From: an uncultured Candidatus Saccharibacteria bacterium
GTDB lineage: Bacteria > Patescibacteriota > Minisyncoccia > Phycocordibacterales > UBA9973
Assembly: GCA_964398205.1 (NCBI GenBank)
Contig: CAYNLU010000001.1
Location: forward strand, 417 to 64,416
DNA: 64,000 bases
Direction: 5' to 3'
Positions 1 through 64,000 of this stretch are shown piece after piece. Within the stretch, counting starts at the first letter, position 1. Each line of letters begins with the position of its first letter. A program made the translations under genes and the position numbers. Below the pieces are notes generated by a model. The model saw nothing but the letters and a program-made list of their open reading frames with translations, was not told the origin of the DNA and searched no databases.

Positions 1-8
1 TTTATATT

Positions 9-314
9 TTAAACAATCAAATCATACAATTTATTAATTTTACCCAAAGGTATTAAACACTCAGCTCCTATTTCACGATGTTTTATATTAATTTCTTTTT
101 GTAAGTTAGGTTGTAGTATACCTGTTTCAACATCTTTTAAACCAATAGTATAATATTCCTGGTTTATCTGAAAGATAAAAAAAATTTCTCTTTTTATCTT
201 TTCTTCTGTTAATGTTAAAATAGCCTCTTCTTTATAAATAGTTTCGAGTTTTTGGCACCAAGAAATCCACAAATCTTTTTTGCCTTCTTTAATTTTAAAT
301 AAATTCCCTTTCAT
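9..314 (-). CDS. hypothetical protein (101 aa)
   Basis: Intact ORF from the six-frame track. No motif recognised. Confidence 0.35.
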   Translation of the reverse strand: MKGNLFKIKEGKKDLWISWCQKLETIYKEEAILTLTEEKIKREIFFIFQINQEYYTIGLKDVETGILQPNLQKEINIKHREIGAECLIPLGKINKLYDLIV

Positions 315-364
315 TTTTACTATTTAAAAAGAACCTGTAAATCTCATACAGGTTCTTTTGTTAA

Positions 365-826
365 TTAATCGTCATCACCATCATCAATATCATAAGTACA
401 TACACATACTTTTCTATCCCAAATAGATTCGTCGACTACACCGAACAGTTTCTCCATTATAGGAATAGTTGAAAGTAAATAACTAGGCAGTAAAGCATTT
501 CTTTCCTCTTCGTTTTTGGTAGGAGTATGATGAACATATCCTCCCATAACATTTGAACAGAAATCATGATACGATCTTGTGTGTGAAATATGAGCATGAG
601 CAAAATGATCTACTGGAGCAGACATTGGAAATTTTTTACCTTTATTTAAATAAATCATACAAAGATATTTTTTCCATTCAATTTCTAATAATATAAGGTA
701 AGATTCGGCTAAACCTTCCTTATCTTTAATGTGCCCCCTGACATCACTCATATCGGTACTCATAATTCCGGCAAAGACGTTTTTGTCCATACCAACAGGA
801 CAACTAACTGATAAACAACCATTCAT
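365..826 (-). CDS. hypothetical protein, His/Cys-rich with acidic C-terminal tail (DIDDGDDD)
   Basis: 153-aa ORF. The cluster HFAHAHISHTRSYHDFC suggests metal binding. No family assigned. Confidence 0.4.
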   Translation of the reverse strand: MNGCLSVSCPVGMDKNVFAGIMSTDMSDVRGHIKDKEGLAESYLILLEIEWKKYLCMIYLNKGKKFPMSAPVDHFAHAHISHTRSYHDFCSNVMGGYVHHTPTKNEEERNALLPSYLLSTIPIMEKLFGVVDESIWDRKVCVCTYDIDDGDDD

Positions 827-929
827 TTGTTTAAATATTTAAAAAATAAAATAACAATATTGTTATAAATACTATACAAAATTAAATAACATTTGTAAAT
901 ACATACATATGCACTCAAGTTATATCACA

Positions 930-1898
930 TTAAATAAAAAGTAATAAAGAACCTAGGAGCATAAGTATCATTGAAGCAAATTTAATTTTTAAATTTTCTT
1001 TTGAAATATCTTCTTTGATTAATTTTGGCAAAAATTTCGTACCTAAAATAGCGAGGATTAGAACTATTGCTGGCTGGAAACTTCCTACGAGATAAACTAA
1101 AGTTACCGGCGCGAGTAATAAAGCATAATTTGTAAGCAAGTTGCCTGCTATAGTTAAAAACTCACTAAAAATATTTAAAATAAAAATTTTCTTGCCTCCT
1201 GTTTTATTCATAAAATGAAATTCATTGCGATATTTAGGAACAAAAAGATAAATTAAAATCCCAGTAACTCCAAGCCCAATATATTCCCAAAAAGAAGCAA
1301 TCCAGAAATTATTATCTATAGTTACATATTTAAAAATTACTCCTGACACTGCTACTAATAAACAAGCAATAGACATATATAAAACTGGTTTATGCTTTAA
1401 TTTTCTACTTCCTTTTTGCCAATCTATAGATACTAAAGCAACTCCAATCAGTATTATTAAAGAACCTAATAATTCTTTATTAGACAAAGTCTCGCCCAAG
1501 AAAAAATATCCTAAGATATAACCGAAAATAGGTACAGTTAAAAACCAAGGAACAACATTCGAAACCTCTTCTATCTCAAGAGCAAAAAGATAAAACACAA
1601 TCCAAACAATAGTAAGTATTCCAGTAATAAAGAGTAATACCTTATCCCCTAAAGAAATTGAAAATAAATTTGGAGTAAATAAAAATATTAAAACTGCAAT
1701 CAAAATTCCTATTAAACTAGAAAATAAAACTAAACCGCCCGAGCTACGTTCACGTTCTTTCGTAGAAAAATTCGCAACTAAATAGTTATCAAAAATATTT
1801 ACAATTGCCCACAAAAAAGGAGCTCCTAAAGCAATTAAAAACCAATTCATATAAATATGATAACATAAATAAAAATTAGACTCTATTTTAATGTCCAC
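930..1898 (-). CDS. DMT/EamA-family membrane transporter (about 10 TM helices)
   Basis: 322 aa, strongly hydrophobic with repeated TM segments. Two-domain architecture typical of drug/metabolite transporters. Confidence 0.65.
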   Translation of the reverse strand: MDIKIESNFYLCYHIYMNWFLIALGAPFLWAIVNIFDNYLVANFSTKERERSSGGLVLFSSLIGILIAVLIFLFTPNLFSISLGDKVLLFITGILTIVWIVFYLFALEIEEVSNVVPWFLTVPIFGYILGYFFLGETLSNKELLGSLIILIGVALVSIDWQKGSRKLKHKPVLYMSIACLLVAVSGVIFKYVTIDNNFWIASFWEYIGLGVTGILIYLFVPKYRNEFHFMNKTGGKKIFILNIFSEFLTIAGNLLTNYALLLAPVTLVYLVGSFQPAIVLILAILGTKFLPKLIKEDISKENLKIKFASMILMLLGSLLLFI

Positions 1899-2310
1899 TT
1901 ATTCTAGCATTTGCGCGAACCTTTTTCGAGAGCCAAACGGACTAATCGCATACCGTTGCGCTTGCGCGCCTCTGTGCGAAGCACAGAGATTTCCTAAAGG
2001 GAAAGTACGGATATGCGAATACACTGCGGACTCGGTTTTGCGAAGCTATCTTTTCTGGGAAAAGGATTCGCAAAACCTCGGCTGTTTTCCGCGCGCAAGG
2101 AAGGGTCTGGGAGGGAATGCGCGCGGGATTCTCGGCGGGATTTTTGGGGCGGGTAAAAACGAAAAGCAAAACTCAAAACAGAAAATCAAATTGATATTGT
2201 CTCGGCTATTTCTTTTGCTATTGGTTGTCCGAGTCTAAAGGAGATAAGCCCTCGGTATCCGCGTAAGTACACGCGGATACTTTGCCCACCCATGCGCGCA
2301 TGAATTTTGC
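1895..2310 (+). ncRNA. unclassified GC-rich, highly structured element (candidate structured ncRNA; class unknown)
   Basis: About 55% GC and G-rich on the plus strand, inside a roughly 30% GC genome. Several perfect nested helices are visible: CUCUGUGC-GAA-GCACAGAG (1969-1987); GGUUUUGCG...CGCAAAACC enclosing CUUUUC-UGG-GAAAAG (2034-2077); CCGCGCGCA...UGCGCGCGG (2090-2126); AUCCGCGU-AAGUAC-ACGCGGAU (2259-2280). Overlapping antisense ORFs without protein-like features argue against coding. Confidence 0.35.
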
Positions 2311-2313
2311 TCC

Positions 2314-3414
2314 CTAATTAATCCAAATATTTATATCTATTTTTTCTCCAACAATTTGCTCAAAATAAGTTGCTCCTATAGCAATACCAACAGAGGTTAG
2401 ATTTAAATGCTTTAAATTTTTATCCCAAATTTCAAAAACCTTTTTCCCAACATTAATCTTATCTTCAATTTCTTTTCTTACCTCGCCAGTAGATTTAATT
2501 TTATTTTCAAACAGACTCTTTATTTTAGTTCCAATATCAGGTTCAATGGATTCTTTTTTAATGTAATCCTCAATAGAATTTTTATTTCTAAATCGAATAG
2601 ACAAGTTTTCCTTTTCATTTTTACCAATAACTTTTACCTTTAGATCTTCGGGGAGTGAAAGATTATTAATTTCTTCTTCACTTATATCGTTCTGAAACAA
2701 AAAGGAATATTCTTGCTGATAAATCTGATCAAGATTCCATGATCCTATCCCAATACTTCCACACCCCGCATATTCTATATGCTGAAATTGAGAATCTGTA
2801 TTATTAAAATCTATAAAAGGTGATATATTTTTTGCGAAGTAGTTTTTAAATGCGTCCCAAGAGTTGATGTTTAAAAAAGAGACATATCTTAATAAGTAAC
2901 AAAGTGTAATAATTTTTAATTGATCAGAAGTAATTTTACCAATTGTCGTTATTGCCTCATTGTAAACAATATTCTTTAATTCTTCTTTTCCACTTTGGTC
3001 GTTCTTTATGCGGTTTATAACTAAGTCTGCTAATACTGCTCTAAGGTCAGGATTTTGTTTGCGTCCGCTAATAGTCGCAGCTTCCAATAAAGCCATTTGC
3101 GTATCAGGTTCTTTTAGTTTTAAAATTTCTTCTTCTGGCAGAGTAGCTAACTTCTCTTTAAGAATATTTCCAAACTCTTGAGTCCTAAGTCGGTATTCAT
3201 CCTTCGCTTCATTTTTAAAAACCATTAATTTTTGATCAATAACAGACTCGACTAAATCTTTTGCTTCTGTATATGAAAGCCCTTGATAAATAACCGCTTT
3301 ATCAATTTTATTTTCTATCTCCTGGTTAATTTTTACTGTCGGCGAATTAACCTTTTCAGATTTTACACTGATGTTAAATTTGCCAATTATATTTTTAAAC
3401 CAAGATAAATCCAT
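2314..3414 (-). CDS. hypothetical protein (366 aa), third gene of a three-gene operon
   Basis: Intact ORF separated from the upstream gene by a 3-nt gap. No confident family. Confidence 0.55.
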   Translation of the reverse strand: MDLSWFKNIIGKFNISVKSEKVNSPTVKINQEIENKIDKAVIYQGLSYTEAKDLVESVIDQKLMVFKNEAKDEYRLRTQEFGNILKEKLATLPEEEILKLKEPDTQMALLEAATISGRKQNPDLRAVLADLVINRIKNDQSGKEELKNIVYNEAITTIGKITSDQLKIITLCYLLRYVSFLNINSWDAFKNYFAKNISPFIDFNNTDSQFQHIEYAGCGSIGIGSWNLDQIYQQEYSFLFQNDISEEEINNLSLPEDLKVKVIGKNEKENLSIRFRNKNSIEDYIKKESIEPDIGTKIKSLFENKIKSTGEVRKEIEDKINVGKKVFEIWDKNLKHLNLTSVGIAIGATYFEQIVGEKIDINIWIN

Positions 3415-3417
3415 AAA

Positions 3418-4284
3418 TTAAAAGTAAATTTTATTTATTTGATGACCAGTATGTTCATTATCGTAATTTTTGACAATAATTCTATCTCCAGTTTTTTCTA
3501 TTTGAATATTAGACTTGTAATCAGAGTCAATATTTTTATTAAAATCAAACATACTAAACTCATGGACATTAAATTCTAACTTGGGTTCAAATGAAACAAG
3601 TTCAGCTGGAAAATCTATAGAATTTACTTTTTCAATGTCATTAAAAGTTTCCCTCACATCTAAATCTCTTCTTTGTTTTTCTCTTTGATTAAAAAACATA
3701 ATAAGTTCTTGTGGCTTTTGTAAAACTGCCTTAAGACCATCTGTCATCAAGAGATCTTTTTTAAGTCGTAGAGATAAACCTGATTTACTTACATAATAAA
3801 TTGAATCTCTGCCTTGTCCAGCATAGGAATTAAGTTGGTCATAATATTCCGATTCTGAAGCATCACCTTTAAAGTTAAAATCGTGATACTGACTAAGTAC
3901 AAAGGCATGATTAGTGCTAAACTTATGTTTCCATATTTCTTTACTTTCAATATATTGGACTAATTTCTCAAACTGGTCATTAGTAAAATCAATGTCCCCC
4001 TGATTGGCTTCATATTGTGATTCTCTTTTTATCTTCCGCCTTAAGGTAGAAGCATCATCCTCAGACAAAGAATTGATGGTCTTGTTTAACTCTTCAGTTT
4101 TCATTTCTTCAATCTCGGTGGCTGTAAAATTATGATTTGAACGTGCATAAGTACTGTCATCAGAGTAACTTTCTTTTGAAAGTTGTTCCAAAAATGAAAA
4201 AATATCTTGAACAGACCGAAGTTCTTCTTTTGGAATTTCAATATGCTTTTCAAAATTATTAAATTGTGGTTTTTCTAAATTCAT
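3418..4284 (-). CDS. hypothetical protein (288 aa), second gene of a three-gene operon
   Basis: Intact ORF, 4-nt gap to the upstream gene. Acidic and polar, no known motif. Confidence 0.55.
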   Translation of the reverse strand: MNLEKPQFNNFEKHIEIPKEELRSVQDIFSFLEQLSKESYSDDSTYARSNHNFTATEIEEMKTEELNKTINSLSEDDASTLRRKIKRESQYEANQGDIDFTNDQFEKLVQYIESKEIWKHKFSTNHAFVLSQYHDFNFKGDASESEYYDQLNSYAGQGRDSIYYVSKSGLSLRLKKDLLMTDGLKAVLQKPQELIMFFNQREKQRRDLDVRETFNDIEKVNSIDFPAELVSFEPKLEFNVHEFSMFDFNKNIDSDYKSNIQIEKTGDRIIVKNYDNEHTGHQINKIYF

Positions 4285-4288
4285 AAAA

Positions 4289-4882
4289 TTATTTTTTATT
4301 CTTTCCCAAATATAAATTTCTTTCTTTCAATACAAAATTCCAATAATCGGGAATGAACTCTTGATTGCATCTTGATAGGAAATCCCCGAAAAACTTTCTC
4401 GATTCAGGAGTATCTTTTGCTAAATATTCTTTTAATTTTTCTTCACCTAGTTCGTCAAATATCTTATTATCTTTCAAAACTCTAAGCGCCGTTGAAACGT
4501 GAACCCCAGGACGAAGATCGGTGGTAAATTTATTCTCTTTTCTCCCGTTAAAAGCTAATTGCCAAATATAATGTCTAAATTCTTTTCCGTCTAACTTTCG
4601 CATCCAGTCGTAAGTATAAAAAGCTTTTTGTCCTTCTTTTAAATTAGTACGATCTAAGTTTGCGTATTCACCGCGATCGTCTGTAGAGCTTAATACTATT
4701 TTTTGATTACTTTGATCAAAATGATAGTCAGATTGCCCACAAAGATCTCCGTGCCCAGTTAAATTGCCATTTATCGATACAACGTATTGAAAATTAGGAT
4801 TTGTTTTAACAAGATCAAGCATCTTTTTAACCCTTTCCTTTTCTAAATTATTTTCATTATTTTCCGGTAATTTTTCGTACAT
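4289..4882 (-). CDS. hypothetical protein (197 aa), first gene of a three-gene operon
   Basis: Intact ORF directly downstream of tRNA-Ile. Motifs GHGDLCGQSDYHFD and STDDRGEY suggest an enzymatic fold, but none could be assigned. Confidence 0.55.
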   Translation of the reverse strand: MYEKLPENNENNLEKERVKKMLDLVKTNPNFQYVVSINGNLTGHGDLCGQSDYHFDQSNQKIVLSSTDDRGEYANLDRTNLKEGQKAFYTYDWMRKLDGKEFRHYIWQLAFNGRKENKFTTDLRPGVHVSTALRVLKDNKIFDELGEEKLKEYLAKDTPESRKFFGDFLSRCNQEFIPDYWNFVLKERNLYLGKNKK

Positions 4883-4919
4883 AAAAAAAATTAATAATTT
4901 TTAATAAAATTAAACAATG

Positions 4920-4993
4920 TCCGCCCTCTTGGACTCGAACCAAGGACACTTCGAGTATAAGTCGAATGCTCTACCAACTGAGCTAAGGGCGGA
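4920..4993 (-). tRNA. tRNA-Ile (anticodon UAU)
   Basis: Full cloverleaf on the minus strand: acceptor CCGCCCU/AGGGCGG, D-arm GCUC-AGUUGGUA-GAGC, anticodon arm UUCGA-CUUAUAC-UCGAA, 5-nt variable loop, T-arm CUUGG-UUCGAGU-CCAAG, discriminator A. CCA is not encoded. Confidence 0.8.
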
Positions 4994-5651
4994 TTTTAGA
5001 AATTACTGATAAATATTTTAAGGAAGTTAAAATATATTCATATAAATCTCTATTATTAAATATTACGGAGCAAGTTCCTTTACCGAAACCTTTTTGATAA
5101 TTCAAGCTTTTTTTAATACTTTTCTTAACATAAGGCTTATAAAACTGCTCTTTATCTATTCTAAGCTCTTTTTGCCAAAAATCAATAGCTTCATCAATAT
5201 TCATGTCTTGATATAGATGAAGTTTAATTCTTAGGTGAGATTTTTTAACTTTAAATAATTCTAGCCATCTAAGAAAAAATTTAATCATGTTTGGATTGGT
5301 ATTCGTAAATTCAACAGAACAATTTTTAGTTTTTGTCCCTTCTCCCCAATACAAAAATAAACCTGATATGAATAAATCTCTTTTTGATAATTTTCCTATA
5401 TCTTTTGAAACTTTCTTAAAAACTTGATCCAATCTAGCTTCTTTTTTAGCTTTCATGGTATTCCTAAATCTTTCAATTCTAATAGGATTATCATCTCTCA
5501 ATATTTTAATACGTGCATCAGACAAGGGCATATCAGAAAGCCAATTACTCAAAGTACTTTTACTTATTTTTAGACTATCTTTTATTTGACTATAACTCAT
5601 ACCTTTCTTACGCATGGTTATAGCTTTTTGTTTATCTAATTTTCTTGCCAT
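4983..5651 (-). CDS. HTH-domain protein with a LAGLIDADG-like motif (putative homing-endonuclease-like DNA-binding protein)
   Basis: N-terminal resolvase/Hin-like HTH (GMSYSQIKDSLKISKSTLSNWL). Central LFISGLFLYWGEGTK resembles the LAGLIDADG motif. The 3' end overlaps the tRNA by about 10 nt. Confidence 0.5.
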   Translation of the reverse strand: MARKLDKQKAITMRKKGMSYSQIKDSLKISKSTLSNWLSDMPLSDARIKILRDDNPIRIERFRNTMKAKKEARLDQVFKKVSKDIGKLSKRDLFISGLFLYWGEGTKTKNCSVEFTNTNPNMIKFFLRWLELFKVKKSHLRIKLHLYQDMNIDEAIDFWQKELRIDKEQFYKPYVKKSIKKSLNYQKGFGKGTCSVIFNNRDLYEYILTSLKYLSVISKIRP

Positions 5652-5715
5652 AAATACGAACCTACAAATTACTACTATATAAATAGTATACCATAGTTCA
5701 TATATCTAATTATAG

Positions 5716-7599
5716 TTACACTGCTTTAAATTCCTCAGATTTTTTCGGGACGATTCCAAAAGAAGAAATAAGCTCATCGTATTCGGCTTGCTCTAAAGTT
5801 TCTACTTCAATCAATTTCTTTGCGATAGCATCTAAGACTTCTTTTTTATCTTTTAGAACTTGCTCTGCTTTTTCTAATGCTTCGTGAATAATCTTTGAAA
5901 CTTCATTATCTATACTTTTCGCAACTTCTTCAGAGTAAGGCTTTTCGTCATTATTCCGTCCGATATATGCAATAGGTCCGATAACGTTAGACATACCCCA
6001 ACGTGTGACCATAGCGCGAGCCATATTAGTCGCAACTTGCAAATCTGAAGAAGGACCAGTAGTCAAATCTCCGAAAATCATTTTCTCGGCAACGTAACCT
6101 CCGAGAGACATAGCGATATCATCTTGGAATTCTTTACGAGATTGCAATTTTCTATCTTCTAGAGGAAGCTTCAAAGTATATCCTCCTGCAGATCCACGAG
6201 AAATAATCGAAACTTTATGCACAGGATCCGCATCAGGCAAAACCGAAGCCACAAGAGCGTGACCTGCTTCGTGATAAGCAGTTATTTCTTTTTCCTTTTT
6301 AGAAAGCAAATGACTCTTGCGTTCAGGTCCGAGCATAACTTTTTCGATAGCTTTTATCAAGTCTAATTGCGCAACCTTTTTCCTATCTTCACGAGCAGCA
6401 AGTATAGCTCCTTCATTCATCACAGAATATAAATCCGCCCCTGAAAATCCAGGAGTTCGTTCTGCTATAACTCGCAAATTTACATCCGCCTCTAAAGGCT
6501 TTTTCATAGAATGAATTTTAAGAATCTCTTCACGGTCATTACGATCAGGTAAATCTAAAGTTACCTTACGATCAAAACGTCCTGGGCGAACGAGTGCCGG
6601 ATCAAGTACGTCAGCTCGATTAGTCGCTGCCATAACGATAACTTTATCAGTCGGCTCGAAACCATCCATCTCAACTAAGATTTGATTTAAAGTTTGTTCA
6701 CGTTCATCATTACCTCCCCCTACTCCAGTTCCACGTACGCGTCCAATAGCATCTATCTCATCTACGAATATTATCGACGGAGATGCACGCTTTGCCATCT
6801 TGAAAAGATCTCGCACACGAGAAGCTCCAACTCCTACGAACATCTCCACGAATTCAGATCCTGAAAGATGAAAGAAAGGCACTCCTGCTTCCCCTGCTAC
6901 AGCTCGCGCAAGCATAGTTTTACCTGTACCTGGAGCACCGGTAAGCATAACTCCTTTAGGGATACGAGCTCCGATATCTAAGAACTTTTTAGGACTTTTT
7001 AAGAAATCTACTATCTCTCCAAGCTCTTCTTTAGCTTCTTTGGCTCCGGCTACGTCTTTAAAGGTAACGCGATTATTCTTATCATTTGGGTCTGTGATAC
7101 GAGCTTTAGATTGACCGAAAGTAAAAGCTTGCATACCTTGCCCTTTGACTTGACGAGAAAGATACCAAAAGAAAAATACAATAAATAATATAGGTAAAAG
7201 AAAAGGTAAAATATTTAATAAAACTACCATAAATCCGCTAGGATTTTTAACTTCGATATTTACGTTTTGAAGAGCAGTCTTATCTACTCCTAATTCGGAA
7301 AAGGTTTGAGAAAGCGATGCTTCAGCTTCTTTTTTAGTTTTTTTGATTTCTTCATTCAAGAAAACAGCTTCGATTTCTTCACCTTCTACTTTAATACTTT
7401 TAACTTGATTAGTAGATACAGCGTTTGCTAATTCAGAGATTGAGATTTCGGTAGTCTTTTTATTCTCTCCACTAATAGCGAGATAAAGAGCGGTCAAGAT
7501 CATCATAATCAAAATAGTAGAAACTATTGAAGATGATAAAGATCCTTCACTTTTTTTCTTTTTTTTATTACCCTTTTCATTTAAAAAATTTAAATTCAT
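5716..7599 (-). CDS. ftsH: ATP-dependent zinc metalloprotease FtsH
   Basis: N-terminal TM region, AAA+ Walker A GAPGTGKT, second region of homology, and protease HEAGHALV zinc motif. Confidence 0.95.
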
Positions 7600-7664
7600 A
7601 GCTATATGATAGCATAAAAAGTGTTAAAAACGAATAAAAAATAAAAATATGATAGAATCAATAT

Positions 7665-8108
7665 GTGAGTAGTTATATAGAAAACCGCAAAGCATATTTT
7701 GACTATGAAGTCCTCGAAAAATACGAAGGCGGTTTAGAATTACTCGGAACTGAAGTGAAATCTATCCGTAAAGGTAAAGCTTCCCTGCAAGGATCATTTA
7801 TCATCGTACGCGGAGGTGAGGTTTTCCTAATTAATGCAAATATCCAACCTTATCAAGTAAATAATATAGATAAAGATTACGATACTTTAAGGAATCGCAA
7901 AATCCTTTTAACTAAAAAAGAAATCCGAGAATTAGTAGAGACTGACCAAAATAAAAGTTTGACAATAGTACCTTTAGCCTTGTATAATAAAGGACGCAAA
8001 ATCAAAATAGAGATTGCAGTCGTTCGCGGTAAAAAGAAATTCGACAAAAGAGAAAGTATTAAGAAACGAGAAACCGATCGGATTATCAGACGCGAATACA
8101 AGAGGTAG
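7665..8108 (+). CDS. smpB: SsrA-binding protein SmpB
   Basis: Sequence NRKAYFDYEVLEKYEGGLELLGTEVKSIRKGKASLQGSF is typical SmpB. It sits immediately upstream of the tmRNA. Confidence 0.9.
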   Translation: MSSYIENRKAYFDYEVLEKYEGGLELLGTEVKSIRKGKASLQGSFIIVRGGEVFLINANIQPYQVNNIDKDYDTLRNRKILLTKKEIRELVETDQNKSLTIVPLALYNKGRKIKIEIAVVRGKKKFDKRESIKKRETDRIIRREYKR

Positions 8109-8128
8109 TTTTTTGAAAATTGTAAATT

Positions 8129-8511
8129 GGGGATGCAAGGCATAGACAAGAGCCGTATTTATTTATGCATACCGAGATGGATTCTCTCGTAAACTAATCC
8201 AAAGCCTAATTGCAAAATTAGCATCTAAGGTAAAAGTAGCTTCTCCATACTTCAGTATGAAGAACTTTGCTTTTGCTCCAGCTTTCGCTTAAGGAAGCCG
8301 GTGTCAGTTTTATAGACTTCCGATATATAAAAACTGGCAACATTTATCGGGATAAGAAATATATTGCCGAATATGTTTACGAAAATTTAGGCTCGATTAA
8401 AAAATATTTTGCTTATTTAATAATTTTTTAATCTAAAACGATAAATATGCTAAGTATGTAGATTTAAATGAAGAAACCTTTTGCACGGGGGTTCGATTCC
8501 CCCCTTCTCCA
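8129..8511 (+). ncRNA. ssrA: tmRNA (SsrA)
   Basis: 5' GGGGAUGCAAGGCAUAGAC resembles the tmRNA 5' end and D-loop analogue. The 3' tRNA-like domain is GGGGG-UUCGAUU-CCCCC plus acceptor CUUCUCC-A. An internal tag ORF ends ...NFAFAPAFA-UAA (8281-8292). The smpB-ssrA linkage supports the call. Confidence 0.75.
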
Positions 8512-8943
8512 CAAAATAAAAAACCACTTTGTACTTTTACTTAGGTGGTTTTTTGTTTTTTCAATTTAATAACTTTAATAATTATTTTTGATTTAAAAAT
8601 ATAAATCAAGACTATTTTTACCTTAAATAAGAATTTTGGAGTAAAAAGTTTTTTTATTAAAAAAGTTACTAATTGCTCAGTTGAGTTCCTGTTAGGATCT
8701 AAATCTACAATATACTCATATACCGTAAACTCTAAAGTATCTCGAATTGATTTAATTATTTTTCTCATTTCCAAGAACAATTTGATACAAATCCTAGTAT
8801 AGCAAAATGTATAAAAATACGAAGATAACCCTTCATAAAGTTATCCACAGGTTAAAGGTTTTAAGTATTGATTCTATATATAAAAGGAGTATATTAATAC
8901 TTATATTAGTTCTTTCAAAAGACTTGTGAAAGTTAGGTTGTTG

Positions 8944-8980
8944 GATTCGTTTTAAGCTTATATCGAGCTTAAAACGAATC
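8944..8980. repeat. 15-bp perfect inverted repeat (GATTCGTTTTAAGCT / AGCTTAAAACGAATC) with a 7-nt spacer
   Basis: Seen directly in the sequence, about 37 nt upstream of the 9017 ORF and its GGAG Shine-Dalgarno. Confidence 0.6.
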
Positions 8981-9016
8981 TAATAACTTTCTTAACTTTT
9001 TTAAAACACGGAGATA

Positions 9017-9376
9017 ATGAAGAAAATTTTTCTGATTTTATTTCTGGGGTTGATAGCATTAATTTGCGGTCCCCCACAAAGATTGTTCGCTTCAGCGAAT
9101 AGCAACGCCACAACAGTGGCACAGAAAATATATTTTAAGAATACCATCGCCGGCGCAATTGCCAGCACCATTACAAACCAGGAGCTTTCCTGGACAAAAA
9201 CGGTAGCTGCCGAACAGCCTGCATTGCCTGAATACACGGGCAAAACAAATTATTTTTTAAATAACCGGCAATTTGCCAAAATCCCTGATAGTAAACTTTT
9301 CAAGATCATTTATGATAATAATCTAAAAAACAAACTCATCCTGGGTTTCGGGCAACGCCTCCATCAGGAGGCATAA
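9017..9376 (+). CDS. small secreted hypothetical protein (signal peptide), GC-rich codon usage
   Basis: N-terminal MKKIFLILFLGLIALICG signal-like segment, preceded by a GGAG RBS. Local GC is clearly higher than in neighbouring genes. Confidence 0.45.
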   Translation: MKKIFLILFLGLIALICGPPQRLFASANSNATTVAQKIYFKNTIAGAIASTITNQELSWTKTVAAEQPALPEYTGKTNYFLNNRQFAKIPDSKLFKIIYDNNLKNKLILGFGQRLHQEA

Positions 9377-9486
9377 TCAAAGATGTCACCCCGTGGCATC
9401 CCCCTTAGCTACTCTGTAGCACAAGTCTGTACTGATTAGATCCTTATGGGTCAGATCAAAAAAACATAGTAGCAATACTAAATATT

Positions 9487-9514
9487 GACCCGTCCTCCGG
9501 ATGGGTCTTTTTTA
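9487..9514 (+). terminator. rho-independent terminator (GACCCGUCC...GGAUGGGUC + U-tract)
   Basis: 9-bp stem followed by TTTTTTATT, downstream of the 9017-9376 gene. Confidence 0.6.
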
Positions 9515-9543
9515 TTCCCATTTTTATATGATAAAATTAAATT

Positions 9544-10917
9544 ATGAATAAACCAACTTTAACTGTTTCGGGATATCGCGGGATTTGGGGCGAGAGTTTG
9601 ACTACCGATATTGCTCGCGAATATACTCGCGCTTTTATTAAATACTTGAAAGAATACGTAGGCTTAGAAAGACCGAAGGTTCTAGTAGCTATCGACGGAC
9701 GCGAAAGCGGTAAAGAAATTAAAGAGAATATTATCGAAGAATTTTTAAAATATGGCGTCGATGTAATCAACGGCGAATTACTCCCTACCCCGGTACTAAT
9801 CTGGAGTATTAGAAAATTCAGCTATGACGGCGGAATAATGATAACCGCAAGTCACAACCCTCGCGAATATAACGGACTGAAATTTATAAATAAAAATGCT
9901 TCTTTCTTAAATCAAACTGAGATAAATCAGATAAATTTATATAAAGAGAAAAATGATTTAGAAGTCGCGAGCGTACCCGGAACTTTACTAAATAAAGAGA
10001 TAGAAATTCCAAACTTTGTAGATACTTACGTAGATAATCTGATTGCAAACTTTGATAAAGAATTAATAAGTAGCAAAAGGTTCAAGGTAGTTGCCGATAT
10101 GATAAATGCTTCGGCTTGTGCTATCGATCCGGATTTATTCGCGGAGCTTGGTATCGAACTTGTACCGCTTAATAATATTCCTGACGGAGACTTTGGGCAT
10201 AAACCGGAGCCACTTGCCGAAAACCTAACAAATTTATCAGAATTCGTAAAAGATAATAATGCTGATATTGGTTTTGCTCATGATCCAGATGGAGATAGAC
10301 TAGTCGTCGTTGATGAGCATGGTGAAATAATTTTTGAAGAATATACTTTGGCACTTTGCATAGAAAGCGTTTTGAGTAAAGAAGAAAATCAAGGTCGCGA
10401 TATTGTCGTAAATTTATCAACTTCAAATACTAATCGAGATATTGCAGAGAAATACGGTGGTACAACTTACCTTTCTCCAGTTGGAGAACTAAATGTAGTA
10501 GAAGAAATGAAAAAAAGAAACGCAATTATCGGAGGTGAAGGTAGCGGAGGGGTTATCTACCCTAAGCTCAACTTTGCTCGAGACGGTTTCGTGGCGATAT
10601 TACTCATACTCGATATGCTCGCTCGTGAAAATAAAAAGCTAAGTGAAAAAGTAGCTGAATTACCTAAATACTTTATGCAAAAAATTAAAGGAGAAATCAA
10701 AGAGAACTTTCCTAATAGTCTAGAGCAATTTAAAGAAACTTTTAAAGACGGCAAAATAACTGATACTGACGGATTGCGGTACGATTTCCCAGATAAATCC
10801 TTTATTCATTTTAGACGTTCGAATACAGAGCCAATCTGGCGTTTACTTGCAGAAGCAAAAGACGAAAATAGACTAAAAGAGCTAATAAAACAAGCACAGG
10901 AAATATTAAATGCTTAA
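9544..10917 (+). CDS. alpha-D-phosphohexomutase family protein (phosphoglucosamine mutase / phosphomannomutase-like)
   Basis: Active-site loop TASHNP, and SGYRGIWGE resembles the GxSGxRG motif. The 457-aa, four-domain length fits the family. Confidence 0.8.
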   Translation: MNKPTLTVSGYRGIWGESLTTDIAREYTRAFIKYLKEYVGLERPKVLVAIDGRESGKEIKENIIEEFLKYGVDVINGELLPTPVLIWSIRKFSYDGGIMITASHNPREYNGLKFINKNASFLNQTEINQINLYKEKNDLEVASVPGTLLNKEIEIPNFVDTYVDNLIANFDKELISSKRFKVVADMINASACAIDPDLFAELGIELVPLNNIPDGDFGHKPEPLAENLTNLSEFVKDNNADIGFAHDPDGDRLVVVDEHGEIIFEEYTLALCIESVLSKEENQGRDIVVNLSTSNTNRDIAEKYGGTTYLSPVGELNVVEEMKKRNAIIGGEGSGGVIYPKLNFARDGFVAILLILDMLARENKKLSEKVAELPKYFMQKIKGEIKENFPNSLEQFKETFKDGKITDTDGLRYDFPDKSFIHFRRSNTEPIWRLLAEAKDENRLKELIKQAQEILNA

Positions 10918-10988
10918 AGTATGGATTCAAGGCTTTAAAATTGACTTTTTAACTAAATTAAGCTATTATTCTTAATAGCTAAAATACA

Positions 10989-11492
10989 TTGCGAGAAAGA
11001 ATAAACAACCAAATAAGGGCTAAAGAATTACGAGTTATAGATAATAACAATCAAAATCTCGGAGTTTTGACTTTAGCGGAAGCTTTAAGGATGGCAGAAA
11101 ATTCTGGTTTAGATTTAATTGAAATCTCACCAAATGCATTCCCTCCTGTCGCAAAGATAGCTGATTTTGGCAAACATCAATACGAAGCAAACAAAAAAGC
11201 TAAAAAGGCTAAAGCGAATGCTAGTACTACTGAAACTAAATCAATTCAAGTAAAAGTAGCTACTGGTGATCACGATTTAGAATTAAAAGCAAAAAATGCT
11301 TCAAAGTGGCTCAAAGAGGGTCATCGTATAAAGGTTGAGCTTTTCTTATCGGGAAGATCAAAATTTATGAAAGAAGATTTTTTGAAAGAAAGATTAGATA
11401 GGGTTTTACGTTTAATTACTGAAGAATATAAAATATCTCAACCTATCACGAAAGGTCCGAAAGGTTTCGTAACAACAATAGAAAAGAAATAA
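10989..11492 (+). CDS. infC: translation initiation factor IF-3
   Basis: LRVIDNNNQNLGVLTLAEALRMAENSGLDLIEISPNAFPPVAKIADFGKHQYE. Non-AUG (TTG/ATT) start as usual for infC. First gene of infC-rpmI-rplT. Confidence 0.85.
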   Translation: MRERINNQIRAKELRVIDNNNQNLGVLTLAEALRMAENSGLDLIEISPNAFPPVAKIADFGKHQYEANKKAKKAKANASTTETKSIQVKVATGDHDLELKAKNASKWLKEGHRIKVELFLSGRSKFMKEDFLKERLDRVLRLITEEYKISQPITKGPKGFVTTIEKK

Positions 11493-11518
11493 ATTAATAT
11501 TATTAATAAAAAGCAAAT

Positions 11519-11704
11519 ATGAAAACAAATAAATCATATACAAAAAGATTGAAATTGACGAAAAATGGTAAAGTTATCGCTCGCAAGCCTGGCTTTAATC
11601 ATTTTAATTCAAGACAAACTCGAACAAGTCAATTAGCAGGTCGTAAAGGTATCGCTCTTGTAATCAAGAACAAGCCTAAGAGTCACTTATTACCATTTAA
11701 TTAA
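11519..11704 (+). CDS. rpmI: 50S ribosomal protein L35
   Basis: 61-aa basic protein between infC and rplT. Confidence 0.85.
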   Translation: MKTNKSYTKRLKLTKNGKVIARKPGFNHFNSRQTRTSQLAGRKGIALVIKNKPKSHLLPFN

Positions 11705-11713
11705 TAAAATAAA

Positions 11714-12058
11714 ATGACAAGAGTTAAGAAAGGAGTACATGCCTTAAAAAGAAGAAGAAGTACATTAAAGCAAACTAAAGGTATGCGTCACGGTCGTAGT
11801 ACCAAAGAAAGACAAGCAAAAGACGCTTTATTGCACGCTGGAGCTTATGCTTTCGCTCACCGTAGAGACAAAAAATCAGACAATCGTAAACTTTGGAATG
11901 TGAAGATTAATGCAGGTAGTAGAGAAGAAGGTTTATCATATTCAAAACTTATAAATTCTTTAAAGAAAAATAAGATTGAATTAGATAGAAAAATCTTAGC
12001 TTCCCTAGCAGAAAACAATCCTGAGACTTTCAAAAGAGTACTCGCTAAAGTTAAATAA
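11714..12058 (+). CDS. rplT: 50S ribosomal protein L20
   Basis: MTRVKKGVHALKRRR...HAGAYAFAHRRDKK is a typical L20 N-terminus. Confidence 0.9.
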   Translation: MTRVKKGVHALKRRRSTLKQTKGMRHGRSTKERQAKDALLHAGAYAFAHRRDKKSDNRKLWNVKINAGSREEGLSYSKLINSLKKNKIELDRKILASLAENNPETFKRVLAKVK

Positions 12059-12061
12059 AAT

Positions 12062-12090
12062 AAAATCCGCTAACAGCGGATTTTATTTTT
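12062..12090. terminator. bidirectional intrinsic terminator (AAAAUCCGC-UAACA-GCGGAUUUU)
   Basis: Perfect 9-bp stem with flanking A and U tracts, between convergent rplT and the LOG-like gene. Confidence 0.7.
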
Positions 12091-12680
12091 TATAATTTAA
12101 ATTCATCTATTTTTTCTTTATGAATCATAGAGAAAAGTGCATCCAATAACTTATTGGGATCATCGATCGAAACCACTTTCGCATCAGACTTATGACCCTT
12201 AGAAAGAATTTCTTTTAATTCTTCCCCGGTCTCCCAAGGGCCTTCATAAATTCCGATAGGCTTACCTTCTTCTAGAGCTGTAGTAAAGTTGTGAATAGTT
12301 CCAATACGTCCACAACCGCATATCAGAGCATCAGTAGAACGAACAAGCAAAATATCTCGGCCAGCATAACCGAAACCTGTATAAATAACTAAATCCATAT
12401 AATCAACAGGAAGTTTATAAACTTCTACATGTTCACGCTCACTCGCTGCTGGAGAAAAACCTATTACGAGCCCACCTTCTTCTTTAGCCCCCATAGCCAC
12501 CCACATCGAAAACCCAGTAGAAGCTCCGGTAACAAGCACAGCTCCCCTTTTTGCGATTTGGCGACCAAGTTCTTTTGCTTTATCTAGAGCATCAATACCA
12601 CAATGCCCAGTCTCAGCGGCGCCAGAAACACAAACTTTTACAACCTTATGACCATGTTTAATTAAATTATTTGGATTCAT
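12090..12680 (-). CDS. LOG/SLOG-type Rossmann-fold nucleotide-binding protein (TIGR00725-like)
   Basis: Motifs VCVSGAAETGHCG and VLVTGASTGFSM, 196 aa. Confidence 0.55.
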   Translation of the reverse strand: MNPNNLIKHGHKVVKVCVSGAAETGHCGIDALDKAKELGRQIAKRGAVLVTGASTGFSMWVAMGAKEEGGLVIGFSPAASEREHVEVYKLPVDYMDLVIYTGFGYAGRDILLVRSTDALICGCGRIGTIHNFTTALEEGKPIGIYEGPWETGEELKEILSKGHKSDAKVVSIDDPNKLLDALFSMIHKEKIDEFKL

Positions 12681-12695
12681 ATATAAAAAATTATT

Positions 12696-14081
12696 TTATA
12701 AACTTAATGTTATTACTTCTCCTTGATCAGGAGCATAAGCATCAATACCTAGATTATCTTTTAATTTTTGTACCAAGAAAAGAGAACTTTTAGGTTCACC
12801 CATAACTACAAAAACCTTCTTCAATCTATCTTGACTATCTGATACGAAATTGACTAAGCCATCTGAATCCTTGTGACCCGAATATCCTGAAATCGTAACT
12901 ATATGCGCCCTAACTTCTACATATTCTCCTCCAATTCGAACAGTCTTAACTCCTTCTTGGATCATACGTCCTGGAGTGCCCGCAGACTGATAGCCTGTAA
13001 GCAATATAGTATTGTTTGGATCAGGCAAAAAATGACGCTCATGATAGACAATACGACCTCCAGAGGACATACCACTACCAGCTATGATGACTTTGGGATT
13101 TGGAGCATCGTTAATCTTACGAGATTCATCGGACTTTAGAGTTGAACGTAAGCCAGGAAAATCAAAAATATATTTATCATGAACCATCGCCTTTTTTGCA
13201 TCTTCATTTAAATATTCTTTATTTTGTTTAAAAATCTCAGTCAATTTTATTGCCAAAGGAGAATCGAAAAAAATAGGCATAAAAGGTATACGTTTATTTT
13301 CAACTAATTCATTGAGCTCAAATAATAATTCTTGAGAACGTTCGAGCGAAAAAGTAGGTATAATTAAAGTTCCCTTTCTTTTATAATTATCTTCGATAGC
13401 AGCTTCTAAGAATTTACGTCTTTCTTCGCGTAGTTCGTGATTACGGTCTCCGTATACAGATTCCATTATAATATAATCAATATCAGTGATCTTGTCTGTA
13501 TCTGGTAAAATTGGTGACGGACTGTTACCCAAATCTCCAGTAAATAAAATATTTTTACCATTAGAAGTAAATTTAATCATTGATGAACCTAAAATGTGAC
13601 CAGCATTCAAAAAAGTAAATTCTAAATCATTGGAGATTTTAGTTGTTTCATAATATTTAAATCCTTTCCAGAGACCCATAGCAGTTTTTAAGTTTTCAAC
13701 AGTATAAATTTTGTCTAAATTAAACTCTTCATTTTTAGATAAAATCATAGCAGTATCTTCCATCATAGGATAAGCTAAATCATGAGTAGGAAAAGTAGAA
13801 TAAATCTTACCACGAAAACCTTCTGAGATAAGTTTAGGGATTCGGCCGACGTGATCGATATGTGCGTGAGTTATAAAAAGTATATCAATCTCTTTCGGAT
13901 CATAAGGAAAAGGATCCCAATTAAGATCATCTGCGAGTTTTACACCTTGAGTCAATCCACAATCGATTAAAATTTTATTACCATCAATCTCAAAAAGAAA
14001 GTTCGCTCCGGTGACTGTACCCGTACCTCCAGCAAAAGTTATTTTAGCTATTTTTTTATTTTTATTTTCTACGATTTCCAT
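12696..14081 (-). CDS. MBL-fold metallo-hydrolase, beta-CASP family ribonuclease
   Basis: HAHIDHVGRIPK (HxHxDH) metallo-beta-lactamase motif, FTGDLG, and the beta-CASP C-terminal module. 461 aa. Confidence 0.75.
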   Translation of the reverse strand: MEIVENKNKKIAKITFAGGTGTVTGANFLFEIDGNKILIDCGLTQGVKLADDLNWDPFPYDPKEIDILFITHAHIDHVGRIPKLISEGFRGKIYSTFPTHDLAYPMMEDTAMILSKNEEFNLDKIYTVENLKTAMGLWKGFKYYETTKISNDLEFTFLNAGHILGSSMIKFTSNGKNILFTGDLGNSPSPILPDTDKITDIDYIIMESVYGDRNHELREERRKFLEAAIEDNYKRKGTLIIPTFSLERSQELLFELNELVENKRIPFMPIFFDSPLAIKLTEIFKQNKEYLNEDAKKAMVHDKYIFDFPGLRSTLKSDESRKINDAPNPKVIIAGSGMSSGGRIVYHERHFLPDPNNTILLTGYQSAGTPGRMIQEGVKTVRIGGEYVEVRAHIVTISGYSGHKDSDGLVNFVSDSQDRLKKVFVVMGEPKSSLFLVQKLKDNLGIDAYAPDQGEVITLSL

Positions 14082-14088
14082 ATTTAAA

Positions 14089-14490
14089 TTATAAACTATC
14101 TTCTGTGCTTTTAATAATTCTTTTTAGTCCGAAATAACTAACTAATCCTCCTGTAGTGTCACAAATCAAATCAGAAATAGTATCACTTAGGTTAAAAGCA
14201 TCTTTCGCAAAAGAAGCGTTAACAACTATTTCATATAATTCCCAAATCAATCCTATAGAAAAAACTCCGATCATTATATAAACAAAGTATTTAGTTGGGA
14301 ATTTTGGGAAAACTTTATCATAAAAATACCAAAAGAAAAATAAACCAAGCCAAAATCCCCCCAAGAAATGCATAATCATATCAAAATAACTCAAAGAGGA
14401 ATACAAATATAATTTATTTGCAATAAAATTTAAAATAAATATAAAAATTATAAAAAATGCATTATAGGAAAATAAACTTTTACGATTCAT
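14089..14490 (-). CDS. small hypothetical membrane protein
   Basis: 133 aa with 3-4 hydrophobic helices. Confidence 0.45.
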   Translation of the reverse strand: MNRKSLFSYNAFFIIFIFILNFIANKLYLYSSLSYFDMIMHFLGGFWLGLFFFWYFYDKVFPKFPTKYFVYIMIGVFSIGLIWELYEIVVNASFAKDAFNLSDTISDLICDTTGGLVSYFGLKRIIKSTEDSL

Positions 14491-14776
14491 ATAAATATTA
14501 TACCTTAAATTTTATATAAAAGAAAAATCCGCACCTCGCTTGCGCTTAGTACGGATACTTCTTAGGGCTATCTTTCAATTATTACTGTAGCATTTATACT
14601 ACGTGGGTGATAGACGGATATATCCACGGATATATCTGATCGAATCTCCCATAATTTAGTGTTCTAAGTAATTATTAAAAATAACCCTACTCATATTCTA
14701 ACTAATTTAGAACCCTATGCAAGTGGATTACTAAAAAAACACATCTTTTACTTTGTTTCAAATGTGTTTCCTAAAC

Positions 14777-14803
14777 AAAAATCCCTTTGACAAGGGATTT
14801 TTG
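14777..14803 (-). terminator. intrinsic terminator downstream of ndk (AAAAAUCCCUU-UGAC-AAGGGAUUUUU)
   Basis: Perfect hairpin with flanking U-tract immediately 3' of ndk on the minus strand. Confidence 0.7.
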
Positions 14804-14812
14804 GATATTTTT

Positions 14813-15334
14813 TTATTTTTTATGATGCTTTTTTGTTTGAGTAAACTTTTCATGCACAGTTTCATATTCAAAAAGTTCAGATTCTGAAAACCAGTGTGCT
14901 ACTTCTGCTTTTGCTTCCTCGCTATCACCAGAAGCGTGAATCAAATTTGGAATACCTACTTCTTCTTTATCAGCATAACCAAAACTCATATGAGAATAAT
15001 CACCACGAACAGTACCAGGCAAAGCTGACTTAGGCTCTGTAGTTCCTACCATTTTACGAACGAGTGATACAGCCTCGACACCTTCAAGCACCATAGCTAT
15101 CACAGGGCCACTAGCCATCATATCTAGTGTAATATCGAAGACCTTTTGACCTCTTCGTGAAATAACTTTTCCTATATTTTCATAATGATGAAAAAATTGA
15201 TTATAATCAGGCTTAAGCATTTTTGTTCCTACAATTTTTAACCCAGCTTTTTCAAATCTAGATAGAATTTCCCCTACAATCCCTCTTTGCACTGCATCTG
15301 GCTTAAATATAATAAGTGTTTTTTCTTGTGTCAT
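14813..15334 (-). CDS. ndk: nucleoside diphosphate kinase
   Basis: ERTLIIFKPDAVQRG-like start, NLIHASGDSEEAKAEVAHWF active-site His region, and a C-terminal extension. Confidence 0.9.
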   Translation of the reverse strand: MTQEKTLIIFKPDAVQRGIVGEILSRFEKAGLKIVGTKMLKPDYNQFFHHYENIGKVISRRGQKVFDITLDMMASGPVIAMVLEGVEAVSLVRKMVGTTEPKSALPGTVRGDYSHMSFGYADKEEVGIPNLIHASGDSEEAKAEVAHWFSESELFEYETVHEKFTQTKKHHKK

Positions 15335-15404
15335 AATAATTCTTTTTTAATTAATAATAAATTACAATACAGCTATACTAGCAGATTTTCATAAAAATTC
15401 AAAA

Positions 15405-18167
15405 TTACATACTTTTATACCTCGCCATGATTTCTTCTTCCACTTCATCTCTATCTCTACCGTATCTTAGATACGAGAGTTCTTTCAAGCTATTTACTAT
15501 ATCTGTATTACCTTTTTCTGGAGCCAAAGTTTTAATATTAAATGGCTTAGTCGGCTGACCTTTGACCAGCATAGACATATAAGCATTATAATTATCGAGT
15601 TTAGTAATATCATTTGCCGAAAAAATTGGCTTAAACTTTGCTTCTAAGAAATTAGCATCCTCAGGTGAAACCCGAAATACAGCCATAGAACCTACGTTAC
15701 CGAAAACCGCATTCTTAATCTTTTCATCTAGTTGGGAAATATATTGATGAGCGACGTTTAATGATAAACGATACTTACGAGCCTCAGAAAGAATAGAAGA
15801 GATAGAATCCGTAGTGACATTTTGGAACTCGTCGATATAAAGATAAAAATCATTCATAGGCTTACCAAACATATCAACCCGAGAAAGAGCCGCCATTTGA
15901 ATTTTACCTACAAGAACGAGACCAATAAGGTTAGCATTAATATCCCCTAGTCTACCTTTTGATAAATTCACAAGTAGGATTTTCTTTTCATCCATAATTT
16001 TTCTAAAATTAAAAACTGATTCTTGTTGCAATACTACGGGACGCATAATATCGTTCGAAATAAAGTTGTCGAACTTAGAAGAAATATAAGGAACGAAGTT
16101 TGCTAGAGATTGATCTCCGCTGGTTTCTTCGGCAGATTTCCAGAATTGTTTAATGATAGGATTTTTACAACGAGCAAGTTTATAATCACGAAATTCTTTA
16201 TCAGCCAATACCCGAGTAATCTCGAGCAAAGTTGAACCGGATTCCGGATCTTCCATCACCAAGAAAGCGCTATTTCTAAAATATTGCTCAAACATAGCTC
16301 CTCCACCTATCTTCATATCAAATAGTTTATTAAAAATACCCATAAGTTCGTTCACAACGAAAGTCTTTTGCTCTGGATATTTAGGATCAAATTCGAGCAT
16401 ATTAAGCCCCATAGGTCGTAAAGTATAAGCAGGGTCAAAATAAATCACGTCATCAATACGCTCTTTTGGAATACGAGAAAGTATAGTTTGAATATCTGTA
16501 CCGTGAGGATCAATATAACAAACTCCATCTCCATTTCTAATATCCTGAGTAATCATATTAAGAAGTATGTTAGTTTTACCTGTACCAGTCTGACCGATAA
16601 CATAAAAGTGACGCATACGATCTTCGCGATTCATATGAATCATCATATCCCGACCTCTATAACTATTTACCCCTAATACAATACCTTCATTACCCATCTC
16701 AAGCGGTGCAGGTGCGATACCGGCTTTAGCTTCTTTAAGTTGAGCCATATTAGAAATACCGACTGGAAAATGGAAAATCGTTGCTAACTCTTTTAAATTA
16801 AGAGGCATAATCTTATCATGAGAAAAAATACGATAAGAAAAATCATGAAAAAGTCTCTTAAGGTGACTACCATTATATTTTTCAAAAATTATAGAATTAC
16901 TTGCAGGTTCTTCGAATTGATTAAAAACTGATTCCATCTCTGTTAAAATCGCATCAGCGCGCTCTTTAGTTTCAGCTGAAGTAATAATACGAATATTCGC
17001 TTTCATGATTGAGCTTTTTAACTTATTAGTTATTTTTTCTGTGGCATTCGTATCAACAGCTCGACGGCCTTTCATATATTTTTCTTTGTTTTCTGGCGCT
17101 TTATCATAAATACCAAAAAGCATTTCTTTACCTGCTTTTATAAAAGCTGAAGAAAATTTATAGAAATTATCATTTGCATTTTTAATAGACATACCGTCTT
17201 TAACATCGTCGAGAATCATATGAAATTCATTTATGAACTTATCGCCAGCTGGAGCAATCAGCATCTGAATAGCCGCGCCTTCACCTTCGGTTTTAAGTTT
17301 AGAAAATACATTCAAAATATTTTTCATCGGATCGTGATCTATATTTTCATAAGTCCGAATAGGCAAAACTGCTCTTTGAGCTAAATAAGCATAAGCTCCC
17401 GCAGAATGACCTTGTTCATTAAAAATATTAAAATCATCATCTACTGATTTAATTTTTGCGTCATTATAAAAAGCTAGAATTTGCTTTTCAAATAAAGTTA
17501 AATGCTTATTAGGGATACCTGCATAAATCACAACTTGGTCCGTCTTGCTATCAAGTGCTATTTCTAAAGTAAAATAATCTTCATTAATATTTCTTCTATC
17601 TAAAGATATAGATTGCATTCCGGCGTAAAATTGCTCCATAGCTCCTATGAAATCTTTGAAGCTTTTATTTTTATCAGCTTCATCTTTAGGTGCAGGTAGA
17701 GTAATTTCAAAGAGAGTCATGTGTAAAGATTTAAAAATAGCACTACCCTCTTTAAGGTCTCGAATAAGTTGACCGGTCTTTAAATATTGAACTAAAATCC
17801 GATGAAAATCATCATCAATATGAGGATTATTCATAGCTTCTACTATTTCTAAAGTATTTTTTATACCTTTAGTTAAAACAAAGCCGAGCAACTCCTCCAT
17901 AACAGTATCGTGCATTTCAGGTTTCAATTTTAATACGATAGCTTCGTTTTCTTTATTTGATAGTTGATTATCTTTATGAATTACGTCTTCGATAGAAGTA
18001 TTTTTATAAGACGAAATAGTATCTAAAACAGCATTCTCTGTAGCGTTCTCAAAATGACCGAGTTTTTGTAATTCTTGCTCTTTTTTTTCTACTTGAGCAC
18101 GCAAAAAATTTAACTCTTCTTCTGGAGTTTTAAATTTAGAAATATTGCTAAAGATATTTCCTTCCAT
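15405..18167 (-). CDS. VirD4/TraD/TraG-like type IV coupling-protein family ATPase with an uncharacterised 500-aa N-terminal region
   Basis: C-terminal half has Walker A YVIGQTGTGKTN, IDPHG, Walker B LYIDEFQN and the AHQ motif of TrwB/TraD-type ATPases. The N-terminal half is unassigned. Confidence 0.65.
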   Translation of the reverse strand: MEGNIFSNISKFKTPEEELNFLRAQVEKKEQELQKLGHFENATENAVLDTISSYKNTSIEDVIHKDNQLSNKENEAIVLKLKPEMHDTVMEELLGFVLTKGIKNTLEIVEAMNNPHIDDDFHRILVQYLKTGQLIRDLKEGSAIFKSLHMTLFEITLPAPKDEADKNKSFKDFIGAMEQFYAGMQSISLDRRNINEDYFTLEIALDSKTDQVVIYAGIPNKHLTLFEKQILAFYNDAKIKSVDDDFNIFNEQGHSAGAYAYLAQRAVLPIRTYENIDHDPMKNILNVFSKLKTEGEGAAIQMLIAPAGDKFINEFHMILDDVKDGMSIKNANDNFYKFSSAFIKAGKEMLFGIYDKAPENKEKYMKGRRAVDTNATEKITNKLKSSIMKANIRIITSAETKERADAILTEMESVFNQFEEPASNSIIFEKYNGSHLKRLFHDFSYRIFSHDKIMPLNLKELATIFHFPVGISNMAQLKEAKAGIAPAPLEMGNEGIVLGVNSYRGRDMMIHMNREDRMRHFYVIGQTGTGKTNILLNMITQDIRNGDGVCYIDPHGTDIQTILSRIPKERIDDVIYFDPAYTLRPMGLNMLEFDPKYPEQKTFVVNELMGIFNKLFDMKIGGGAMFEQYFRNSAFLVMEDPESGSTLLEITRVLADKEFRDYKLARCKNPIIKQFWKSAEETSGDQSLANFVPYISSKFDNFISNDIMRPVVLQQESVFNFRKIMDEKKILLVNLSKGRLGDINANLIGLVLVGKIQMAALSRVDMFGKPMNDFYLYIDEFQNVTTDSISSILSEARKYRLSLNVAHQYISQLDEKIKNAVFGNVGSMAVFRVSPEDANFLEAKFKPIFSANDITKLDNYNAYMSMLVKGQPTKPFNIKTLAPEKGNTDIVNSLKELSYLRYGRDRDEVEEEIMARYKSM

Positions 18168-18193
18168 ATTTTAATTATAGCAAGAAAAAACAA

Positions 18194-18293
18194 AAAACAA
18201 AGATAATATTTAGAGGCTTGCGAGCGCGGCGGCGTGAGCACGAGGAATTTTTCAGTAGAAAAATATCCGTACTCTAAATATTATCTTTGTTTT
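18194..18293. repeat. 22-bp perfect inverted repeat (AAAACAAAGATAATATTTAGAG) enclosing a 56-nt GC-rich core; likely a compound bidirectional terminator downstream of map
   Basis: Arms at 18194-18215 and 18272-18293 are exact reverse complements. The core GCTTGCGAGCGCGGCGGCGTGAGCACGAGG... is far more GC-rich than its surroundings. T-tracts lie on both sides. Confidence 0.6.
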
Positions 18294-19075
18294 TATTTAG
18301 CTATGGTTAAAATCTCTCCACCATTTTTACCAACAGCAATAGTTAATTCGAAGTGAGCACTTTTTTTACCATCCCGAGTTTTAAAAGTCCAATTATCTCC
18401 TTTGTCTAAGAAAACATTTTTAGTACCGAGGTTAAGCATCGGTTCTAAAGCAAGCACCATACCTTCTACGAGTTTTTCTCCAGTATTTTTATCTCCAAAA
18501 TTAGGAACGAAAGGATCTTCGTGAATATATTTGCCTACTCCGTGACCCGAGAGAATATCTACAATACCGTAATTATGCTTTTGCTTGCGAACGAAGCTCT
18601 CTATTGCGTAGCCTATATCTCCTACTCTTTTACCTATTTTAGCAGCCTTAATTCCTATCATCAAAGCTTCCCGAGTAATTTCTAAAAGCTTTTTATCTTC
18701 TTTCGAAATTTTTCCTACAGCTACAGTTATCGCCATATCAGTAAAATAGCCTCGGTGATTAATCCCGCAATCCAAAGATACAATATCCCCTTCTTTTAGG
18801 ATACAATCTGCTTTAGGAATTCCGTGCACAACTTCATCATTCACTGAAATGCACAAAGTTGCAGGAAAAGGAGTTTTCGCACCGTAAGGTTTATAATTTT
18901 TAAAAGCTGGTTTATCTCCGTATTCACGAATTAATTTTTCAGCATATTCGTCTAATTCCAACGTAGAAATTCCTGGACGCACTAAAAGAGCTGTTTTATT
19001 TAAAACAGTAGCTAACCTCTTTCCGCATTCTCGAATAATCTCAATTTCTTCTTTTGTTTTGATAATTATAGACAT
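18293..19075 (-). CDS. map: type I methionine aminopeptidase
   Basis: 260 aa with the pita-bread fold metal ligands (D..D..H..E..E pattern). Typical position downstream of adk. Confidence 0.9.
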   Translation of the reverse strand: MSIIIKTKEEIEIIRECGKRLATVLNKTALLVRPGISTLELDEYAEKLIREYGDKPAFKNYKPYGAKTPFPATLCISVNDEVVHGIPKADCILKEGDIVSLDCGINHRGYFTDMAITVAVGKISKEDKKLLEITREALMIGIKAAKIGKRVGDIGYAIESFVRKQKHNYGIVDILSGHGVGKYIHEDPFVPNFGDKNTGEKLVEGMVLALEPMLNLGTKNVFLDKGDNWTFKTRDGKKSAHFELTIAVGKNGGEILTIAK

Positions 19076-19759
19076 TTAATAAATCTTAGTTCCCATAAAA
19101 TTCTCGCCATTTAGATATTTTGCAAAGTTTTCGATATTTTTACCATTTAGGATTGCAACTTCGATATTATTCTCTTCTGCTAATTTAGAAGCTATAGGGT
19201 CGAAGGGGGTCGAAAGTCCAGGGTTCCACTCGGAAGGTATAAGTTCGCGATATTCTTTCCAAGTTATGCTTTCGATCTTCTTCGCATCTATAAATTTATT
19301 AGGATCTTTATCATAAGCATAATCAATATTTGAAAGATTGATAATCTTTTTAGAATTTAGTTGCTTTGCAATTAAGACAGCGTCAAGGTCAGTACTGAAA
19401 CCAGGTTTCCACCCTCCCCCTAAGATTATCGGTTTATCCATATTAATAGGTAAATTTGGGTCAGTAATAATATTTGGAAAAGCGAGATTCCCGAAAAGAG
19501 TTTTTATAAATTCTGCATTTAATCGAGTAGTATAGATACCAATCCAATCAAGCTCGTCAGAATTTAAATCTAAGATTGCTTTACCTTTATCTTGATATCG
19601 ACGGCAGATCTTACCTCCACCAGTAATAATCACAAATTTATGACCTTCGGAAACTTTTGATAAAATCAATTCTTTAAATTGTTTTAAAAATTCCACATCA
19701 ATCTCATCAGGAACAATAAGCGAACCACCGAGTGAAATTACAAAAGTTTCTTTTTCCAT
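19076..19759 (-). CDS. pyrH: UMP kinase, archaeal-type (amino acid kinase family)
   Basis: VISLGGSLI, VIITGGG, ILGGGWKPGFSTD and NIDYAYDKDP match short archaeal-type uridylate kinases. Confidence 0.65.
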   Translation of the reverse strand: MEKETFVISLGGSLIVPDEIDVEFLKQFKELILSKVSEGHKFVIITGGGKICRRYQDKGKAILDLNSDELDWIGIYTTRLNAEFIKTLFGNLAFPNIITDPNLPINMDKPIILGGGWKPGFSTDLDAVLIAKQLNSKKIINLSNIDYAYDKDPNKFIDAKKIESITWKEYRELIPSEWNPGLSTPFDPIASKLAEENNIEVAILNGKNIENFAKYLNGENFMGTKIY

Positions 19760-19760
19760 A

Positions 19761-20369
19761 TTAATTATTTAAATTTAAAGCTTTTAAAATATCATTATGA
19801 ACAGCTTCTATAACTTGCTCTCCATTAATCTCTACAACTTCAATATCTTTATCTTTAAGGAATTCCATAGAAGGAACTACGTTATTCTTGTATTCTGCGA
19901 ATCTTCTCTTTAATCCTTCTTCGGTATCATCACTACGGCCACGGAGCAAATTTCTCTTCATTGCTTCTTCTTCAGAAAGTTTAATATAAATAATTTTTAT
20001 ATTTTCTCTTTTATAAAAATTCATTTGAGCGAGAAAGTCTTCAGATTGAGCTATCGTACGCGGATAACCGTCAGCAATAAGAACAATATTTTCGTTTAAG
20101 GAATTAATTAAAATATTTGTAAAAATAGCATTCGTTAAAAAGTCAGGTTGCAATTTACCTTTTTCTAAAGTTTCTTTAACCAAAGATGCAGTTTGAGTAT
20201 CGCTAGCAGTAATCTTGCGATATTCGTTGCCTGGATAAGCGTGCAAAGATTCTAAGTTGTATTTTTGTTTTAAAAAGTCTTGCAAAAGAGTGATTTGAGT
20301 CCCCTTTCCAGATCCAACTATTCCAAAAAACACAAAAGTTTTACCTTGCATATTAATTCTATAATACAT
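19761..20369 (-). CDS. adk: adenylate kinase
   Basis: P-loop GIVGSGKGTQ, GKLxPD, DGYPRT and RxDD lid motifs. Position between secY region and map. Confidence 0.75.
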   Translation of the reverse strand: MYYRINMQGKTFVFFGIVGSGKGTQITLLQDFLKQKYNLESLHAYPGNEYRKITASDTQTASLVKETLEKGKLQPDFLTNAIFTNILINSLNENIVLIADGYPRTIAQSEDFLAQMNFYKRENIKIIYIKLSEEEAMKRNLLRGRSDDTEEGLKRRFAEYKNNVVPSMEFLKDKDIEVVEINGEQVIEAVHNDILKALNLNN

Positions 20370-20414
20370 TATTTAGCTTGAAAAATCAACGTTTTTAGCA
20401 TAGAATAAATTTAT

Positions 20415-20984
20415 ATGAAAAAAGAAATTATTACTATATCAGGATTACCTGGTAGTGGTAAAAGTAGCACAGCAGACAAAGTAGCTAAAGCTCTAAATTA
20501 CAGCAGGTTTTCTTCTGGGGATTTTATGAGGAAAATTGCAATAGAAAAAAATATTACATTAAACCAACTTTCTAAAATTGCCGAAAACGATAATGGCGAA
20601 ATAGATAATCAAATCGATAATGAGGTTTCAAAATTAAACGAAACTCAAAAAATCGTTGTTGATTCTAGGCTTGCTTTTCATTTCTTAAAAAATAGTTTTA
20701 AGGTATTTCTAGATTTAAATCCAGAAATTTCCAAAGATAGAGTTATAGAAAATTTAAAATCAAATCCTCTAAGATTAGAGAGCGAAGGATTAACTCGCCC
20801 AGAAGAAGTCTATGAAAAAATCATAGAAAGATTAAATAGTGAGAAAAAGAGGTATAGAGAATTATATAACTTAGATTACACTAATAAAGAAAACTTCGAT
20901 TTAGTAATCGACACCGAGAAAAATAATCTCGATCAAGTAGTTGAGATTATTCTAAACGAATATAAAAATTGGTTGAACTCTTAA
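20415..20984 (+). CDS. cmk: cytidylate kinase, archaeal/short type
   Basis: ITISGLPGSGKSSTA P-loop with typical NMP-kinase length. Opposite strand to its neighbours. Confidence 0.65.
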   Translation: MKKEIITISGLPGSGKSSTADKVAKALNYSRFSSGDFMRKIAIEKNITLNQLSKIAENDNGEIDNQIDNEVSKLNETQKIVVDSRLAFHFLKNSFKVFLDLNPEISKDRVIENLKSNPLRLESEGLTRPEEVYEKIIERLNSEKKRYRELYNLDYTNKENFDLVIDTEKNNLDQVVEIILNEYKNWLNS

Positions 20985-20985
20985 A

Positions 20986-21020
20986 TAAAAATCCCCACAA
21001 ACCTGTGGGGATTTTTATTT
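20986..21020. terminator. bidirectional terminator (AAAAAUCCCCACA-AACC-UGUGGGGAUUUUU)
   Basis: Perfect 9-bp G/C-containing stem with A and U tracts, between convergent cmk and secY. Confidence 0.75.
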
Positions 21021-21025
21021 ATATA

Positions 21026-22297
21026 TTAGTATTCTCTCATTGAAAGTTGAGCATCAACTTTCTTGATTATATCTAGCACAACTGAAACCACGATAAGCAA
21101 AGCTGTACCTCCTAAAGCAATAGTATTAATACCTGTTATGTTTTGCATAATTATAGGTAAAACTGCTATAAAGCCTAAGAATAAAGCTCCAAATAAAGTA
21201 ATACGAGTTAAAACTTTTGAAACATAATCACGAGTAGATCCTCCTGGACGAACTCCTGGGATGAAAGCTCCATTTTTTTGCAAATTAGTAGCTAATTGAT
21301 CCGGGTCGAAAGTAACTGCAGTATAAAAATAAGTAAACAAGAATACGAATATAAAATATAGAATTCCGTATAATACTGAAGTTTGACTAAATCCTTGAAG
21401 TGAAACAGCAATACTTTTTATAGTTTCATTAGAAGAAGAAACTAATAAATTACCAGCGATTTGAGGTAAAAGCAAGATAGATAAAGCGAAAATAATAGGC
21501 ATAACTCCAGCTTGATTCATACGAAGTGGTAAATAAGTACTACCTCCTCCATAAACTTTATTTCCTCTAACTTGTTTAGCATAAGTTACAGATATAGGTC
21601 TTTCAGCTTCAGTAATAAATACAACTCCTGCAACAACCAATAATCCAACAATTGCAAATCCTATATAACTAGGAATCAAAGACGGATCAAAAGTAAACAA
21701 AAGTTGACTAACTTTAGCAGGTAAGTTTGCTACGATACCAGCAAAGATAATCATAGAAACTCCATTACCAACACCAAACTCACTCATAAGTTCTCCTAAC
21801 CACATAGTTAACACTGCTCCAGCAATAACTATTATCAAATTAGTAATTCTTTCAAAAGAAGTTAATTCTCCTAGAATACCTTGATTTTCAAGTATAGCTA
21901 AAAGTGAGAAACCTTGAATAGCAGCGAAAATAACAGTAAATACACGAGAGTATTGAGTGAATTTTTTTCTTCCAATCTCACCTTCTTCTTGATACATTCT
22001 CTTTAGAGCGGGTACCATGATAGTAAGAAGTTGCATTATGATTGATGAAGTAATATAAGGACCTACTCCAAGCATAATAATAGAAAGATTAGACAATCCT
22101 CCTCCTGAGAAAATATTTAAAATTCCAAAAAATTGATTATTAGATAAGAAACGATTAAGTTGCAATACATCTACTCCAGGAATAGGTATAGTAGAGAGTA
22201 ATCTGAAAATAAACAATGAACCTATAACAAATAGAATTTTGTTTCTGATTTGTTTATCTGTAAATATCATTTTTATTTTACTAAAGAATTTTTGCAT
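21026..22297 (-). CDS. secY: preprotein translocase subunit SecY
   Basis: 423 aa with 10 TM segments. Conserved SecY segments GIMPYI-like (GVGPYITSSIIMQLL), at the spc-operon position. Confidence 0.95.
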   Translation of the reverse strand: MQKFFSKIKMIFTDKQIRNKILFVIGSLFIFRLLSTIPIPGVDVLQLNRFLSNNQFFGILNIFSGGGLSNLSIIMLGVGPYITSSIIMQLLTIMVPALKRMYQEEGEIGRKKFTQYSRVFTVIFAAIQGFSLLAILENQGILGELTSFERITNLIIVIAGAVLTMWLGELMSEFGVGNGVSMIIFAGIVANLPAKVSQLLFTFDPSLIPSYIGFAIVGLLVVAGVVFITEAERPISVTYAKQVRGNKVYGGGSTYLPLRMNQAGVMPIIFALSILLLPQIAGNLLVSSSNETIKSIAVSLQGFSQTSVLYGILYFIFVFLFTYFYTAVTFDPDQLATNLQKNGAFIPGVRPGGSTRDYVSKVLTRITLFGALFLGFIAVLPIIMQNITGINTIALGGTALLIVVSVVLDIIKKVDAQLSMREY

Positions 22298-22310
22298 ATA
22301 TTTTTATTGT

Positions 22311-22745
22311 TTAAGCAATACTTCCTCCAGATGCTAAGATTTTTTCTTTTGCTGTAGATGAAACCTCTACTTCAGAGAAAGAAAGCTTTGTATTAAAGTC
22401 TTCTTTACCGTTTAAGATTTTAACTTTTGGAATTAAACCTTTTACTTGTGAAATAACTTTTGCTTCGATTAATGATTTCGGATTAACTGTAGAACCTGCT
22501 TTGAAAGCTTTTGCAACCTTATCTAAAGATACACATACAGGTTTTTCTTGATAAGAATTAAATCTATAACCACGGAGTTTAGGGAATTTCTTGATAATAA
22601 CTCTCATTTCTGGGCGACGTTTGTTACCAGCACGAGCTGTTTGACCCTTTCCTCCACGTCCAGAAGTCTTTGCGTGCTTTCCTCCACGTCCCACAATACG
22701 ATCCTTTTTATTTTTATTTTTTCTTTTTAATTCGTTGATTTGCAT
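22311..22745 (-). CDS. rplO: 50S ribosomal protein L15
   Basis: Gly/Arg-rich N-terminus, at the position directly before secY. Confidence 0.9.
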   Translation of the reverse strand: MQINELKRKNKNKKDRIVGRGGKHAKTSGRGGKGQTARAGNKRRPEMRVIIKKFPKLRGYRFNSYQEKPVCVSLDKVAKAFKAGSTVNPKSLIEAKVISQVKGLIPKVKILNGKEDFNTKLSFSEVEVSSTAKEKILASGGSIA

Positions 22746-22755
22746 GGCTTTTTTA

Positions 22756-23307
22756 TTATTCTACTACTTTTGATACTTCTTGATTATTTACAACTGTGGT
22801 TTCAGTTGGCTTTTTGTACTTTGAAGCAACTTGAGAAAGTGCAGCCATAGTTGCTTTAGAGTTATTTAATTTATTTTTTGTACCTGCCATAACTTTTGCA
22901 GTTACATCTTTTACTCCAGCTAAATTCAAAATATCACGAACTACTGTACCAGCTACTAATCCACGTCCTTTGTTTGGTAAAATTTGAACTTTTGAACTTC
23001 CGTATTTTGCAAAAACTTCATGAGGTAAAGACATAGATTTAGTCAAAGAAAGTTTAATCATATTTTTCTTTGCATCACGTAAAGCTTTATTGATAGCGAG
23101 CGCTGTATCACCTGCTTTACCTAAACCTAAACCTACATTACCCTTGCGATCTCCTGCGATTAAAGCTACAGAGAAAGAAAATCTACGTCCTCCAGAAACA
23201 ACACGAGTAACACGACGAATACTAACCATCTTTTGATCGAATTCTGGCTTTGGTCTACCGAAAGTACTATTCTTTCTCATATTCTTTTTTTGATTTTCTT
23301 TTTCCAT
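22756..23307 (-). CDS. rpsE: 30S ribosomal protein S5
   Basis: IRRVTRVVSGGRRFSFSVALIAGD motif. No rpmD lies between it and rplO. Confidence 0.9.
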   Translation of the reverse strand: MEKENQKKNMRKNSTFGRPKPEFDQKMVSIRRVTRVVSGGRRFSFSVALIAGDRKGNVGLGLGKAGDTALAINKALRDAKKNMIKLSLTKSMSLPHEVFAKYGSSKVQILPNKGRGLVAGTVVRDILNLAGVKDVTAKVMAGTKNKLNNSKATMAALSQVASKYKKPTETTVVNNQEVSKVVE

Positions 23308-23329
23308 AATTAATTATTATATATTTTAA

Positions 23330-23671
23330 TTAAAACTTAAGTCCCCCACTGCGAGCAGCTTCAGCAACTAATTTCACACGACCGGTATATTTAAAACCGT
23401 TACGATCGAAAACTACAGCGGAAATATTTTTTTCTTTTGCTTTTTTAGCGATCTCTGCACCAACCTTTTGTGCTCTTTCAGTTTTAGTACCTTTTTCGAT
23501 TTTGATATCACTAGCTTCAACTAAAGTATTACCTTTAACATCATCGATGATTTGAGCATAAATAAATTTATTAGAACGAAATACAGAAAGTCTAGGAAAT
23601 TCGGTAGTACCGCTCATCTTTGATCTAATCTTTGCTTTTAATCTTATTCTTTTTTCTATTTTTGTTTTCAT
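23330..23671 (-). CDS. rplR: 50S ribosomal protein L18
   Basis: [18 protein letters not shown] is a typical L18 motif. Confidence 0.9.
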
Positions 23672-23717
23672 TGTTTTTTTGTTTTATAACTTTTTACTTT
23701 GAATTTTAAAACTAAGA

Positions 23718-24251
23718 TTATGCAGTTTTCTTACCTTGTTTTCTTCTAATAACTTCATCGTGATAACGGAAACCTTTACCTTTATAAGGTTCTGGCTTTT
23801 TGAGTGATCTCACTCCTGCAGTAAAACTACCTACTAATTCTTTATCAATTCCAGAAACTCCGATATTGTTTTTATCTACAGTTACAGTTAAACCTTCAGG
23901 GATTGCTACTACAACTGGATGAGAAAAACCTAAAGCTAAATGAATTTCTTTACCTTTTAATTCTGATTTAAAACCAACTCCTTCTAAGATTAATTTCTTT
24001 TCAAAAGGAGTTACTACGCCTTTAATCATATTCATCAAGTGAGATGCATAAGTACCCCAAAGTGCTTTTGAAAATTTATCGTTTCTTTTTACAGCTAAGG
24101 TAATATTTGCTCCTTCGATTTTTATTTCGATATCATCACGAAATTCGCGAATTAAAGTTCCCTTTGGTCCTTTTACAGATATATTAAAACCGTCTTTTTT
24201 AACTTCGACGCCTTGTGGGATAACTATTTCTTTTTTTCCTATTCTACTCAT
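23718..24251 (-). CDS. rplF: 50S ribosomal protein L6
   Basis: MSRIGKKEIVIPQGVEV start and duplicated domain. Confidence 0.9.
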   Translation of the reverse strand: MSRIGKKEIVIPQGVEVKKDGFNISVKGPKGTLIREFRDDIEIKIEGANITLAVKRNDKFSKALWGTYASHLMNMIKGVVTPFEKKLILEGVGFKSELKGKEIHLALGFSHPVVVAIPEGLTVTVDKNNIGVSGIDKELVGSFTAGVRSLKKPEPYKGKGFRYHDEVIRRKQGKKTA

Positions 24252-24263
24252 ATATTTATATAA

Positions 24264-24650
24264 CTACCAAACTTTAAATAAAATTTCTCCTCCAACTTGT
24301 TCCTTGCGAGCTTCTTTACCAGAAAGAATACCTTTTGGAGTAGATAAAACCATCAGACCTTTACCATTTTTAACAGGGAAAATTTCTTTTACGCCGATAT
24401 AAACACGTTTTGAAGGTTTTGAAACTCTTTCTACGTCACTGATTTTTGGTTTATTATCTCCGTAAACTAAACCGATTTCTAAGAAAGGTTGACCTTTTTT
24501 AGACTTTTTAGCAACAGAAGAAACAAATCCTTCTTTTACTAAACAATCCAAAATCGCATTTTTTAATTTTGAATAAGGAACTAAAACAGACTCCTTGCCT
24601 ACAAGACTTCCGTTTTTAATTGATATTATCATTTGTGAAATTGTATCCAT
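24264..24650 (-). CDS. rpsH: 30S ribosomal protein S8
   Basis: DTISDMLTRIRN-like N-terminus (DTISQMIISIKN). C-terminal GGEILFKVW. Confidence 0.9.
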   Translation of the reverse strand: MDTISQMIISIKNGSLVGKESVLVPYSKLKNAILDCLVKEGFVSSVAKKSKKGQPFLEIGLVYGDNKPKISDVERVSKPSKRVYIGVKEIFPVKNGKGLMVLSTPKGILSGKEARKEQVGGEILFKVW

Positions 24651-24690
24651 ATTTTTGTATTTTTTTAGTTGTGACCAACTAGTTTAACTA

Positions 24691-24876
24691 TTACCAAGAA
24701 GACTTACGTACACCTGGTAAATTACCTTCGTTTGCTTGCTCTCTGAAACAGATACGACACAAATCGAAGTCTCTCATAAAACCTCTTCCACGACCACAAC
24801 GAAAACAACGGTTTTTAGCCCGTGTAGAAAACTTTGGTGTTTTTAGCGATCTCGCTACTACTGATTTTTTTGCCAT
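24691..24876 (-). CDS. rpsN: 30S ribosomal protein S14, zinc-binding type Z
   Basis: 61 aa with a CxxC...CxxC zinc ribbon (CFRCGRGRG...CRICFRE). Confidence 0.9.
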
Positions 24877-24984
24877 AATATTAAATATCGTCTTTTATTA
24901 GAAAGATATCTTGTGTATTTTCTTAAAGTTTCCTAAAAACCTTAAGGAGAAACACAGATCTTACCTAATAGCTAAGACTTCTAT

Positions 24985-25013
24985 ATACTAGCAAATCTAA
25001 ATAAATAAGTCAA
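24985..25013 (-). promoter_or_regulatory. sigma70-like promoter upstream of rpsN (TTGACT-N17-TAGTAT on the minus strand)
   Basis: The same -35/-10 arrangement recurs upstream of rpsS and tuf. Confidence 0.5.
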
Positions 25014-25052
25014 ATCTTAAGTCGCGATTGATAGGATAAAATAAAAAGGAAC

Positions 25053-25090
25053 GGGACTAAACCCGTTCCACCGCTTGTTTTTAACCTAAC
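25053..25090 (-). terminator. intrinsic terminator-like hairpin (GGAACGGG-ACUAAA-CCCGUUCC) followed by a U-tract on the minus strand
   Basis: 8-bp perfect stem inside the 335-bp rplE-rpsN spacer. Confidence 0.5.
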
Positions 25091-25179
25091 TAGATATCTC
25101 TTTTCATGTTTAAAACATTTTAAAAGTTAAACAATATATTTATACTAATTCAAGTTAATTATATTATAAAACCAAGACA

Positions 25180-25210
25180 AAATCAAAATCCCCTTTCGGG
25201 GATTTTTTAG
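25180..25210. terminator. hairpin AAAAUCCCCUUUCGGGGAUUUUUU immediately 3' of rplE
   Basis: Perfect stem with a GNRA-like loop. The U-tract is strongest on the plus strand, so it is a possible bidirectional element. Confidence 0.5.
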
Positions 25211-25212
25211 TT

Positions 25213-25779
25213 TTATTTCTTTTTCTTTTCGTCTTCTTTTTTGAAAGGAATACCTAGGTATTCATAGAAAGCGAAACCTTCTTCTTTAGTTTTAGCACTT
25301 GATACGATAGTGATAGCAAGTCCGAATACGTCTTTGATATCTTCGTCTGCGGTTTCTGGGAAGATTGTGTGTTCTTTGATACCGATAGTTGCGTTTCCAA
25401 TACTATCTACTACAGAGCGGTTAATACCTCTGAAGTCTTTAGTACGAGGTAATGCTACGTTGAAAAGCTTTTCTAAGAAAGAATACATACGGTCTCCACG
25501 TAGAGTTACAGTTACACCCACAGGATCACCTTGACGAATTTTGAAAGAAGCGATTGATTTCTTTGCTCCTCTTTTTGAAGGTTTTTGACCTGTGATTTTT
25601 GCTAAACGATCAGCGATTTGGTCATTCTTCTTGTTATCTTTCTTCATCATAGTTCCAGTTCCAACGTTAATTACAACTTTTTGTAATTTTGGAGCAGACA
25701 TTTGGTTTTTATATCCGAAAACTGGTTTCAAAACTTGGAAAGCCTCACTATTTTTTTCTTTTACGGTTAAGTGTTTCAT
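25213..25779 (-). CDS. rplE: 50S ribosomal protein L5
   Basis: Typical L5 sequence and position. Lys-rich C-terminal tail. Confidence 0.9.
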   Translation of the reverse strand: MKHLTVKEKNSEAFQVLKPVFGYKNQMSAPKLQKVVINVGTGTMMKKDNKKNDQIADRLAKITGQKPSKRGAKKSIASFKIRQGDPVGVTVTLRGDRMYSFLEKLFNVALPRTKDFRGINRSVVDSIGNATIGIKEHTIFPETADEDIKDVFGLAITIVSSAKTKEEGFAFYEYLGIPFKKEDEKKKK

Positions 25780-25781
25780 AA

Positions 25782-26087
25782 TTAAATTTCTTGATTACTT
25801 TTCTTTGCAATACGAACAAATTTATCTCCAACTTTTTTCTTGCCGATACGAGAACCTACTCCCTTTTTAGGATCAACTATCATCACATTTGAAACATGCA
25901 TAGGCATAGCTAGAGTTATAGTAGTACCCTTTTCACCTTGACGGCGAGGTTTTTGATGCTTTTTGTACATATTCAAACCTTCGACAATAACTTTGTCTTC
26001 CTTTGGTAAAGCTTTAATTATCTTACCTTTTTTACCTTTATCTTTACCTTTGATCAATATTACATTGTCTCCTTTTTTTAATTTCAT
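25782..26087 (-). CDS. rplX: 50S ribosomal protein L24
   Basis: KOW motif KLKKGDNVILIKGKDKGKKGKI. Confidence 0.9.
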   Translation of the reverse strand: MKLKKGDNVILIKGKDKGKKGKIIKALPKEDKVIVEGLNMYKKHQKPRRQGEKGTTITLAMPMHVSNVMIVDPKKGVGSRIGKKKVGDKFVRIAKKSNQEI

Positions 26088-26140
26088 ATTTTTAAATTTC
26101 TATTTATAACTTTCTTGTTATCTAAAACTTAATGGCTAGT

Positions 26141-26512
26141 TTAGATAACTTCTGGAGCTAGAGAGATAATCTTTTGGAAACCTTTCTCTGCTAGTTCGCG
26201 TGGAATTGGACCGAAGATACGACCCGCTTTTGGATCTTTCTTTCCTTTATCTAAAATTACCACAGCGTTATCATCAAAACGAATATATGAACCATCTTTA
26301 CGGCGGTATGCATTACGAGTACGTACTACAACAGCTTGATGAACATCCTTCTTTTTTACTGCTTTACGAGGAGTTGCTGTTTGTACAGAAATAACGATGA
26401 TTTCACCGATATTTGCATATCTCTTTTTTGAAGAGCCTAAAATCTTAAATACTCTTCCTATAGTACCTCCTGCATTATCTGTTATTTTAACTAAACTTCT
26501 ATCTTGTATCAT
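26141..26512 (-). CDS. rplN: 50S ribosomal protein L14
   Basis: MIQDRSLVKITDNAGG... typical L14. Confidence 0.95.
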   Translation of the reverse strand: MIQDRSLVKITDNAGGTIGRVFKILGSSKKRYANIGEIIVISVQTATPRKAVKKKDVHQAVVVRTRNAYRRKDGSYIRFDDNAVVILDKGKKDPKAGRIFGPIPRELAEKGFQKIISLAPEVI

Positions 26513-26522
26513 ATAATTTAAA

Positions 26523-26795
26523 TTATTCTACTACTATAAATTTTTTATCTTTTGAAATAGGACGAGTCTCAGCCAAGAAAACCTTGTCCCCTTTATTATA
26601 TTTATTATTCTCGTCGTGAGCTTTGTATTTCTTGCTTACTTTATAGAATTTTCCGTATTTAGGATGCTTTACGAAACGAGAAACAGAAACAACAACAGTC
26701 TTGTCCATTTTATTAGACACTACTACACCAGAAAGCAAACTTTTTGCTTTTCCTTCTTTCTTTATTTCTTTTTCATTTGTTGTTTTCTTTGCCAT
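26523..26795 (-). CDS. rpsQ: 30S ribosomal protein S17
   Basis: Typical S17 core with a Lys-rich N-terminus. Confidence 0.85.
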
Positions 26796-26798
26796 ATA

Positions 26799-26984
26799 CT
26801 ATTTATTTTTATTATTTTTACTTAATTCTGTCAAGATACGAGCGATTTTTTTCTTTAAATTCTTTTGCTCTTTTGTATTCTTTGACTTTGGGTTCAATTT
26901 ATTCCACTTAAGATCATAAAGCTCTTTTTGCAACTTTGTTAAATCTTCAGTTAAGTTTTCTTTTTTCAATTCTTTCTTTGCCAT
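26799..26984 (-). CDS. rpmC: 50S ribosomal protein L29
   Basis: 61-aa helical protein between rplP and rpsQ. Confidence 0.8.
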   Translation of the reverse strand: MAKKELKKENLTEDLTKLQKELYDLKWNKLNPKSKNTKEQKNLKKKIARILTELSKNNKNK

Positions 26985-26988
26985 AAAA

Positions 26989-27414
26989 TTATTTGTTTAC
27001 TCTTGCTATAATTCTTGTTTTTAGAGGGAGCTTACTTCCTGCTTTTCTTAGAGCTTCGCGAGCTGTGTGTTCATCTACTCCATCAACTTCAAAAATTAAA
27101 CGACCTGGTAATACTTCTGCACAATATCCTTGTGGATCTCCTTTACCCTTACCCATACCTACTTGAGCAGCTTTTTGAGTATAAGGACGGTCTGGGAAAA
27201 CACGAATCCAATACTTACCAGTCTTAGTCAAAGTACGAGATACTACTTTACGCGCTGCTTCTAATTGATTAGAACGAATACGAGCTTCAGTTTCTGCTTT
27301 AAGTCCAAAAGATCCAAAAGCGAGTTTTGTACCTCTTGTTTCTGCGGTAACCTTTTTAGGGTTAGTACGCTTGCTGTGCCATTTTCTAAATTTTACTTTT
27401 TTCGGTGTAAACAT
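26989..27414 (-). CDS. rplP: 50S ribosomal protein L16
   Basis: MFTPKKVKFRKWHSKR... typical L16. Confidence 0.95.
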   Translation of the reverse strand: MFTPKKVKFRKWHSKRTNPKKVTAETRGTKLAFGSFGLKAETEARIRSNQLEAARKVVSRTLTKTGKYWIRVFPDRPYTQKAAQVGMGKGKGDPQGYCAEVLPGRLIFEVDGVDEHTAREALRKAGSKLPLKTRIIARVNK

Positions 27415-27451
27415 ATATTTAAATTAATTATATTGTAGTAAATTTATTCTA

Positions 27452-28114
27452 CTATTTATTCTTTGCAAAAACTTTACCTCTATAAATCCAAACTTTAATA
27501 CCGATAACTCCGTAAGCGAGGGTTGCTCTTTCTCTCTTGTAATCAATATCAGCACGGAAAGTTTGAAGTGGGATAGAACCTCTTTTTAGTTCTTCAGAGC
27601 GAGCAATTTCTGCTCCTCCTAAACGACCACCTAAAACTATACGAGCTCCTTCTACTCCTGGCGCTTGCATAACTTTATCTAAAACTTGCTTCATAACGCG
27701 ACGGTAAGGCATTCTTTTCTCTAAACCTTCAGCAATCATATAAGCCACGATAGATGCGTCTGCTTCTGGATTAGTTATTTCTACAACTTCTAGTTTTAAA
27801 TCTAAAGGACGAGGAAGACCTAATTTATCAATTTTTTTCAAAATATCTTCTTTGAGTTTTGTAGCTCCTTCACCGTTTCTACCGATAAGTAAACCTGGGC
27901 GAGAAGTTTTAATTATAAAACGAGTAGTTTTTTGATTTCTTTCGATTTCTAAAGAAGATACGTAAAGTCCGCGTAATTTCTTTTCTAAATATTCACGTAA
28001 TAAAACATCCCCTTTTAGGAATTTTTTATAATCTTTCGGATCAGCAAACCAGCGAGATTTCCAGTCTCTAAGAATTATCAATCTATGTGCATATGGATGT
28101 ACTATTTTTGACAT
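27452..28114 (-). CDS. rpsC: 30S ribosomal protein S3
   Basis: KH domain plus the S3 C-terminal domain, 220 aa. Confidence 0.95.
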   Translation of the reverse strand: MSKIVHPYAHRLIILRDWKSRWFADPKDYKKFLKGDVLLREYLEKKLRGLYVSSLEIERNQKTTRFIIKTSRPGLLIGRNGEGATKLKEDILKKIDKLGLPRPLDLKLEVVEITNPEADASIVAYMIAEGLEKRMPYRRVMKQVLDKVMQAPGVEGARIVLGGRLGGAEIARSEELKRGSIPLQTFRADIDYKRERATLAYGVIGIKVWIYRGKVFAKNK

Positions 28115-28115
28115 A

Positions 28116-28508
28116 TTATTTTTCTACTTTTTTAGTTGCTGTCTTTTTTGCAACCTTTTTACTTGCTAATTTTTTAACTTTTGAAATTTTTTCACCTAAA
28201 ACTACAGTCAAATGACTTGTTCTTTTGTTGATTCTTGCTCCACGTCCCATAGCACGAGGCATCATTCTTTTCATTACTATACCTTTATCTACTCTTAGTT
28301 CTTTGATGAAAAGATTTGCTTCATCTACTCCTAAAACCTTTGCATTCGCTACTGCTGATTTAATTAATTTTTGGATTGGTAAAGAAGCACGCTTTACTAA
28401 AAAGTCTAACTCTAAAATAGCGTCTTCTATCTTTTTACCTTTTACTAAATTCGCTACTAAACGAACTTTTCTAGGACTTTGTCTGTAATTTTTTAAAAAT
28501 GCTTTCAT
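28116..28508 (-). CDS. rplV: 50S ribosomal protein L22
   Basis: Typical L22 with a Lys/Ala-rich C-terminal tail. Confidence 0.9.
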   Translation of the reverse strand: MKAFLKNYRQSPRKVRLVANLVKGKKIEDAILELDFLVKRASLPIQKLIKSAVANAKVLGVDEANLFIKELRVDKGIVMKRMMPRAMGRGARINKRTSHLTVVLGEKISKVKKLASKKVAKKTATKKVEK

Positions 28509-28547
28509 TTGATTTATTGTTTTTATTAAATATTTTTAGATGCAAAA

Positions 28548-28901
28548 TTATTTCTTCTTAGCTCCTGCTGCTCCAGCGTTAGCTGTAGCTGCTTTTGCTT
28601 GAGCTATTTCGGCTTCTTTCTTCTTTTGCTCTAATTCTTTTTGCATTTTACCTCCGTGCTTAGTAAATTTCTTTGTAGGAGAAAATTCACCTAATTTGTG
28701 ACCTACCATATCTTCAGTTACTAAAACTTCGATATGGACTTTACCGTTATAAACACCAAAAGTAAAACCTAACATCTCAGGTGAAATAACAGCCGCTCTT
28801 TTCCAAGTTTTTATCATTGGAGTTTGTAGAGGGTTTTTACCTGCTATTTTCTTTAATAGTCTCTCGTCAACATTTATTCCTTTTTTGATTGATCTTGTCA
28901 T
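28548..28901 (-). CDS. rpsS: 30S ribosomal protein S19 with an Ala/Lys-rich C-terminal extension
   Basis: MTRSIKKGINVDERLLKKI...GHKLGEFSPTKKF is canonical S19. The extra tail is KKKEAEIAQAKAATANAGAAGAKKK. Confidence 0.9.
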   Translation of the reverse strand: MTRSIKKGINVDERLLKKIAGKNPLQTPMIKTWKRAAVISPEMLGFTFGVYNGKVHIEVLVTEDMVGHKLGEFSPTKKFTKHGGKMQKELEQKKKEAEIAQAKAATANAGAAGAKKK

Positions 28902-28940
28902 AATTTATATAAATAAAAAGCTCTAAAGCGAGCTTATACT

Positions 28941-28968
28941 ATACTAACAAATTTAAAAATAAAGTCAA
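28941..28968 (-). promoter_or_regulatory. sigma70-like promoter upstream of rpsS (TTGACT-N16-TAGTAT)
   Basis: The 24-nt string TAACAAATTTAAAAATAAAGTCAA is shared with the tuf upstream region. Confidence 0.5.
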
Positions 28969-29062
28969 CTACTCGCCAATATACCCTTGATTTTATTACT
29001 TCAAATAAAAAACCCGCTTTTTTTGAAATTATTTTTATAATATTTTTTAAAATAAAAAAGCC

Positions 29063-29434
29063 CTATGTTCTAAGGCTTTCGTTGTTTCTTGATAGCAATT
29101 GAAAATATTTATTTTGCCAATCTTCTACATTTTTAAGAGCTTTTTCTAATTTTTCTTCAAGCTCTTTAATTTTTGGATTTTCTTTTTTGGAACGCTTCCA
29201 GGAAGAGAGCTCCTCTTTAGACATCTTTTGAAATCTTAAAAGACGATTTTCCAATTCAGCAATGTAGGAAATATTTTTCCCATTTTCTATCTTAATTTTT
29301 TTAAGTTCTTCTTCAAGTAATTGAATTCCCTCACTTTCAGGGTGATTTCTTTTAATCTTTAAAAGAATCTTATCAAGATAAGGATCCTCTATTGTAAATC
29401 CCTTTTTAGTTTGTGATTTTCCCATGAATAACAA
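29063..29434 (-). CDS. hypothetical coiled-coil protein (123 aa)
   Basis: Heptad-rich, K/E-rich ORF between the repeat copy and the rpsS promoter. Confidence 0.45.
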   Translation of the reverse strand: MLFMGKSQTKKGFTIEDPYLDKILLKIKRNHPESEGIQLLEEELKKIKIENGKNISYIAELENRLLRFQKMSKEELSSWKRSKKENPKIKELEEKLEKALKNVEDWQNKYFQLLSRNNESLRT

Positions 29435-29471
29435 TTTTTATTGACTTTAACACAAAAATACATTTTTGTAA

Positions 29472-29508
29472 ACAAAAAACCACTAGTTTTGCTAGTGATT
29501 TTTGTTTT
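29472..29508. terminator. copy A of a 36-bp repeated terminator hairpin (ACAAAAAACCACTAGTTTTGCTAGTGATTTTTGTTTT)
   Basis: Nearly identical (one A indel) to copy B at 31621-31656. Stem CACUAG/CUAGUG with A and U tracts. Confidence 0.6.
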
Positions 29509-29532
29509 TTATAGTAAAATCTTCATTTTTTA

Positions 29533-29895
29533 TCGCTGTATTCTTGCAAAAACTATATCATTAGTTACAGCATCGAATAAAAGATGTAATCCATTTAAAT
29601 CAAAAACCCTACCTAATTTTAATTCAACATTTCCTGTCTTTAGATCAATAAATTCATAATAAAATATGTCACTAGTTAATCTTTTTTCAACCTTTCCTGT
29701 TTTTCTATCAGTAATAACTTCTTCGTAAACTTTAGTTGCTAGATTTTCCTTTCGATTATTGTCATCCAGAAAATAAAATTTATGTGCAGGAACATATGGG
29801 CAAGGTGTCGGATTAGGATCATTAGGAATAGGGTCGCATGGGTAATAAATTGCTTGTGACTCACCATAATAACCATCTAGTTTTTTGCCATTTCT
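29533..29895 (-). other. 121-codon -1-frame extension of the upstream CDS, open from the slippery site A_AAA_AAC (mRNA 29888-29880) to TAA at 29530-29532, with 115 codons beyond the zero-frame stop; no start codon of its own
   Basis: The frame contains no ATG, GTG or TTG. It begins exactly at the heptamer GCA AAA AAC that precedes the zero-frame TAG at 29877-29879. The translation is Pro/Tyr-rich (YYPCDPIPNDPNPTPCPYVP) followed by KTG repeats. Confidence 0.5.
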
Positions 29896-30614
29896 TCATA
29901 AGAAAAAACCGGTTTTAAATCCAACACCTCGGGCCATAAATGTCCGATTATTGTTAATTTATCATCACTTGGTATTATTACAATATTTTTATTTAAGAAA
30001 TCATTTTTTTCTTTATTGTATTCTAATACATTTATATTAGTTTCAACTTTTAATCCAGATGATATAAACACACCGTTTTTAGAAAAAATATTTTTTCCAC
30101 TAATATTTAGTTTATCATAGGAATTTAAACCGAAGAAATCTTTATTTTTATAGAGAAAATCTTTGTAATTTGTTGCGATTTCAAAAGCAAAAGTTTGTTT
30201 ATATTTATTATGATCCTGTAAAAAATCCTCAGTTGACTTGCCTAAATGTATTTTTTTTATTAAATCTTTATTTGTGGTTTCAATCTTTTTTATGAATCCG
30301 TACTCGTTTAAATCAACTGTCCAGTCTTTTCCATTTAGTAAAATAAAATCTTGGACTCGTTTTTGTATTTCTTTTTCATTGAGTTTTTTATAAACTGAAG
30401 TTTTATAATAAGAAGGAGTAGTTTCTAGTTTTTCCTTCACATTAGATATATCTATGAATTTATTTTGGTCATAAAAATCTTCTGTAATTTTAGTATCGTT
30501 TAGATTATTTTTTATAGAAGAATTGTCATTTATTTTAATAATTTTATCTTTAAATTTAAAAAAAATTACTAAAATTATTACAAAAACAGAAATCAAAACT
30601 ATGCTTTTTTTCAT
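29877..30614 (-). CDS. secreted or membrane-anchored hypothetical protein (245 aa as called; probably longer via the -1 frame)
   Basis: N-terminal signal/TM anchor KKSIVLISVFVIILVIFF. See the -1 frame continuation at 29533-29895. Confidence 0.55.
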   Translation of the reverse strand: MKKSIVLISVFVIILVIFFKFKDKIIKINDNSSIKNNLNDTKITEDFYDQNKFIDISNVKEKLETTPSYYKTSVYKKLNEKEIQKRVQDFILLNGKDWTVDLNEYGFIKKIETTNKDLIKKIHLGKSTEDFLQDHNKYKQTFAFEIATNYKDFLYKNKDFFGLNSYDKLNISGKNIFSKNGVFISSGLKVETNINVLEYNKEKNDFLNKNIVIIPSDDKLTIIGHLWPEVLDLKPVFSYEEMAKN

Positions 30615-30673
30615 GTTATTAATTATAACATAACATAAAAAATAAATTATTGAGGTAATTTTTAAGCAATTAT

Positions 30674-31597
30674 TTATTCTTCACAGAATATATTTTTAAT
30701 AGGTTTATCTATTGGTTTTGTACCAGAAACATCACTACAAAAATAACCTTCTTCATTCTCTAGCTTTACCGCAAAAGCCCAACCTTTATCTGGGACACTA
30801 AAACAATACATTTCTTTTATATTTTGTTCTTTTAAACTGTTCAAGGTAGTAGCAATATTTTCTGAGTAACCATTATTACCGGGATTAAACAAAGAACCTG
30901 ATACAGGAGCAAAACAATCTCCATTATTTTCAACTGCTCCATAGCCAACTTTATCATATAAAATATTTGCTGTCGTAAAAACAGAAGCCACAGTTTGTTT
31001 TATATAAAGATCTATTTCTTTTTTGGAAACCGATTTTTCAGGTACAACAAGTTTTAATTCATCTGGGCCTAGAATATAAGGAATATTACTTAAAACTTGA
31101 GGGTTTTTATCTACATATTCAATATATGAATTTTCTTGTTTTTCAATAGAAATAAAACCGAGTTCTTTTAAAAAATAAAGAGTGAAGAATAAATATAATA
31201 TATTGAAAATGATAATTATAATTGAAGTAATTATATTTAACTTTCCGTATTTATTTTTTCTAAAAATTATACCTATAATTAATTGAGGTAATGATAATAA
31301 GAAAATTATATTTAAGGCTATTGATGATGTATTTAACAATAAAACTAAAAGCCCTTTTGAAGTATCACTATGTGGTAAAAATCCAAGCAATACTCTTGCA
31401 ATGAGAAAAATAAGAATAGCAAAAGAAATTACAAAAAATATTATCTTTTCTATGCCTAGTCGATTTAGTGAAGAAAATGCTTGATTTAAATCCTCCTGAC
31501 TCCATCCTTCTTTCATTAAATTTTCTTGAATAACTTCTTCTTTTATCCCCTTCGCTTTTTCTTCTTTAACATATTTAATTAATTCTTCTGTAATCAT
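30674..31597 (-). CDS. hypothetical membrane protein (cytoplasmic N-domain, 4-5 TM helices, Cys-containing extracytoplasmic C-domain)
   Basis: The ORF track extends to 31624, but that start overlaps the terminator hairpin. The internal Met at 31597 (MITEEL...) is the more likely start. Confidence 0.5.
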   Translation of the reverse strand: MITEELIKYVKEEKAKGIKEEVIQENLMKEGWSQEDLNQAFSSLNRLGIEKIIFFVISFAILIFLIARVLLGFLPHSDTSKGLLVLLLNTSSIALNIIFLLSLPQLIIGIIFRKNKYGKLNIITSIIIIIFNILYLFFTLYFLKELGFISIEKQENSYIEYVDKNPQVLSNIPYILGPDELKLVVPEKSVSKKEIDLYIKQTVASVFTTANILYDKVGYGAVENNGDCFAPVSGSLFNPGNNGYSENIATTLNSLKEQNIKEMYCFSVPDKGWAFAVKLENEEGYFCSDVSGTKPIDKPIKNIFCEE

Positions 31598-31620
31598 TAA
31601 TCTAATTATAACCAAACAAA

Positions 31621-31656
31621 ACAAAAACCACTAGTTTTGCTAGTGATTTTTGTTTT
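31621..31656. terminator. copy B of the 36-bp repeated terminator hairpin, immediately 3' of rplB
   Basis: ACAAAAACCACTAGTTTTGCTAGTGATTTTTGTTTT. Separates rplB from the inserted cassette. Confidence 0.6.
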
Positions 31657-31660
31657 AGAA

Positions 31661-32500
31661 TTATTTCTTTTTACCAACTTTTCTTCGAGATACGATGAAT
31701 ACGTTTGAGTATTTCTTAGGAGTACGAGTTTTGCGTCCACCTGTAACCTTACCCCAAAGAGTTTTAGGTCTCTTAGTACCGCGACCTTGACGGCCTTCAC
31801 CTCCTCCGTATGGGTGATCTACTGGGTTCATAGCAGTACCACGAACCTTAGGACGAATACCCTTCCAACGTGAACGTCCAGCTTTACCGAAGTTTACTAA
31901 GTGATGCTCTTCATTTGAAACTGTACCAATACAAGCCCAAGCATTTTCAGAAACTTTACGAACTTCTGAAGATGGCATTTTAAGTGAAGTATAACCTTCA
32001 GCATTCGCTACAACTTGAGCAAAGATACCAGCAGAACGAGCTATTTTAGAACCTGTACCTGCTTTGATTTCAGCGTTATATACAAAAGTACCTACTGGAA
32101 TATTCTTTAAAGGAAGTCTATTTGCTGGAGTTAAAGAAGCTTTTTCAGATACTATGAAAGTTGTACCTGGCTTTACGTCTTTTGGTAAAACTACATATCT
32201 CTTTTCACCGTCTTTATAAACTGCAAGTCCAATAAAAGCACTGCGGTTTGGATCATATTCAACAGTTTTAATAACTGCAGGAATATCTTTTTTATCATAT
32301 TTAAAATCAACATCACGATAAAGTCTCTTGTGACCTCCTCCACGATGTCTTGAAGTAAGACGACCAGCGGAATTTCTTCCCATAGCTCTTTTGAAACCTC
32401 CTGTTAAGGATTTTTCTGGAGCTACTTTTGACAACACACCTTTATAGGTAACAGTTGTCATTTGTCTTCTTGATTTACTTGTAGGTTTGTATGTTTTCAT
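31661..32500 (-). CDS. rplB: 50S ribosomal protein L2
   Basis: 279 aa with canonical L2 motifs (GRNSAGRLTSRHRGGGHKRLYR, HPYGGGEG). Confidence 0.95.
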   Translation of the reverse strand: MKTYKPTSKSRRQMTTVTYKGVLSKVAPEKSLTGGFKRAMGRNSAGRLTSRHRGGGHKRLYRDVDFKYDKKDIPAVIKTVEYDPNRSAFIGLAVYKDGEKRYVVLPKDVKPGTTFIVSEKASLTPANRLPLKNIPVGTFVYNAEIKAGTGSKIARSAGIFAQVVANAEGYTSLKMPSSEVRKVSENAWACIGTVSNEEHHLVNFGKAGRSRWKGIRPKVRGTAMNPVDHPYGGGEGRQGRGTKRPKTLWGKVTGGRKTRTPKKYSNVFIVSRRKVGKKK

Positions 32501-32510
32501 ATCTTTATAA

Positions 32511-32789
32511 TTATGCTATTTCTATTTTATCTCCCTTTTTTAAATATACATACGCCTTTCTACCACCTTCTTTTAAAGAAGTTTTATAACGAAAAGAAGT
32601 TCTTTTCTCTGGCATATTCACAATATTGACTTTAACAGGGGTAACTTTAAAAAGTGAAAAAATTGCTTTTTTAACTTCATTCTTAGTTGCACTTTTACCT
32701 ACATCAAAAGTATAGATATTTTGCTCGTAAGCAAAAGATGCTTTTTCAGTTACTCTTGGATTTTTAATTATTTCTTTATCGTTTTTCAT
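32511..32789 (-). CDS. rplW: 50S ribosomal protein L23
   Basis: 92 aa, between rplD and rplB. Confidence 0.85.
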   Translation of the reverse strand: MKNDKEIIKNPRVTEKASFAYEQNIYTFDVGKSATKNEVKKAIFSLFKVTPVKVNIVNMPEKRTSFRYKTSLKEGGRKAYVYLKKGDKIEIA

Positions 32790-32790
32790 A

Positions 32791-33456
32791 TTATTTATTT
32801 CTTCTTCCAGCTAAGAATTTAACACTTTCTTCCGCGTTTTCAATCACTAAATATTTATGATTTAAAACATCAAGCGGATTTAAGTTTTTTACGAAAACTA
32901 AATCAAGGGCTGGTAAATTTCTAAAGCTTTTAACTTTATTATCTTCTTTATCAAATAAAGCAGTTAATAATTTTGGTTTTTTGGAAGTAGCTAATTTGTC
33001 GTCTTTTAGGATTTTAGCAATATTTTCTAAAACAACTTCTGCATTTTTAGTTTTCAATTCTGTCATTGCTAAACTATCTATAAATAGTATTTCTCCGTCT
33101 TTTAATTTACGAGAAAGTACTGAGTATAAAGCTTCAGCACGCATTTTCTTTGAAATTTTTCTGTCGTAATTTTTCTCTGAAAGTGGACCGTGAGTCACAC
33201 CTCCCCCTACCCAGATAGGTGAACGAGTAGATCCATGACGAGCACGTCCTGTACCTTTTTGTTTCCAAGGTTTGCGACCACCTCCACGTACTTCTCCACG
33301 ATCTTTAGTATCTGCAGTACCACTACGTGCGTTAGAACGCATAGATTCGACTACTTGGTGAACTAAATCACTTCTCCATTTTGCACCGAAAACATTTTCC
33401 GGCAAATTTATAGAGCCTACTTCTTTTCCTTTTTGGTTGTAAATCTTTGCTTCCAT
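32791..33456 (-). CDS. rplD: 50S ribosomal protein L4
   Basis: Typical L4 with a Gly/Arg-rich loop (RGGGRKPWKQKGTGRAR). Confidence 0.9.
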   Translation of the reverse strand: MEAKIYNQKGKEVGSINLPENVFGAKWRSDLVHQVVESMRSNARSGTADTKDRGEVRGGGRKPWKQKGTGRARHGSTRSPIWVGGGVTHGPLSEKNYDRKISKKMRAEALYSVLSRKLKDGEILFIDSLAMTELKTKNAEVVLENIAKILKDDKLATSKKPKLLTALFDKEDNKVKSFRNLPALDLVFVKNLNPLDVLNHKYLVIENAEESVKFLAGRRNK

Positions 33457-33459
33457 ATT

Positions 33460-34083
33460 TTAATTATATATTTCTACTAAACTTCCAGTAACACCAGGGA
33501 TAGCTCCCTTCAAAAGAATTAAGTTGTTTTCATTATCAAGCATAACTACTTTTAAATTCTTTTGGGTGATTCTGTCAGAACCTGTACGACCAGCCATACG
33601 CATACCTTTCGGTACGTGAGTACGAAGACCTCCACCGATACTACCTGGTTCGCGTTCTGAGTGCTTTTGACCGTGAGTTCGAGGTCCTCCAGCGAATCCA
33701 TGACGTTTTACAACACCTTGAAAACCTTTACCTTTTGAAGTACCAGATACCATTACCTTATCACCAACTGCAAGCATATCGAATACATTAAGAGTATCGC
33801 CTACTTTATATTTCTCTACTTCATCAGTATGAAATTCCTTTAAGACTTTAAAAGAACCTAAATCTTTCATATGACCTTTTAATGGTTTTGAAATATTTTT
33901 TGTTTTTCTCGTGCCAAAACCAACTTGAATAGCATTGTATCCATCAGTTGCTTTAGTCTTGATTTGAGTTACTATCATCGGTGAAGTAGAAATAGCGGTC
34001 ACAGGTACCACTACACCATCTTCGGTGAAGTACTCAGTCATTTTTTCTTTTGTTCCTAAAATAAATTTCATTTTGTCTTTCAT
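33460..34083 (-). CDS. rplC: 50S ribosomal protein L3
   Basis: Typical L3 (KGKGFQGVVKRHGF). Confidence 0.9.
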   Translation of the reverse strand: MKDKMKFILGTKEKMTEYFTEDGVVVPVTAISTSPMIVTQIKTKATDGYNAIQVGFGTRKTKNISKPLKGHMKDLGSFKVLKEFHTDEVEKYKVGDTLNVFDMLAVGDKVMVSGTSKGKGFQGVVKRHGFAGGPRTHGQKHSEREPGSIGGGLRTHVPKGMRMAGRTGSDRITQKNLKVVMLDNENNLILLKGAIPGVTGSLVEIYN

Positions 34084-34093
34084 TGATTTATAA

Positions 34094-34483
34094 TTACATC
34101 ATTTTAACATCAATATCAACTCCTGAAGGTAAAGATAAGTTAGTCAAAGACTCAACTATGTTAGCGCCAGGATTTATAATATCGATTAATCTTTTGTGAA
34201 CTCTGATTTCAAATTGTTCTCGTGCATTTTTGTAAACAAAAGAAGCTCTGTTTACTGTATATTTTTTTATCTCAGTTGGTAGAGGTACTGGTCCTAGAAC
34301 TTTACCATCATAACGTAGTGCGGTATCGATGATTTGTTTTACAGAAGAGTCTAAAATCTTACTATCGTAAGCACGAACTCTTATACGCAAAACAACATCT
34401 CCCCCTTCCTTTTTGGTAGCTTTAGGTACTTTAATAGTAGCCTTTTTTGAACCTGTCTTCTTTTTTGTTTCTGTGTTTGCCAT
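34094..34483 (-). CDS. rpsJ: 30S ribosomal protein S10 with a Lys-rich N-terminal extension (or a mis-called upstream start)
   Basis: Core VLRIRVRAYDSKILDSSV...GPVPLPT is canonical S10. About 30 extra N-terminal residues precede it, and an internal TTG start is possible. Confidence 0.85.
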   Translation of the reverse strand: MANTETKKKTGSKKATIKVPKATKKEGGDVVLRIRVRAYDSKILDSSVKQIIDTALRYDGKVLGPVPLPTEIKKYTVNRASFVYKNAREQFEIRVHKRLIDIINPGANIVESLTNLSLPSGVDIDVKMM

Positions 34484-34503
34484 ATTTTTTAGGCGTTAGT
34501 ATT

Positions 34504-34534
34504 GGTATAGATTAATTATTAATTAATCTATACC
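34504..34534. repeat. 31-bp perfect AT-rich palindrome (GGTATAGATTAATTA-T-TAATTAATCTATACC) between tuf and rpsJ
   Basis: Exact reverse-complement symmetry in the sequence. Possible operator or weak terminator. Confidence 0.6.
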
Positions 34535-34549
34535 AACTAATCGCTAATA

Positions 34550-35743
34550 CTATCCTAATATTTTTGTAACAACTCCTGCACCAACAGTTTTACCTCCTTC
34601 ACGGATAGCAAACTTTTGTGATTCTTCAAGAGCTACTGGAGTAACTAATTTAACTGTAATCTTAACATTGTCTCCAGGCATAACCATTTCCTTTCCTTCT
34701 TCTAACATAACTTCACCAGTTACGTCTGTTGTACGGATATAGAATTGAGGTTTATAACCTTTGAAGAATGGAGTGTGACGACCACCTTCTTCTTTCTTTA
34801 ATACATAGATTTCAGCTGTGAAATTATCATGAGGAGTAACTGTACCTGTCTTTGCTAGAACTTGTCCACGAGTAATGTCTTCTTTCTTAAGACCACGTAG
34901 CAAGATACCTGCATTGTCTCCAGCCATACCTTCTTGGAGGTTTTTGTTGAACATTTCGATACCTGTAACTGTAGATTTTACAGTTGCTTTAATACCAACG
35001 ATTTCAACTTCTTCACCTACTTTAACAACACCTCTTTCGATTTTACCAGTAACAACAGTTCCACGTCCTTCGATTGAGAAGATATCTTCTACAGGCATAA
35101 GGAAAGGTTTTGCTATATCACGTTCTGGAACTGGGATATAAGTATCAAGAGCGTTTGTTAATTCAAGGATTTTCTTTGCCCATTCGTCTTCAGCTGAAGT
35201 AGCTTCAAGACCTTTTAGAGCTGATCCACGGATTACAGGAGCACCTGCGCCGTCGAAACCTTGTTTTGTTAACAATTCACGGATTTCTTCTTCAACTAGG
35301 TCGATCATATCTTTATCATCAACCATATCACATTTGTTAAGGAAAACGATAATCTTTGGAACACCAACTTGTTTAGCAAGCAAAATGTGTTCACGAGTTT
35401 GTGGCATTGCACCGTCTGTTGCAGCAACTACTAAAATAGCACCGTCCATTTGGGCAGCACCTGTGATCATGTTTTTGATGTAGTCAGCGTGTCCTGGAGC
35501 ATCGATGTGAGCATAGTGACGAGTGTCTGTTGAGTACTCGTTGTGAGAAATGTTAATAGTAATACCACGAGCTTTTTCTTCTGGGGCATTGTCAATATCA
35601 TTAACACCTTTCATCTTAACTTGCTTACCTGCTAGGTTAAGACAGTTTAGGATAGCTGCTGTTAATGTTGTTTTACCGTGGTCAACGTGACCGATAGTAC
35701 CTACGTTTACGTGAGGTTTATCTCTTTTAAATTCTTCTGCCAT
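34550..35743 (-). CDS. tuf: elongation factor Tu
   Basis: [18 protein letters not shown]-like (DAPGHADY) and NKCD G-motifs, 397 aa. Confidence 0.97.
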
Positions 35744-35896
35744 ATATATTTTCTTTAATAATTAGGGCTTAATCCACGAGAAGTAAAAAGCTCTAACTAC
35801 TAATTATATAAATTATTAATAATATTAAGTTTGGTGACTAACCAAGCTTTTTTATAAAATTACCAACTAAAAAACTGCGAAAGTGCAGTTGTTTCT

Positions 35897-35924
35897 ATAT
35901 TAACAAATTTAAAAATAAAGTCAA
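35897..35924 (-). promoter_or_regulatory. sigma70-like promoter upstream of tuf (TTGACT-N16-TAATAT), followed by a 5'-UTR hairpin ACUGCGAAAGUGCAGU
   Basis: Consensus-like -35 and -10 boxes. The same 24-nt string occurs upstream of rpsS. Confidence 0.55.
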
Positions 35925-35979
35925 ATTGTGAATAAATTAAAATGCCAGGTTTTAGAATAATCTAAAACCTGGCTAAATC

Positions 35980-36285
35980 TTAAGGCAAGCTAAGTTGTTG
36001 TTTTAAAGAAAACATAGCATTATTATAAAGCTTTTGAGCCAAAATCGGCTTTTTCTGCTTTATATTAAAAATTCTTTTATTAATTTCAGGAATCTTATTT
36101 TCCTTGAAAAATAAAGAAATCTGGTTGTCATCCATTAATGGAACATACAAACAGTCTCCTGTTCTGTAAAAAAATAATTTTAAAAAATCTTCAAAAATTA
36201 AAGCATTTCTAGGTACTCCTAACTTGTCTTTAAGTAATGAATAGGCTGCGTTTTTGGTGTAAACACCATCGTTTTTACTTAACAT
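35980..36285 (-). CDS. hypothetical protein (101 aa)
   Basis: ORF followed by a 10-bp hairpin GCCAGGUUUU...AAAACCUGGC. Confidence 0.4.
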   Translation of the reverse strand: MLSKNDGVYTKNAAYSLLKDKLGVPRNALIFEDFLKLFFYRTGDCLYVPLMDDNQISLFFKENKIPEINKRIFNIKQKKPILAQKLYNNAMFSLKQQLSLP

Positions 36286-36368
36286 AATTACATGTTTTAA
36301 GTTTTAAAAAAGAATTATTTCAAAATTAGCTTACCATATATAGGTAAAAAGTAAACCTGGCAAATTAT

Positions 36369-36932
36369 TTAATCAATATCTTCATAGACTTTATAATAAG
36401 CGAAACCTAAATTTTCCTTATGATTCTTAAATTCCATCACTTCAACTACTTCTACTTTGGATGTTTTTCGGTCTTGAATTACAAGCAAAGTAGCTATTTT
36501 AATATCAAATTCGGTTTTTTTATCAATTTTTAGTTGTTTTTCAGCTTTTTTATTATTATCTTTCGTATCAGGTAAAGATAATTCATACGTATCAGTAAAA
36601 AACTCAAATAAAAGTTTTCCACCACTAGAATTTTTAACGTCTTTAACATTGTCTAAAGCAATTGGGGGAATTTGATTTTTTTGGATATATTCATCCAAAA
36701 AATACATATTTTCCTGGGAACAGGAATTGAATAATTCCCTTTCCCAGGCAATATATTTTTCTATTTCTTTTATCCAATAAATTGGAGGTTTATTGTCATA
36801 GAAAGAATCCCCAATTATTTTGGTTTTTTGCTGAATCCGTTCTTGATCCTGCTTACTATCTTTAATCAAAAGAATATTTTCTTTAAACAAAAGAAAGAAT
36901 TTTTTTGTGAGCTTAATAATTAAAATTAACAT
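36369..36932 (-). CDS. hypothetical protein (187 aa)
   Basis: ORF between the ABC exporter operon and tuf. No motif recognised. Confidence 0.45.
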   Translation of the reverse strand: MLILIIKLTKKFFLLFKENILLIKDSKQDQERIQQKTKIIGDSFYDNKPPIYWIKEIEKYIAWERELFNSCSQENMYFLDEYIQKNQIPPIALDNVKDVKNSSGGKLLFEFFTDTYELSLPDTKDNNKKAEKQLKIDKKTEFDIKIATLLVIQDRKTSKVEVVEVMEFKNHKENLGFAYYKVYEDID

Positions 36933-37041
36933 ATTTAATTTTTAAAGGTACAATATAATTTATATCAAATAAATGATAACACATTTTATTGAAAATGTAA
37001 ATCTAGTGCAACGAAATACCTATAATATATTAACTATAAAT

Positions 37042-37071
37042 AAAGGACATTCATATTTATGAATGTCCTTT
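37042..37071 (-). terminator. intrinsic terminator 3' of the ABC exporter operon (AAAGGACAUUCAUA-UU-UAUGAAUGUCCUUU)
   Basis: 14-bp perfect palindrome. Confidence 0.65.
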
Positions 37072-37083
37072 AGAAAGTTTATA

Positions 37084-37761
37084 TTATCTATTCATGATAT
37101 CGCTAATGATTTTACCGTCAGCCATTTTGATAGTCCGATCTGCGAGTTTAGCATACTCTTCTTCGTGAGTGACCATAACGATAGTTTGGCCTTCTTTGTT
37201 TAAAGCAAGGAAAGCTTCCATTACTTGATGAGAAGTTTCAGAATCAAGGTTAGCGGTAGGTTCATCCGCAAAGATAATCTTAGGATCGTGAGCAATAGCG
37301 CGAGCTATCGATACGCGTTGCTGTTGACCTCCTGAAAGAGCACTAGGTAGATTATTCATTCTATCTAAAAGCCCGACTTTATCTAAAGCTTTTTTAGCTT
37401 TTTCTTCAGCAGTCTTATTATCATAACCTTGCATTAAAAGAGGTAGCATGGTGTTTTCAAGCGCAGTCAAAGAAGGCATAATTGCATAGTCTTGAAAGAT
37501 ATATCCTAAATCATCGAGACGAATCTTGGTTCTTTCTCCTTCATTACGATCTACGCACTCTTTACCGTCTATATAAACTTCTCCTGAAGTAGGTAAATCG
37601 AGTAAACCAAGTTGATAAAGCAAAGTTGATTTACCGCTCCCCGATTTCCCTGTGATAGTCAAAAATTGTCCGTTCGGTACGCTAAAAGATAAATTATTTA
37701 AAGCAATAATTTGCGAATCTCCACTTTGAAATATTTTTGTTAAATTTTTTGTTTCAATCAT
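37084..37761 (-). CDS. ABC transporter ATP-binding protein, MacB/LolD-type
   Basis: Walker A GKSGSGKST, signature LSGGQQQRVSIARA, Walker B IIFADEPT. Confidence 0.9.
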   Translation of the reverse strand: MIETKNLTKIFQSGDSQIIALNNLSFSVPNGQFLTITGKSGSGKSTLLYQLGLLDLPTSGEVYIDGKECVDRNEGERTKIRLDDLGYIFQDYAIMPSLTALENTMLPLLMQGYDNKTAEEKAKKALDKVGLLDRMNNLPSALSGGQQQRVSIARAIAHDPKIIFADEPTANLDSETSHQVMEAFLALNKEGQTIVMVTHEEEYAKLADRTIKMADGKIISDIMNR

Positions 37762-37762
37762 T

Positions 37763-39034
37763 TTATCTTCCTAAGATTGCTGATAATGTATTTTGCTTGA
37801 TAACCATTCTAGCTGGAATATAACCGGCTATCATTGTAGTTACAAGGAGTATAAAAGCCCGAGTCAAAGTTCCTGATAAAGTAGCTACGAGTATACCGTC
37901 TGAGAATGGAAAATCGATAGGGTTATCCGTGAAATAAGGTTTTATCATACCAAAAATCAAAACCATACCTACGATAATACCGAGAGATGCATAAATCGTC
38001 GCTTGATACATATAAGAAAAGAGTATGGCTTGCTTGTTAATACCGATACCTTTTAGAATTCCGATATAGCGACGGCGAGTAATAGCGTTAACGAAAATCA
38101 CGATAAAGATAGTAATAGACGCTACAACTAAACCAATACCCGAGATAGCGCTACCTAAAATCCCGAAGGTTGCTTTAATATCTTTCAAGAATTTAGGAAA
38201 AGCTTCTTCGGCAGTTTGGACCCGAGCGTATTCTCCTACTCCACTATCAATCAAAAATTGCTTTGCGACGTTAGGATCGAAATTCGGTTGTAATTGAATA
38301 GCTATAGAACCAGCATTTAAATCAGTTTGATTAGATAGTTTGCGTGCTTCAGAAGCGAGCATCACTACTGAGAAATCGAAAGTGTCCACTTTAGAACTCA
38401 AAATTCCTTTTACAAAATATTCTTTACTTGTATTTCCGGAAGTTAATTTAACTCGGGAACCTACGTTTGTGTTTTTTAAACTTTCAAAACCCGGAGCATC
38501 GATAGGAGTAAATTCATAAAGAAAGTTTTTACCGATTAAGATACTATCAGCGTCGTTCTCATTTAAATATTCTCCTCTAAGTACGAATTTAGAAACTCCA
38601 GAAAATTTATCTTCGAGTTTAGGATCAATACCAAGTATAGGAGCTCCAGCTCCCCCCTTCTTCTCTCCAGGCTTAATAGTTTCTCTATAGGTATCTTCGA
38701 CACGAGCGGAGCCTCCGTATCTAACAGTATGATTTCTATATCCTGGCATAGTTTTAACTATCTCTTCAACTAAAGGAGTTTGTAAAATCAAATTACGATT
38801 TAAGAATGGAGAAATTATCAAGTCCCCAATCGCGTACTTCTTCTGAGCATCTTCGGAACCTTGAATAAGCCCGATCAAAATTCCAGAAACTACAACCAGA
38901 TTTAGGAAAGTCAAAGTCATAACAGCTACGATTAGCATCGTAGTCCATTTATTAGCCCGAAGTAGTTCTCTTTTTGCTAAAAACCAACCTACAGCTATAT
39001 TTCTTCCGAATGAATTTTTACTATTAATATGCAT
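37763..39034 (-). CDS. ABC transporter permease, FtsX/MacB-like
   Basis: N-terminal TM, large periplasmic domain, then three C-terminal TM helices. Adjacent to a MacB-type ATPase. Confidence 0.8.
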   Translation of the reverse strand: MHINSKNSFGRNIAVGWFLAKRELLRANKWTTMLIVAVMTLTFLNLVVVSGILIGLIQGSEDAQKKYAIGDLIISPFLNRNLILQTPLVEEIVKTMPGYRNHTVRYGGSARVEDTYRETIKPGEKKGGAGAPILGIDPKLEDKFSGVSKFVLRGEYLNENDADSILIGKNFLYEFTPIDAPGFESLKNTNVGSRVKLTSGNTSKEYFVKGILSSKVDTFDFSVVMLASEARKLSNQTDLNAGSIAIQLQPNFDPNVAKQFLIDSGVGEYARVQTAEEAFPKFLKDIKATFGILGSAISGIGLVVASITIFIVIFVNAITRRRYIGILKGIGINKQAILFSYMYQATIYASLGIIVGMVLIFGMIKPYFTDNPIDFPFSDGILVATLSGTLTRAFILLVTTMIAGYIPARMVIKQNTLSAILGR

Positions 39035-40587
39035 TATTTTAATTTAGGTAAAACTATTTTATCTTCTTTGTTAATTCCGTTTACAATTTCAATAGTATTT
39101 CCGTCACCAATATTACCAGTTAACACTAAAACTTCTTCGTATTTTTCTTTTTTAAGATTAGTGATTTTGTTTAAGTAAGTTTTACCATCTTCTTTCTTTA
39201 TCAAACTTGCTTCTGGCACAGAAATAACATCATTTTTCTCGAAAGTAGTGATTACAATCTCAGCATTCATACCTGGTCTAATATTTGAATCATTACTATC
39301 TAAGAAAACTTTAATTTTATAATTCACTACTCCGTCTTTAGTATCAGAAGAAGGATCTATATGAGAAACTTTACCGGAAAAAATATTATTTACTCCTAAA
39401 GCGTCAAAGGTAATATCAACTTTTTGATCAAGTTTGATATTTTTAATATTAGATTCGTTAATTAAAGCTTCTACGTACAGATTAGAAACATCTTCCAAGA
39501 CTAAAGCTGGTTTTGAAATATCTACGATTTCACCGTATTTAATATCAACTTTAGTTATAGTTCCTTCTTCAGGAGCACGAATAATTGTATCTTCGTAATT
39601 AGCGAGCGCTTGAGACAAGCTTGCACGAGCAGATAATACCTCAGCTTCTCCTAAAGCAATCTCAGAAGGTCTAGCGGAAGCTACTTTTAAAGCAAGTTCA
39701 GCTTCTCTTTGAGCTACCAAGGATTCTGCAGAAGACAAAGCGCTCTCACGAGTTTTCAACGCAGAATTATAAGCATTTTCATTTGCTAAATAATCACTAG
39801 CTTTTTTATTAGGAATATCAATCACAAAAGTTGAAGGTGCGAGATTAGTTGTAGAACTAAACAATAGGTATAATCCGGAATCCCCTATTTTTTGAGGATT
39901 AGTAGTATTTACATAACCAGTACTAGTAGCCAAACCTGAAGTTGAGAAAGTTAAACCTGCGCCAGTATTATAAATACTTACAGTTATTCTACCCTCTTTA
40001 CCGAGAGCATAAGTACCGCTTACGGTCGGAGCTGTGCGAGTATCATTTATATTTTCAGAAACTGCTTCTAAACTAGAATTCAATAACTTATTGTATGCAT
40101 TACTAACTAGAGTATCTTGAGTGTTTTTTGTATTAGCTAAATCAGTCTTCGCATTATTCAAAGCTACTTTTGCTAAAGTTATTTCTTCACTAGTAGCACC
40201 TTCTTTGATCTTTTGTAATTTTGCTTCTGCTAATGCTACTCCGGCACGAGCTTGAGCCACAGAAGCACCTTCGCTTCCAGAAGACAAAGTTGCTAGAATT
40301 TGACCTTTTTTAACTTTATCACCCACCGCAAAGTTAACTGATTTTACCGTACCAGCTTTTTTAAAAGATAAATCTAAATCTACCTTTGAAGTCACCACGC
40401 CGGTTGCTTTCACAGTTTCTACTAATTTACCATAAGTAGGATCGATAATAGTTAATTCTTCTTTGTCTTTTCTAAAAACAAAAAACAAAATTACTAAAAC
40501 TAAAATACCTAAAATCCATAAATTTCTTTTAACTTTAAAGAAATTTTTAATTATTTCAAATTTTTCTTTCATAATATTATTATACAT
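39034..40587 (-). CDS. HlyD/MacA-family periplasmic adaptor (membrane fusion protein)
   Basis: N-terminal TM anchor, lipoyl/barrel segments flanking a long Ala-rich coiled-coil. First gene of the adaptor-permease-ATPase operon. Confidence 0.75.
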   Translation of the reverse strand: MYNNIMKEKFEIIKNFFKVKRNLWILGILVLVILFFVFRKDKEELTIIDPTYGKLVETVKATGVVTSKVDLDLSFKKAGTVKSVNFAVGDKVKKGQILATLSSGSEGASVAQARAGVALAEAKLQKIKEGATSEEITLAKVALNNAKTDLANTKNTQDTLVSNAYNKLLNSSLEAVSENINDTRTAPTVSGTYALGKEGRITVSIYNTGAGLTFSTSGLATSTGYVNTTNPQKIGDSGLYLLFSSTTNLAPSTFVIDIPNKKASDYLANENAYNSALKTRESALSSAESLVAQREAELALKVASARPSEIALGEAEVLSARASLSQALANYEDTIIRAPEEGTITKVDIKYGEIVDISKPALVLEDVSNLYVEALINESNIKNIKLDQKVDITFDALGVNNIFSGKVSHIDPSSDTKDGVVNYKIKVFLDSNDSNIRPGMNAEIVITTFEKNDVISVPEASLIKKEDGKTYLNKITNLKKEKYEEVLVLTGNIGDGNTIEIVNGINKEDKIVLPKLK

Positions 40588-40604
40588 TTTTTATTAATAT
40601 AAAT

Positions 40605-40634
40605 AAAATCCCTTCTTTTTAAAGAAGGGATTTT
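40605..40634 (-). terminator. intrinsic terminator 3' of fusA (AAAAUCCCUUCUUU-UUAA-AAGAAGGGAUUUU)
   Basis: Perfect 13-bp stem. Confidence 0.7.
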
Positions 40635-40643
40635 ATTTCAAAA

Positions 40644-42791
40644 TTACTTACGAGAATTTATAATCTCTTGAGCTACGTTTTGAGGAACAATATCGTAACG
40701 CAAGAATTCCATAGTAAATGAAGCACGCCCTTCAGTCATAGAACGAAGACCTGTCATATAACCGAACATTTCAGATAGTGGTACAACAGCTTTTACAACT
40801 TGATTCATACCACGAGCTTCCATACCTTCGATCAAACCACGTTTTGAAGATAAGTTTCCAGCTACATCTCCCATAAATTTATCAGGAGTTACAACTTCTA
40901 CCTTCATCATTGGTTCTAGGATAACAGCATTTGCTCTCTTACAAGCGTCTTGGATAGCCATACTAGCTGCGATTTTGAAAGCCATTTCGTTTGAGTCAAC
41001 TTCGTGATAACTTCCATCCCAAAGATCTACAGAAACGTTTACCATTTTGAATCCTGCTAAGATACCGCGATCTAAACCTTCTTTAAATCCTTTTTCACAA
41101 GCTGGAATATATTCTTGAGGGATAACACCTCCTTTAATATTGTTAACGAATTCAAAACCTTCACTTCTTTTAGTATTCTTAGGTAAATCAGCAATTTCTT
41201 CTTTAGTTAAAGCCACCATAGGTTTAACTTTAATTTTCACGTGACCGTAGTTACCACGACCTCCAGATTGCTTGATATATTTACCTTCTGCTTCACCAGC
41301 ACCATTAATAGTTTCACGGTAAGCAACTTGAGGTTTACCAACATTAGCCTCCACAGCAAATTCTCTCTTTAAGCGATCTACGATAATTTCAAGGTGAAGT
41401 TCTCCCATACCTGCGATAATAGTTTCTCCGGTTTCTTGATCAGTAGAAACTTTGAAAGTTGGGTCTTCTTGAGCTAAACGATTTAACGCCATACCCATTT
41501 TCTCTTGGTCAGCTTTAGTTTTCGGTTCAATACGTAGAGAAATAACTGGTTCAGGGAAAACAATACGGTTTAATTCTACTGGTGCATTTTCGTCACACAA
41601 AGTATCAGAAGTAATAGTATCTTTAAGTCCTACTGCTGCTGCAATTTCTCCAGCGAAAACTTTCTTTACTTCTTCACGGTCATTAGCATGCATACGCAAA
41701 ATACGTCCAATTCTTTCTTTAGTTCTTGTACGAGGATTATATACATAACTACCTGCAGTCAAAGTTCCAGAATAAACACGGAAGAAAATAAGTTGTCCTA
41801 CGAAAGGATCGGCTGCGATTTTAAAAGCTAGAGCAGAAAAAGGTTCAGTATCAGAAGCGTTTCTTACTACTGCTTCTTCGGTATTAGCATCGATACCTGG
41901 AATAGGAGGAATATCTGTTGGAGCTGGAAGATAATCTACCACAGCATCAAGTACTAATTGCACTCCTTTATTTTTTAGAGCAGAACCTGCGAAAACTGGG
42001 AAAATTTCGTTTGCAATAACTGCTTTTCTTAATACTTTTTTCAAAGTATCTACGTTTGGAGTCATACCATCTAAATATTCAGCCATCAAAGCTTCATCTT
42101 GTTCAACTATTTTTTCAACTAATTCTGCATGCAAACCTTCTGCTTCTTTTTTATATTCTTCTGGAATTTCTTTTTCGATAACTTCGTTACCCATAGTACC
42201 TTCAAAATAATAAGCTTTCATTTTTAGAAGATCGATAACTCCTTCGTGCTTATCTTCAAGTCCGATAGGAATTTGTACACGAACAGCTTTCTTAGAAAGT
42301 CTTTCTAAAATAGTTTTATATGAATGTTCAAAACTTGCACCTGTACGGTCAAGCTTGTTAATGAAACAAATACGAGGCACGTTAGCTTCATCAGCATAAC
42401 GCCAGTTAGTTTCAGATTGAGGTTCAACACCAGCAACACCATCGAAAACCACCACAGCTCCATCTAACACACGAAGAGATCTTTTAACCTCTACTGTGAA
42501 GTCGATGTGACCTGGAGTATCGATAATATTAAAACGGTGTTTAAGCGCCTTATTAGTAAGATCATATGTAGGAGTCCAGAAACAAGTAATAGCCGCAGAA
42601 GTAATAGTAATACCTCTTTCGCGTTCTTGTTCCATCCAGTCAGTAGTAGCTGCTCCATCGTGAACTTCACCTATTTTGTGAGACATACCTGTATAATACA
42701 AGATACGTTCACTAGTTGTGGTTTTACCGGCATCGATGTGAGCGATAATTCCGAAATTTCTAACTTTTGATAAAGGATAATCTCTTTCCAT
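40644..42791 (-). CDS. fusA: elongation factor G
   Basis: [23 protein letters not shown]-motifs, 715 aa. Confidence 0.97.
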
Positions 42792-42916
42792 ATGATTTTA
42801 TATAATTTAATAAATTACTTAATAATAAAAAAAGCGCTTGTGCACTTAGCTAAACTATATAACATAAACACTTTTTTTGCAAACCCTAAAAACTGTATTC
42901 TACAACAAATAAAAAA

Positions 42917-42933
42917 GCCGGAACTAGTCCGGC
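42917..42933 (-). terminator. hairpin GCCGGACUAGUUCCGGC plus U-tract, 3' of the Zn-ribbon gene
   Basis: 6-bp GC stem followed by TTTTTTATTT on the minus strand. Confidence 0.55.
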
Positions 42934-42938
42934 ATTAT

Positions 42939-43460
42939 TCAAAATTTAAAATACTCGAAAGGAATATAAACTTCTGCGTAGTTTAAACTTTTTACAAAAG
43001 TTTTTAATACAGGCAAAAGAAGGCCGTTTGTATTTTCTGTGGTAATGAACAATTGGTGGTTTTCTTGACCACCAAGCCAATGGTTTGGTTTTTGTTCAAT
43101 AAAATCTTTATTTAATACATGAACAGACCTGATGTTTAACTGAATTTTTTTAATCTGATTTTTCTGACTATAAAAATATCCAGGTATTTCAAGAATATCA
43201 TGTCTTAGAGAAACTAAATGAGTTTCTTCGAAAAGAAACTTGGCTTTTTCAAACCTGTCTTTATCTCCTATATCAAGACGGTTTTTTTGAGTAGGCATAA
43301 CCGGAACACCACAATGCCCACAATGATAAATCCCCCGCAATGATTCTTCTGCACCGTTGTGATAAGTAAAAGAATGCGTGATTTTTGTAATTTCCCCAGA
43401 AAAATTACAAACAGGACAATTATTATTAGTCTCCAGTTCTATAATTTTAAAATTACACAT
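42939..43460 (-). CDS. Zn-ribbon-containing hypothetical protein inserted between rpsG and fusA
   Basis: CPVC...(30 aa)...CGHC pattern, then a 120-aa domain of unknown function. Confidence 0.5.
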   Translation of the reverse strand: MCNFKIIELETNNNCPVCNFSGEITKITHSFTYHNGAEESLRGIYHCGHCGVPVMPTQKNRLDIGDKDRFEKAKFLFEETHLVSLRHDILEIPGYFYSQKNQIKKIQLNIRSVHVLNKDFIEQKPNHWLGGQENHQLFITTENTNGLLLPVLKTFVKSLNYAEVYIPFEYFKF

Positions 43461-43531
43461 AATATTTGGTTTTAAAAGATTAAAAAGAATTTGATTTCCC
43501 CTTTACCTTAACCTAAAACTAAACAAAAAGC

Positions 43532-43558
43532 AAAGCGTCGCCCGAAGGGCGACGCTTT
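43532..43558 (-). terminator. intrinsic terminator 3' of rpsG (GCGUCGCCC-GAA-GGGCGACGC)
   Basis: Perfect 9-bp GC-rich stem with flanking A and U tracts. Confidence 0.7.
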
Positions 43559-43577
43559 TGAGTTTCTCTTATATATA

Positions 43578-44048
43578 TTACCAAGCGAAGTGAGCGAAAG
43601 CTTTGTTTGATTCTGCCATTTTGTGAGTATCTTCTTTCTTCTTAACAGCAGCACCTTCGTTCTTAGAAGCTAGTATTAATTCATCAGCAAGTTTCATATG
43701 TACAGGACGTCCTTTACCCTTACGAGCTGCATCACGAATCCAACGCATAGCGAGAGCAAGTTTACGAGAAGCTGAAACTTCACGAGGAACTTGATAGTTC
43801 GCACCTCCGATTCTCTTTGAACGAACTTCAGTAGTTGGTCCAGCATTTCTCATAGCTAGGTCAAAGATTTCTAAAGGATTAGGATTTCCAGTCTTTTCTT
43901 TGATAACTTCGAATGCTCCGTAAACTACGTTGCGAGCAGTTTCTTTCTTGCCGTGAAGCATCATGTAGTTGATAAACTTTTCTACTTTTTCAGAATTATA
44001 TACTGAATCCTTCCCTACTATATTTCTATTTTTTACTTTTCTTCTCAT
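43578..44048 (-). CDS. rpsG: 30S ribosomal protein S7
   Basis: Canonical S7, 156 aa. Confidence 0.95.
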   Translation of the reverse strand: MRRKVKNRNIVGKDSVYNSEKVEKFINYMMLHGKKETARNVVYGAFEVIKEKTGNPNPLEIFDLAMRNAGPTTEVRSKRIGGANYQVPREVSASRKLALAMRWIRDAARKGKGRPVHMKLADELILASKNEGAAVKKKEDTHKMAESNKAFAHFAW

Positions 44049-44103
44049 ATTTTTATTTTAGGTTTAAAATTTTCAGGCTTGGCCTTACTCCTAATATTAA
44101 TAA

Positions 44104-44529
44104 TTATTTTTTAGCGTCAGCTTTTGGCTTCTTGTTACCGTATAGAGATCTACCTTGACGTCTCTTTTCAACTCCTTGAGTATCTAGAACTCCACGAACT
44201 ATATGATAACGAACTCCGATCAAGTCCTTCACACGGCCTCCACGTAGCATAACTACTGAGTGCTCTTGCAAATTGTGACCTTCACCTGGAATATAAGCTG
44301 TTACTTCCATACCGTTAGTCAAACGTACACGAGCGATCTTACGAAGCGCTGAGTTAGGTTTCTTTGGGGTTGTTGTTGTAACTTTAGTACAAACTCCTCT
44401 TTTAAAAGGTGCAGGATAAAATATCGGTGCATTCTTAAGAGTATTAAAACCACGTGCTAAAGCCACAGTCTTAGACTTGCGGACTACTTTTGTTCTATTC
44501 TTTTTAATTAATTGATTTATTGTTGGCAT
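44104..44529 (-). CDS. rpsL: 30S ribosomal protein S12
   Basis: [10 protein letters not shown]...[10 protein letters not shown] canonical S12. Confidence 0.97.
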
Positions 44530-44606
44530 TTATTTGTTTTCTATAAAATAAAAGAGTCCAAAGACTCGTAGAAATAATATACTACATACTCAAAAAAAAT
44601 GCAAAT

Positions 44607-45221
44607 CTATAAACCGTAGCCTGTGAGTAAGGTGAACAAGAACCCTACCAAAGGTCCTAAAAAGTCAGATAAGAAAAATACGAAGATTAAGAAAAAGACT
44701 AAAGAATATTGCTCTATAAATTCAATAATATTAGAAAAGGAAGCCGGCAATAATGCAAAAAGTATCTTAGAACCGTCTAGTGGAGGTACAGGAATAAGGT
44801 TAAAAATTCCTAAAGCAAGATTAATAATAACGATAGTTGAAAGTATAAATCCTAAATCTTGATCTGGATAATAAGGAAAAACAAAACGTAGAATTAAACC
44901 GAAAAAGATAGCGAGTACGAAGTTGACGAAAACTCCAGCCGACGCAACCGCTAAAGTCCCCTTTTTAATATTATTAAAATTCCTCGGATCATAAGGTACC
45001 GGTTTCGCCCAACCTATCATAAACGGAGATTTCGTTATAGCGAGCAAGGCCGGTAAAGCGATAGAACCAATAGGGTCTAGATGCGGAATCGGGTTTATAG
45101 TCAATCTTCCTAAGTCTTTCGCAGTATTATCTCCAAAATATAATGCAGCATAGCCGTGCGCTACTTCGTGAAGCACTACAGAGAATATTAATATAGCTAT
45201 ATAAAAAATAATTTCTAACAT
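44607..45221 (-). CDS. site-2 protease (peptidase M50) family membrane metalloprotease
   Basis: HEVAHG (HExxH) inside the first TM helix. Multi-pass, 204 aa. Confidence 0.7.
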   Translation of the reverse strand: MLEIIFYIAILIFSVVLHEVAHGYAALYFGDNTAKDLGRLTINPIPHLDPIGSIALPALLAITKSPFMIGWAKPVPYDPRNFNNIKKGTLAVASAGVFVNFVLAIFFGLILRFVFPYYPDQDLGFILSTIVIINLALGIFNLIPVPPLDGSKILFALLPASFSNIIEFIEQYSLVFFLIFVFFLSDFLGPLVGFLFTLLTGYGL

Positions 45222-45281
45222 AATTTAACTAAAAGCTAACATATTGCTTTTTGTATAACTATATGATAACATAAAAACACT

Positions 45282-45524
45282 ATGGCGAAAATATGCGCAA
45301 TTACAAATAAAACAAGTGTTATGGGAGGAGGTTATTCAAACCGCACTCGTGCAACAAAATTCAACCCGACTGGAAAAGTTCGCAAGAATATTAACCTGCA
45401 AACAAAGAAGATTTTTGTTCCTGAACTTAATAAAGCTGTTAAAGTTTCAGTTTCTACTCGCGGTCTTAAAACTATCAAGAAAAACGGAGTCTACCCTACT
45501 CTTAAAAAAGCTGGATTAATCTAA
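45282..45524 (+). CDS. rpmB: 50S ribosomal protein L28
   Basis: MAKICAITNK...GGGYSNRTRATK resembles the L28 N-terminus, 80 aa. Confidence 0.8.
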   Translation: MAKICAITNKTSVMGGGYSNRTRATKFNPTGKVRKNINLQTKKIFVPELNKAVKVSVSTRGLKTIKKNGVYPTLKKAGLI

Positions 45525-45533
45525 ATAAGCAAT

Positions 45534-45563
45534 AAAAAAACCTCACAATTGTGAGGTTTTTTT
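45534..45563. terminator. bidirectional terminator (AAAAAAACCUCACAAUUGUGAGGUUUUUUU)
   Basis: Perfect palindrome between convergent rpmB and the helicase gene. Confidence 0.75.
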
Positions 45564-45573
45564 ATTGCTTATT

Positions 45574-46901
45574 TTAAGATACGAAAGTTAAAGAATGACC
45601 TTTTTTGTCTCCTCTACCTGTACGACCAATACGGTGAACGTAAGTATCGTAATTTTGAGGGATATCGTAGTTAATCACGTGAGATACGTTTGGGATATCA
45701 AGTCCGCGAGCTGCGACGTCGGTTGCGATTAGGACGTTTAATTTACCTTCTTTGAAAGCAGCTAAGGTTCGTAATCTTTCACGACTTCTTTTATCTCCGT
45801 GAATACCCGCAGCTTTGAAACCTTTACCTCTTAATTCTTTTTCGAGTTCGTCTACTGCGTATTTCATCTCTCTAAAAATTAGAATCTTATCAGTTCCTTC
45901 AGAAGCTAAAATTTCACAAAGTTTAGAAAATTTATTTTCTTTATTTATCCGAACTACGTCTTGATCTATATTGCGAGAAGTTTCACCTTTGATAACAGAT
46001 ATAAATACTGGGTCTTTCAAGAATTTAGAAGTTAAAGCCTTGATATCATCTGAGAGAGTTGCTGAGAAGAAAAGAGTTTGCTTGTCAGGATGAGTATTAG
46101 ATAAAATACTAACCATATCATCTCTAAAGCCCATATCGAGCATCCGATCCGCTTCATCTAAAACTATATTTTTATAATTCGATAAATCTAAAACTTTTCT
46201 TTTAATCAAATCCATAACGCGTCCCGGAGTCCCAATAACGAAAGATACTCCTCTTTTGATTTCGATGATTTGTTTATTGATAGGCAATCCTCCTACGACT
46301 GATACTCCAAAAAGTCCAGAACCAAAAGCTAGCGAACGAAGTTCTTCTTCGATTTGAATAGCGAGCTCACGAGTCGGCGCAAGCACTAAAACTTTTTCGT
46401 TTTTATCTTGCATAACTTTGTTAATAAGAGGAAGCAAGAAAGCTGCAGTTTTACCTGTACCTGTATTCGCTAAACCAAAAACGTCTTTCCCTTCTAAAAT
46501 AGAAGGTATCGCTTGATCTTGAATAGGGCGAGGCGAAATATAACCCTTGCGAGCAATATTGCTTTGCAGTTTCTCTACGAAAGGAAAATCTATAAAATGA
46601 TGCTTTGATTCGTAAGGCTTTTCTTCTTTGAATACAGCTTTACTAATAAAGCGAGAGTAATCTATGCGTTCTCCTCTTTGTTTTCTACCTCCACTAGATT
46701 TACGAGCACCTCTACGTCCACCTCCAAAAGAAGGTCTCCCAAAAGGTACTTTTTTAGCTCCTCCGAAAGAAGAACTTTTCTTAAAACTTTTTCTCACTGG
46801 TTTACCAGCAAAACTTTTACGCGGACCAGACGAAGCTGATTTCGCGCCACTCGGACGAGCCGAGCTGAAACTACGTTTGTTAATCATATTTTTTTGTGTC
46901 A
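45574..46901 (-). CDS. DEAD-box ATP-dependent RNA helicase with a Gly/Arg/Ser-rich N-terminal region
   Basis: Q-motif, AxTGTGKT, PTRELA, DEAD, SAT and HRIGRTGR motifs. The ORF track extends to 47028, but the start is more plausible at MTQKN (46901). Confidence 0.85.
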
Positions 46902-47075
46902 TGGATATCAATCCTACTAGACACAAAAGCCTTAGATGATTTCCATAATCGTCAGTCTCATTATTATTAAGATTGTCTGCTCGTTTGCAGAACTGAGATT
47001 GATACTCAAATATTAGCATTATTACCAAACTTTGTCAAATTTGTGAAGTATTTTATTAAAAGTTAAAATAGAAAT

Positions 47076-48014
47076 ATGAATAAACATCCTGACTTATCAT
47101 ATATTGAACTCTTAGAGCATTTACTCGCGAATGGAAATATTAAAACTGATAGAACTGGGACTGGAACTCGGAGCGTGCTCGGTTATCAAATGCGTTTTGA
47201 TTTGAGCGAAGGCTTCCCTCTCTTAACTACTAAAAAAGTTCCTATCAAAGCGATAATTCACGAATTACTTTGGTTCTTGCGTGGAGATACAAATTTGAAA
47301 TATCTTGCCGACAATAACGTTCATATTTGGGATGAATGGCCTTATAAGGCATATTTGATTAAGAATAATATCGAAGTCCCGAAAACTGGTAGCGAAGAAT
47401 GGAATACTGGGATTAAAGAATTTGTCGAACGTATTAAAACTGACGAAGCTTTCGCGAAAGAATACGGAGAACTCGGACCTATTTATGGATATCAATGGAG
47501 AGCTTGGCCTACTCCAAGCGGAGGGCATATCGACCAAATTAAAAACGTCATAGAGCAAATCAAAAAATCCCCTGACTCTCGACGGATGATAGTATCAGCT
47601 TGGAACGTAGCGGATATAGACGAGATGGCGAAAGCTGGACTTCCTCCTTGTCATTGTCTTTTTCAATTCTACGTCGCAGATGGCAAGCTTTCTTGTCAGC
47701 TTTATCAAAGATCTTGTGATACTTTTCTAGGAGTACCTTTTAATATAGCTTCATACGCATTACTCGTTATGATAATCGCGCAAATCTGTGATCTTGAAGT
47801 TGGTGAATTTGTTTGGACTGGTGGCGACGTGCATCTATATAGTAATCACGAAGAGCAAGCTCGTCTTCAAATCTCTCGCAAAAACGATATCCGCCCACTT
47901 CCAAAAATGAAAATCAATAAAGATAAAAAAAATATTGAGGACTTCGCAATAGAAGATTTTGAATTAACAGATTATAATCCACACGATGCTATCAAAGCAC
48001 CGATAGCAGTTTAA
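47076..48014 (+). CDS. thyA: thymidylate synthase (long, eukaryote-like form)
   Basis: Active-site [12 protein letters not shown] region, 312 aa. Confidence 0.95.
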
Positions 48015-48043
48015 CCCCTTAATCCCCTTATCAGGGGAAATTT

Positions 48044-48538
48044 ATGAAATTATCTATAATAGTAGCAATTGGAGAGAATAATGAAATCGGGCAAAATAAT
48101 GCTCTTCTTTGGAATATGCCGGAAGATATGAAATACTTCCGAGAAATTACTCGTGGCCATACGGTGATAATGGGCCGGAAAACTTTTGAAAGTATTGGGC
48201 GACCTTTACCTAATAGGAGAAATATAATTATAACTAGAGATAAAAGTTTTCAAAGTGAAGGGATAGAAATAACTCATTCTTTAGAAGAAGCTATAGAGAA
48301 AGTAAAAGACGAGATTGAGCAAGAAGTTTTTATTATTGGCGGAGCGGAAATCTACAAGCAAGGCATAGATAAAGCAAATAAATTATATATAACTGAAATC
48401 AAAGCGACTTTCAAAGATGCCGATACTTTCTTCCCTACTATCGATAAAAATATTTGGGTAGAAATCAAAAGAGAAAATCATACGAAAGACGAATCTAATC
48501 CGTACGATTATACATTTGTAGTTTACGAGAGAAAATAA
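48044..48538 (+). CDS. folA: dihydrofolate reductase
   Basis: IVAIGENNEIGQNNALLW and MGRKTFESIG motifs. Confidence 0.9.
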   Translation: MKLSIIVAIGENNEIGQNNALLWNMPEDMKYFREITRGHTVIMGRKTFESIGRPLPNRRNIIITRDKSFQSEGIEITHSLEEAIEKVKDEIEQEVFIIGGAEIYKQGIDKANKLYITEIKATFKDADTFFPTIDKNIWVEIKRENHTKDESNPYDYTFVVYERK

Positions 48539-48868
48539 TTACGGATCGATATCAGTTTTAACTCGAATAAAAATATCTTTACCGTCTGGGGTTTTGCTTT
48601 TCATATATTGACGATTTTTATTAATTTCTATTTTCCTTACTAATTCTTTTTCTAGATCATAACCTAGCATTTCAGAAATACCCAAAAGGAATATCGCAAC
48701 GTCTGCAAATTCTTCAGCTACCCCCTCTTGATTCTTATTAAATTTCGAAAACGCTTCTGATAACTCTTCGTGAGCACGACAAAATTCTAAAGCAATATCA
48801 GTAGTATTAAATCCTTTTTCTGTTTTATTTCGCATTACTTCTTCTTGAAGTTTTTTTAGATCTACCAT
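48539..48868 (-). CDS. MazG-like nucleotide pyrophosphohydrolase (all-alpha NTP-PPase)
   Basis: EELSEAF...EEFADVAIFLL metal-binding EExxE/D motifs. Confidence 0.7.
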   Translation of the reverse strand: MVDLKKLQEEVMRNKTEKGFNTTDIALEFCRAHEELSEAFSKFNKNQEGVAEEFADVAIFLLGISEMLGYDLEKELVRKIEINKNRQYMKSKTPDGKDIFIRVKTDIDP

Positions 48869-48869
48869 A

Positions 48870-49370
48870 TTATTGATTCTTATATTTTTGCACTTCTTTA
48901 TTTATAATTTCTAATTTCACTTTAGCTTTTTTAAAAATTTCTTTACTTATCTTTCCTGCATGATAATCATTCTCTGCTACAACTCGTTCAATACCGACAT
49001 TAATAATACTTTGAGCGCATTTATAACAAGGCACCATTTTACAATACAAAGTAGAACCTAAGAGAGCGACTCCGCTCCGAGCTGCGTTATTAATCGCGTT
49101 TTGTTCCGCATGAGCAGTTCGAATACAATGCATAGATTTAGTTCCGTCTTCATGAACAACAGTATGCATTTGATGCCCAGCTTCATCACAGTGAGGAAGT
49201 CCTATAGGCGAACCAACATATCCAGTAGTAAGTATTCTTTTATCTTTAACTATAACTGTACCGGCTCTGCCCCGATCACAAGTCCCCCGAGTCCCAACTA
49301 GTTTAGCAAGTTCTAAAAAATATTCATCCCAAGAAGGTCTTTTATAATCACTTTTAGTAACTTTTTTCAT
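48870..49370 (-). CDS. dCMP (deoxycytidylate) deaminase
   Basis: HAEQNAI and PCYKCAQ zinc-binding motifs of the CMP/dCMP deaminase family. Confidence 0.85.
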   Translation of the reverse strand: MKKVTKSDYKRPSWDEYFLELAKLVGTRGTCDRGRAGTVIVKDKRILTTGYVGSPIGLPHCDEAGHQMHTVVHEDGTKSMHCIRTAHAEQNAINNAARSGVALLGSTLYCKMVPCYKCAQSIINVGIERVVAENDYHAGKISKEIFKKAKVKLEIINKEVQKYKNQ

Positions 49371-49414
49371 AATATAAATATACTATTTCCAAATAAAAAA
49401 AGCCAACAAAAGTA

Positions 49415-49444
49415 AAGAGCCTCGCGTACGCGAGGCTCTTTTAT
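49415..49444. terminator. bidirectional terminator (AGAGCCUCGCGUACGCGAGGCUCU)
   Basis: Perfect 11-bp stem, 3' of rplK and of the dCMP deaminase block. Confidence 0.7.
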
Positions 49445-49460
49445 CTTTAGTTTTAATTTA

Positions 49461-49886
49461 TTAGTCTTTAACTTCGATTCCCATACTGCGAGCAGAGCCG
49501 GCAATGATATTGATTAATCCTTCGTCGTCTTTCGCATTAAGATCAGCAGCTTTTTTCTTACCGATTTCTAAAGCTTGAGCGCGAGTGATTTTACCAACTT
49601 TACTTGTAGCATTCTTGCCTGAACCTTTAGGTATACCAGCAGCTTTAAGGATTAAACCTGTAGCTGGAGGAGTTTTAATCACGAAATCATAAGTACGATC
49701 TTCATAAACTGAAATCTTTACTCCAACCTTGTCTCCCATCATCTTTGAGGTAGCTGCGTTGAATTTAGTAACGAAATCTCCGATATTAATACCTGCTTGT
49801 CCAAGTGCCGGTCCAAGAGGTGGAGCAGGAGTAGCTTTACCTGCCTCTATTTCTAACTTTATCTTTTTGGTAATTTTCTTTGACAT
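49461..49886 (-). CDS. rplK: 50S ribosomal protein L11
   Basis: Canonical L11. It is followed by a terminator, not by rplA. Confidence 0.95.
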   Translation of the reverse strand: MSKKITKKIKLEIEAGKATPAPPLGPALGQAGINIGDFVTKFNAATSKMMGDKVGVKISVYEDRTYDFVIKTPPATGLILKAAGIPKGSGKNATSKVGKITRAQALEIGKKKAADLNAKDDEGLINIIAGSARSMGIEVKD

Positions 49887-49917
49887 ATATTTATCTAATT
49901 AATTTACTTAATATATA

Positions 49918-50463
49918 CTATATTTTCTTAACTTGCAAGAAGTCTAATTCGACCGGGGTTTCACGACCGAACATAGAGACTAATACTTTTACCTTACCTC
50001 TATCTTCTTCTACTTGACTCACCTTGCCTTCTAAATCTTTAAACGGTCCGTCTGTAATCAATACCATTTCATCTATAGCGAGGTCTATCTTATGCTTTAC
50101 TTGACCTCCATCCATCTTCTTGAACAAGAAATCAACTTCATCTGGACGTAAAGGAACTGGATTTACTCCTGCTCCTACGAAACCTGTAACCCGAGGAGTA
50201 TTTCGTACTACGTACCAAGAATCATCCGTCACAATCATATCTACTAATACATATCCTGGATAAACTTTCTCTTCTGTTTCTACCCGTTTACCAGCTTTAA
50301 TCTTAATCTTTTTCTCGGTAGGTACTATAACATTAAAAATCTTATCGTTCATACCTAGAGAGTCGATACGTTGTTTTAAATTACGCAAAACAACATTCTC
50401 ATACCCTGCATAAGTATGAATCGCATACCAATTTCTTTTACCTGCTACTTCTTGTTTTGACAT
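49918..50463 (-). CDS. nusG: transcription antitermination factor NusG
   Basis: NGN domain (WYAIHTYAGYE) plus KOW, 181 aa. Confidence 0.9.
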   Translation of the reverse strand: MSKQEVAGKRNWYAIHTYAGYENVVLRNLKQRIDSLGMNDKIFNVIVPTEKKIKIKAGKRVETEEKVYPGYVLVDMIVTDDSWYVVRNTPRVTGFVGAGVNPVPLRPDEVDFLFKKMDGGQVKHKIDLAIDEMVLITDGPFKDLEGKVSQVEEDRGKVKVLVSMFGRETPVELDFLQVKKI

Positions 50464-50494
50464 ATAAATTATGTTTAAAGTTAAAAGTGATAAA

Positions 50495-50680
50495 TTAAAA
50501 ACCTAAAAGCTTTTCTAAACCTTTAGAAAAACCAAAATCAAATAAACCTAATAAATAAGCAACAAGTACAGAAAGAATAATCACTACTAAAGTATAGCTA
50601 ATAGTTTGGCTTCTTGAAGGCCAAGTCATATGCTTTAATTCAGTTTTAGTTTCATTTAAAAATGTAGTAATTTTTGACAT
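50495..50680 (-). CDS. secE: preprotein translocase subunit SecE
   Basis: 61 aa with a single TM helix, upstream of nusG. Confidence 0.8.
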   Translation of the reverse strand: MSKITTFLNETKTELKHMTWPSRSQTISYTLVVIILSVLVAYLLGLFDFGFSKGLEKLLGF

Positions 50681-50769
50681 AGATTTATTTTATTCCTTAT
50701 AAAAAAGCCCTTTTGGGGCTCTTTTAATATTACTCTTTTTTAGACTAAAAGTCAATGATAATAAATTAT

Positions 50770-53067
50770 TTATTGATTTAAAAGTTTAATAGTATTAAAT
50801 CCTAGGATTCCATCTACCTTGAGATTATTAGCTTTTTGGAATTTCTTCAAAGCAAGCTCGGTATTATATCCAAAGAAAGTTATTTCTTTAGAATTTTCTG
50901 TGCCTTTTACTTTATAGCCTTTTTCATTCAATTTCTTTTGTAAACATTTTACTTCTTGATTGTCGATCCCCTTCATTAGATTTTTAGATAAAGTACAAGA
51001 ATTTGATGTTAAAGTAGTTTCTGCCCCTAAAACCTTACTAGGTCCACTATGAGTACCACCTACACATTTATAACTAAAATGATTGCTATAAAAAGTTTCG
51101 CTAGCGCCAGTAGAAAGATTTATCCAATTAGGAATATATTCTTCTTTGTAATATTCGAGTGAAGTAGTAGCTGGATACCATTTTTTACAGAAGTTTAGTA
51201 TTTCATTTGTATGAACATAACCACTATTTAAATCAGTTACCCAAAAACCTTTATCATTCAAATATTGAGAAAGTTTAGTCCCCCAAATACTTACTCGAGG
51301 AGTTAAATCTAAAGAAGCAGTATTAGCAACCGGAGGATTAATTACTGTAATATTGCAAGATTGACCAGTAGTCATACTATAACCATTATTAGAAGCACAT
51401 CCAGGTAGATAATTAGGATTTTGAGTTGCATTAATAGTTATTGATTTTTCTACTAGTAAAGGACCTCCTTGATTTTTACAGGTTAAGGTATAAGTTTTTG
51501 ATCCCAAGAAATCTATATTGATAGTTAAGTTATCTTCTTCATCTTTACTACCAGTCCATGCACCCGAAGCTTCACAGAGTGATACCCCAGTAGCTTTCCA
51601 AGATAAATTAGTTTGACCTCCAAAATACAAATTAGTTGGATTTGCGGTAAATGCTAAACTCGCAGTTGGAGGTATAGGGTAACAATTTGGATAAGTACCA
51701 GTCGTACCGGTAGGACAAACTGTTTTTATACAATTTGGATAAGTGCCTGTATAACCTGAAGGACAAAATACTGGATCAACTATATAAACCCCAACTTGAA
51801 CACTATTAGCTGCAATTCCCCCAATTCCGGTACAAGTTAACGTGAAAGTTGTAGTTGTATTTAAATTATAAATAATTTCAGAACCACTTGTAGGTTTTGT
51901 TCCAGACCATCCACCCCCTGCAACACAAGAAGTAGCATTAGTAGAATTCCAAGTTAAAGTAACAGCTTGACCTGACTCTACACTATTTGTAGATGCATTA
52001 ATATTTACAGTAATTATTCCTGGTTTTTTAACTTCAACTGTTCTTGAAATAACTTTACTTATTCCTACAGATTCTCCAGTACAAGTTAATGTAAACTTCG
52101 TTGGAGTTGTAATATTTGAAATTACTTCGCTACCTGAGAGAGGTTTAGCTCCAGTCCAACCATCGCTTGCAGTACACTCTTTTGCATTTTTTGTACTCCA
52201 AGTTAGAGTTGTACTACCCCCATAATCAATTCCAAGAGGATTTATATTGAAAGTTATAATAGGTATAATTGGATTTGCGACTGATACTGTTTTAGAAGCA
52301 AAAGCAGAACCTTGAGTATTGTTACAAGTTATACTAAATATAGTAGGAAGTATTAAATTTGAAACTACTTCGCTACCTGAGAGAGGTTTATTACCTGACC
52401 ATCCTCCGCTAGCAATACAAGAATCTGCATTAGTAGAAGTCCAAGTTAAAGTTGTACTACCTCCGTAACTAACTCCAATAGGGTCTAGAGAGAAATTAAC
52501 ACTTGGTTTAGGTATAAATACAGGTAAACAGTTTGGCCAAGTTCCAGTCATTCCTTCTGGGCAAGATTTAACACAACTACCCCCAGTATCTACACCAGTC
52601 TCATCTCCGTTTAAAATACCATCAAAACAACTTTCAGTTATAGTTGTACAATTTCCACCTTGATCAATTCCAGTTTCTCCCCAATCTTGAATACCGTTAA
52701 AACAATTTTCATTTGAAGTTTCTGCACAACTCAAATCTTTAATTTTTTCTTTAGTCAAAGAACCTACGAAACCTAAAGCTGGTTTTATATTATTAGCTTT
52801 TTGAAAATTAAGCACAGCTTTCAAAGTAGAAGTTCCAAAATATCCACTAGGATTAACACTTAAATAACCTTGAGATTTTAGATATTTTTGCAAAATTGTA
52901 ACTTCACCTTTTTTATTAATATCTCTATCTCCGAATTTAAGATTATTTTGTAAATCTATACATTCCGAAGTACTACCGCTCCCAGTCTGAGCTTTCGCAA
53001 GATTAGGTGCTAATACAAAACTAAACAAAAGGATAAAAACTAACGAGATTTTTAAATATTTTTTCAT
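50770..53067 (-). CDS. secreted surface protein with N- and C-terminal peptidoglycan-binding-like domains, a Cys-rich module and four tandem Ig-like repeats
   Basis: Signal peptide. PG_binding-like segments (YLKSQGY...GYFGTSTLKAVLNFQKANNI and KFQKANNLKVDGILGFNTI). Repeated 70-aa units (...GGSTTLTW.T.NA..C.ASGGWSG.KP.SGSE...). Confidence 0.6.
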   Translation of the reverse strand: MKKYLKISLVFILLFSFVLAPNLAKAQTGSGSTSECIDLQNNLKFGDRDINKKGEVTILQKYLKSQGYLSVNPSGYFGTSTLKAVLNFQKANNIKPALGFVGSLTKEKIKDLSCAETSNENCFNGIQDWGETGIDQGGNCTTITESCFDGILNGDETGVDTGGSCVKSCPEGMTGTWPNCLPVFIPKPSVNFSLDPIGVSYGGSTTLTWTSTNADSCIASGGWSGNKPLSGSEVVSNLILPTIFSITCNNTQGSAFASKTVSVANPIIPIITFNINPLGIDYGGSTTLTWSTKNAKECTASDGWTGAKPLSGSEVISNITTPTKFTLTCTGESVGISKVISRTVEVKKPGIITVNINASTNSVESGQAVTLTWNSTNATSCVAGGGWSGTKPTSGSEIIYNLNTTTTFTLTCTGIGGIAANSVQVGVYIVDPVFCPSGYTGTYPNCIKTVCPTGTTGTYPNCYPIPPTASLAFTANPTNLYFGGQTNLSWKATGVSLCEASGAWTGSKDEEDNLTINIDFLGSKTYTLTCKNQGGPLLVEKSITINATQNPNYLPGCASNNGYSMTTGQSCNITVINPPVANTASLDLTPRVSIWGTKLSQYLNDKGFWVTDLNSGYVHTNEILNFCKKWYPATTSLEYYKEEYIPNWINLSTGASETFYSNHFSYKCVGGTHSGPSKVLGAETTLTSNSCTLSKNLMKGIDNQEVKCLQKKLNEKGYKVKGTENSKEITFFGYNTELALKKFQKANNLKVDGILGFNTIKLLNQ
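51450..52500 (-). repeat. intragenic tandem repeats (about four 210-230 bp units) encoding Ig-like modules of the surface protein
   Basis: Repeated protein motif LTW(T/S)STNA..C.A.GGW(S/T)G.KP.SGSE. Coordinates are approximate. Confidence 0.5.
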
Positions 53068-53114
53068 AACTTGTAAATTATTTTTAATAATTAAATTATA
53101 CTAGTTTACAAAGA

Positions 53115-53147
53115 AAAAAGACAATCGTTTTTGCGATTGTCTTTTTT
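53115..53147 (-). terminator. intrinsic terminator 3' of the SIMPL gene (AGACAAUCG-UUUUUG-CGAUUGUCU)
   Basis: Perfect 9-bp stem with flanking A and U tracts. Confidence 0.65.
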
Positions 53148-53160
53148 AAAAATCTAAAAT

Positions 53161-53961
53161 TTATTTGATTTTATAAGTAATACTAACCTCAGAAGTAATT
53201 GTATTTTCTCCTTTTGGTAAAGAAAGATTTGCTCCGGCATCCGCACTCTCTAAGCTTGCTTTTGCATAGTAGATAGGAGTTCCATAACTAGGAGTTTCAC
53301 TAAAACTAGTAATACGTCCTAAACGAACACCTAAATCTTTAGCTAAAACTTTTGCTTTTGCTCGAGCGTCTTCGATAGCTTCTTTGCGAGCTTGGGCTTT
53401 AAGGTTATCTTCGTCATCAATCTTAAAATTAGGACCTGAGAGATCAGTAATTCCTAAAGTTCCTAAATCAGTAATAACCTTACCAGCATTATCAGTATCA
53501 CGAACTTTAACTTCAATACTTAGAGTTGCAGTATATCCTACTATAACGCTTTTAGTATTTACCGGAGGATAGATAGCGATTTCTGGAGCGTATTTACTAG
53601 AAGTAGTTTGATATTCATACTTTGGATAGAAAGAAGAATTTATAGTCTTGATGTCTTTTTCTTCTATTTTATTTTCTTTCAAATTCTCTAGAGCTTTCGC
53701 TTCTATTTCGGCTACTAATGCTTGCGCTTCTTTCACAGTTTTTCCATCTTTAGTAATAGAGAAATTTACAGTTGCAATATCTGGAACTGCATTTATTTCT
53801 GATTTACCAGTAACTGTAATAGTACTTGGATTTGTAGAATCACCTTTGTATCCTTTACCTTCGTTATCAAAAGCATTTACTAAAACCAAAGCACACACAA
53901 AAATAACTAAAACTTTAAAAACGAAAACTTTATTTTCTTTAAATAATTCTTTGATATTCAT
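53161..53961 (-). CDS. SIMPL-domain (DUF541, YggE-like) secreted protein
   Basis: Signal anchor plus the characteristic periplasmic immunogenic-protein-like layout, 266 aa. Confidence 0.65.
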   Translation of the reverse strand: MNIKELFKENKVFVFKVLVIFVCALVLVNAFDNEGKGYKGDSTNPSTITVTGKSEINAVPDIATVNFSITKDGKTVKEAQALVAEIEAKALENLKENKIEEKDIKTINSSFYPKYEYQTTSSKYAPEIAIYPPVNTKSVIVGYTATLSIEVKVRDTDNAGKVITDLGTLGITDLSGPNFKIDDEDNLKAQARKEAIEDARAKAKVLAKDLGVRLGRITSFSETPSYGTPIYYAKASLESADAGANLSLPKGENTITSEVSITYKIK

Positions 53962-53962
53962 A

Positions 53963-54364
53963 CTATTGTTGTGGATTGATTGCTAAAACTTCAACTTCGA
54001 AAATTAAAGTAGAATTTGCAGGGATAGGACCAACTGCATTTTCTCCGTAACCTTTTTCAGGAGGAACTGTTAAAGTTTTCTTCTCACCAACTTTCATACC
54101 TACAATACCTTCATCCCAACCAGGAATAACTTGACCAATACCTAAAGGAAATACAAAAGGTTCTACGTGACCAAAAGAAGGATCAACATTAGAGTCAAAA
54201 ACAGTTCCGTCTTCAAGACGACCTGTATAATTTACAGATACTACGTCCCCTGCTTTTGCTACTTTAGAAGATGAAGGAGAACCACCTTTATTTAAAGTTA
54301 AATAAGCGAGTACTCCTAAAACTACTAAAACTACAACAATACCGATTGCTAAACTTTTATTCAT
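53963..54364 (-). CDS. FKBP-type peptidyl-prolyl cis-trans isomerase (membrane-anchored)
   Basis: GDVVSVNYTGRLEDGTVFDSN, GVGQVIPGWDEG-like and LIFEVELL motifs. Confidence 0.9.
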   Translation of the reverse strand: MNKSLAIGIVVVLVVLGVLAYLTLNKGGSPSSSKVAKAGDVVSVNYTGRLEDGTVFDSNVDPSFGHVEPFVFPLGIGQVIPGWDEGIVGMKVGEKKTLTVPPEKGYGENAVGPIPANSTLIFEVEVLAINPQQ

Positions 54365-54430
54365 AATTTTAATTAAAAAGTTAAACTACTAATACTATAA
54401 TTATACAAAAAATGAAAAGAAAATACAAAA

Positions 54431-55444
54431 CTAGAGAATATTAACTTCGGGTTCGATTTTAATACCGAACTTTTTATCTACTTCCGCCATTATATGGTAA
54501 GCTAAATCTCTAATTTCTTCTCCTTTACCACCTCCGTGATGAACTAAAATCAAAGATTGCTTATCGTGAACTCCAATATTTCCGAAAACTTTACCTTTAA
54601 AACCGCAAGTTTCGATAAGCCAAGCAGTGGGGATTTTAATTAGCTCATCTTCTAAGAAATACGGGATTTCAGGATAAGACTTTTGCAATTCTGCTAACTT
54701 TTCTTTATTAACATAAGAATTTTTAAAAAAACTTCCGGCATTCCCTAAAACTTTCGGATCAGGTAATTTGCTTTTACGGATACTTGAAACTATAGCACTA
54801 ATATCTTTAGAATTTTTGATTACTAATTTATTTTCTTCTATATAATTTTTAAGAATTCTATATTCTGTATTTGGATTTTGATTTTTAGATAATTTAAAAA
54901 TTACCGAAACAATAAAATATTTTCCTTTATATTTATTTTTAAAAACACTATCGCGATAACCAAACTCACATTCATCTTTACTAAAGTCACGGAAACTTGC
55001 ATTTTCAATATCTAACGCCGTCAAAGAATAAAAAACGTCTTTTAACTCACTACCATAAGCCCCTATATTTTGTACCGGACTTGCCCCGACAGTACCCGGT
55101 ATTAAAGCTAAGTTTTCAAGACCCCAATACCCTTTATCGGTAGAAAAAACTACTAAATCATCCCAAAGCTCACCTCCCAAAGCTTTAATATAAACTTCAT
55201 TTTCATCTTCTTTTAAGATTTCAATTCCTTTTAGTTTATTTAAAATTACTAAACCTTCATAATCTTTAGTAAATAAAATATTACTTCCTCCTCCTAAAAA
55301 CAAACGTGAGTTTTCAGCAAATACTTTTTCTTTTAATAAGTTTAGTAAATCACTTTCATTTTCAAGCTCCACAAAATACCTGGCATTAGTTTTCAGGCCG
55401 AATGTGTTGAATTTAGTTATATCTACATTTTCTCTAATTTGCAT
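54431..55444 (-). CDS. murB: UDP-N-acetylenolpyruvoylglucosamine reductase
   Basis: FAD-binding RLFLGGGSNILF motif plus the C-terminal MurB domain. Confidence 0.85.
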   Translation of the reverse strand: MQIRENVDITKFNTFGLKTNARYFVELENESDLLNLLKEKVFAENSRLFLGGGSNILFTKDYEGLVILNKLKGIEILKEDENEVYIKALGGELWDDLVVFSTDKGYWGLENLALIPGTVGASPVQNIGAYGSELKDVFYSLTALDIENASFRDFSKDECEFGYRDSVFKNKYKGKYFIVSVIFKLSKNQNPNTEYRILKNYIEENKLVIKNSKDISAIVSSIRKSKLPDPKVLGNAGSFFKNSYVNKEKLAELQKSYPEIPYFLEDELIKIPTAWLIETCGFKGKVFGNIGVHDKQSLILVHHGGGKGEEIRDLAYHIMAEVDKKFGIKIEPEVNIL

Positions 55445-55446
55445 TT

Positions 55447-55977
55447 TTACATTATTTCTTTCTCTAAGGTTTTTTGGATTTCTTCTTCGGTGACTGGGTG
55501 TATCATCTTTTGAAATTCTTTATCCTGACTTATATCTATACCGTTTTTCTCTAAAAGTAGCGAAGTCATCTTCATAAGTTTAGTGATTTCTCTTTCTGCA
55601 ATAAAATTTAGTTGCAAATGAATTTCTTCGCGGAGGTCGTCTATCTTACTGCTACGATTTTGAGCTATCAAAACAAAGATAGATAGAAATATCGCTTCTA
55701 GAGATACAATAGTAGTTAAAAGCATAAAAGGAAAAGGATCAAAAGCTTCTAACCCTTTTATCATATTCGTATTCACAATAATCCAAAATATAAAAACTAA
55801 AGCATTAAAAGTCAAAAATACATTACTTCCAAAAAAAGAAGACATATTATCAGCAACCTTCTCAGTTAAAGTTCTTTTAGAATCGAACTTAGCTTTAATA
55901 CTGTGGAACATTCTACGTCTTTCTTTTTGATGATGCTCTGAGAAAACTCTAAATATATTTTTATGATTATTATTCAT
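55447..55977 (-). CDS. DUF1003 family membrane protein
   Basis: Two TM helices with the FDPFPFMLLTTIVSLEAIFLS segment typical of DUF1003. Confidence 0.6.
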   Translation of the reverse strand: MNNNHKNIFRVFSEHHQKERRRMFHSIKAKFDSKRTLTEKVADNMSSFFGSNVFLTFNALVFIFWIIVNTNMIKGLEAFDPFPFMLLTTIVSLEAIFLSIFVLIAQNRSSKIDDLREEIHLQLNFIAEREITKLMKMTSLLLEKNGIDISQDKEFQKMIHPVTEEEIQKTLEKEIM

Positions 55978-56012
55978 AGCTATATTATAATTTATATAAA
56001 GTTAAAAAGAAA

Positions 56013-56573
56013 CTAGTCACGAATTATACTAATATTCCCGTCTTTATCAAATTTGATTATTTTAGAAGGCTCACCCGCAATCTCGCCTCCATCTAGATAT
56101 AAGTCTACCCTATCACCAAAATACTCTTTCGCTTCTTTGATATTAGAAGCGGGCTTGAGTCCTGCAATATTCGCCGAAGGGGCTATCAAAGGTCCGGTTA
56201 ATCTAAGCAAATTTCTTAAATTCTCATTTTTAGGGATTCGAAAAGCTAGGCTTTTAGTACCTCTATCTAAATAAATTAAATCTTGATTTTCGCAATTTAA
56301 AATAAAAGTTAAAGCGCGAAATTTTTCATTTTCGACAAACTCTCTCTCGGTATCAGTAATAGCTAAATTAAATTTCTCTAAATCTGAAAAATCACTAATT
56401 AAAATAATACAAGGCTTTTCTTTCTCTCTTTGACGGATTTCATATATTCTCTCTACAGTCTCGGGTAAAAATGCATTCCCCAAAATCCCGTAAATCGTAT
56501 CCGTCGGCATCACCACTACCCCACCGTTTTTGAGAGTATCTATTAAATTAGAATTATCAAAAATATTTTGCAT
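56013..56573 (-). CDS. tsaC: L-threonylcarbamoyladenylate synthase (YrdC/TsaC family)
   Basis: GGVVVMPTDTIYGILGNAF and the SANIAG region. Confidence 0.8.
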   Translation of the reverse strand: MQNIFDNSNLIDTLKNGGVVVMPTDTIYGILGNAFLPETVERIYEIRQREKEKPCIILISDFSDLEKFNLAITDTEREFVENEKFRALTFILNCENQDLIYLDRGTKSLAFRIPKNENLRNLLRLTGPLIAPSANIAGLKPASNIKEAKEYFGDRVDLYLDGGEIAGEPSKIIKFDKDGNISIIRD

Positions 56574-57137
56574 TTAGTTTAAAGAAGGGTTTTCAGGAAA
56601 CCAAGTTTTTTCTAAAAGTTCATACTTTGCATTTAGTTTCTTGTACTCTTTTCGCAAAGAATCTATATCTTCTAAAGTAATATTTTCCTCATTAATTTTT
56701 TTACTCAGAAAATCAACTTGTATTTTTAAAAAATAAATTTGTTTTTCTAAATCAGTAGTCTCAGGTATACCGTCCTCTAGAGAAAAACTACCGTGTAGTT
56801 GAAAATTCTTCTTGTTTAATTCTTTTAACTTTTCGGTATCTGAATTTAGTTGATTTAATAAATCTTCCTTTTTTTGAATCAAAGAAACAATATTGTATAG
56901 TTGGTCTTTTAAATCAGTAAAATATTCTTTTTGTTTATCTTGAAATGAATCAATAAAATCATTCATTTTTTCTAATTTTTCGGTATTTTGCATATCCTCC
57001 TCTCTACCTATAATCTTACGAATACGATAATCTTCTTCTAAAGTATCTTCATTGTTTTTTAATAAATCTAAACCTCCCACAATTTTCTTTGCTTCTTCTT
57101 TAGCCTTATCACTTTTAAACCAATTAAATCCTTCCAT
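56574..57137 (-). CDS. hypothetical coiled-coil protein
   Basis: 187 aa, E/K/L-rich heptads. Confidence 0.4.
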   Translation of the reverse strand: MEGFNWFKSDKAKEEAKKIVGGLDLLKNNEDTLEEDYRIRKIIGREEDMQNTEKLEKMNDFIDSFQDKQKEYFTDLKDQLYNIVSLIQKKEDLLNQLNSDTEKLKELNKKNFQLHGSFSLEDGIPETTDLEKQIYFLKIQVDFLSKKINEENITLEDIDSLRKEYKKLNAKYELLEKTWFPENPSLN

Positions 57138-57205
57138 ACCTATATTTTATACCCCAAATACAAAAAGTTCAAATATGTAAAATATTTGAACTTTTTGTAT
57201 TTTTG

Positions 57206-57278
57206 GGTGCCTATCGGGAGTCGAACCCGAATTAGCGGAACCACAACCCGCTGTGTTAACCATTACACCATAGGCACC
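57206..57278 (-). tRNA. tRNA-His (GUG) with an encoded G-1
   Basis: Acceptor GUGCCUA/UAGGCAC with an extra 5' G and discriminator C73. Anticodon arm GCGGG-UUGUGGU-UCCGC. T-arm UCGGG-UUCGACU-CCCGA. Confidence 0.8.
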
Positions 57279-57322
57279 ATGTAGCTATATTTATATCAAA
57301 AATTTGAAATAAATGCTACTTT

Positions 57323-59926
57323 TTAAAATAATTTCTTGTGAATTTGCATTAAATATTTTGCGCCTTCTACTAGTATGAGATTAAGAGCTAACCAAAGAAA
57401 TATGAATGGTACCCAAGAGAGAGGCATCGGTGCGAGAGAAAAAGTCTCTCGCATAAGGGGTACTGTCATAGTAGTTATTAATAAACCGAGCGAAATTAAC
57501 AAACTATAATTCAATTTTCTATTTGCAAATATATTATAAGTCCAAATAGGTTTTGATAAAGAACGGAAAGAGTACGTAATAGCTAAAATATAAGATGAGA
57601 AACAAACGAAGAATATAGAACGAGCCACATCTACTTCTAATCCAATATTAATAAGAAAATAATAAAGGATAAAAAGCAAAACTGAAGACAATATACCAAT
57701 ACCTAAAGTTAAAACTTTTACTTCTTTAGAGAAAATTAACTGCAAGTCTTTCCCGCGATATTTTTCACGATCAATATCTTCATCAAAAGCAAAAGATAAA
57801 GCAGGCAGAGATCCAGTAAAAAGATTTACCCAAATGATTTGTAAAGCTGTTAAAGGCAAGGCTAAATTAAATATGAGACTACCTCCAATCACGAATACTT
57901 CATCAAGAGAGTTAGACATAAGGTAAACAAAACTTTTGCGAATATTAGCAAGGATTTTTCTACCTTCATCGATAGCTAGAGATATAGTTTCAAAATTATC
58001 ATCAAGCAAAACTAAATCCGCAGCAGACTTCGCTACGTCGGAACCTGAGCCGAGTGATATCCCGATATCCATAGCTTTGAGTGCTGGGGAATCGTTCACT
58101 CCGTCGCCAGTCATCGCTACTATCTCCCCTAGTTTTTGATATAGAGTTCCTATACGAAGTTTATCTTCGGGAGTAACTCGAGCAAAGATTTTAATATTTG
58201 TTAATATCTCTATTAATTCTTGGTCTGTCTTTTGACGCAAATCAGATCCAGTTAGGACATTCTCTTTCTCGGCGTGCCAATCTAAATCCTTTGCAACTGA
58301 TAAAGCCGTACCAGCTAAGTCTCCAGTCACTAAAACCATTTTGATTCCATGACTCTCGATATTCTTGATAGCTTGTGGCACTTCAGGTCGAATCGGATCA
58401 AAGAAAACTAAAACTCCTAGAAATTCAACATCTTTTATTTCTTCTATAGAAAACTTTGCATTACTACTTTTCTTTAAACGAGCAAGTCCTATCAATCTTT
58501 TGCCTTGATTACTAGTCTCTTCGATAAAGTCCATAATCCGCATATATTCGTCTTTATTTAATTGAGACAATTTCAAAAGAATATCTGGTGCGCCCATAAT
58601 AGTATAAATATCATTCTCTAAAGCCACTGAAAATTTATTAGTTGAGTTAAAAGGTAAAATTATATTTTTCTTGCTTTCGAAAATAGAATCTACTTCAATG
58701 CCGTGCAAAATAGCGGAACGCACAATATTCACTTCAAAAGGTCTTCCTTTTAAACTCCATTTACTTTTTTCATCATTAATATTTTCAACTATAACGTCGA
58801 CATTATTAAGAGAAGCTTCTATTAAAGATTTTTCATCCGCATCAAAATTATTCTTATCAAAATCTTTAATATTATTTATAATGCTATTTTTAGTTTTGAG
58901 GTCCACTAACTGCATATCAGCTTTAGTTAAAGTTCCGGTTTTATCAGTCATAATAAGCGTAGTTGAGCCTAAAGTTTCAGCTGCGGAAAGTTTACGAACA
59001 ATCCCCTTTTTATTTGCTATACGGGTTGCTCCGATTGCAAGTATGACTGTTAATACTATAGGTAAAGCCTCAGGTACAGCTCCTACCGCAACTGCAGAAG
59101 CTAATACAAGCATAGGTAATAATTCTTCTCCTCTCGAAATTCCTAAAAATAAAATTCCCAAAACTATAATTATAACTAAACCGAAAATAAACCAAGCAAG
59201 TTTGCTTACGTTTTTTTGTAGCGGAGTTTCACTACGTTCTACTTTTGAAACAATACCAGCGATTTTACCTATCTCCGTATTGTTCCCAGTCGCATATACA
59301 ATAGCCTCTCCATAACCTTCAACTACTAAAGTCCCTGCATGCACTATATTTTTACGTTCAACTAATTCAGTTCCTATATCTAAAACCGAATCTTCTTTCT
59401 CTATAGGTAATGATTCTCCTGTAAGAATAGCTTCATCAACACGCAAGTTATTTGAAAATAAAACTCGAGCATCGGCTGGGATACGAGAACCATATGACAA
59501 CTTTAAAATATCTCCGGGCACTATTGAATCAGAGTCTACTTCTGCTTCTTTACCTTTACGAACTACCTTTGATCTATCTTTTATATAGCTAGTAAGTTTA
59601 TCTAAAGTATTCTCAGCGTGATATTCATGATAAAAACCTAAACCTATATTAATAAACACCACAGCTAAAATAACAAAAGTATCAATCAACTCAGACAGGA
59701 AAAAGCTTACGATCGAAGCAACAATCAATAAAAATATTAAAGGACTTTTAAATTGCTTAAAGAAAATACTAAAAATAGATTTCTTTTCTTTATTATGAAA
59801 AGTATTAGTACCGTATTTAACTAAACGTATTTCTACTTCTTCTTCATTTAATCCTTTTTCACTAGAATTCAAACTTTGAAATGCCTTTTCTTTATCAAAA
59901 CCCCAAATTTGCAAAAAATGTTCCAT
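57323..59926 (-). CDS. P-type (E1-E2) cation-transporting ATPase, P2 (Ca2+/Mg2+)-like
   Basis: Phosphorylation site DKTGTLT, hinge MTGDGVNDSPALKAMDIG, 10 TM segments, 867 aa. Confidence 0.9.
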   Translation of the reverse strand: MEHFLQIWGFDKEKAFQSLNSSEKGLNEEEVEIRLVKYGTNTFHNKEKKSIFSIFFKQFKSPLIFLLIVASIVSFFLSELIDTFVILAVVFINIGLGFYHEYHAENTLDKLTSYIKDRSKVVRKGKEAEVDSDSIVPGDILKLSYGSRIPADARVLFSNNLRVDEAILTGESLPIEKEDSVLDIGTELVERKNIVHAGTLVVEGYGEAIVYATGNNTEIGKIAGIVSKVERSETPLQKNVSKLAWFIFGLVIIIVLGILFLGISRGEELLPMLVLASAVAVGAVPEALPIVLTVILAIGATRIANKKGIVRKLSAAETLGSTTLIMTDKTGTLTKADMQLVDLKTKNSIINNIKDFDKNNFDADEKSLIEASLNNVDVIVENINDEKSKWSLKGRPFEVNIVRSAILHGIEVDSIFESKKNIILPFNSTNKFSVALENDIYTIMGAPDILLKLSQLNKDEYMRIMDFIEETSNQGKRLIGLARLKKSSNAKFSIEEIKDVEFLGVLVFFDPIRPEVPQAIKNIESHGIKMVLVTGDLAGTALSVAKDLDWHAEKENVLTGSDLRQKTDQELIEILTNIKIFARVTPEDKLRIGTLYQKLGEIVAMTGDGVNDSPALKAMDIGISLGSGSDVAKSAADLVLLDDNFETISLAIDEGRKILANIRKSFVYLMSNSLDEVFVIGGSLIFNLALPLTALQIIWVNLFTGSLPALSFAFDEDIDREKYRGKDLQLIFSKEVKVLTLGIGILSSVLLFILYYFLINIGLEVDVARSIFFVCFSSYILAITYSFRSLSKPIWTYNIFANRKLNYSLLISLGLLITTMTVPLMRETFSLAPMPLSWVPFIFLWLALNLILVEGAKYLMQIHKKLF

Positions 59927-60372
59927 ATTGAGATTTTAACATAAAACGCTTGCATAAAAAATCGATAATGCTATAATAATATCGTGCAATTAAATATGAA
60001 TAATTTAATAAAGAAATCTTACGGGAATCACATTCTCTCTATTTCTATTATTAAATCTCTCTTTACCCAAGAGAACTTGAAGATTCATATTTAATTTTTA
60101 CTCTCAAAAAAATAAAAGTTAAATACGAGTCCTCAAGTGAGGACTTTGTTCATTTTATTTAACAATTAAAAAATTATGCTATGTTTGCATTATTTTTAGC
60201 AAAGGCTTTAACCGTACGCCTAGACGGTTTTTTACTTAAAAATTATAAAAAGCAAAACCCAGATGATGAGTATTGCAATATCTGCAAAAGCCATCACAAA
60301 CCAGGGCATTGCCCCCTCGAATGAGGAAAACTACTGAGTAGGTAAAGAAAAATTATTTCTTTACCTACTTTT

Positions 60373-60831
60373 TTATTTTACAAATACTTCAAAAAGATTT
60401 ACGAAATCGTACGCTTCTATAGTTAATAGAAAAATAAGTGAACAAATAAATGCCGATACCAAGCACCAAGAACAGAATTTACGCAATATAAAAATCTGCA
60501 CTAGTATTAAATACATAGAGAAAAGAAAAGCGAAAACTGAAAGCAATACTAAAAATACTACATAAACTTGAGGTAATACTGATCCTAAAAATGCTAAAGC
60601 TAAATAAGAAGAAAAAATAAAAATATAATAAATCATTCCAAAAACTTCAACCGGCACTCCCAAGAATTTAGAATAATCACTATGCACCACAGTCTGACAA
60701 TCAAACTTAATAGGGCAAATGAGAGGGCGATCTGCTCTCTTTTCTTTATAAATATGCCTTGCAACAAAGAATCCAAACAAGGCTAAAATAGCAGTCGCTA
60801 ATTTAAAAAATACAAATTTATTAAATATCAT
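60373..60831 (-). CDS. vitamin K epoxide reductase (VKOR) family protein
   Basis: Loop cysteines CPIKFDC plus TM CSWC (CxxC). Four-helix membrane protein, 152 aa. Confidence 0.65.
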   Translation of the reverse strand: MIFNKFVFFKLATAILALFGFFVARHIYKEKRADRPLICPIKFDCQTVVHSDYSKFLGVPVEVFGMIYYIFIFSSYLALAFLGSVLPQVYVVFLVLLSVFAFLFSMYLILVQIFILRKFCSWCLVSAFICSLIFLLTIEAYDFVNLFEVFVK

Positions 60832-60868
60832 ATTTAATAAATATAACAGATTTTAAAAGAAAAATAAA

Positions 60869-62368
60869 TTAATTTGATAATTCAGATTCAAGAATTTTTA
60901 CTCTTTCTTTGAGAGCTTCTAATCGAGCACGATATCCTGCTATTTCATCTTGTTGCTCTTGTATGGCTTTCGTCATAGGGGCAATTAACTCAGTATACCT
61001 CATAGTCTTACCTCTAAACTCCGTATTATCAGTCAAAACAATATTAGTATTCTTACCTATAGCACTTTCTACTTCTTGAGCTATGAAGCCGTAGTCTATA
61101 CCATTACCTTGTTTCATAGTATATGATACTGGACGTAGTTTCTTTATGAATTCTAGACCTAAGTCTGAGTCGTTTATGTTTTCTTTGAGGCGGAGGTCGG
61201 AAGGGAAAGACCAAGCCACCTGTAAATCTATAGAAGTTACATTAGTATCACCAATACGAACAGCATTAGAATTATTTGCCACTGCCCCATACCCAATAGC
61301 AATTGCATTACTAAGACTACTTGTTGAAGTCTCTGCATCATATCCTATAGCAGTATTATTATTACCAGTTACATTTGTAGATAAAGCACTAGTTCCAACT
61401 GCTGTATTAGAATCTCCAGTATTATAGTAAAGTGTATTCATTCCTAAACTAGTATTATCATTACCTGGTGGATTAGCTAATAACGAATTTGTACCGATAG
61501 CTGTATTATTATTACCTACAGAGTTATAAAGCAAAGTCGCATAACCAGCTGCTGTATTATTAGAACCTGTATTTATTTTCCATGAAGAATAACTTCCTAA
61601 AGCTGTATTATTAGAACCAGAAGAAAGACTTATCATAGAAGAATAACCAACTCCTGTATTATTAATACCGGTTACAGTTAAATTACCAGCACTTAATCCA
61701 GCAAATATATTACCTGTACCTGTATTATGCATAAACAAAGTAGAACCTCTATAAATATTTGTATTACTACCTAATACAACATTATCTAAAACATTAAACA
61801 AAGAAACTACGGCTCCTGCATCAACCCAACCATTATTTCCAGAACTCGCTCCATTTACTGCTGTTGTTACAAAAGCAGTGGTAGCTAATTTATCGCTATT
61901 ATCATTACTACTTGGAGTTGGGGCTTGCAATGAACCTAAAAAGGTAGGTCCATCTAAATTAGCTTTTAAGTTTAAAGCAGAATTAAGATCAGCTTGCTGA
62001 GTATATAAGTCACCGTTCACATTACCAATACTACCCCAAACAGTTCCAGACCCAGCTCCCAAGTTCTGCCAAGTAGCATTACCATAAGCATCAGAAGTTA
62101 GAACTTTACTAGCTCCTGCTCCTGTAGGAATTTGAATAGTATTATCAAATATTACCGGGCCCAATACTCGAAAACCATTTACTACCATCAAACCATTTTT
62201 AGTTTGATAATCAGGCCCTACATTGATAGGATAAGAAATATTATTATTAGGTGGAGTAGAGCTTGTATTAAAAAATAGTGCTGAAACCGAGTCCGCAAAA
62301 GAAAACACCATCATAAATAAAATGATTAAAGTAATTAATATTTTATGTTTTAAAAAGTTATTTGGCAT
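60869..62368 (-). CDS. fibre-like surface protein with Gly/Asn/Thr repeats and a C-terminal peptidase S74 (tail-fibre intramolecular chaperone) domain; paralog 1
   Basis: Signal/TM anchor, KVLTSDA.G.ATW and LATTAFV motifs, repeats G.NNTA.G, and C-terminal SDLRLKENI...YGFIAQEVE chaperone-domain signature followed by a coiled-coil. Confidence 0.7.
   Translation of the reverse strand: MPNNFLKHKILITLIILFMMVFSFADSVSALFFNTSSTPPNNNISYPINVGPDYQTKNGLMVVNGFRVLGPVIFDNTIQIPTGAGASKVLTSDAYGNATWQNLGAGSGTVWGSIGNVNGDLYTQQADLNSALNLKANLDGPTFLGSLQAPTPSSNDNSDKLATTAFVTTAVNGASSGNNGWVDAGAVVSLFNVLDNVVLGSNTNIYRGSTLFMHNTGTGNIFAGLSAGNLTVTGINNTGVGYSSMISLSSGSNNTALGSYSSWKINTGSNNTAAGYATLLYNSVGNNNTAIGTNSLLANPPGNDNTSLGMNTLYYNTGDSNTAVGTSALSTNVTGNNNTAIGYDAETSTSSLSNAIAIGYGAVANNSNAVRIGDTNVTSIDLQVAWSFPSDLRLKENINDSDLGLEFIKKLRPVSYTMKQGNGIDYGFIAQEVESAIGKNTNIVLTDNTEFRGKTMRYTELIAPMTKAIQEQQDEIAGYRARLEALKERVKILESELSN
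61016..61204. repeat. 189-bp segment 100% identical to 62519-62707 (encodes the S74 chaperone core of both paralogs)
   Basis: Verified by direct reading of both copies. Flanks diverge on both sides. Confidence 0.85.
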
Positions 62369-63943
62369 TTAATTTTTATTTTTTAAACTTTCTAAATATT
62401 CGACTCGTTTTTCATATTCTTCAACAGTTTTTTTATACTCTTCTATCACCTCTTGTTGTTCTTGGATTGCTTTAGTTAAAGGAGAAATTAAACTTGCATA
62501 ACGTAAAGTTTTCATACCAAACTCCGTATTATCAGTCAAAACAATATTAGTATTCTTACCTATAGCACTTTCTACTTCTTGAGCTATGAAGCCGTAGTCT
62601 ATACCATTACCTTGTTTCATAGTATATGATACTGGACGTAGTTTCTTTATGAATTCTAGACCTAAGTCTGAGTCGTTTATGTTTTCTTTGAGGCGGAGGT
62701 CGGAAGGAACTGAGTAATTAACTTGTCCTTCTATAACCGAAGTAGCTCCTCCATTATTAGGATCAGTATCATTATCAGGATTACCAATCCTAATTTTATT
62801 AGAATTAATAACTTCAATATTGTGACCAATAGCGGTACTATTACTGTAAAGATTAGCTACCCCTGCACTATATCCGATAGCAGTATTAACGTCACCGATT
62901 TGATTGTAACTTAAAGTTAAAGCTCCAACTCCAGTATTATTATTTCCAGAAGTATTCGGATACAAAGCATTATAACCAATAGCTACATTAGAATCTCCAC
63001 TAGTATTACTATACAAAGAATTAGCTCCAGCAGAAGTAAGATAATACCCATCATTTAAATTATTAAAAGCGGATTTATAGCCTAAAGCAATATTTTGACC
63101 TACAGCATTTGCTCCTGTGTTATACAAAGATTGATATCCTAAAGCAACCATCTGACCTGTAGATCCGTTTAATAACCTTAAAGCTCCCTCTCCAATACCC
63201 ACAGTATGACTAGAAACAGTACCTGAAATTGGACCAGCGCTCTTACCTAAAAATAAATTATACGAACCATAAGTATGTAAAAATCTTTCACTAGAAGCTG
63301 GAGAACCTACAGCATCAGATTTATATAAAACTGTATTACTTTCTAATTTAAGGTTATCAGTTAGAGTTGTTAAGGTTACGTTATTACCTGAATCTGTCCA
63401 ACCTCCTCCTGAGTTAGAACCTAAAAGAATTGCGTTATTTACAAAGGCAGTAGTAGCTAATCTAGTTGAATTATCTGAACCTGGAATTGCATTTAATGCT
63501 CTTGGTATGCCTGTAAAAATATTTAATCCTGACAAATTAGCTTTAGTGTTTAATGCTGATTGTAAATCTATTTGATTAGCTAAAGTTCCAGAAATTGAAC
63601 CCCAATTAATTTGCAAACTACTAGTTTGAGTTTTCCAGGTGGCAAAACCTTGCGCATCGGAGGTTAGAACCTTACCGGCTCCATACCCCGAAATCGGCAA
63701 AAGTAAGGTTGTATCGAAAATCACAGGCCCTAAAGATCTAAAACCTTCATCTATAACTAAAGCTCCTAGTTTTTGCTGAGAAGATAAACTTGTATTAAAT
63801 ACCGGCAAAAATCTAGAAGAACTTACTCCAGGGTTAGTATTCGGTATTTGCCAACCAGCAAAAGCAGTCAAAGTAAAAGAAATAAATAAAATTATTATTA
63901 CTAACTTTCCAACATATTTAATTTTAAATTTATTAAAATTCAT
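62369..63943 (-). CDS. fibre-like surface protein with C-terminal peptidase S74 chaperone domain; paralog 2
   Basis: Same architecture as paralog 1, with a divergent repeat region and an identical 62-aa chaperone core. Confidence 0.7.
   Translation of the reverse strand: MNFNKFKIKYVGKLVIIILFISFTLTAFAGWQIPNTNPGVSSSRFLPVFNTSLSSQQKLGALVIDEGFRSLGPVIFDTTLLLPISGYGAGKVLTSDAQGFATWKTQTSSLQINWGSISGTLANQIDLQSALNTKANLSGLNIFTGIPRALNAIPGSDNSTRLATTAFVNNAILLGSNSGGGWTDSGNNVTLTTLTDNLKLESNTVLYKSDAVGSPASSERFLHTYGSYNLFLGKSAGPISGTVSSHTVGIGEGALRLLNGSTGQMVALGYQSLYNTGANAVGQNIALGYKSAFNNLNDGYYLTSAGANSLYSNTSGDSNVAIGYNALYPNTSGNNNTGVGALTLSYNQIGDVNTAIGYSAGVANLYSNSTAIGHNIEVINSNKIRIGNPDNDTDPNNGGATSVIEGQVNYSVPSDLRLKENINDSDLGLEFIKKLRPVSYTMKQGNGIDYGFIAQEVESAIGKNTNIVLTDNTEFGMKTLRYASLISPLTKAIQEQQEVIEEYKKTVEEYEKRVEYLESLKNKN
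62519..62707. repeat. second copy of the 189-bp identical segment
   Basis: See 61016-61204. Confidence 0.85.
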
Positions 63944-64000
63944 TATTTTAATTTATTTTCTAATTCAACTAATCTTTTCTCAAAATCTTGTAATTCTTTC
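63943..64000 (-). CDS. 3' end of a third, partial fibre-like paralog (coiled-coil C-terminus ...KELQDFEKRLVELENKLK)
   Basis: Open minus-strand frame running to the window edge. The TAA stop at 63943-63945 overlaps the ATG of paralog 2 (TAATG). Confidence 0.4.
   Translation of the reverse strand, partial: KELQDFEKRLVELENKLK

Follow-up and report, generated by a model that had tools for sequence, protein, structure and literature searches.

On the minus strand of a 64,000-nucleotide stretch of DNA (the whole of which is called the window here), one gene stops at a TAG codon directly after an A-rich heptamer, and the same mRNA can be read on through a long open frame one nucleotide back. This locus raises the question of whether the two frames are joined by design, as an earlier note on the sequence suggested in naming the heptamer a classic programmed -1 frameshift signal, or whether they are the two halves of a gene broken at a homopolymer. 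Here we analyzed the two frames, their homologues, their genomic setting and the available copies of the locus. The frame break is probably the result of an ordinary A7-to-A6 deletion in a lineage-specific accessory gene, leaving a truncated product or a young pseudogene.

Reading frames at the locus

The features around the junction are given below.

29877..30614, minus strand: zero-frame ORF, 245 codons and TAG, with its ATG at 30614
29898..29896, minus strand: TGA of the -1 frame, five codons 5' of the A run
29886..29880, minus strand: A_AAA_AAC heptamer, in phase with the zero frame (X_XXY_YYZ) and including the A6 run
29886..29881, minus strand: A6 run, part of the A_AAA_AAC heptamer
29879..29877, minus strand: zero-frame TAG stop, immediately 3' of the heptamer
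29530..29880, minus strand: -1-frame continuation, 116 sense codons and TAA (29532..29530)

Re-reading of the sequence bears out the earlier description of the gene end (TAG at 29877-29879) and of the in-phase A_AAA_AAC at the shift point, which has the X_XXY_YYZ form. The zero frame ends in ...TAT GAA GAA ATG GCA AAA AAC TAG, and its TAG comes into frame from the CTAG 3' of the A run when the reading is shifted; in the -1 frame the reading is AAA AAA CTA GAT GGT TAT TAT GGT GAG.... This frame does stay open to the TAA at 29530-29532, as had been noted, and its length is to be corrected from 115 to 116 codons, a count which includes the CTA (29880..29878) overlapping AAC and which gives a fused product of 361 aa. 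The continuation contains no ATG, GTG or TTG codon, in agreement with the earlier reading, and it is the only start-less ORF of at least 100 aa in the 64-kb window. At the base composition of the window the chance of a 116-codon open frame is about 1e-4.

Because the -1 frame is closed by the TGA at 29898..29896, the frame change is confined to about 17 nt with the A6 run inside, and the heptamer with this run is the only plausible place for it. The junction of the fused product reads ..FSYEEMAKN|LDGYYGESQAIYYPCDP.., with the trans-frame junction peptide ...PVFSYEEMAKNLDGYYGESQAIYYPCDPIPNDPNPTPCPYVPAHK (or ...AKKLDG...). One extra A, which turns A6 into A7, makes a single ORF reading ..EEMAKKLDG...

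Homologues and the ancestral gene

The fused sequence was searched exhaustively with HMMER against 1.84 billion representative proteins. The matches were two public gene calls of the same DNA, P0001 (239 aa) and P0003 (135 aa), along with eight distant homologues of 24-33% identity. Seven of the eight (P0004-P0010, 295-494 aa) are near full length, and the eighth, P0011 (205 aa), covers the N-terminal region alone. Each of the seven near-full-length homologues is one unbroken ORF, so the comparison proposed for orthologues in the earlier note, here made with distant homologues, gave no case of a split gene. None of their alignments has a gap at query residues 245/246; aligned together with them, the window junction stands gap-free opposite ..FSADQLKKKLVGTQYTYQPLLYPCDP.., and D348 and T351, which are invariant in the family, are encoded by the -1-frame part.

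A profile was also built from the seven homologues alone, with the window protein left out. Against this profile the fused protein scores 104.5 bits in an alignment continuous across the junction, and the N-terminal piece by itself scores 82.3 bits. The C-terminal piece by itself reaches 13.6 bits (E 1.4e-6 as a single-sequence search) and adds about 22 bits to the score, and the peptide read in the zero frame beyond the TAG gives -1.8 bits. At codon level, P0005 has TTG AAA AAG AAA TTA GTT GGC (LKKKLVG) where the window has ATG GCA AAA AA- CTA GAT GGT. With the A added, AKKLDG falls in the P0005 columns and ..EEMAKKLDG.. is aligned to ..DQLKKKLVG...

Since the homologues are uninterrupted and gap-free at the junction and the invariant residues lie in the -1 part, the two pieces are, on the evidence of these alignments, ancestrally one gene of about 361 codons. 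The earlier proposal that both frames make up one protein of about 360 aa thus holds in the evolutionary sense. In the simplest history suggested by the comparison, an AAA AAA Lys-Lys pair would have lost one A.

Protein family

The zero-frame ORF corresponds to the N-terminal two thirds of the family protein, with the conserved motifs NG..W / YGF / DFFG and GH(F/L)WP. The -1-frame part is the C-terminal third, which has a YPCDP..CP loop, an ELK/RL strand and the DAxT motif with D348 and T351. An AlphaFold2 model made from the 8-sequence alignment is of moderate quality (pLDDT 64, pTM 0.58; above 90 at residues 70-130) and shows a hydrophobic helix at the N-terminus (residues 3-23), with beta strands further on in the C-terminal third. 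The helix fits the earlier claim of a secreted protein, which may equally be membrane-anchored. The Pro-rich linker and KTG repeats of that claim were also found, as a Pro-rich, Cys-containing segment (YPCDPxP...CP) and two KTG-containing repeats. The N-terminal helix together with the mostly conserved YPCDPxP..CP loop suggests a protein located outside the cytoplasm that possibly contains disulfides.

When the model was compared to the PDB via Foldseek, no match reached an E below 0.26. Profile scans with Pfam, NCBIfam and PHROGs gave no family for the frameshifted protein or for its two ORFan neighbours, and an NCBIfam scan of three of the homologues gave none either. The family is sparsely distributed and uncharacterised, and the protein is predicted to be membrane-anchored or secreted. 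The contexts of the homologues are unrelated: a large S8 peptidase / FG-GAP protein precedes one of them, and another sits among metabolic genes in a genome which does not look reduced.

Within the C-terminal part (29533-29880, minus strand), two similar segments, ..ITDRKTGKVEKRL.. and ..IDLKTGNVELKL.., occupy residues of about 290-335 of the fused protein, where this part is also about 25 residues longer than in the homologues. The two segments and the extra residues suggest a possible internal duplication of a beta-hairpin unit.

Genomic setting

The frameshifted gene lies within the S10 ribosomal protein gene cluster, between rplB and rpsS. The window has a G+C content of 32.7%, and its L2 protein shares no more than 83% identity with the L2 of Candidatus Nomurabacteria / Paceibacterota (metagenome-assembled genomes). 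The neighbouring features are as follows.

32500..31661, minus strand: rplB (L2)
31618..31656, minus strand: hairpin copy A, directly 3' of the rplB stop codon
31624..30674, minus strand: orf316, membrane ORFan with no family match, the upstream partner in the repeat-bracketed unit
29470..29508, minus strand: hairpin copy B, followed by a T run, 22 nt past the -1-frame TAA
29434..29063, minus strand: orf123, ORFan, also in the rplB-rpsS interval
28901..28548, minus strand: rpsS (S19)

Copies A and B belong to a 39-nt palindromic, terminator-like direct repeat. They are 95% identical and lie 2148 bp apart, flanking orf316 and the whole two-frame gene. The 26-nt core of the repeat occurs exactly twice in the window against 0 expected, and the fold of the terminator-like hairpin has z = -4.67. 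As copy B comes after the -1-frame TAA, both the hairpin and the repeat boundary of the cassette, and with them the structural end of the unit, follow the -1-frame extension and not the TAG. The gene or cassette has its natural 3' end at copy B. The repeats may be the mark of a cassette insertion, or they may offer a route to excision by recombination between the copies. A Logan contig of the locus (L003) terminates within both 39-nt repeat copies.

For the comparison of synteny, 80 Paceibacterota loci (L004-L083) were retrieved via L2. None of them has a relative of the frameshifted gene or of its neighbours near rplB. In 58 related genomes the rplB-rpsS spacer measures between 23 and 5284 bp, and in Paceibacterota this spacer is a variable site of insertion. 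Unrelated ORFs are held in these spacers, including a family of about 130 aa in 9 loci and one of about 255 aa in 6. A terminator-like hairpin of their own stands right after rplB in several of the closest relatives that were inspected, so that the S10 cluster appears to be transcriptionally split at this point.

Copies of the locus and search for other alleles

The exact truncated product is encoded on the NCBI contig, on ENA contigs ERZ27309394 and ERZ27309396 and on the Logan contig of SRR6747781, the last of which is reported in 12 samples. Over 12.7, 6.7 and 2.2 kb, respectively, the DNA of the two ENA contigs and of the Logan contig matches the window at 100% identity. The same A6 is thus present in at least four contigs from three assembly pipelines (NCBI submission, ENA k141 and Logan), as compared at the level of assembled contigs, and the Logan contig traverses the A tract unbroken, ending only at the 39-nt repeats. 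No other gene in the 64 kb is broken, despite 142 A runs of six or more in the 74 long ORFs of the window, so the assembly does not appear to be generally error-prone. With identical contigs and a sole broken gene among so many runs, a consensus error is unlikely, and the simple assembly error that the earlier note had kept in view loses ground. A6 is very probably the true state of the DNA.

An intact A7 allele was never observed. The hypothetical A7 product was absent from about 15 billion proteins in an exact look-up, and a DNA pattern scan of JGI metagenomes for A4-A9 gave 0 matches. Neither a protein-guided scan of the JGI metagenomes nor a scan of GTDB genomes with the protein found a close orthologue, and word-indexed protein searches, done with the fused protein and with the family alignment, returned almost nothing besides the gene itself. 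The collections searched held no close orthologue above 33% identity, which explains why the intact allele was not seen.

Probable deletion in the A tract

Of the options left by the earlier note, a real indel at the A6/T6 homopolymer fits best with the reproducible A6 and the contiguous homologues. The ancestral gene would have been one ORF of about 361 codons for a membrane-anchored or secreted protein. In a population of Nomurabacteria (candidate phyla radiation), one base would have been truly lost from the Lys-Lys AAA AAA(A) tract, turning A7 into A6, and ribosomes would since then stop at the adjacent TAG and give a 245-aa product without the conserved C-terminal third. The outcome would be a recently truncated gene or young pseudogene in a lineage-specific two-gene insert between rplB and rpsS. 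As the lesion happens to create A_AAA_AAC followed by a stop codon, a small full-length fraction may persist via slippage of the ribosome or the polymerase, and this leakage may be incidental, low-level and unselected. A7 runs are common within genes (30 in 74 genes) and provide a ready mutational source for such a change.

The state of the downstream frame has to be weighed along with this. The -1 frame shows no decay and its conserved motifs are intact, which is also expected of a translated region and counts against the deletion. Of all substitutions possible in the extension, about 5.7% introduce a stop codon, and in simulation the probability that the frame stays open is 0.5 at 3%, 0.33 at 5% and 0.12 at 10% neutral divergence. 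Ongoing translation is thus not required, and the open frame was dropped as proof of translation, since it can stay open in the simulation without selection. The open frame does not separate the competing explanations, and it says no more than that the lesion is of fairly recent date or that translation makes it tolerable.

The locus resembles ordinary homopolymer-indel pseudogenes in that the frame changes at a mononucleotide run, one base restores colinearity, the allele is reproducible, stimulators of recoding are lacking and the gene is a lineage-specific accessory one. It differs from the documented cases in that no intact allele was seen, and we infer the direction of the change, its age and the loss of function. 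The finding is an ordinary one.

Programmed frameshifting as a less likely alternative

In a programmed frameshift of the IS1 type, A_AAA_AAC and the adjacent stop would yield the 245-aa and 361-aa isoforms by design. We consider this unlikely. The arrangement has the expected outline, with a heptamer in phase, two ORFs overlapping narrowly in the -1 configuration and an intact, start-less downstream frame. IS1 insA-insB' uses the same heptamer without an established stimulator, and likewise has a short zero-frame ORF and a start-less -1 extension whose fusion makes the longer product (PMC4066793). The IS1 heptamer is a proven bacterial site and is cited there as an example of a low-efficiency motif (PMC4066793). 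IS1, however, is a mobile element whose two-ORF layout is conserved in its family and experimentally proven, whereas the layout here is found in one sequence only and the homologues are single ORFs. The Pfam, NCBIfam and PHROGs profile scans turned up neither a transposase nor other signs of a mobile element at the locus. The two-frame layout with the heptamer occurs in none of the seven near-full-length homologues, the closest of which is 33% identical. As the C-terminal third is conserved in every one of them, a mostly truncated product is unlikely to be a design.

Stimulatory elements were looked for on both sides of the heptamer. The hairpin or pseudoknot that the earlier note had proposed to seek was not found: RNA folds of 40, 60, 80, 97 and 111 nt 3' of the heptamer are no more stable than shuffles (z from +0.5 to +1.3), and this RNA is, if anything, less structured than they are. 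Upstream, no GGAGG, AGGA or GAGG of Shine-Dalgarno type was seen by eye in the 30 nt 5' of the heptamer. As sites of the IS1 type can lack stimulators, the missing stimulator weakens the programmed reading and goes no further. The E. coli dnaX gene is likewise chromosomal and non-mobile with an A-rich heptamer, but its heptamer is the far more shift-prone A_AAA_AAG, stimulators are present on both sides (a Shine-Dalgarno-like element upstream, a hairpin downstream), and frameshifting gives the shorter of its products.

The heptamer is also part of the background of this A-rich genome. A_AAA_AAN occurs in phase 53 times in the 74 long ORFs of the window (8 as A_AAA_AAC and 12 as A_AAA_AAG), in ordinary genes including rplD (32791-33456) and rpsJ, and it is thus no specific signal here. 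The frameshifted gene itself has five further in-phase copies, and about one third of the phases of a single-base indel in an A run yield a canonical X_XXY_YYZ. Where a genome is very A-rich, the presence of a canonical slippery heptamer at a break in frame thus has almost no diagnostic value, and the earlier reading of this heptamer as a programmed signal finds no backing in homologues or stimulators.

A stop codon directly after an in-phase heptamer is a context which can enhance slippage. A_AAA_AAC shifts far less readily than A_AAA_AAG in E. coli (PMC5009743), which speaks against design. By analogy with IS1, where A_AAA_AAC is proven, some incidental slippage is plausible here, and nothing points to selection for it. 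If the site were programmed after all, it would be a stimulator-less, IS1-like site in a non-mobile chromosomal gene for an envelope protein, setting the ratio of truncated to full-length product, and a rare case of chromosomal recoding in an uncultivated lineage. We know of no recoding event demonstrated in the candidate phyla radiation.

Further unlikely alternatives: phase variation, transcriptional slippage and sequence error

It is also improbable that the A tract is a phase-variable switch, in which a surface protein would be on at A7 and off at A6 with the sampled populations mostly off. A frame change in a homopolymer of a predicted envelope protein, with the downstream frame fully intact, is what such a switch would show. 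Against it, every assembled copy is A6, the searches gave no A7 protein and no A4-A9 DNA variant, and the Logan contig is not interrupted at the tract. Tracts of A6 and longer are ubiquitous in the genome, and A6/A7 is short for a classical phase-variable tract.

Compensation via transcriptional slippage, in which RNA polymerase would insert an extra A while copying the T6 template and functional full-length protein would be made from the A7 mRNAs, is very unlikely. Poly(A)-frameshifted genes rescued by polymerase slippage have been reported in AT-rich endosymbionts, and the locus is like these systems in its AT-rich, reduced genome, in the lesion within an A run and in the intact downstream frame. 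It differs from them in having only six A's, which are expected to slip very little since the known slippage-prone runs are usually of nine or more A/T, and in being known from DNA alone.

A sequencing or assembly error hiding a true A7 genome with a single 361-codon ORF is the least probable of all. In its favour, indel errors are classically found at homopolymers and a perfect ORF comes back with one more A. Against it stand the agreement of three pipelines, the report of the Logan contig in 12 samples (the underlying read sets may not be fully independent) and the sole broken gene among the A runs, and six bases is far under the length at which errors in short-read consensus get common.

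Gene calls, stop codon usage and RNA genes

The locus calls for one annotation entry, a frameshifted gene or pseudogene about 361 codons long. The public gene calls now split it into a 245-aa (or 239-aa) protein and a spurious 135-aa "gene". The latter call, P0003 (97% identity), spans 29530-29937 on the minus strand and starts with MARGVGFKTGFFLW, the TGA at 29898..29896 being taken as Trp in the Logan/ENA gene calls. It was rejected as an independent variant, since it is the same DNA with TGA called as Trp. The MARGVGFKTGFFLW N-terminus has no counterpart in the homologues, whereas the zero-frame GHLWPEV...FSYEEMAK has one. A genetic code with TGA as sense, under which the 135-aa frame would be an independent gene, was likewise rejected, as the ribosomal protein genes and other conserved genes are intact under table 11. 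On this sequence evidence TGA seems to be merely rare and not a sense codon.

In 76 long ORFs the stop codons are TAA in 62, TAG in 13 and TGA in 1. The sole TGA-ended ORF is an unannotated one of 187 aa (stop-to-stop) at 42939-43502 on the minus strand, between rpsG and fusA. A tRNA-Ile with anticodon UAU lies at 4919-4992 on the minus strand, and a tmRNA at 8129-8512 on the plus strand has an unusually long predicted tag of 26 residues, AKLASKVKVASPYFSMKNFAFAPAFA.

Follow-up and report, generated by a model that had tools for sequence, protein, structure and literature searches.

A probable chromosomal operon of three exported, phage-derived fibre proteins in a Patescibacteria genome, with signs of recurrent gene conversion in its chaperone core

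We analysed a window of 64,000 nucleotides (the whole stretch of DNA presented above) and examined a set of fibre genes at its end. These genes probably form a chromosomal operon of three paralogues that descend from phage receptor-binding fibres and whose products are exported, most likely for adhesion. Judging by its nearest relatives, the source bacterium most likely belongs to the Paceibacterota (Patescibacteria/CPR). Comparison of paralogues with orthologues further strongly suggests that recurrent gene conversion homogenises the chaperone core among the three genes of each genome. The features in the window are as follows.

60869-62368, minus strand: gene 1, 499 aa, the last gene in the operon (open reading frame, Pfam S74 match and AF2 model)
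62279-62368, minus strand: predicted Sec signal peptide of gene 1, aa 1-30, MPNNFLKHKILITLIILFMMVFSFADSVSA, with the V-S-A site before L
61802-62200, minus strand: module of gene 1, aa 57-189, KVLTSDAxGxATW ... LNLKANL ... DKLATTAFV, one phage tail-fibre repeat unit
61202-61801, minus strand: shaft of gene 1, aa 190-389, with 17-residue repeats GxxNTAxGxxxLxxNTx
60998-61201, minus strand: S74 domain of gene 1, aa 390-457, with predicted cleavage at Ser390 in SDLRLK, together with Lys395
61016-61204, minus strand: copy 1 of a 189-nt exact repeat (Pro389 and the first 62 chaperone codons), the putative gene-conversion tract
60872-60997, minus strand: C-terminal helix of gene 1, aa 458-499, a presumed trimeric coiled coil
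62369-63943, minus strand: gene 2, 524 aa, with the same architecture as gene 1 (open reading frame and Pfam S74 match)
63857-63943, minus strand: predicted signal peptide of gene 2, aa 1-29
63374-63766, minus strand: module of gene 2, aa 60-190
62705-63373, minus strand: shaft of gene 2, aa 191-413
62501-62704, minus strand: S74 domain of gene 2, aa 414-481, with predicted cleavage at Ser414
62519-62707, minus strand: copy 2 of the 189-nt repeat, exactly identical to copy 1
62372-62500, minus strand: C-terminal helix of gene 2, aa 482-524
63943-64000, minus strand: 3′ end of gene 3, 18 codons and the stop

A preliminary description of this DNA had listed two complete genes of 499 and 524 aa with a shared architecture and a third paralogue truncated at the window edge. 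The two reading frames lie where it had placed them, and their products are 48% identical over the full length. For gene 3, the 18 codons in the window (63946-63999, encoding KELQDFEKRLVELENKLK before a stop that overlaps the gene 2 ATG) made its membership a guess, which was settled by the full gene on ENA contig L001 (6543-10001), a metagenome contig with 100% identity to the window across 6782 nt. The completed protein has 1152 aa, ends in exactly KELQDFEKRLVELENKLK, and consists of a signal peptide, about nine BNR/Asp-box repeats, three Ig-like repeats, the module, a shaft, an S74 domain and a helix. Extension upstream, proposed earlier as a way to count paralogues, gave exactly three in the window and L001 together, with secreted repeat proteins beyond them. 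Genes 3 and 2 meet at the junction TAATG, and genes 2 and 1 at the junction TAAATG, where the gene 2 stop directly abuts the gene 1 ATG.

The C-terminal S74 intramolecular-chaperone domain proposed in the preliminary description was detected in all three proteins by the suggested profile search: Pfam PF13884 (Peptidase_S74) scored 48.4, 48.5 and 47.2 bits for the 499-, 524- and 1152-aa proteins against a cutoff of 22, matching aa 390-437 of the first and 414-461 of the second (E about 1e-12). A PDB sequence search with a single protein returned no match, but a family profile search matched the solved intramolecular-chaperone (ICA) domains 6f45, 8jov, 7dc3 and 3gud, which include those of phage S16 gp37, MyRF and GA-1. 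In an alignment of 60 homologues, S390, D391 and K395 were invariant, and the SDLRLK motif was present in 9/9 genes of three genomes. The spacing of Ser390 and Lys395 equals that of the T5 pb1 dyad Ser1264/Lys1269, in which the cleavage Ser is paired with a Lys five residues on (PMC4690869). In known ICA domains, cleavage is tied to trimer folding by an Arg that a neighbouring subunit contributes from a position ahead of the cleavage site (T5 Arg1250); the array family has a near-invariant VRIG (R371, G373) 19 residues upstream of Ser390, a candidate counterpart of this Arg. The AF2 model had pLDDT values of 81-93 over aa 390-499, including about 90 for a helix at 458-498, in line with the final coiled coil described previously. 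In Foldseek comparisons, this C-terminus matched the MyRF ICA domain 7dc3 (target-normalised TM 0.60-0.65, probability 1.0) and the endoNF chaperone 3gw6 (probability 0.75-0.96), and the predicted fold agrees with the solved ICA domains in combining a mixed alpha/beta domain with a long helix after it. By analogy with the family, the S74 domain would act as a self-cleaving trimerisation chaperone.

The shaft upstream of this domain was modelled with pLDDT 86-96 (aa 200-380) and consists of repeats with a period of 51 nt, or 17 aa, in the alignment consensus. It matched the adhesin heads of CbpF (9gh4), BoaA (3s6l) and YadA (1p9h) in Foldseek with probability 0.98-1.0 and E of 5e-3 to 6e-2, while the Pfam YadA_head profile gave E 0.045 and 14.6 bits, below its cutoff of 25. 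The earlier reading of a beta-helical fibre shaft thus stands as regards a fibre-like repeat shaft, and the fold is instead modelled as a beta-solenoid formed by one chain, with YadA-type adhesin heads as its nearest match. Between species, the proteins diverge most in the distal shaft, at 38-65% amino acid identity against 80-98% elsewhere, which is consistent with the shaft hypervariability that a comparison of strains had been expected to reveal.

At the N-terminus, the preliminary description had placed a membrane anchor. We consider a cleavable Sec signal peptide more likely than a stable anchor, judging by eye and hydropathy only: in the gene 1 protein the segment is the sole hydrophobic stretch and follows a basic n-region, the three paralogues offer the small-x-small candidate sites A-F-A/G, T-L-A/G and V-S-A/L, and orthologues of all three genes keep signal-peptide-like N-termini (basic, hydrophobic, small-x-small). 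The module that follows was matched at aa 73-121 by the PHROG tail fiber families phrog_4209, 4549, 2631 and 454. The AF2 model is weak over the N-terminal 180 residues (pLDDT 32-65). An exhaustive search of representatives found 3889 proteins matching the module repeat unit at E<=1e-3; many of them carry it 5-25 times, and one of these matches Pfam PTR PF12789. Between species, the module is the best-conserved part (92-100% amino acid identity).

As the function, we consider adhesion to a partner cell or polymer most likely. A less probable alternative, which we regard as unlikely, is that the exported proteins are matrix fibrils or enzymes released from the cell, the latter being tailspike-like glycan depolymerases or sialidase-like hydrolases. 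Endosialidases and capsule depolymerases are the classical carriers of S74 domains (PMC4690869), and the 1152-aa paralogue combines a BNR/Asp-box region at its N-terminus with a sub-threshold match to the glycosylhydrolase family NF045728 (E 1e-17; 64 bits, where the cutoff is 175). Cleavage of the signal peptide would also leave the fibre without an obvious tether, as we identified no element in the proteins to hold it to the cell, and extracellular glycofibrils with a C-terminal ICA domain, observed in pond water, offer a precedent (bioRxiv 10.1101/2025.09.30.679562). However, the shaft resembles adhesin heads in Foldseek rather than right-handed depolymerase beta-helices, no catalytic family in Pfam or NCBIfam was above threshold in any of the three proteins, and the 499- and 524-aa paralogues, for which NCBIfam has no family, contain fibre parts as their sole domains.

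The genomic context bears on a second alternative, that the three genes encode receptor-binding proteins belonging to a phage, to a decayed prophage or to a tailocin or contractile injection system, which would be assembled onto a particle in the cytoplasm and not displayed as cell-surface fibres. Homologues among phage tail fibres and tail spikes exist for every segment of the mature proteins; phrog_4636 (tail spike), for example, matches the gene 1 protein at E 6e-41. In addition, the Ig-like repeats of an upstream 853-aa protein match a PHROG labelled "virion structural protein", and L001 runs about 5 kb beyond the 10 kb upstream that were covered. Against this, and in agreement with the earlier remark that no other phage genes lie nearby, the search for an intact prophage around the array found no capsid, portal, terminase, tube, sheath, baseplate or tail genes across 60 kb on the downstream side and 10 kb on the upstream side. 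The downstream side is 60 kb of housekeeping genes, with VKOR, a P-type ATPase, Sua5 and MurB as neighbours of the array, and the upstream 10 kb on L001 encode secreted Ig-repeat proteins. Signal-peptide-like starts, which virion proteins normally lack, are found on the three fibre proteins and on both complete upstream neighbours. Two related Paceibacterota genomes carry the same three genes beside VKOR and the ATPase, so that the same housekeeping site is occupied in three genomes whose DNA has diverged by 10-25%. We therefore judge it improbable that the present-day products are parts of a virion, tailocin or injection system, and favour cellular, exported fibres.

We also analysed the identical segment shared by the paralogues. 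The perfect identity of 189 bp between 61016-61204 and 62519-62707 reported in the preliminary description was confirmed, and the maximal exact run at the repeat offset is exactly 189 nt, with flanks that drop to about 40-65% identity; even at a background identity of 90%, the chance of 189 consecutive matches is about 2e-9. Paralogues and orthologues were compared across three genomes, W (the window), R and T, with three array genes each. Core identity among paralogues within a genome was 98.4-100% in W, 93.7-98.9% in R and 100% in T, whereas between genomes it was 76-90%. The flanks showed the reverse, with 75-100% identity among orthologues against 37-74% among paralogues, as did the helix region downstream of the core (75-85% against 52-61%). 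Each lineage had exact runs of its own length (W, 189 nt; T, 264-349 nt; R, 43-94 nt), and shafts and terminal helices grouped by orthologue, in the same order and at the same chromosomal site, in all three genomes. This pattern strongly supports recurrent conversion of the core, as the earlier suggestion of recent gene conversion anticipated. As read from these alignments, conversion is confined to the first ~63-116 codons of the chaperone part predicted to be released, and the shafts and helices keep their paralogue identity. The companion idea of cassette shuffling, in which variable shafts are swapped onto a constant chaperone, does not fit these data, since shafts and helices are stable orthologues and it is the core that is overwritten.

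Selection on the nucleotides themselves, as in an RNA or regulatory element, can be dismissed as the cause of the identity because the core varies synonymously between genomes (6-19 of 63 core codons). An assembly or polishing artefact, which together with such selection we consider highly implausible, would draw on the facts that all sequences are short-read metagenome assemblies, in which bubble-popping could make copies within a genome look more exactly alike than they are, that the repeat is near read length, and that contig breaks interrupt the long gene in two related MAGs; yet the identical sequence was recovered in three assemblies from two samples, the assemblers separated single-nucleotide differences between the W copies and 1-6% differences in R, and three genomes from different projects each have their own homogenised version with their own tract ends.

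From these observations we propose a mechanism for the array. Each protein would be exported through Sec by its N-terminal signal peptide, and trimerisation, as in the family, would start at the C-terminus through the S74 chaperone and terminal helix and template the packing of three YadA-head-like beta-solenoids. The Ser/Lys+5 dyad would then cut at the Ser of SDLRLK and free the last ~110 residues, leaving a mature extracellular fibre whose length, about 360 to 1000 residues, would depend on the paralogue. The conserved tail-fibre-repeat module would be the likely attachment end and the fast-evolving distal shaft the likely ligand-binding end. The C-terminal helix is paralogue-specific yet conserved between species, and such helices may sort chains with identical chaperone cores into correct trimers. 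This sorting could yield either strict homotrimers or a mixed ABC heterotrimer of defined composition. We judge the latter less likely because the three shafts, measured from ATTAFV to Ser, are of unequal length (228, 243 and 251 residues) and Bacteroidota arrays have 2-5 copies.

More tentatively, a CPR bacterium might have domesticated phage receptor-binding fibres as an exported apparatus for recognising hosts or substrates, with three co-translated chains that share one homogenised core, the helices as an address code for trimers and the distal shaft setting partner specificity. We regard this fuller reading as possible but doubtful; if true, the array would be the cellular counterpart, in an episymbiont, of phage host-range determinants. 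Few means are known by which ultra-small CPR/Patescibacteria cells recognise and hold their partner cells, other than the type IV pili described in Saccharibacteria (PMC12206443, PMC9894109). The locus offers a concrete candidate for such recognition, with three fibres that have a variable distal shaft, predicted export and probable phage ancestry. As a natural case of apparent gene conversion it is unusually clean, since only a folding module that would be discarded after use is affected and the functional parts of the three proteins remain distinct despite homogenisation of the core.

Database searches returned more than 4,900 relatives at E<=1e-5. Over aa ~190-499 these share 30-52% identity, and most of them come from Bacteroidota and Patescibacteria and bear the name "tail fiber domain-containing protein". 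With thousands of similar bacterial proteins known, the locus is a well-documented case and not a new kind, and it indicates that this large uncharacterised family includes stable cellular operons, not prophage debris alone. Similarity over the full length, including the module, was limited to a few Paceibacterota relatives. No specific account of S74/ICA domains in Patescibacteria, in Paceibacteria or in cellular fibres of bacteria turned up in our literature searches. Two other comparisons were set aside: a paper on hypervariable surface proteins of Gracilibacteria is unrelated, and in a survey of polymorphic toxins "tail-fiber" repeats appear as toxin carriers only, and the array proteins contain no toxin domain.

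Among known systems, the closest comparison is with the phage S74 fibres, namely the K1F endosialidase endoNF, the T5 L-shaped fibre pb1, the GA-1/phi29 neck appendage and S16 gp37. They share with the array a C-terminal S74/ICA domain with the Ser/Lys+5 dyad followed by a helix (mechanism in PMC4690869), a repetitive trimer-type shaft ahead of it, and an N-terminal tail-fibre repeat element. Tail spikes of cultured phages have the same shaft-plus-S74 unit at 27-35% identity over aa 194-497, and 151 viral structures, phage S74 fibres among them, match at E<1e-3. Unlike phage fibres, the array lies in a housekeeping region of the chromosome without virion genes, its proteins carry an N-terminal signal peptide (as judged by eye and hydropathy), and its three genes make up a stable operon that different species have retained. 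Its shaft is modelled as a beta-solenoid within each chain, whereas those of endoNF and pb1 are interdigitated triple beta-helices.

The uncharacterised bacterial proteins annotated as "tail fiber domain-containing protein" or "Chaperone of endosialidase" have the same shaft repeats and S74 domain, and many are clearly cellular, such as one with a T9SS Por_Secre_tail sorting domain. Bacteroidota relatives also form tandem arrays of 2-5 copies with identity raised around the chaperone, but the array lineage uses a predicted Sec signal peptide only, without the T9SS domain, and its conversion tract has a sharp boundary at the cleavage site. The trimeric autotransporter adhesins, a label that some sources give to relatives of the array, resemble it in predicted shaft fold (YadA, BoaA and CbpF heads) and in GxxNTAxG repeat chemistry. 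In contrast to them, the array proteins have a repeat period of 17 residues with a YadA_head score below threshold, and end in the S74 chaperone and helix with no C-terminal beta-barrel anchor; YadA_anchor gave no Pfam match with sub-fragments at E<=10 or whole proteins at E<=0.1.

Cellular, non-viral use of the domain has parallels in eukaryotes. Candidates for the protist glycofibril protein TLP-12 have a C-terminal ICA domain, and the membrane-bound transcription factor MYRF, whose ICA domain 7dc3 is the best PDB fold match of the array C-terminus, employs a self-cleaving trimerisation domain in the cell. In MYRF, however, cleavage frees a transcription factor from the ER membrane, whereas the domain of the array lies, as in phages, at the extreme C-terminus of a fibre that is probably exported.

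The array lies on the minus strand at the end of the window, where two genes are complete and a third is represented by its 3′ end.

60869-62368, minus strand: complete ORF of 499 aa
62369-63943, minus strand: complete ORF of 524 aa
63946-63999, minus strand: 3′ end of a third gene, in the frame upstream of the 524-aa ORF (18 codons, KELQDFEKRLVELENKLK, then stop)

Over their full length, the 499-aa and 524-aa proteins share 48% identity, and the self-cleaving chaperone domain Peptidase_S74 (PF13884) scored 48 bits against a Pfam cutoff of 22 in both (aa 390-437 and aa 414-461, respectively), confirming the two genes of one architecture and the S74 assignment of the preliminary description. 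The best PHROG match was the tail-spike family phrog_4636 (E 6e-41 and 8e-31). An exact protein-sequence look-up retrieved two ENA metagenome contigs, L001 (21.7 kb) and L002 (8.9 kb), which are 100% identical to the window over 6782 and 3944 nt. On L001 the third gene is complete, encoding 1152 aa and ending in the same 18 residues as at the window edge. Its product comprises a signal-peptide-like start, about nine SSSDGTKL...YTSTDSGVTW units of BNR/Asp-box type (Pfam and NCBIfam matches sub-threshold) and three Ig-like repeats, followed, as in the short paralogues, by a KVLTSDAQGFATW...ATTAFV module, 17-residue shaft repeats, the S74 domain and a terminal helix; the shared architecture claimed for the third gene therefore held. 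Since the 853-aa, 997-aa and partial secreted proteins encoded further upstream on L001 all lack an S74 domain, the array consists of exactly three genes. The gene junctions, TAATG and TAAATG, indicate one translationally coupled three-gene operon. The array measures ~6.5 kb, and its source samples are SAMN08389277 and SAMN08389278. All sequences are metagenome assemblies, and the source organism is identified only via its nearest relatives.

We then considered the parts of the proteins in turn. In all paralogues and their orthologues from two other genomes, the N-terminus is basic at first, continues with one hydrophobic segment of about 15-20 residues and then reads A-F-A/G, T-L-A/G or V-S-A/L (slash, putative cleavage point); the rest of the proteins has no further hydrophobic segment. 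We read these N-termini as putative cleavable Sec signal peptides, not as the membrane anchor proposed earlier. In the 499-aa protein the module spans aa ~57-189, and several PHROG tail-fibre families match its second half (LNLKANL..P.F.G....P...DNS.KLATTAFV). When 1.84 billion representatives were searched exhaustively with HMMER, 3889 proteins matched the module at E<=1e-3, many of them 600-6500 aa long with 5-25 copies of the unit; one scores for the Pfam family 'Phage tail repeat like'. Given the tail-fibre-family matches and multi-copy relatives, the module holds one unit of a common phage tail-fibre repeat. Between species, no other part of the proteins is as well conserved (92-100% aa identity).

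The shafts (aa ~190-389) are filled by a 51-nt (17-codon) repeat family, for which a 60-sequence alignment gave the consensus GxxNTAxGxxxLxxNTx, in which many Gly and Asn positions hardly vary. With this alignment as input, AlphaFold2 modelled the shaft as a regular stack of short strands (pLDDT 86-96), a predicted single-chain beta-solenoid. Foldseek against the PDB related it to the YadA-like heads of CbpF, BoaA and YadA (probability 0.98-1.0, weak E of 5e-3 to 6e-2), and Pfam YadA_head was sub-threshold on it. In the C-terminal domain, S390, D391 and K395 are invariant across the 60 sequences, and the Lys at Ser+5 has the same spacing as the catalytic pair of T5 pb1 (Ser1264/Lys1269) and that of endoNF (PMC4690869). 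The family profile matches solved intramolecular chaperone (ICA) domains of phage S16 gp37 (6f45, E 3e-11), 8jov, MyRF (7dc3) and GA-1 (3gud). The model of aa 390-499 (pLDDT 81-93) has a 41-residue terminal helix and matches the MyRF ICA and the endoNF chaperone in Foldseek; the structure is a monomer model whose N-terminal third is poorly modelled.

The perfect repeat, for which gene conversion or cassette shuffling had been suggested, is exact and maximal at 189 nt (61016-61204 and 62519-62707), and in its flanks identity falls to 40-65%. Among genome representatives, a Candidatus Paceibacterota MAG is the nearest (JAGOSX010000014.1, contig L003; R below); a second related genome is GCA_031973535.1 (contig L022; T below). 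Both share the gene order of the window genome (W), with a long S74 gene (truncated at the contig end in R and T) followed by a gene of 524 or 529 aa, one of 499 aa, and those for VKOR and a P-type ATPase. We aligned the nine genes of W, R and T from 20 codons before the predicted cleavage Ser to the stop codon.

Nucleotide identity in and around the chaperone core of nine S74 genes
189-nt core, paralogues within a genome: W 98.4-99.5% (taking in one alignment column past the exact run), R 93.7-98.9%, T 100%
189-nt core, between genomes: all copies 75.7-90.5%
60 nt upstream, paralogues within a genome: 37-63%, except where the tract of T extends
60 nt upstream, orthologues between genomes: 48-100%
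~145 nt downstream (terminal helix), paralogues within a genome: 52-61% in W and R, up to 74% in T
~145 nt downstream (terminal helix), orthologues between genomes: 75-87%

The low upstream values between T and the orthologues in W and R arise because the longer tract of T overwrote its genes. The longest exact runs between paralogues were 140-189 nt in W, 264-349 nt in T and 43-94 nt in R, so tract ends and ages are lineage-specific; in W the tract begins one codon before the cleavage Ser. Constraint at the nucleotide level was ruled out as the cause of the identical core: between genomes its 63 codons differ by 6-19 synonymous and 7-12 nonsynonymous changes, so the nucleotides are free to change. 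This pattern, the classical signature of concerted evolution, shows that recurrent gene conversion homogenises the core. Shuffling did not stand: in W, R and T alike, the shafts and terminal helices have retained their identity as orthologues, which speaks against swapping of shaft cassettes. When W is compared with T, both short genes are least conserved in the distal shaft (aa ~240-400; 38-65% aa identity), against 80-98% in the rest of the short proteins and 88-91% in the neighbouring VKOR and ATPase; in the 499-aa gene of T, sequence from the long paralogue has replaced the final ~35 residues of the distal shaft.

All six S74 genes of W and R write SDLRL as TCC GAC CTC CGC CTC (window sites 61178-61201 and 62681-62704, and the corresponding sites in L001 and L003), using codons that are rare in this 32% GC genome (TCC 3% of Ser, CTC 7% of Leu and CGC 10% of Arg codons); T writes TCA GAC TTA AGA CTT. 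GC-biased conversion is a possible source of the rare codons. The contigs of both relatives stop inside the long S74 gene (L003:1-48 and L022:1-3), pointing to that gene's internal repeats or the shared core as a likely cause of breaks in short-read assemblies, and S74-family copy numbers in MAGs may be underestimated.

In keeping with the preliminary description, the 10 kb upstream and the 60 kb downstream of the array contained no phage structural genes; the sole PHROG matches upstream were those of Ig repeats to generic 'virion structural protein' families. A prophage-gene identity was rejected on this genomic context and the putative signal peptides. Directly 5′ of the array (L001:199-6506), three adjacent genes encode secreted proteins (at least 433, 853 and 997 aa; the first partial) with ~90-residue Cys-pair Ig-like repeats, the 997-aa protein additionally carrying a DUF5122/delta-60 propeller. 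They share a C-terminal motif (SSG.GIPDYEEN in two, VKVPTYKEN in the third) that could be a sorting or processing signal; their genes and those of the three fibres make up a surface-protein island of six genes. Downstream follow VKOR, the P-type ATPase, tRNA-His, Sua5/YrdC, DUF1003, MurB, FKBP, SIMPL and NusG, beyond which the ORFs look like a ribosomal-protein cluster by size and order. The ATPase-Sua5 interval varies among relatives: in the window (56574-57277, minus strand) it holds tRNA-His and an ORF of 187 aa, rich in Glu and Lys, that matched neither Pfam nor PHROG, in L022 (9984-12113) ORFs of 173, 324 and 161 aa, and in L003 (9217-12128) ORFs of 173, 262, 324 and 184 aa.

Elsewhere in the window, we observed a tRNA-Ile gene with anticodon UAU (4919-4992, minus strand), which would decode AUA by itself, with no need for a CAU tRNA carrying lysidine, and a tmRNA gene (8129-8512, plus strand) with the predicted tag peptide AKLASKVKVASPYFSMKNFAFAPAFA. 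A 765-aa protein (50770-53067, minus strand), conserved in L022, carries two C-terminal PG_binding_1 domains and, unexpectedly, also scores above the Pfam cutoff for the amyloid A4 N-terminal heparin-binding domain (APP_N, E 7e-6).

Beside the domain content, intact dyad, predicted folds, operon, cellular context, conserved synteny and concerted evolution of the core established here, we propose how the fibres may work. Judging from their N-termini, all three chains would be exported by Sec; by analogy with the family, the C-terminal domain would trimerise and template folding of the upstream shaft, and a correct trimer would trigger cleavage before the Ser and departure of the domain (PMC4690869; papers on MyRF). 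For the mature fibre we favour a putative adhesin, given the adhesin-head-like shaft with its variable distal end. A less favoured reading is a role as secreted enzyme or fibril, above all for the BNR-containing long paralogue. One mRNA would yield three chains made together with identical chaperone cores, and paralogue-specific terminal helices may keep the chain kinds apart during trimerisation; at 75-87% nucleotide identity between species but 52-61% between paralogues, the helices are the obvious candidates for chain sorting. A defined mixed trimer of the three chains is disfavoured by their unequal shaft lengths (228, 243 and 251 residues) and by the 2-5 copies of Bacteroidota arrays.

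Of 8,000 candidate proteins scored in a word-indexed search, >4,900 reached E<=1e-5, and this protein kind is therefore already abundant in databases. Those with names ('tail fiber domain-containing protein', 'Chaperone of endosialidase', 'trimeric autotransporter adhesin') come from Bacteroidota (Chitinophagaceae, Flavobacteriia) and Patescibacteria, and some bear a T9SS sorting domain and so are clearly cellular. A trimeric autotransporter identity was rejected here, as there is no beta-barrel anchor. Literature searches found no paper characterising a cellular bacterial member. Tandem arrays of S74-bearing genes in Bacteroidota MAGs (L006:6683-11231, L008:3391-6623, L009:486-2198 and L020:1635-10239) show identity between neighbouring copies that peaks at 80-98% around the chaperone domain and drops on both sides; chaperone homogenisation among tandem paralogues may therefore be general in the S74-fibre family.

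Among viral proteins, the shaft-plus-S74 unit has 151 structural matches in BFVD at E<1e-3, 27-35% identity over aa ~194-497 to tail spikes or fibres of cultured phages (Staphylococcus, Pelagibacter, Roseobacter and Lactococcus phages, cyanophages) and 31-34% identity to IMG/VR contigs. Eukaryotic MYRF is an established case in which cells reuse the ICA domain, and such reuse has also been suggested for protist glycofibrils (bioRxiv 10.1101/2025.09.30.679562). The present locus is a well-resolved case of a known protein kind, distinguished by its CPR host, its stable three-gene operon and its sharply bounded conversion tract.
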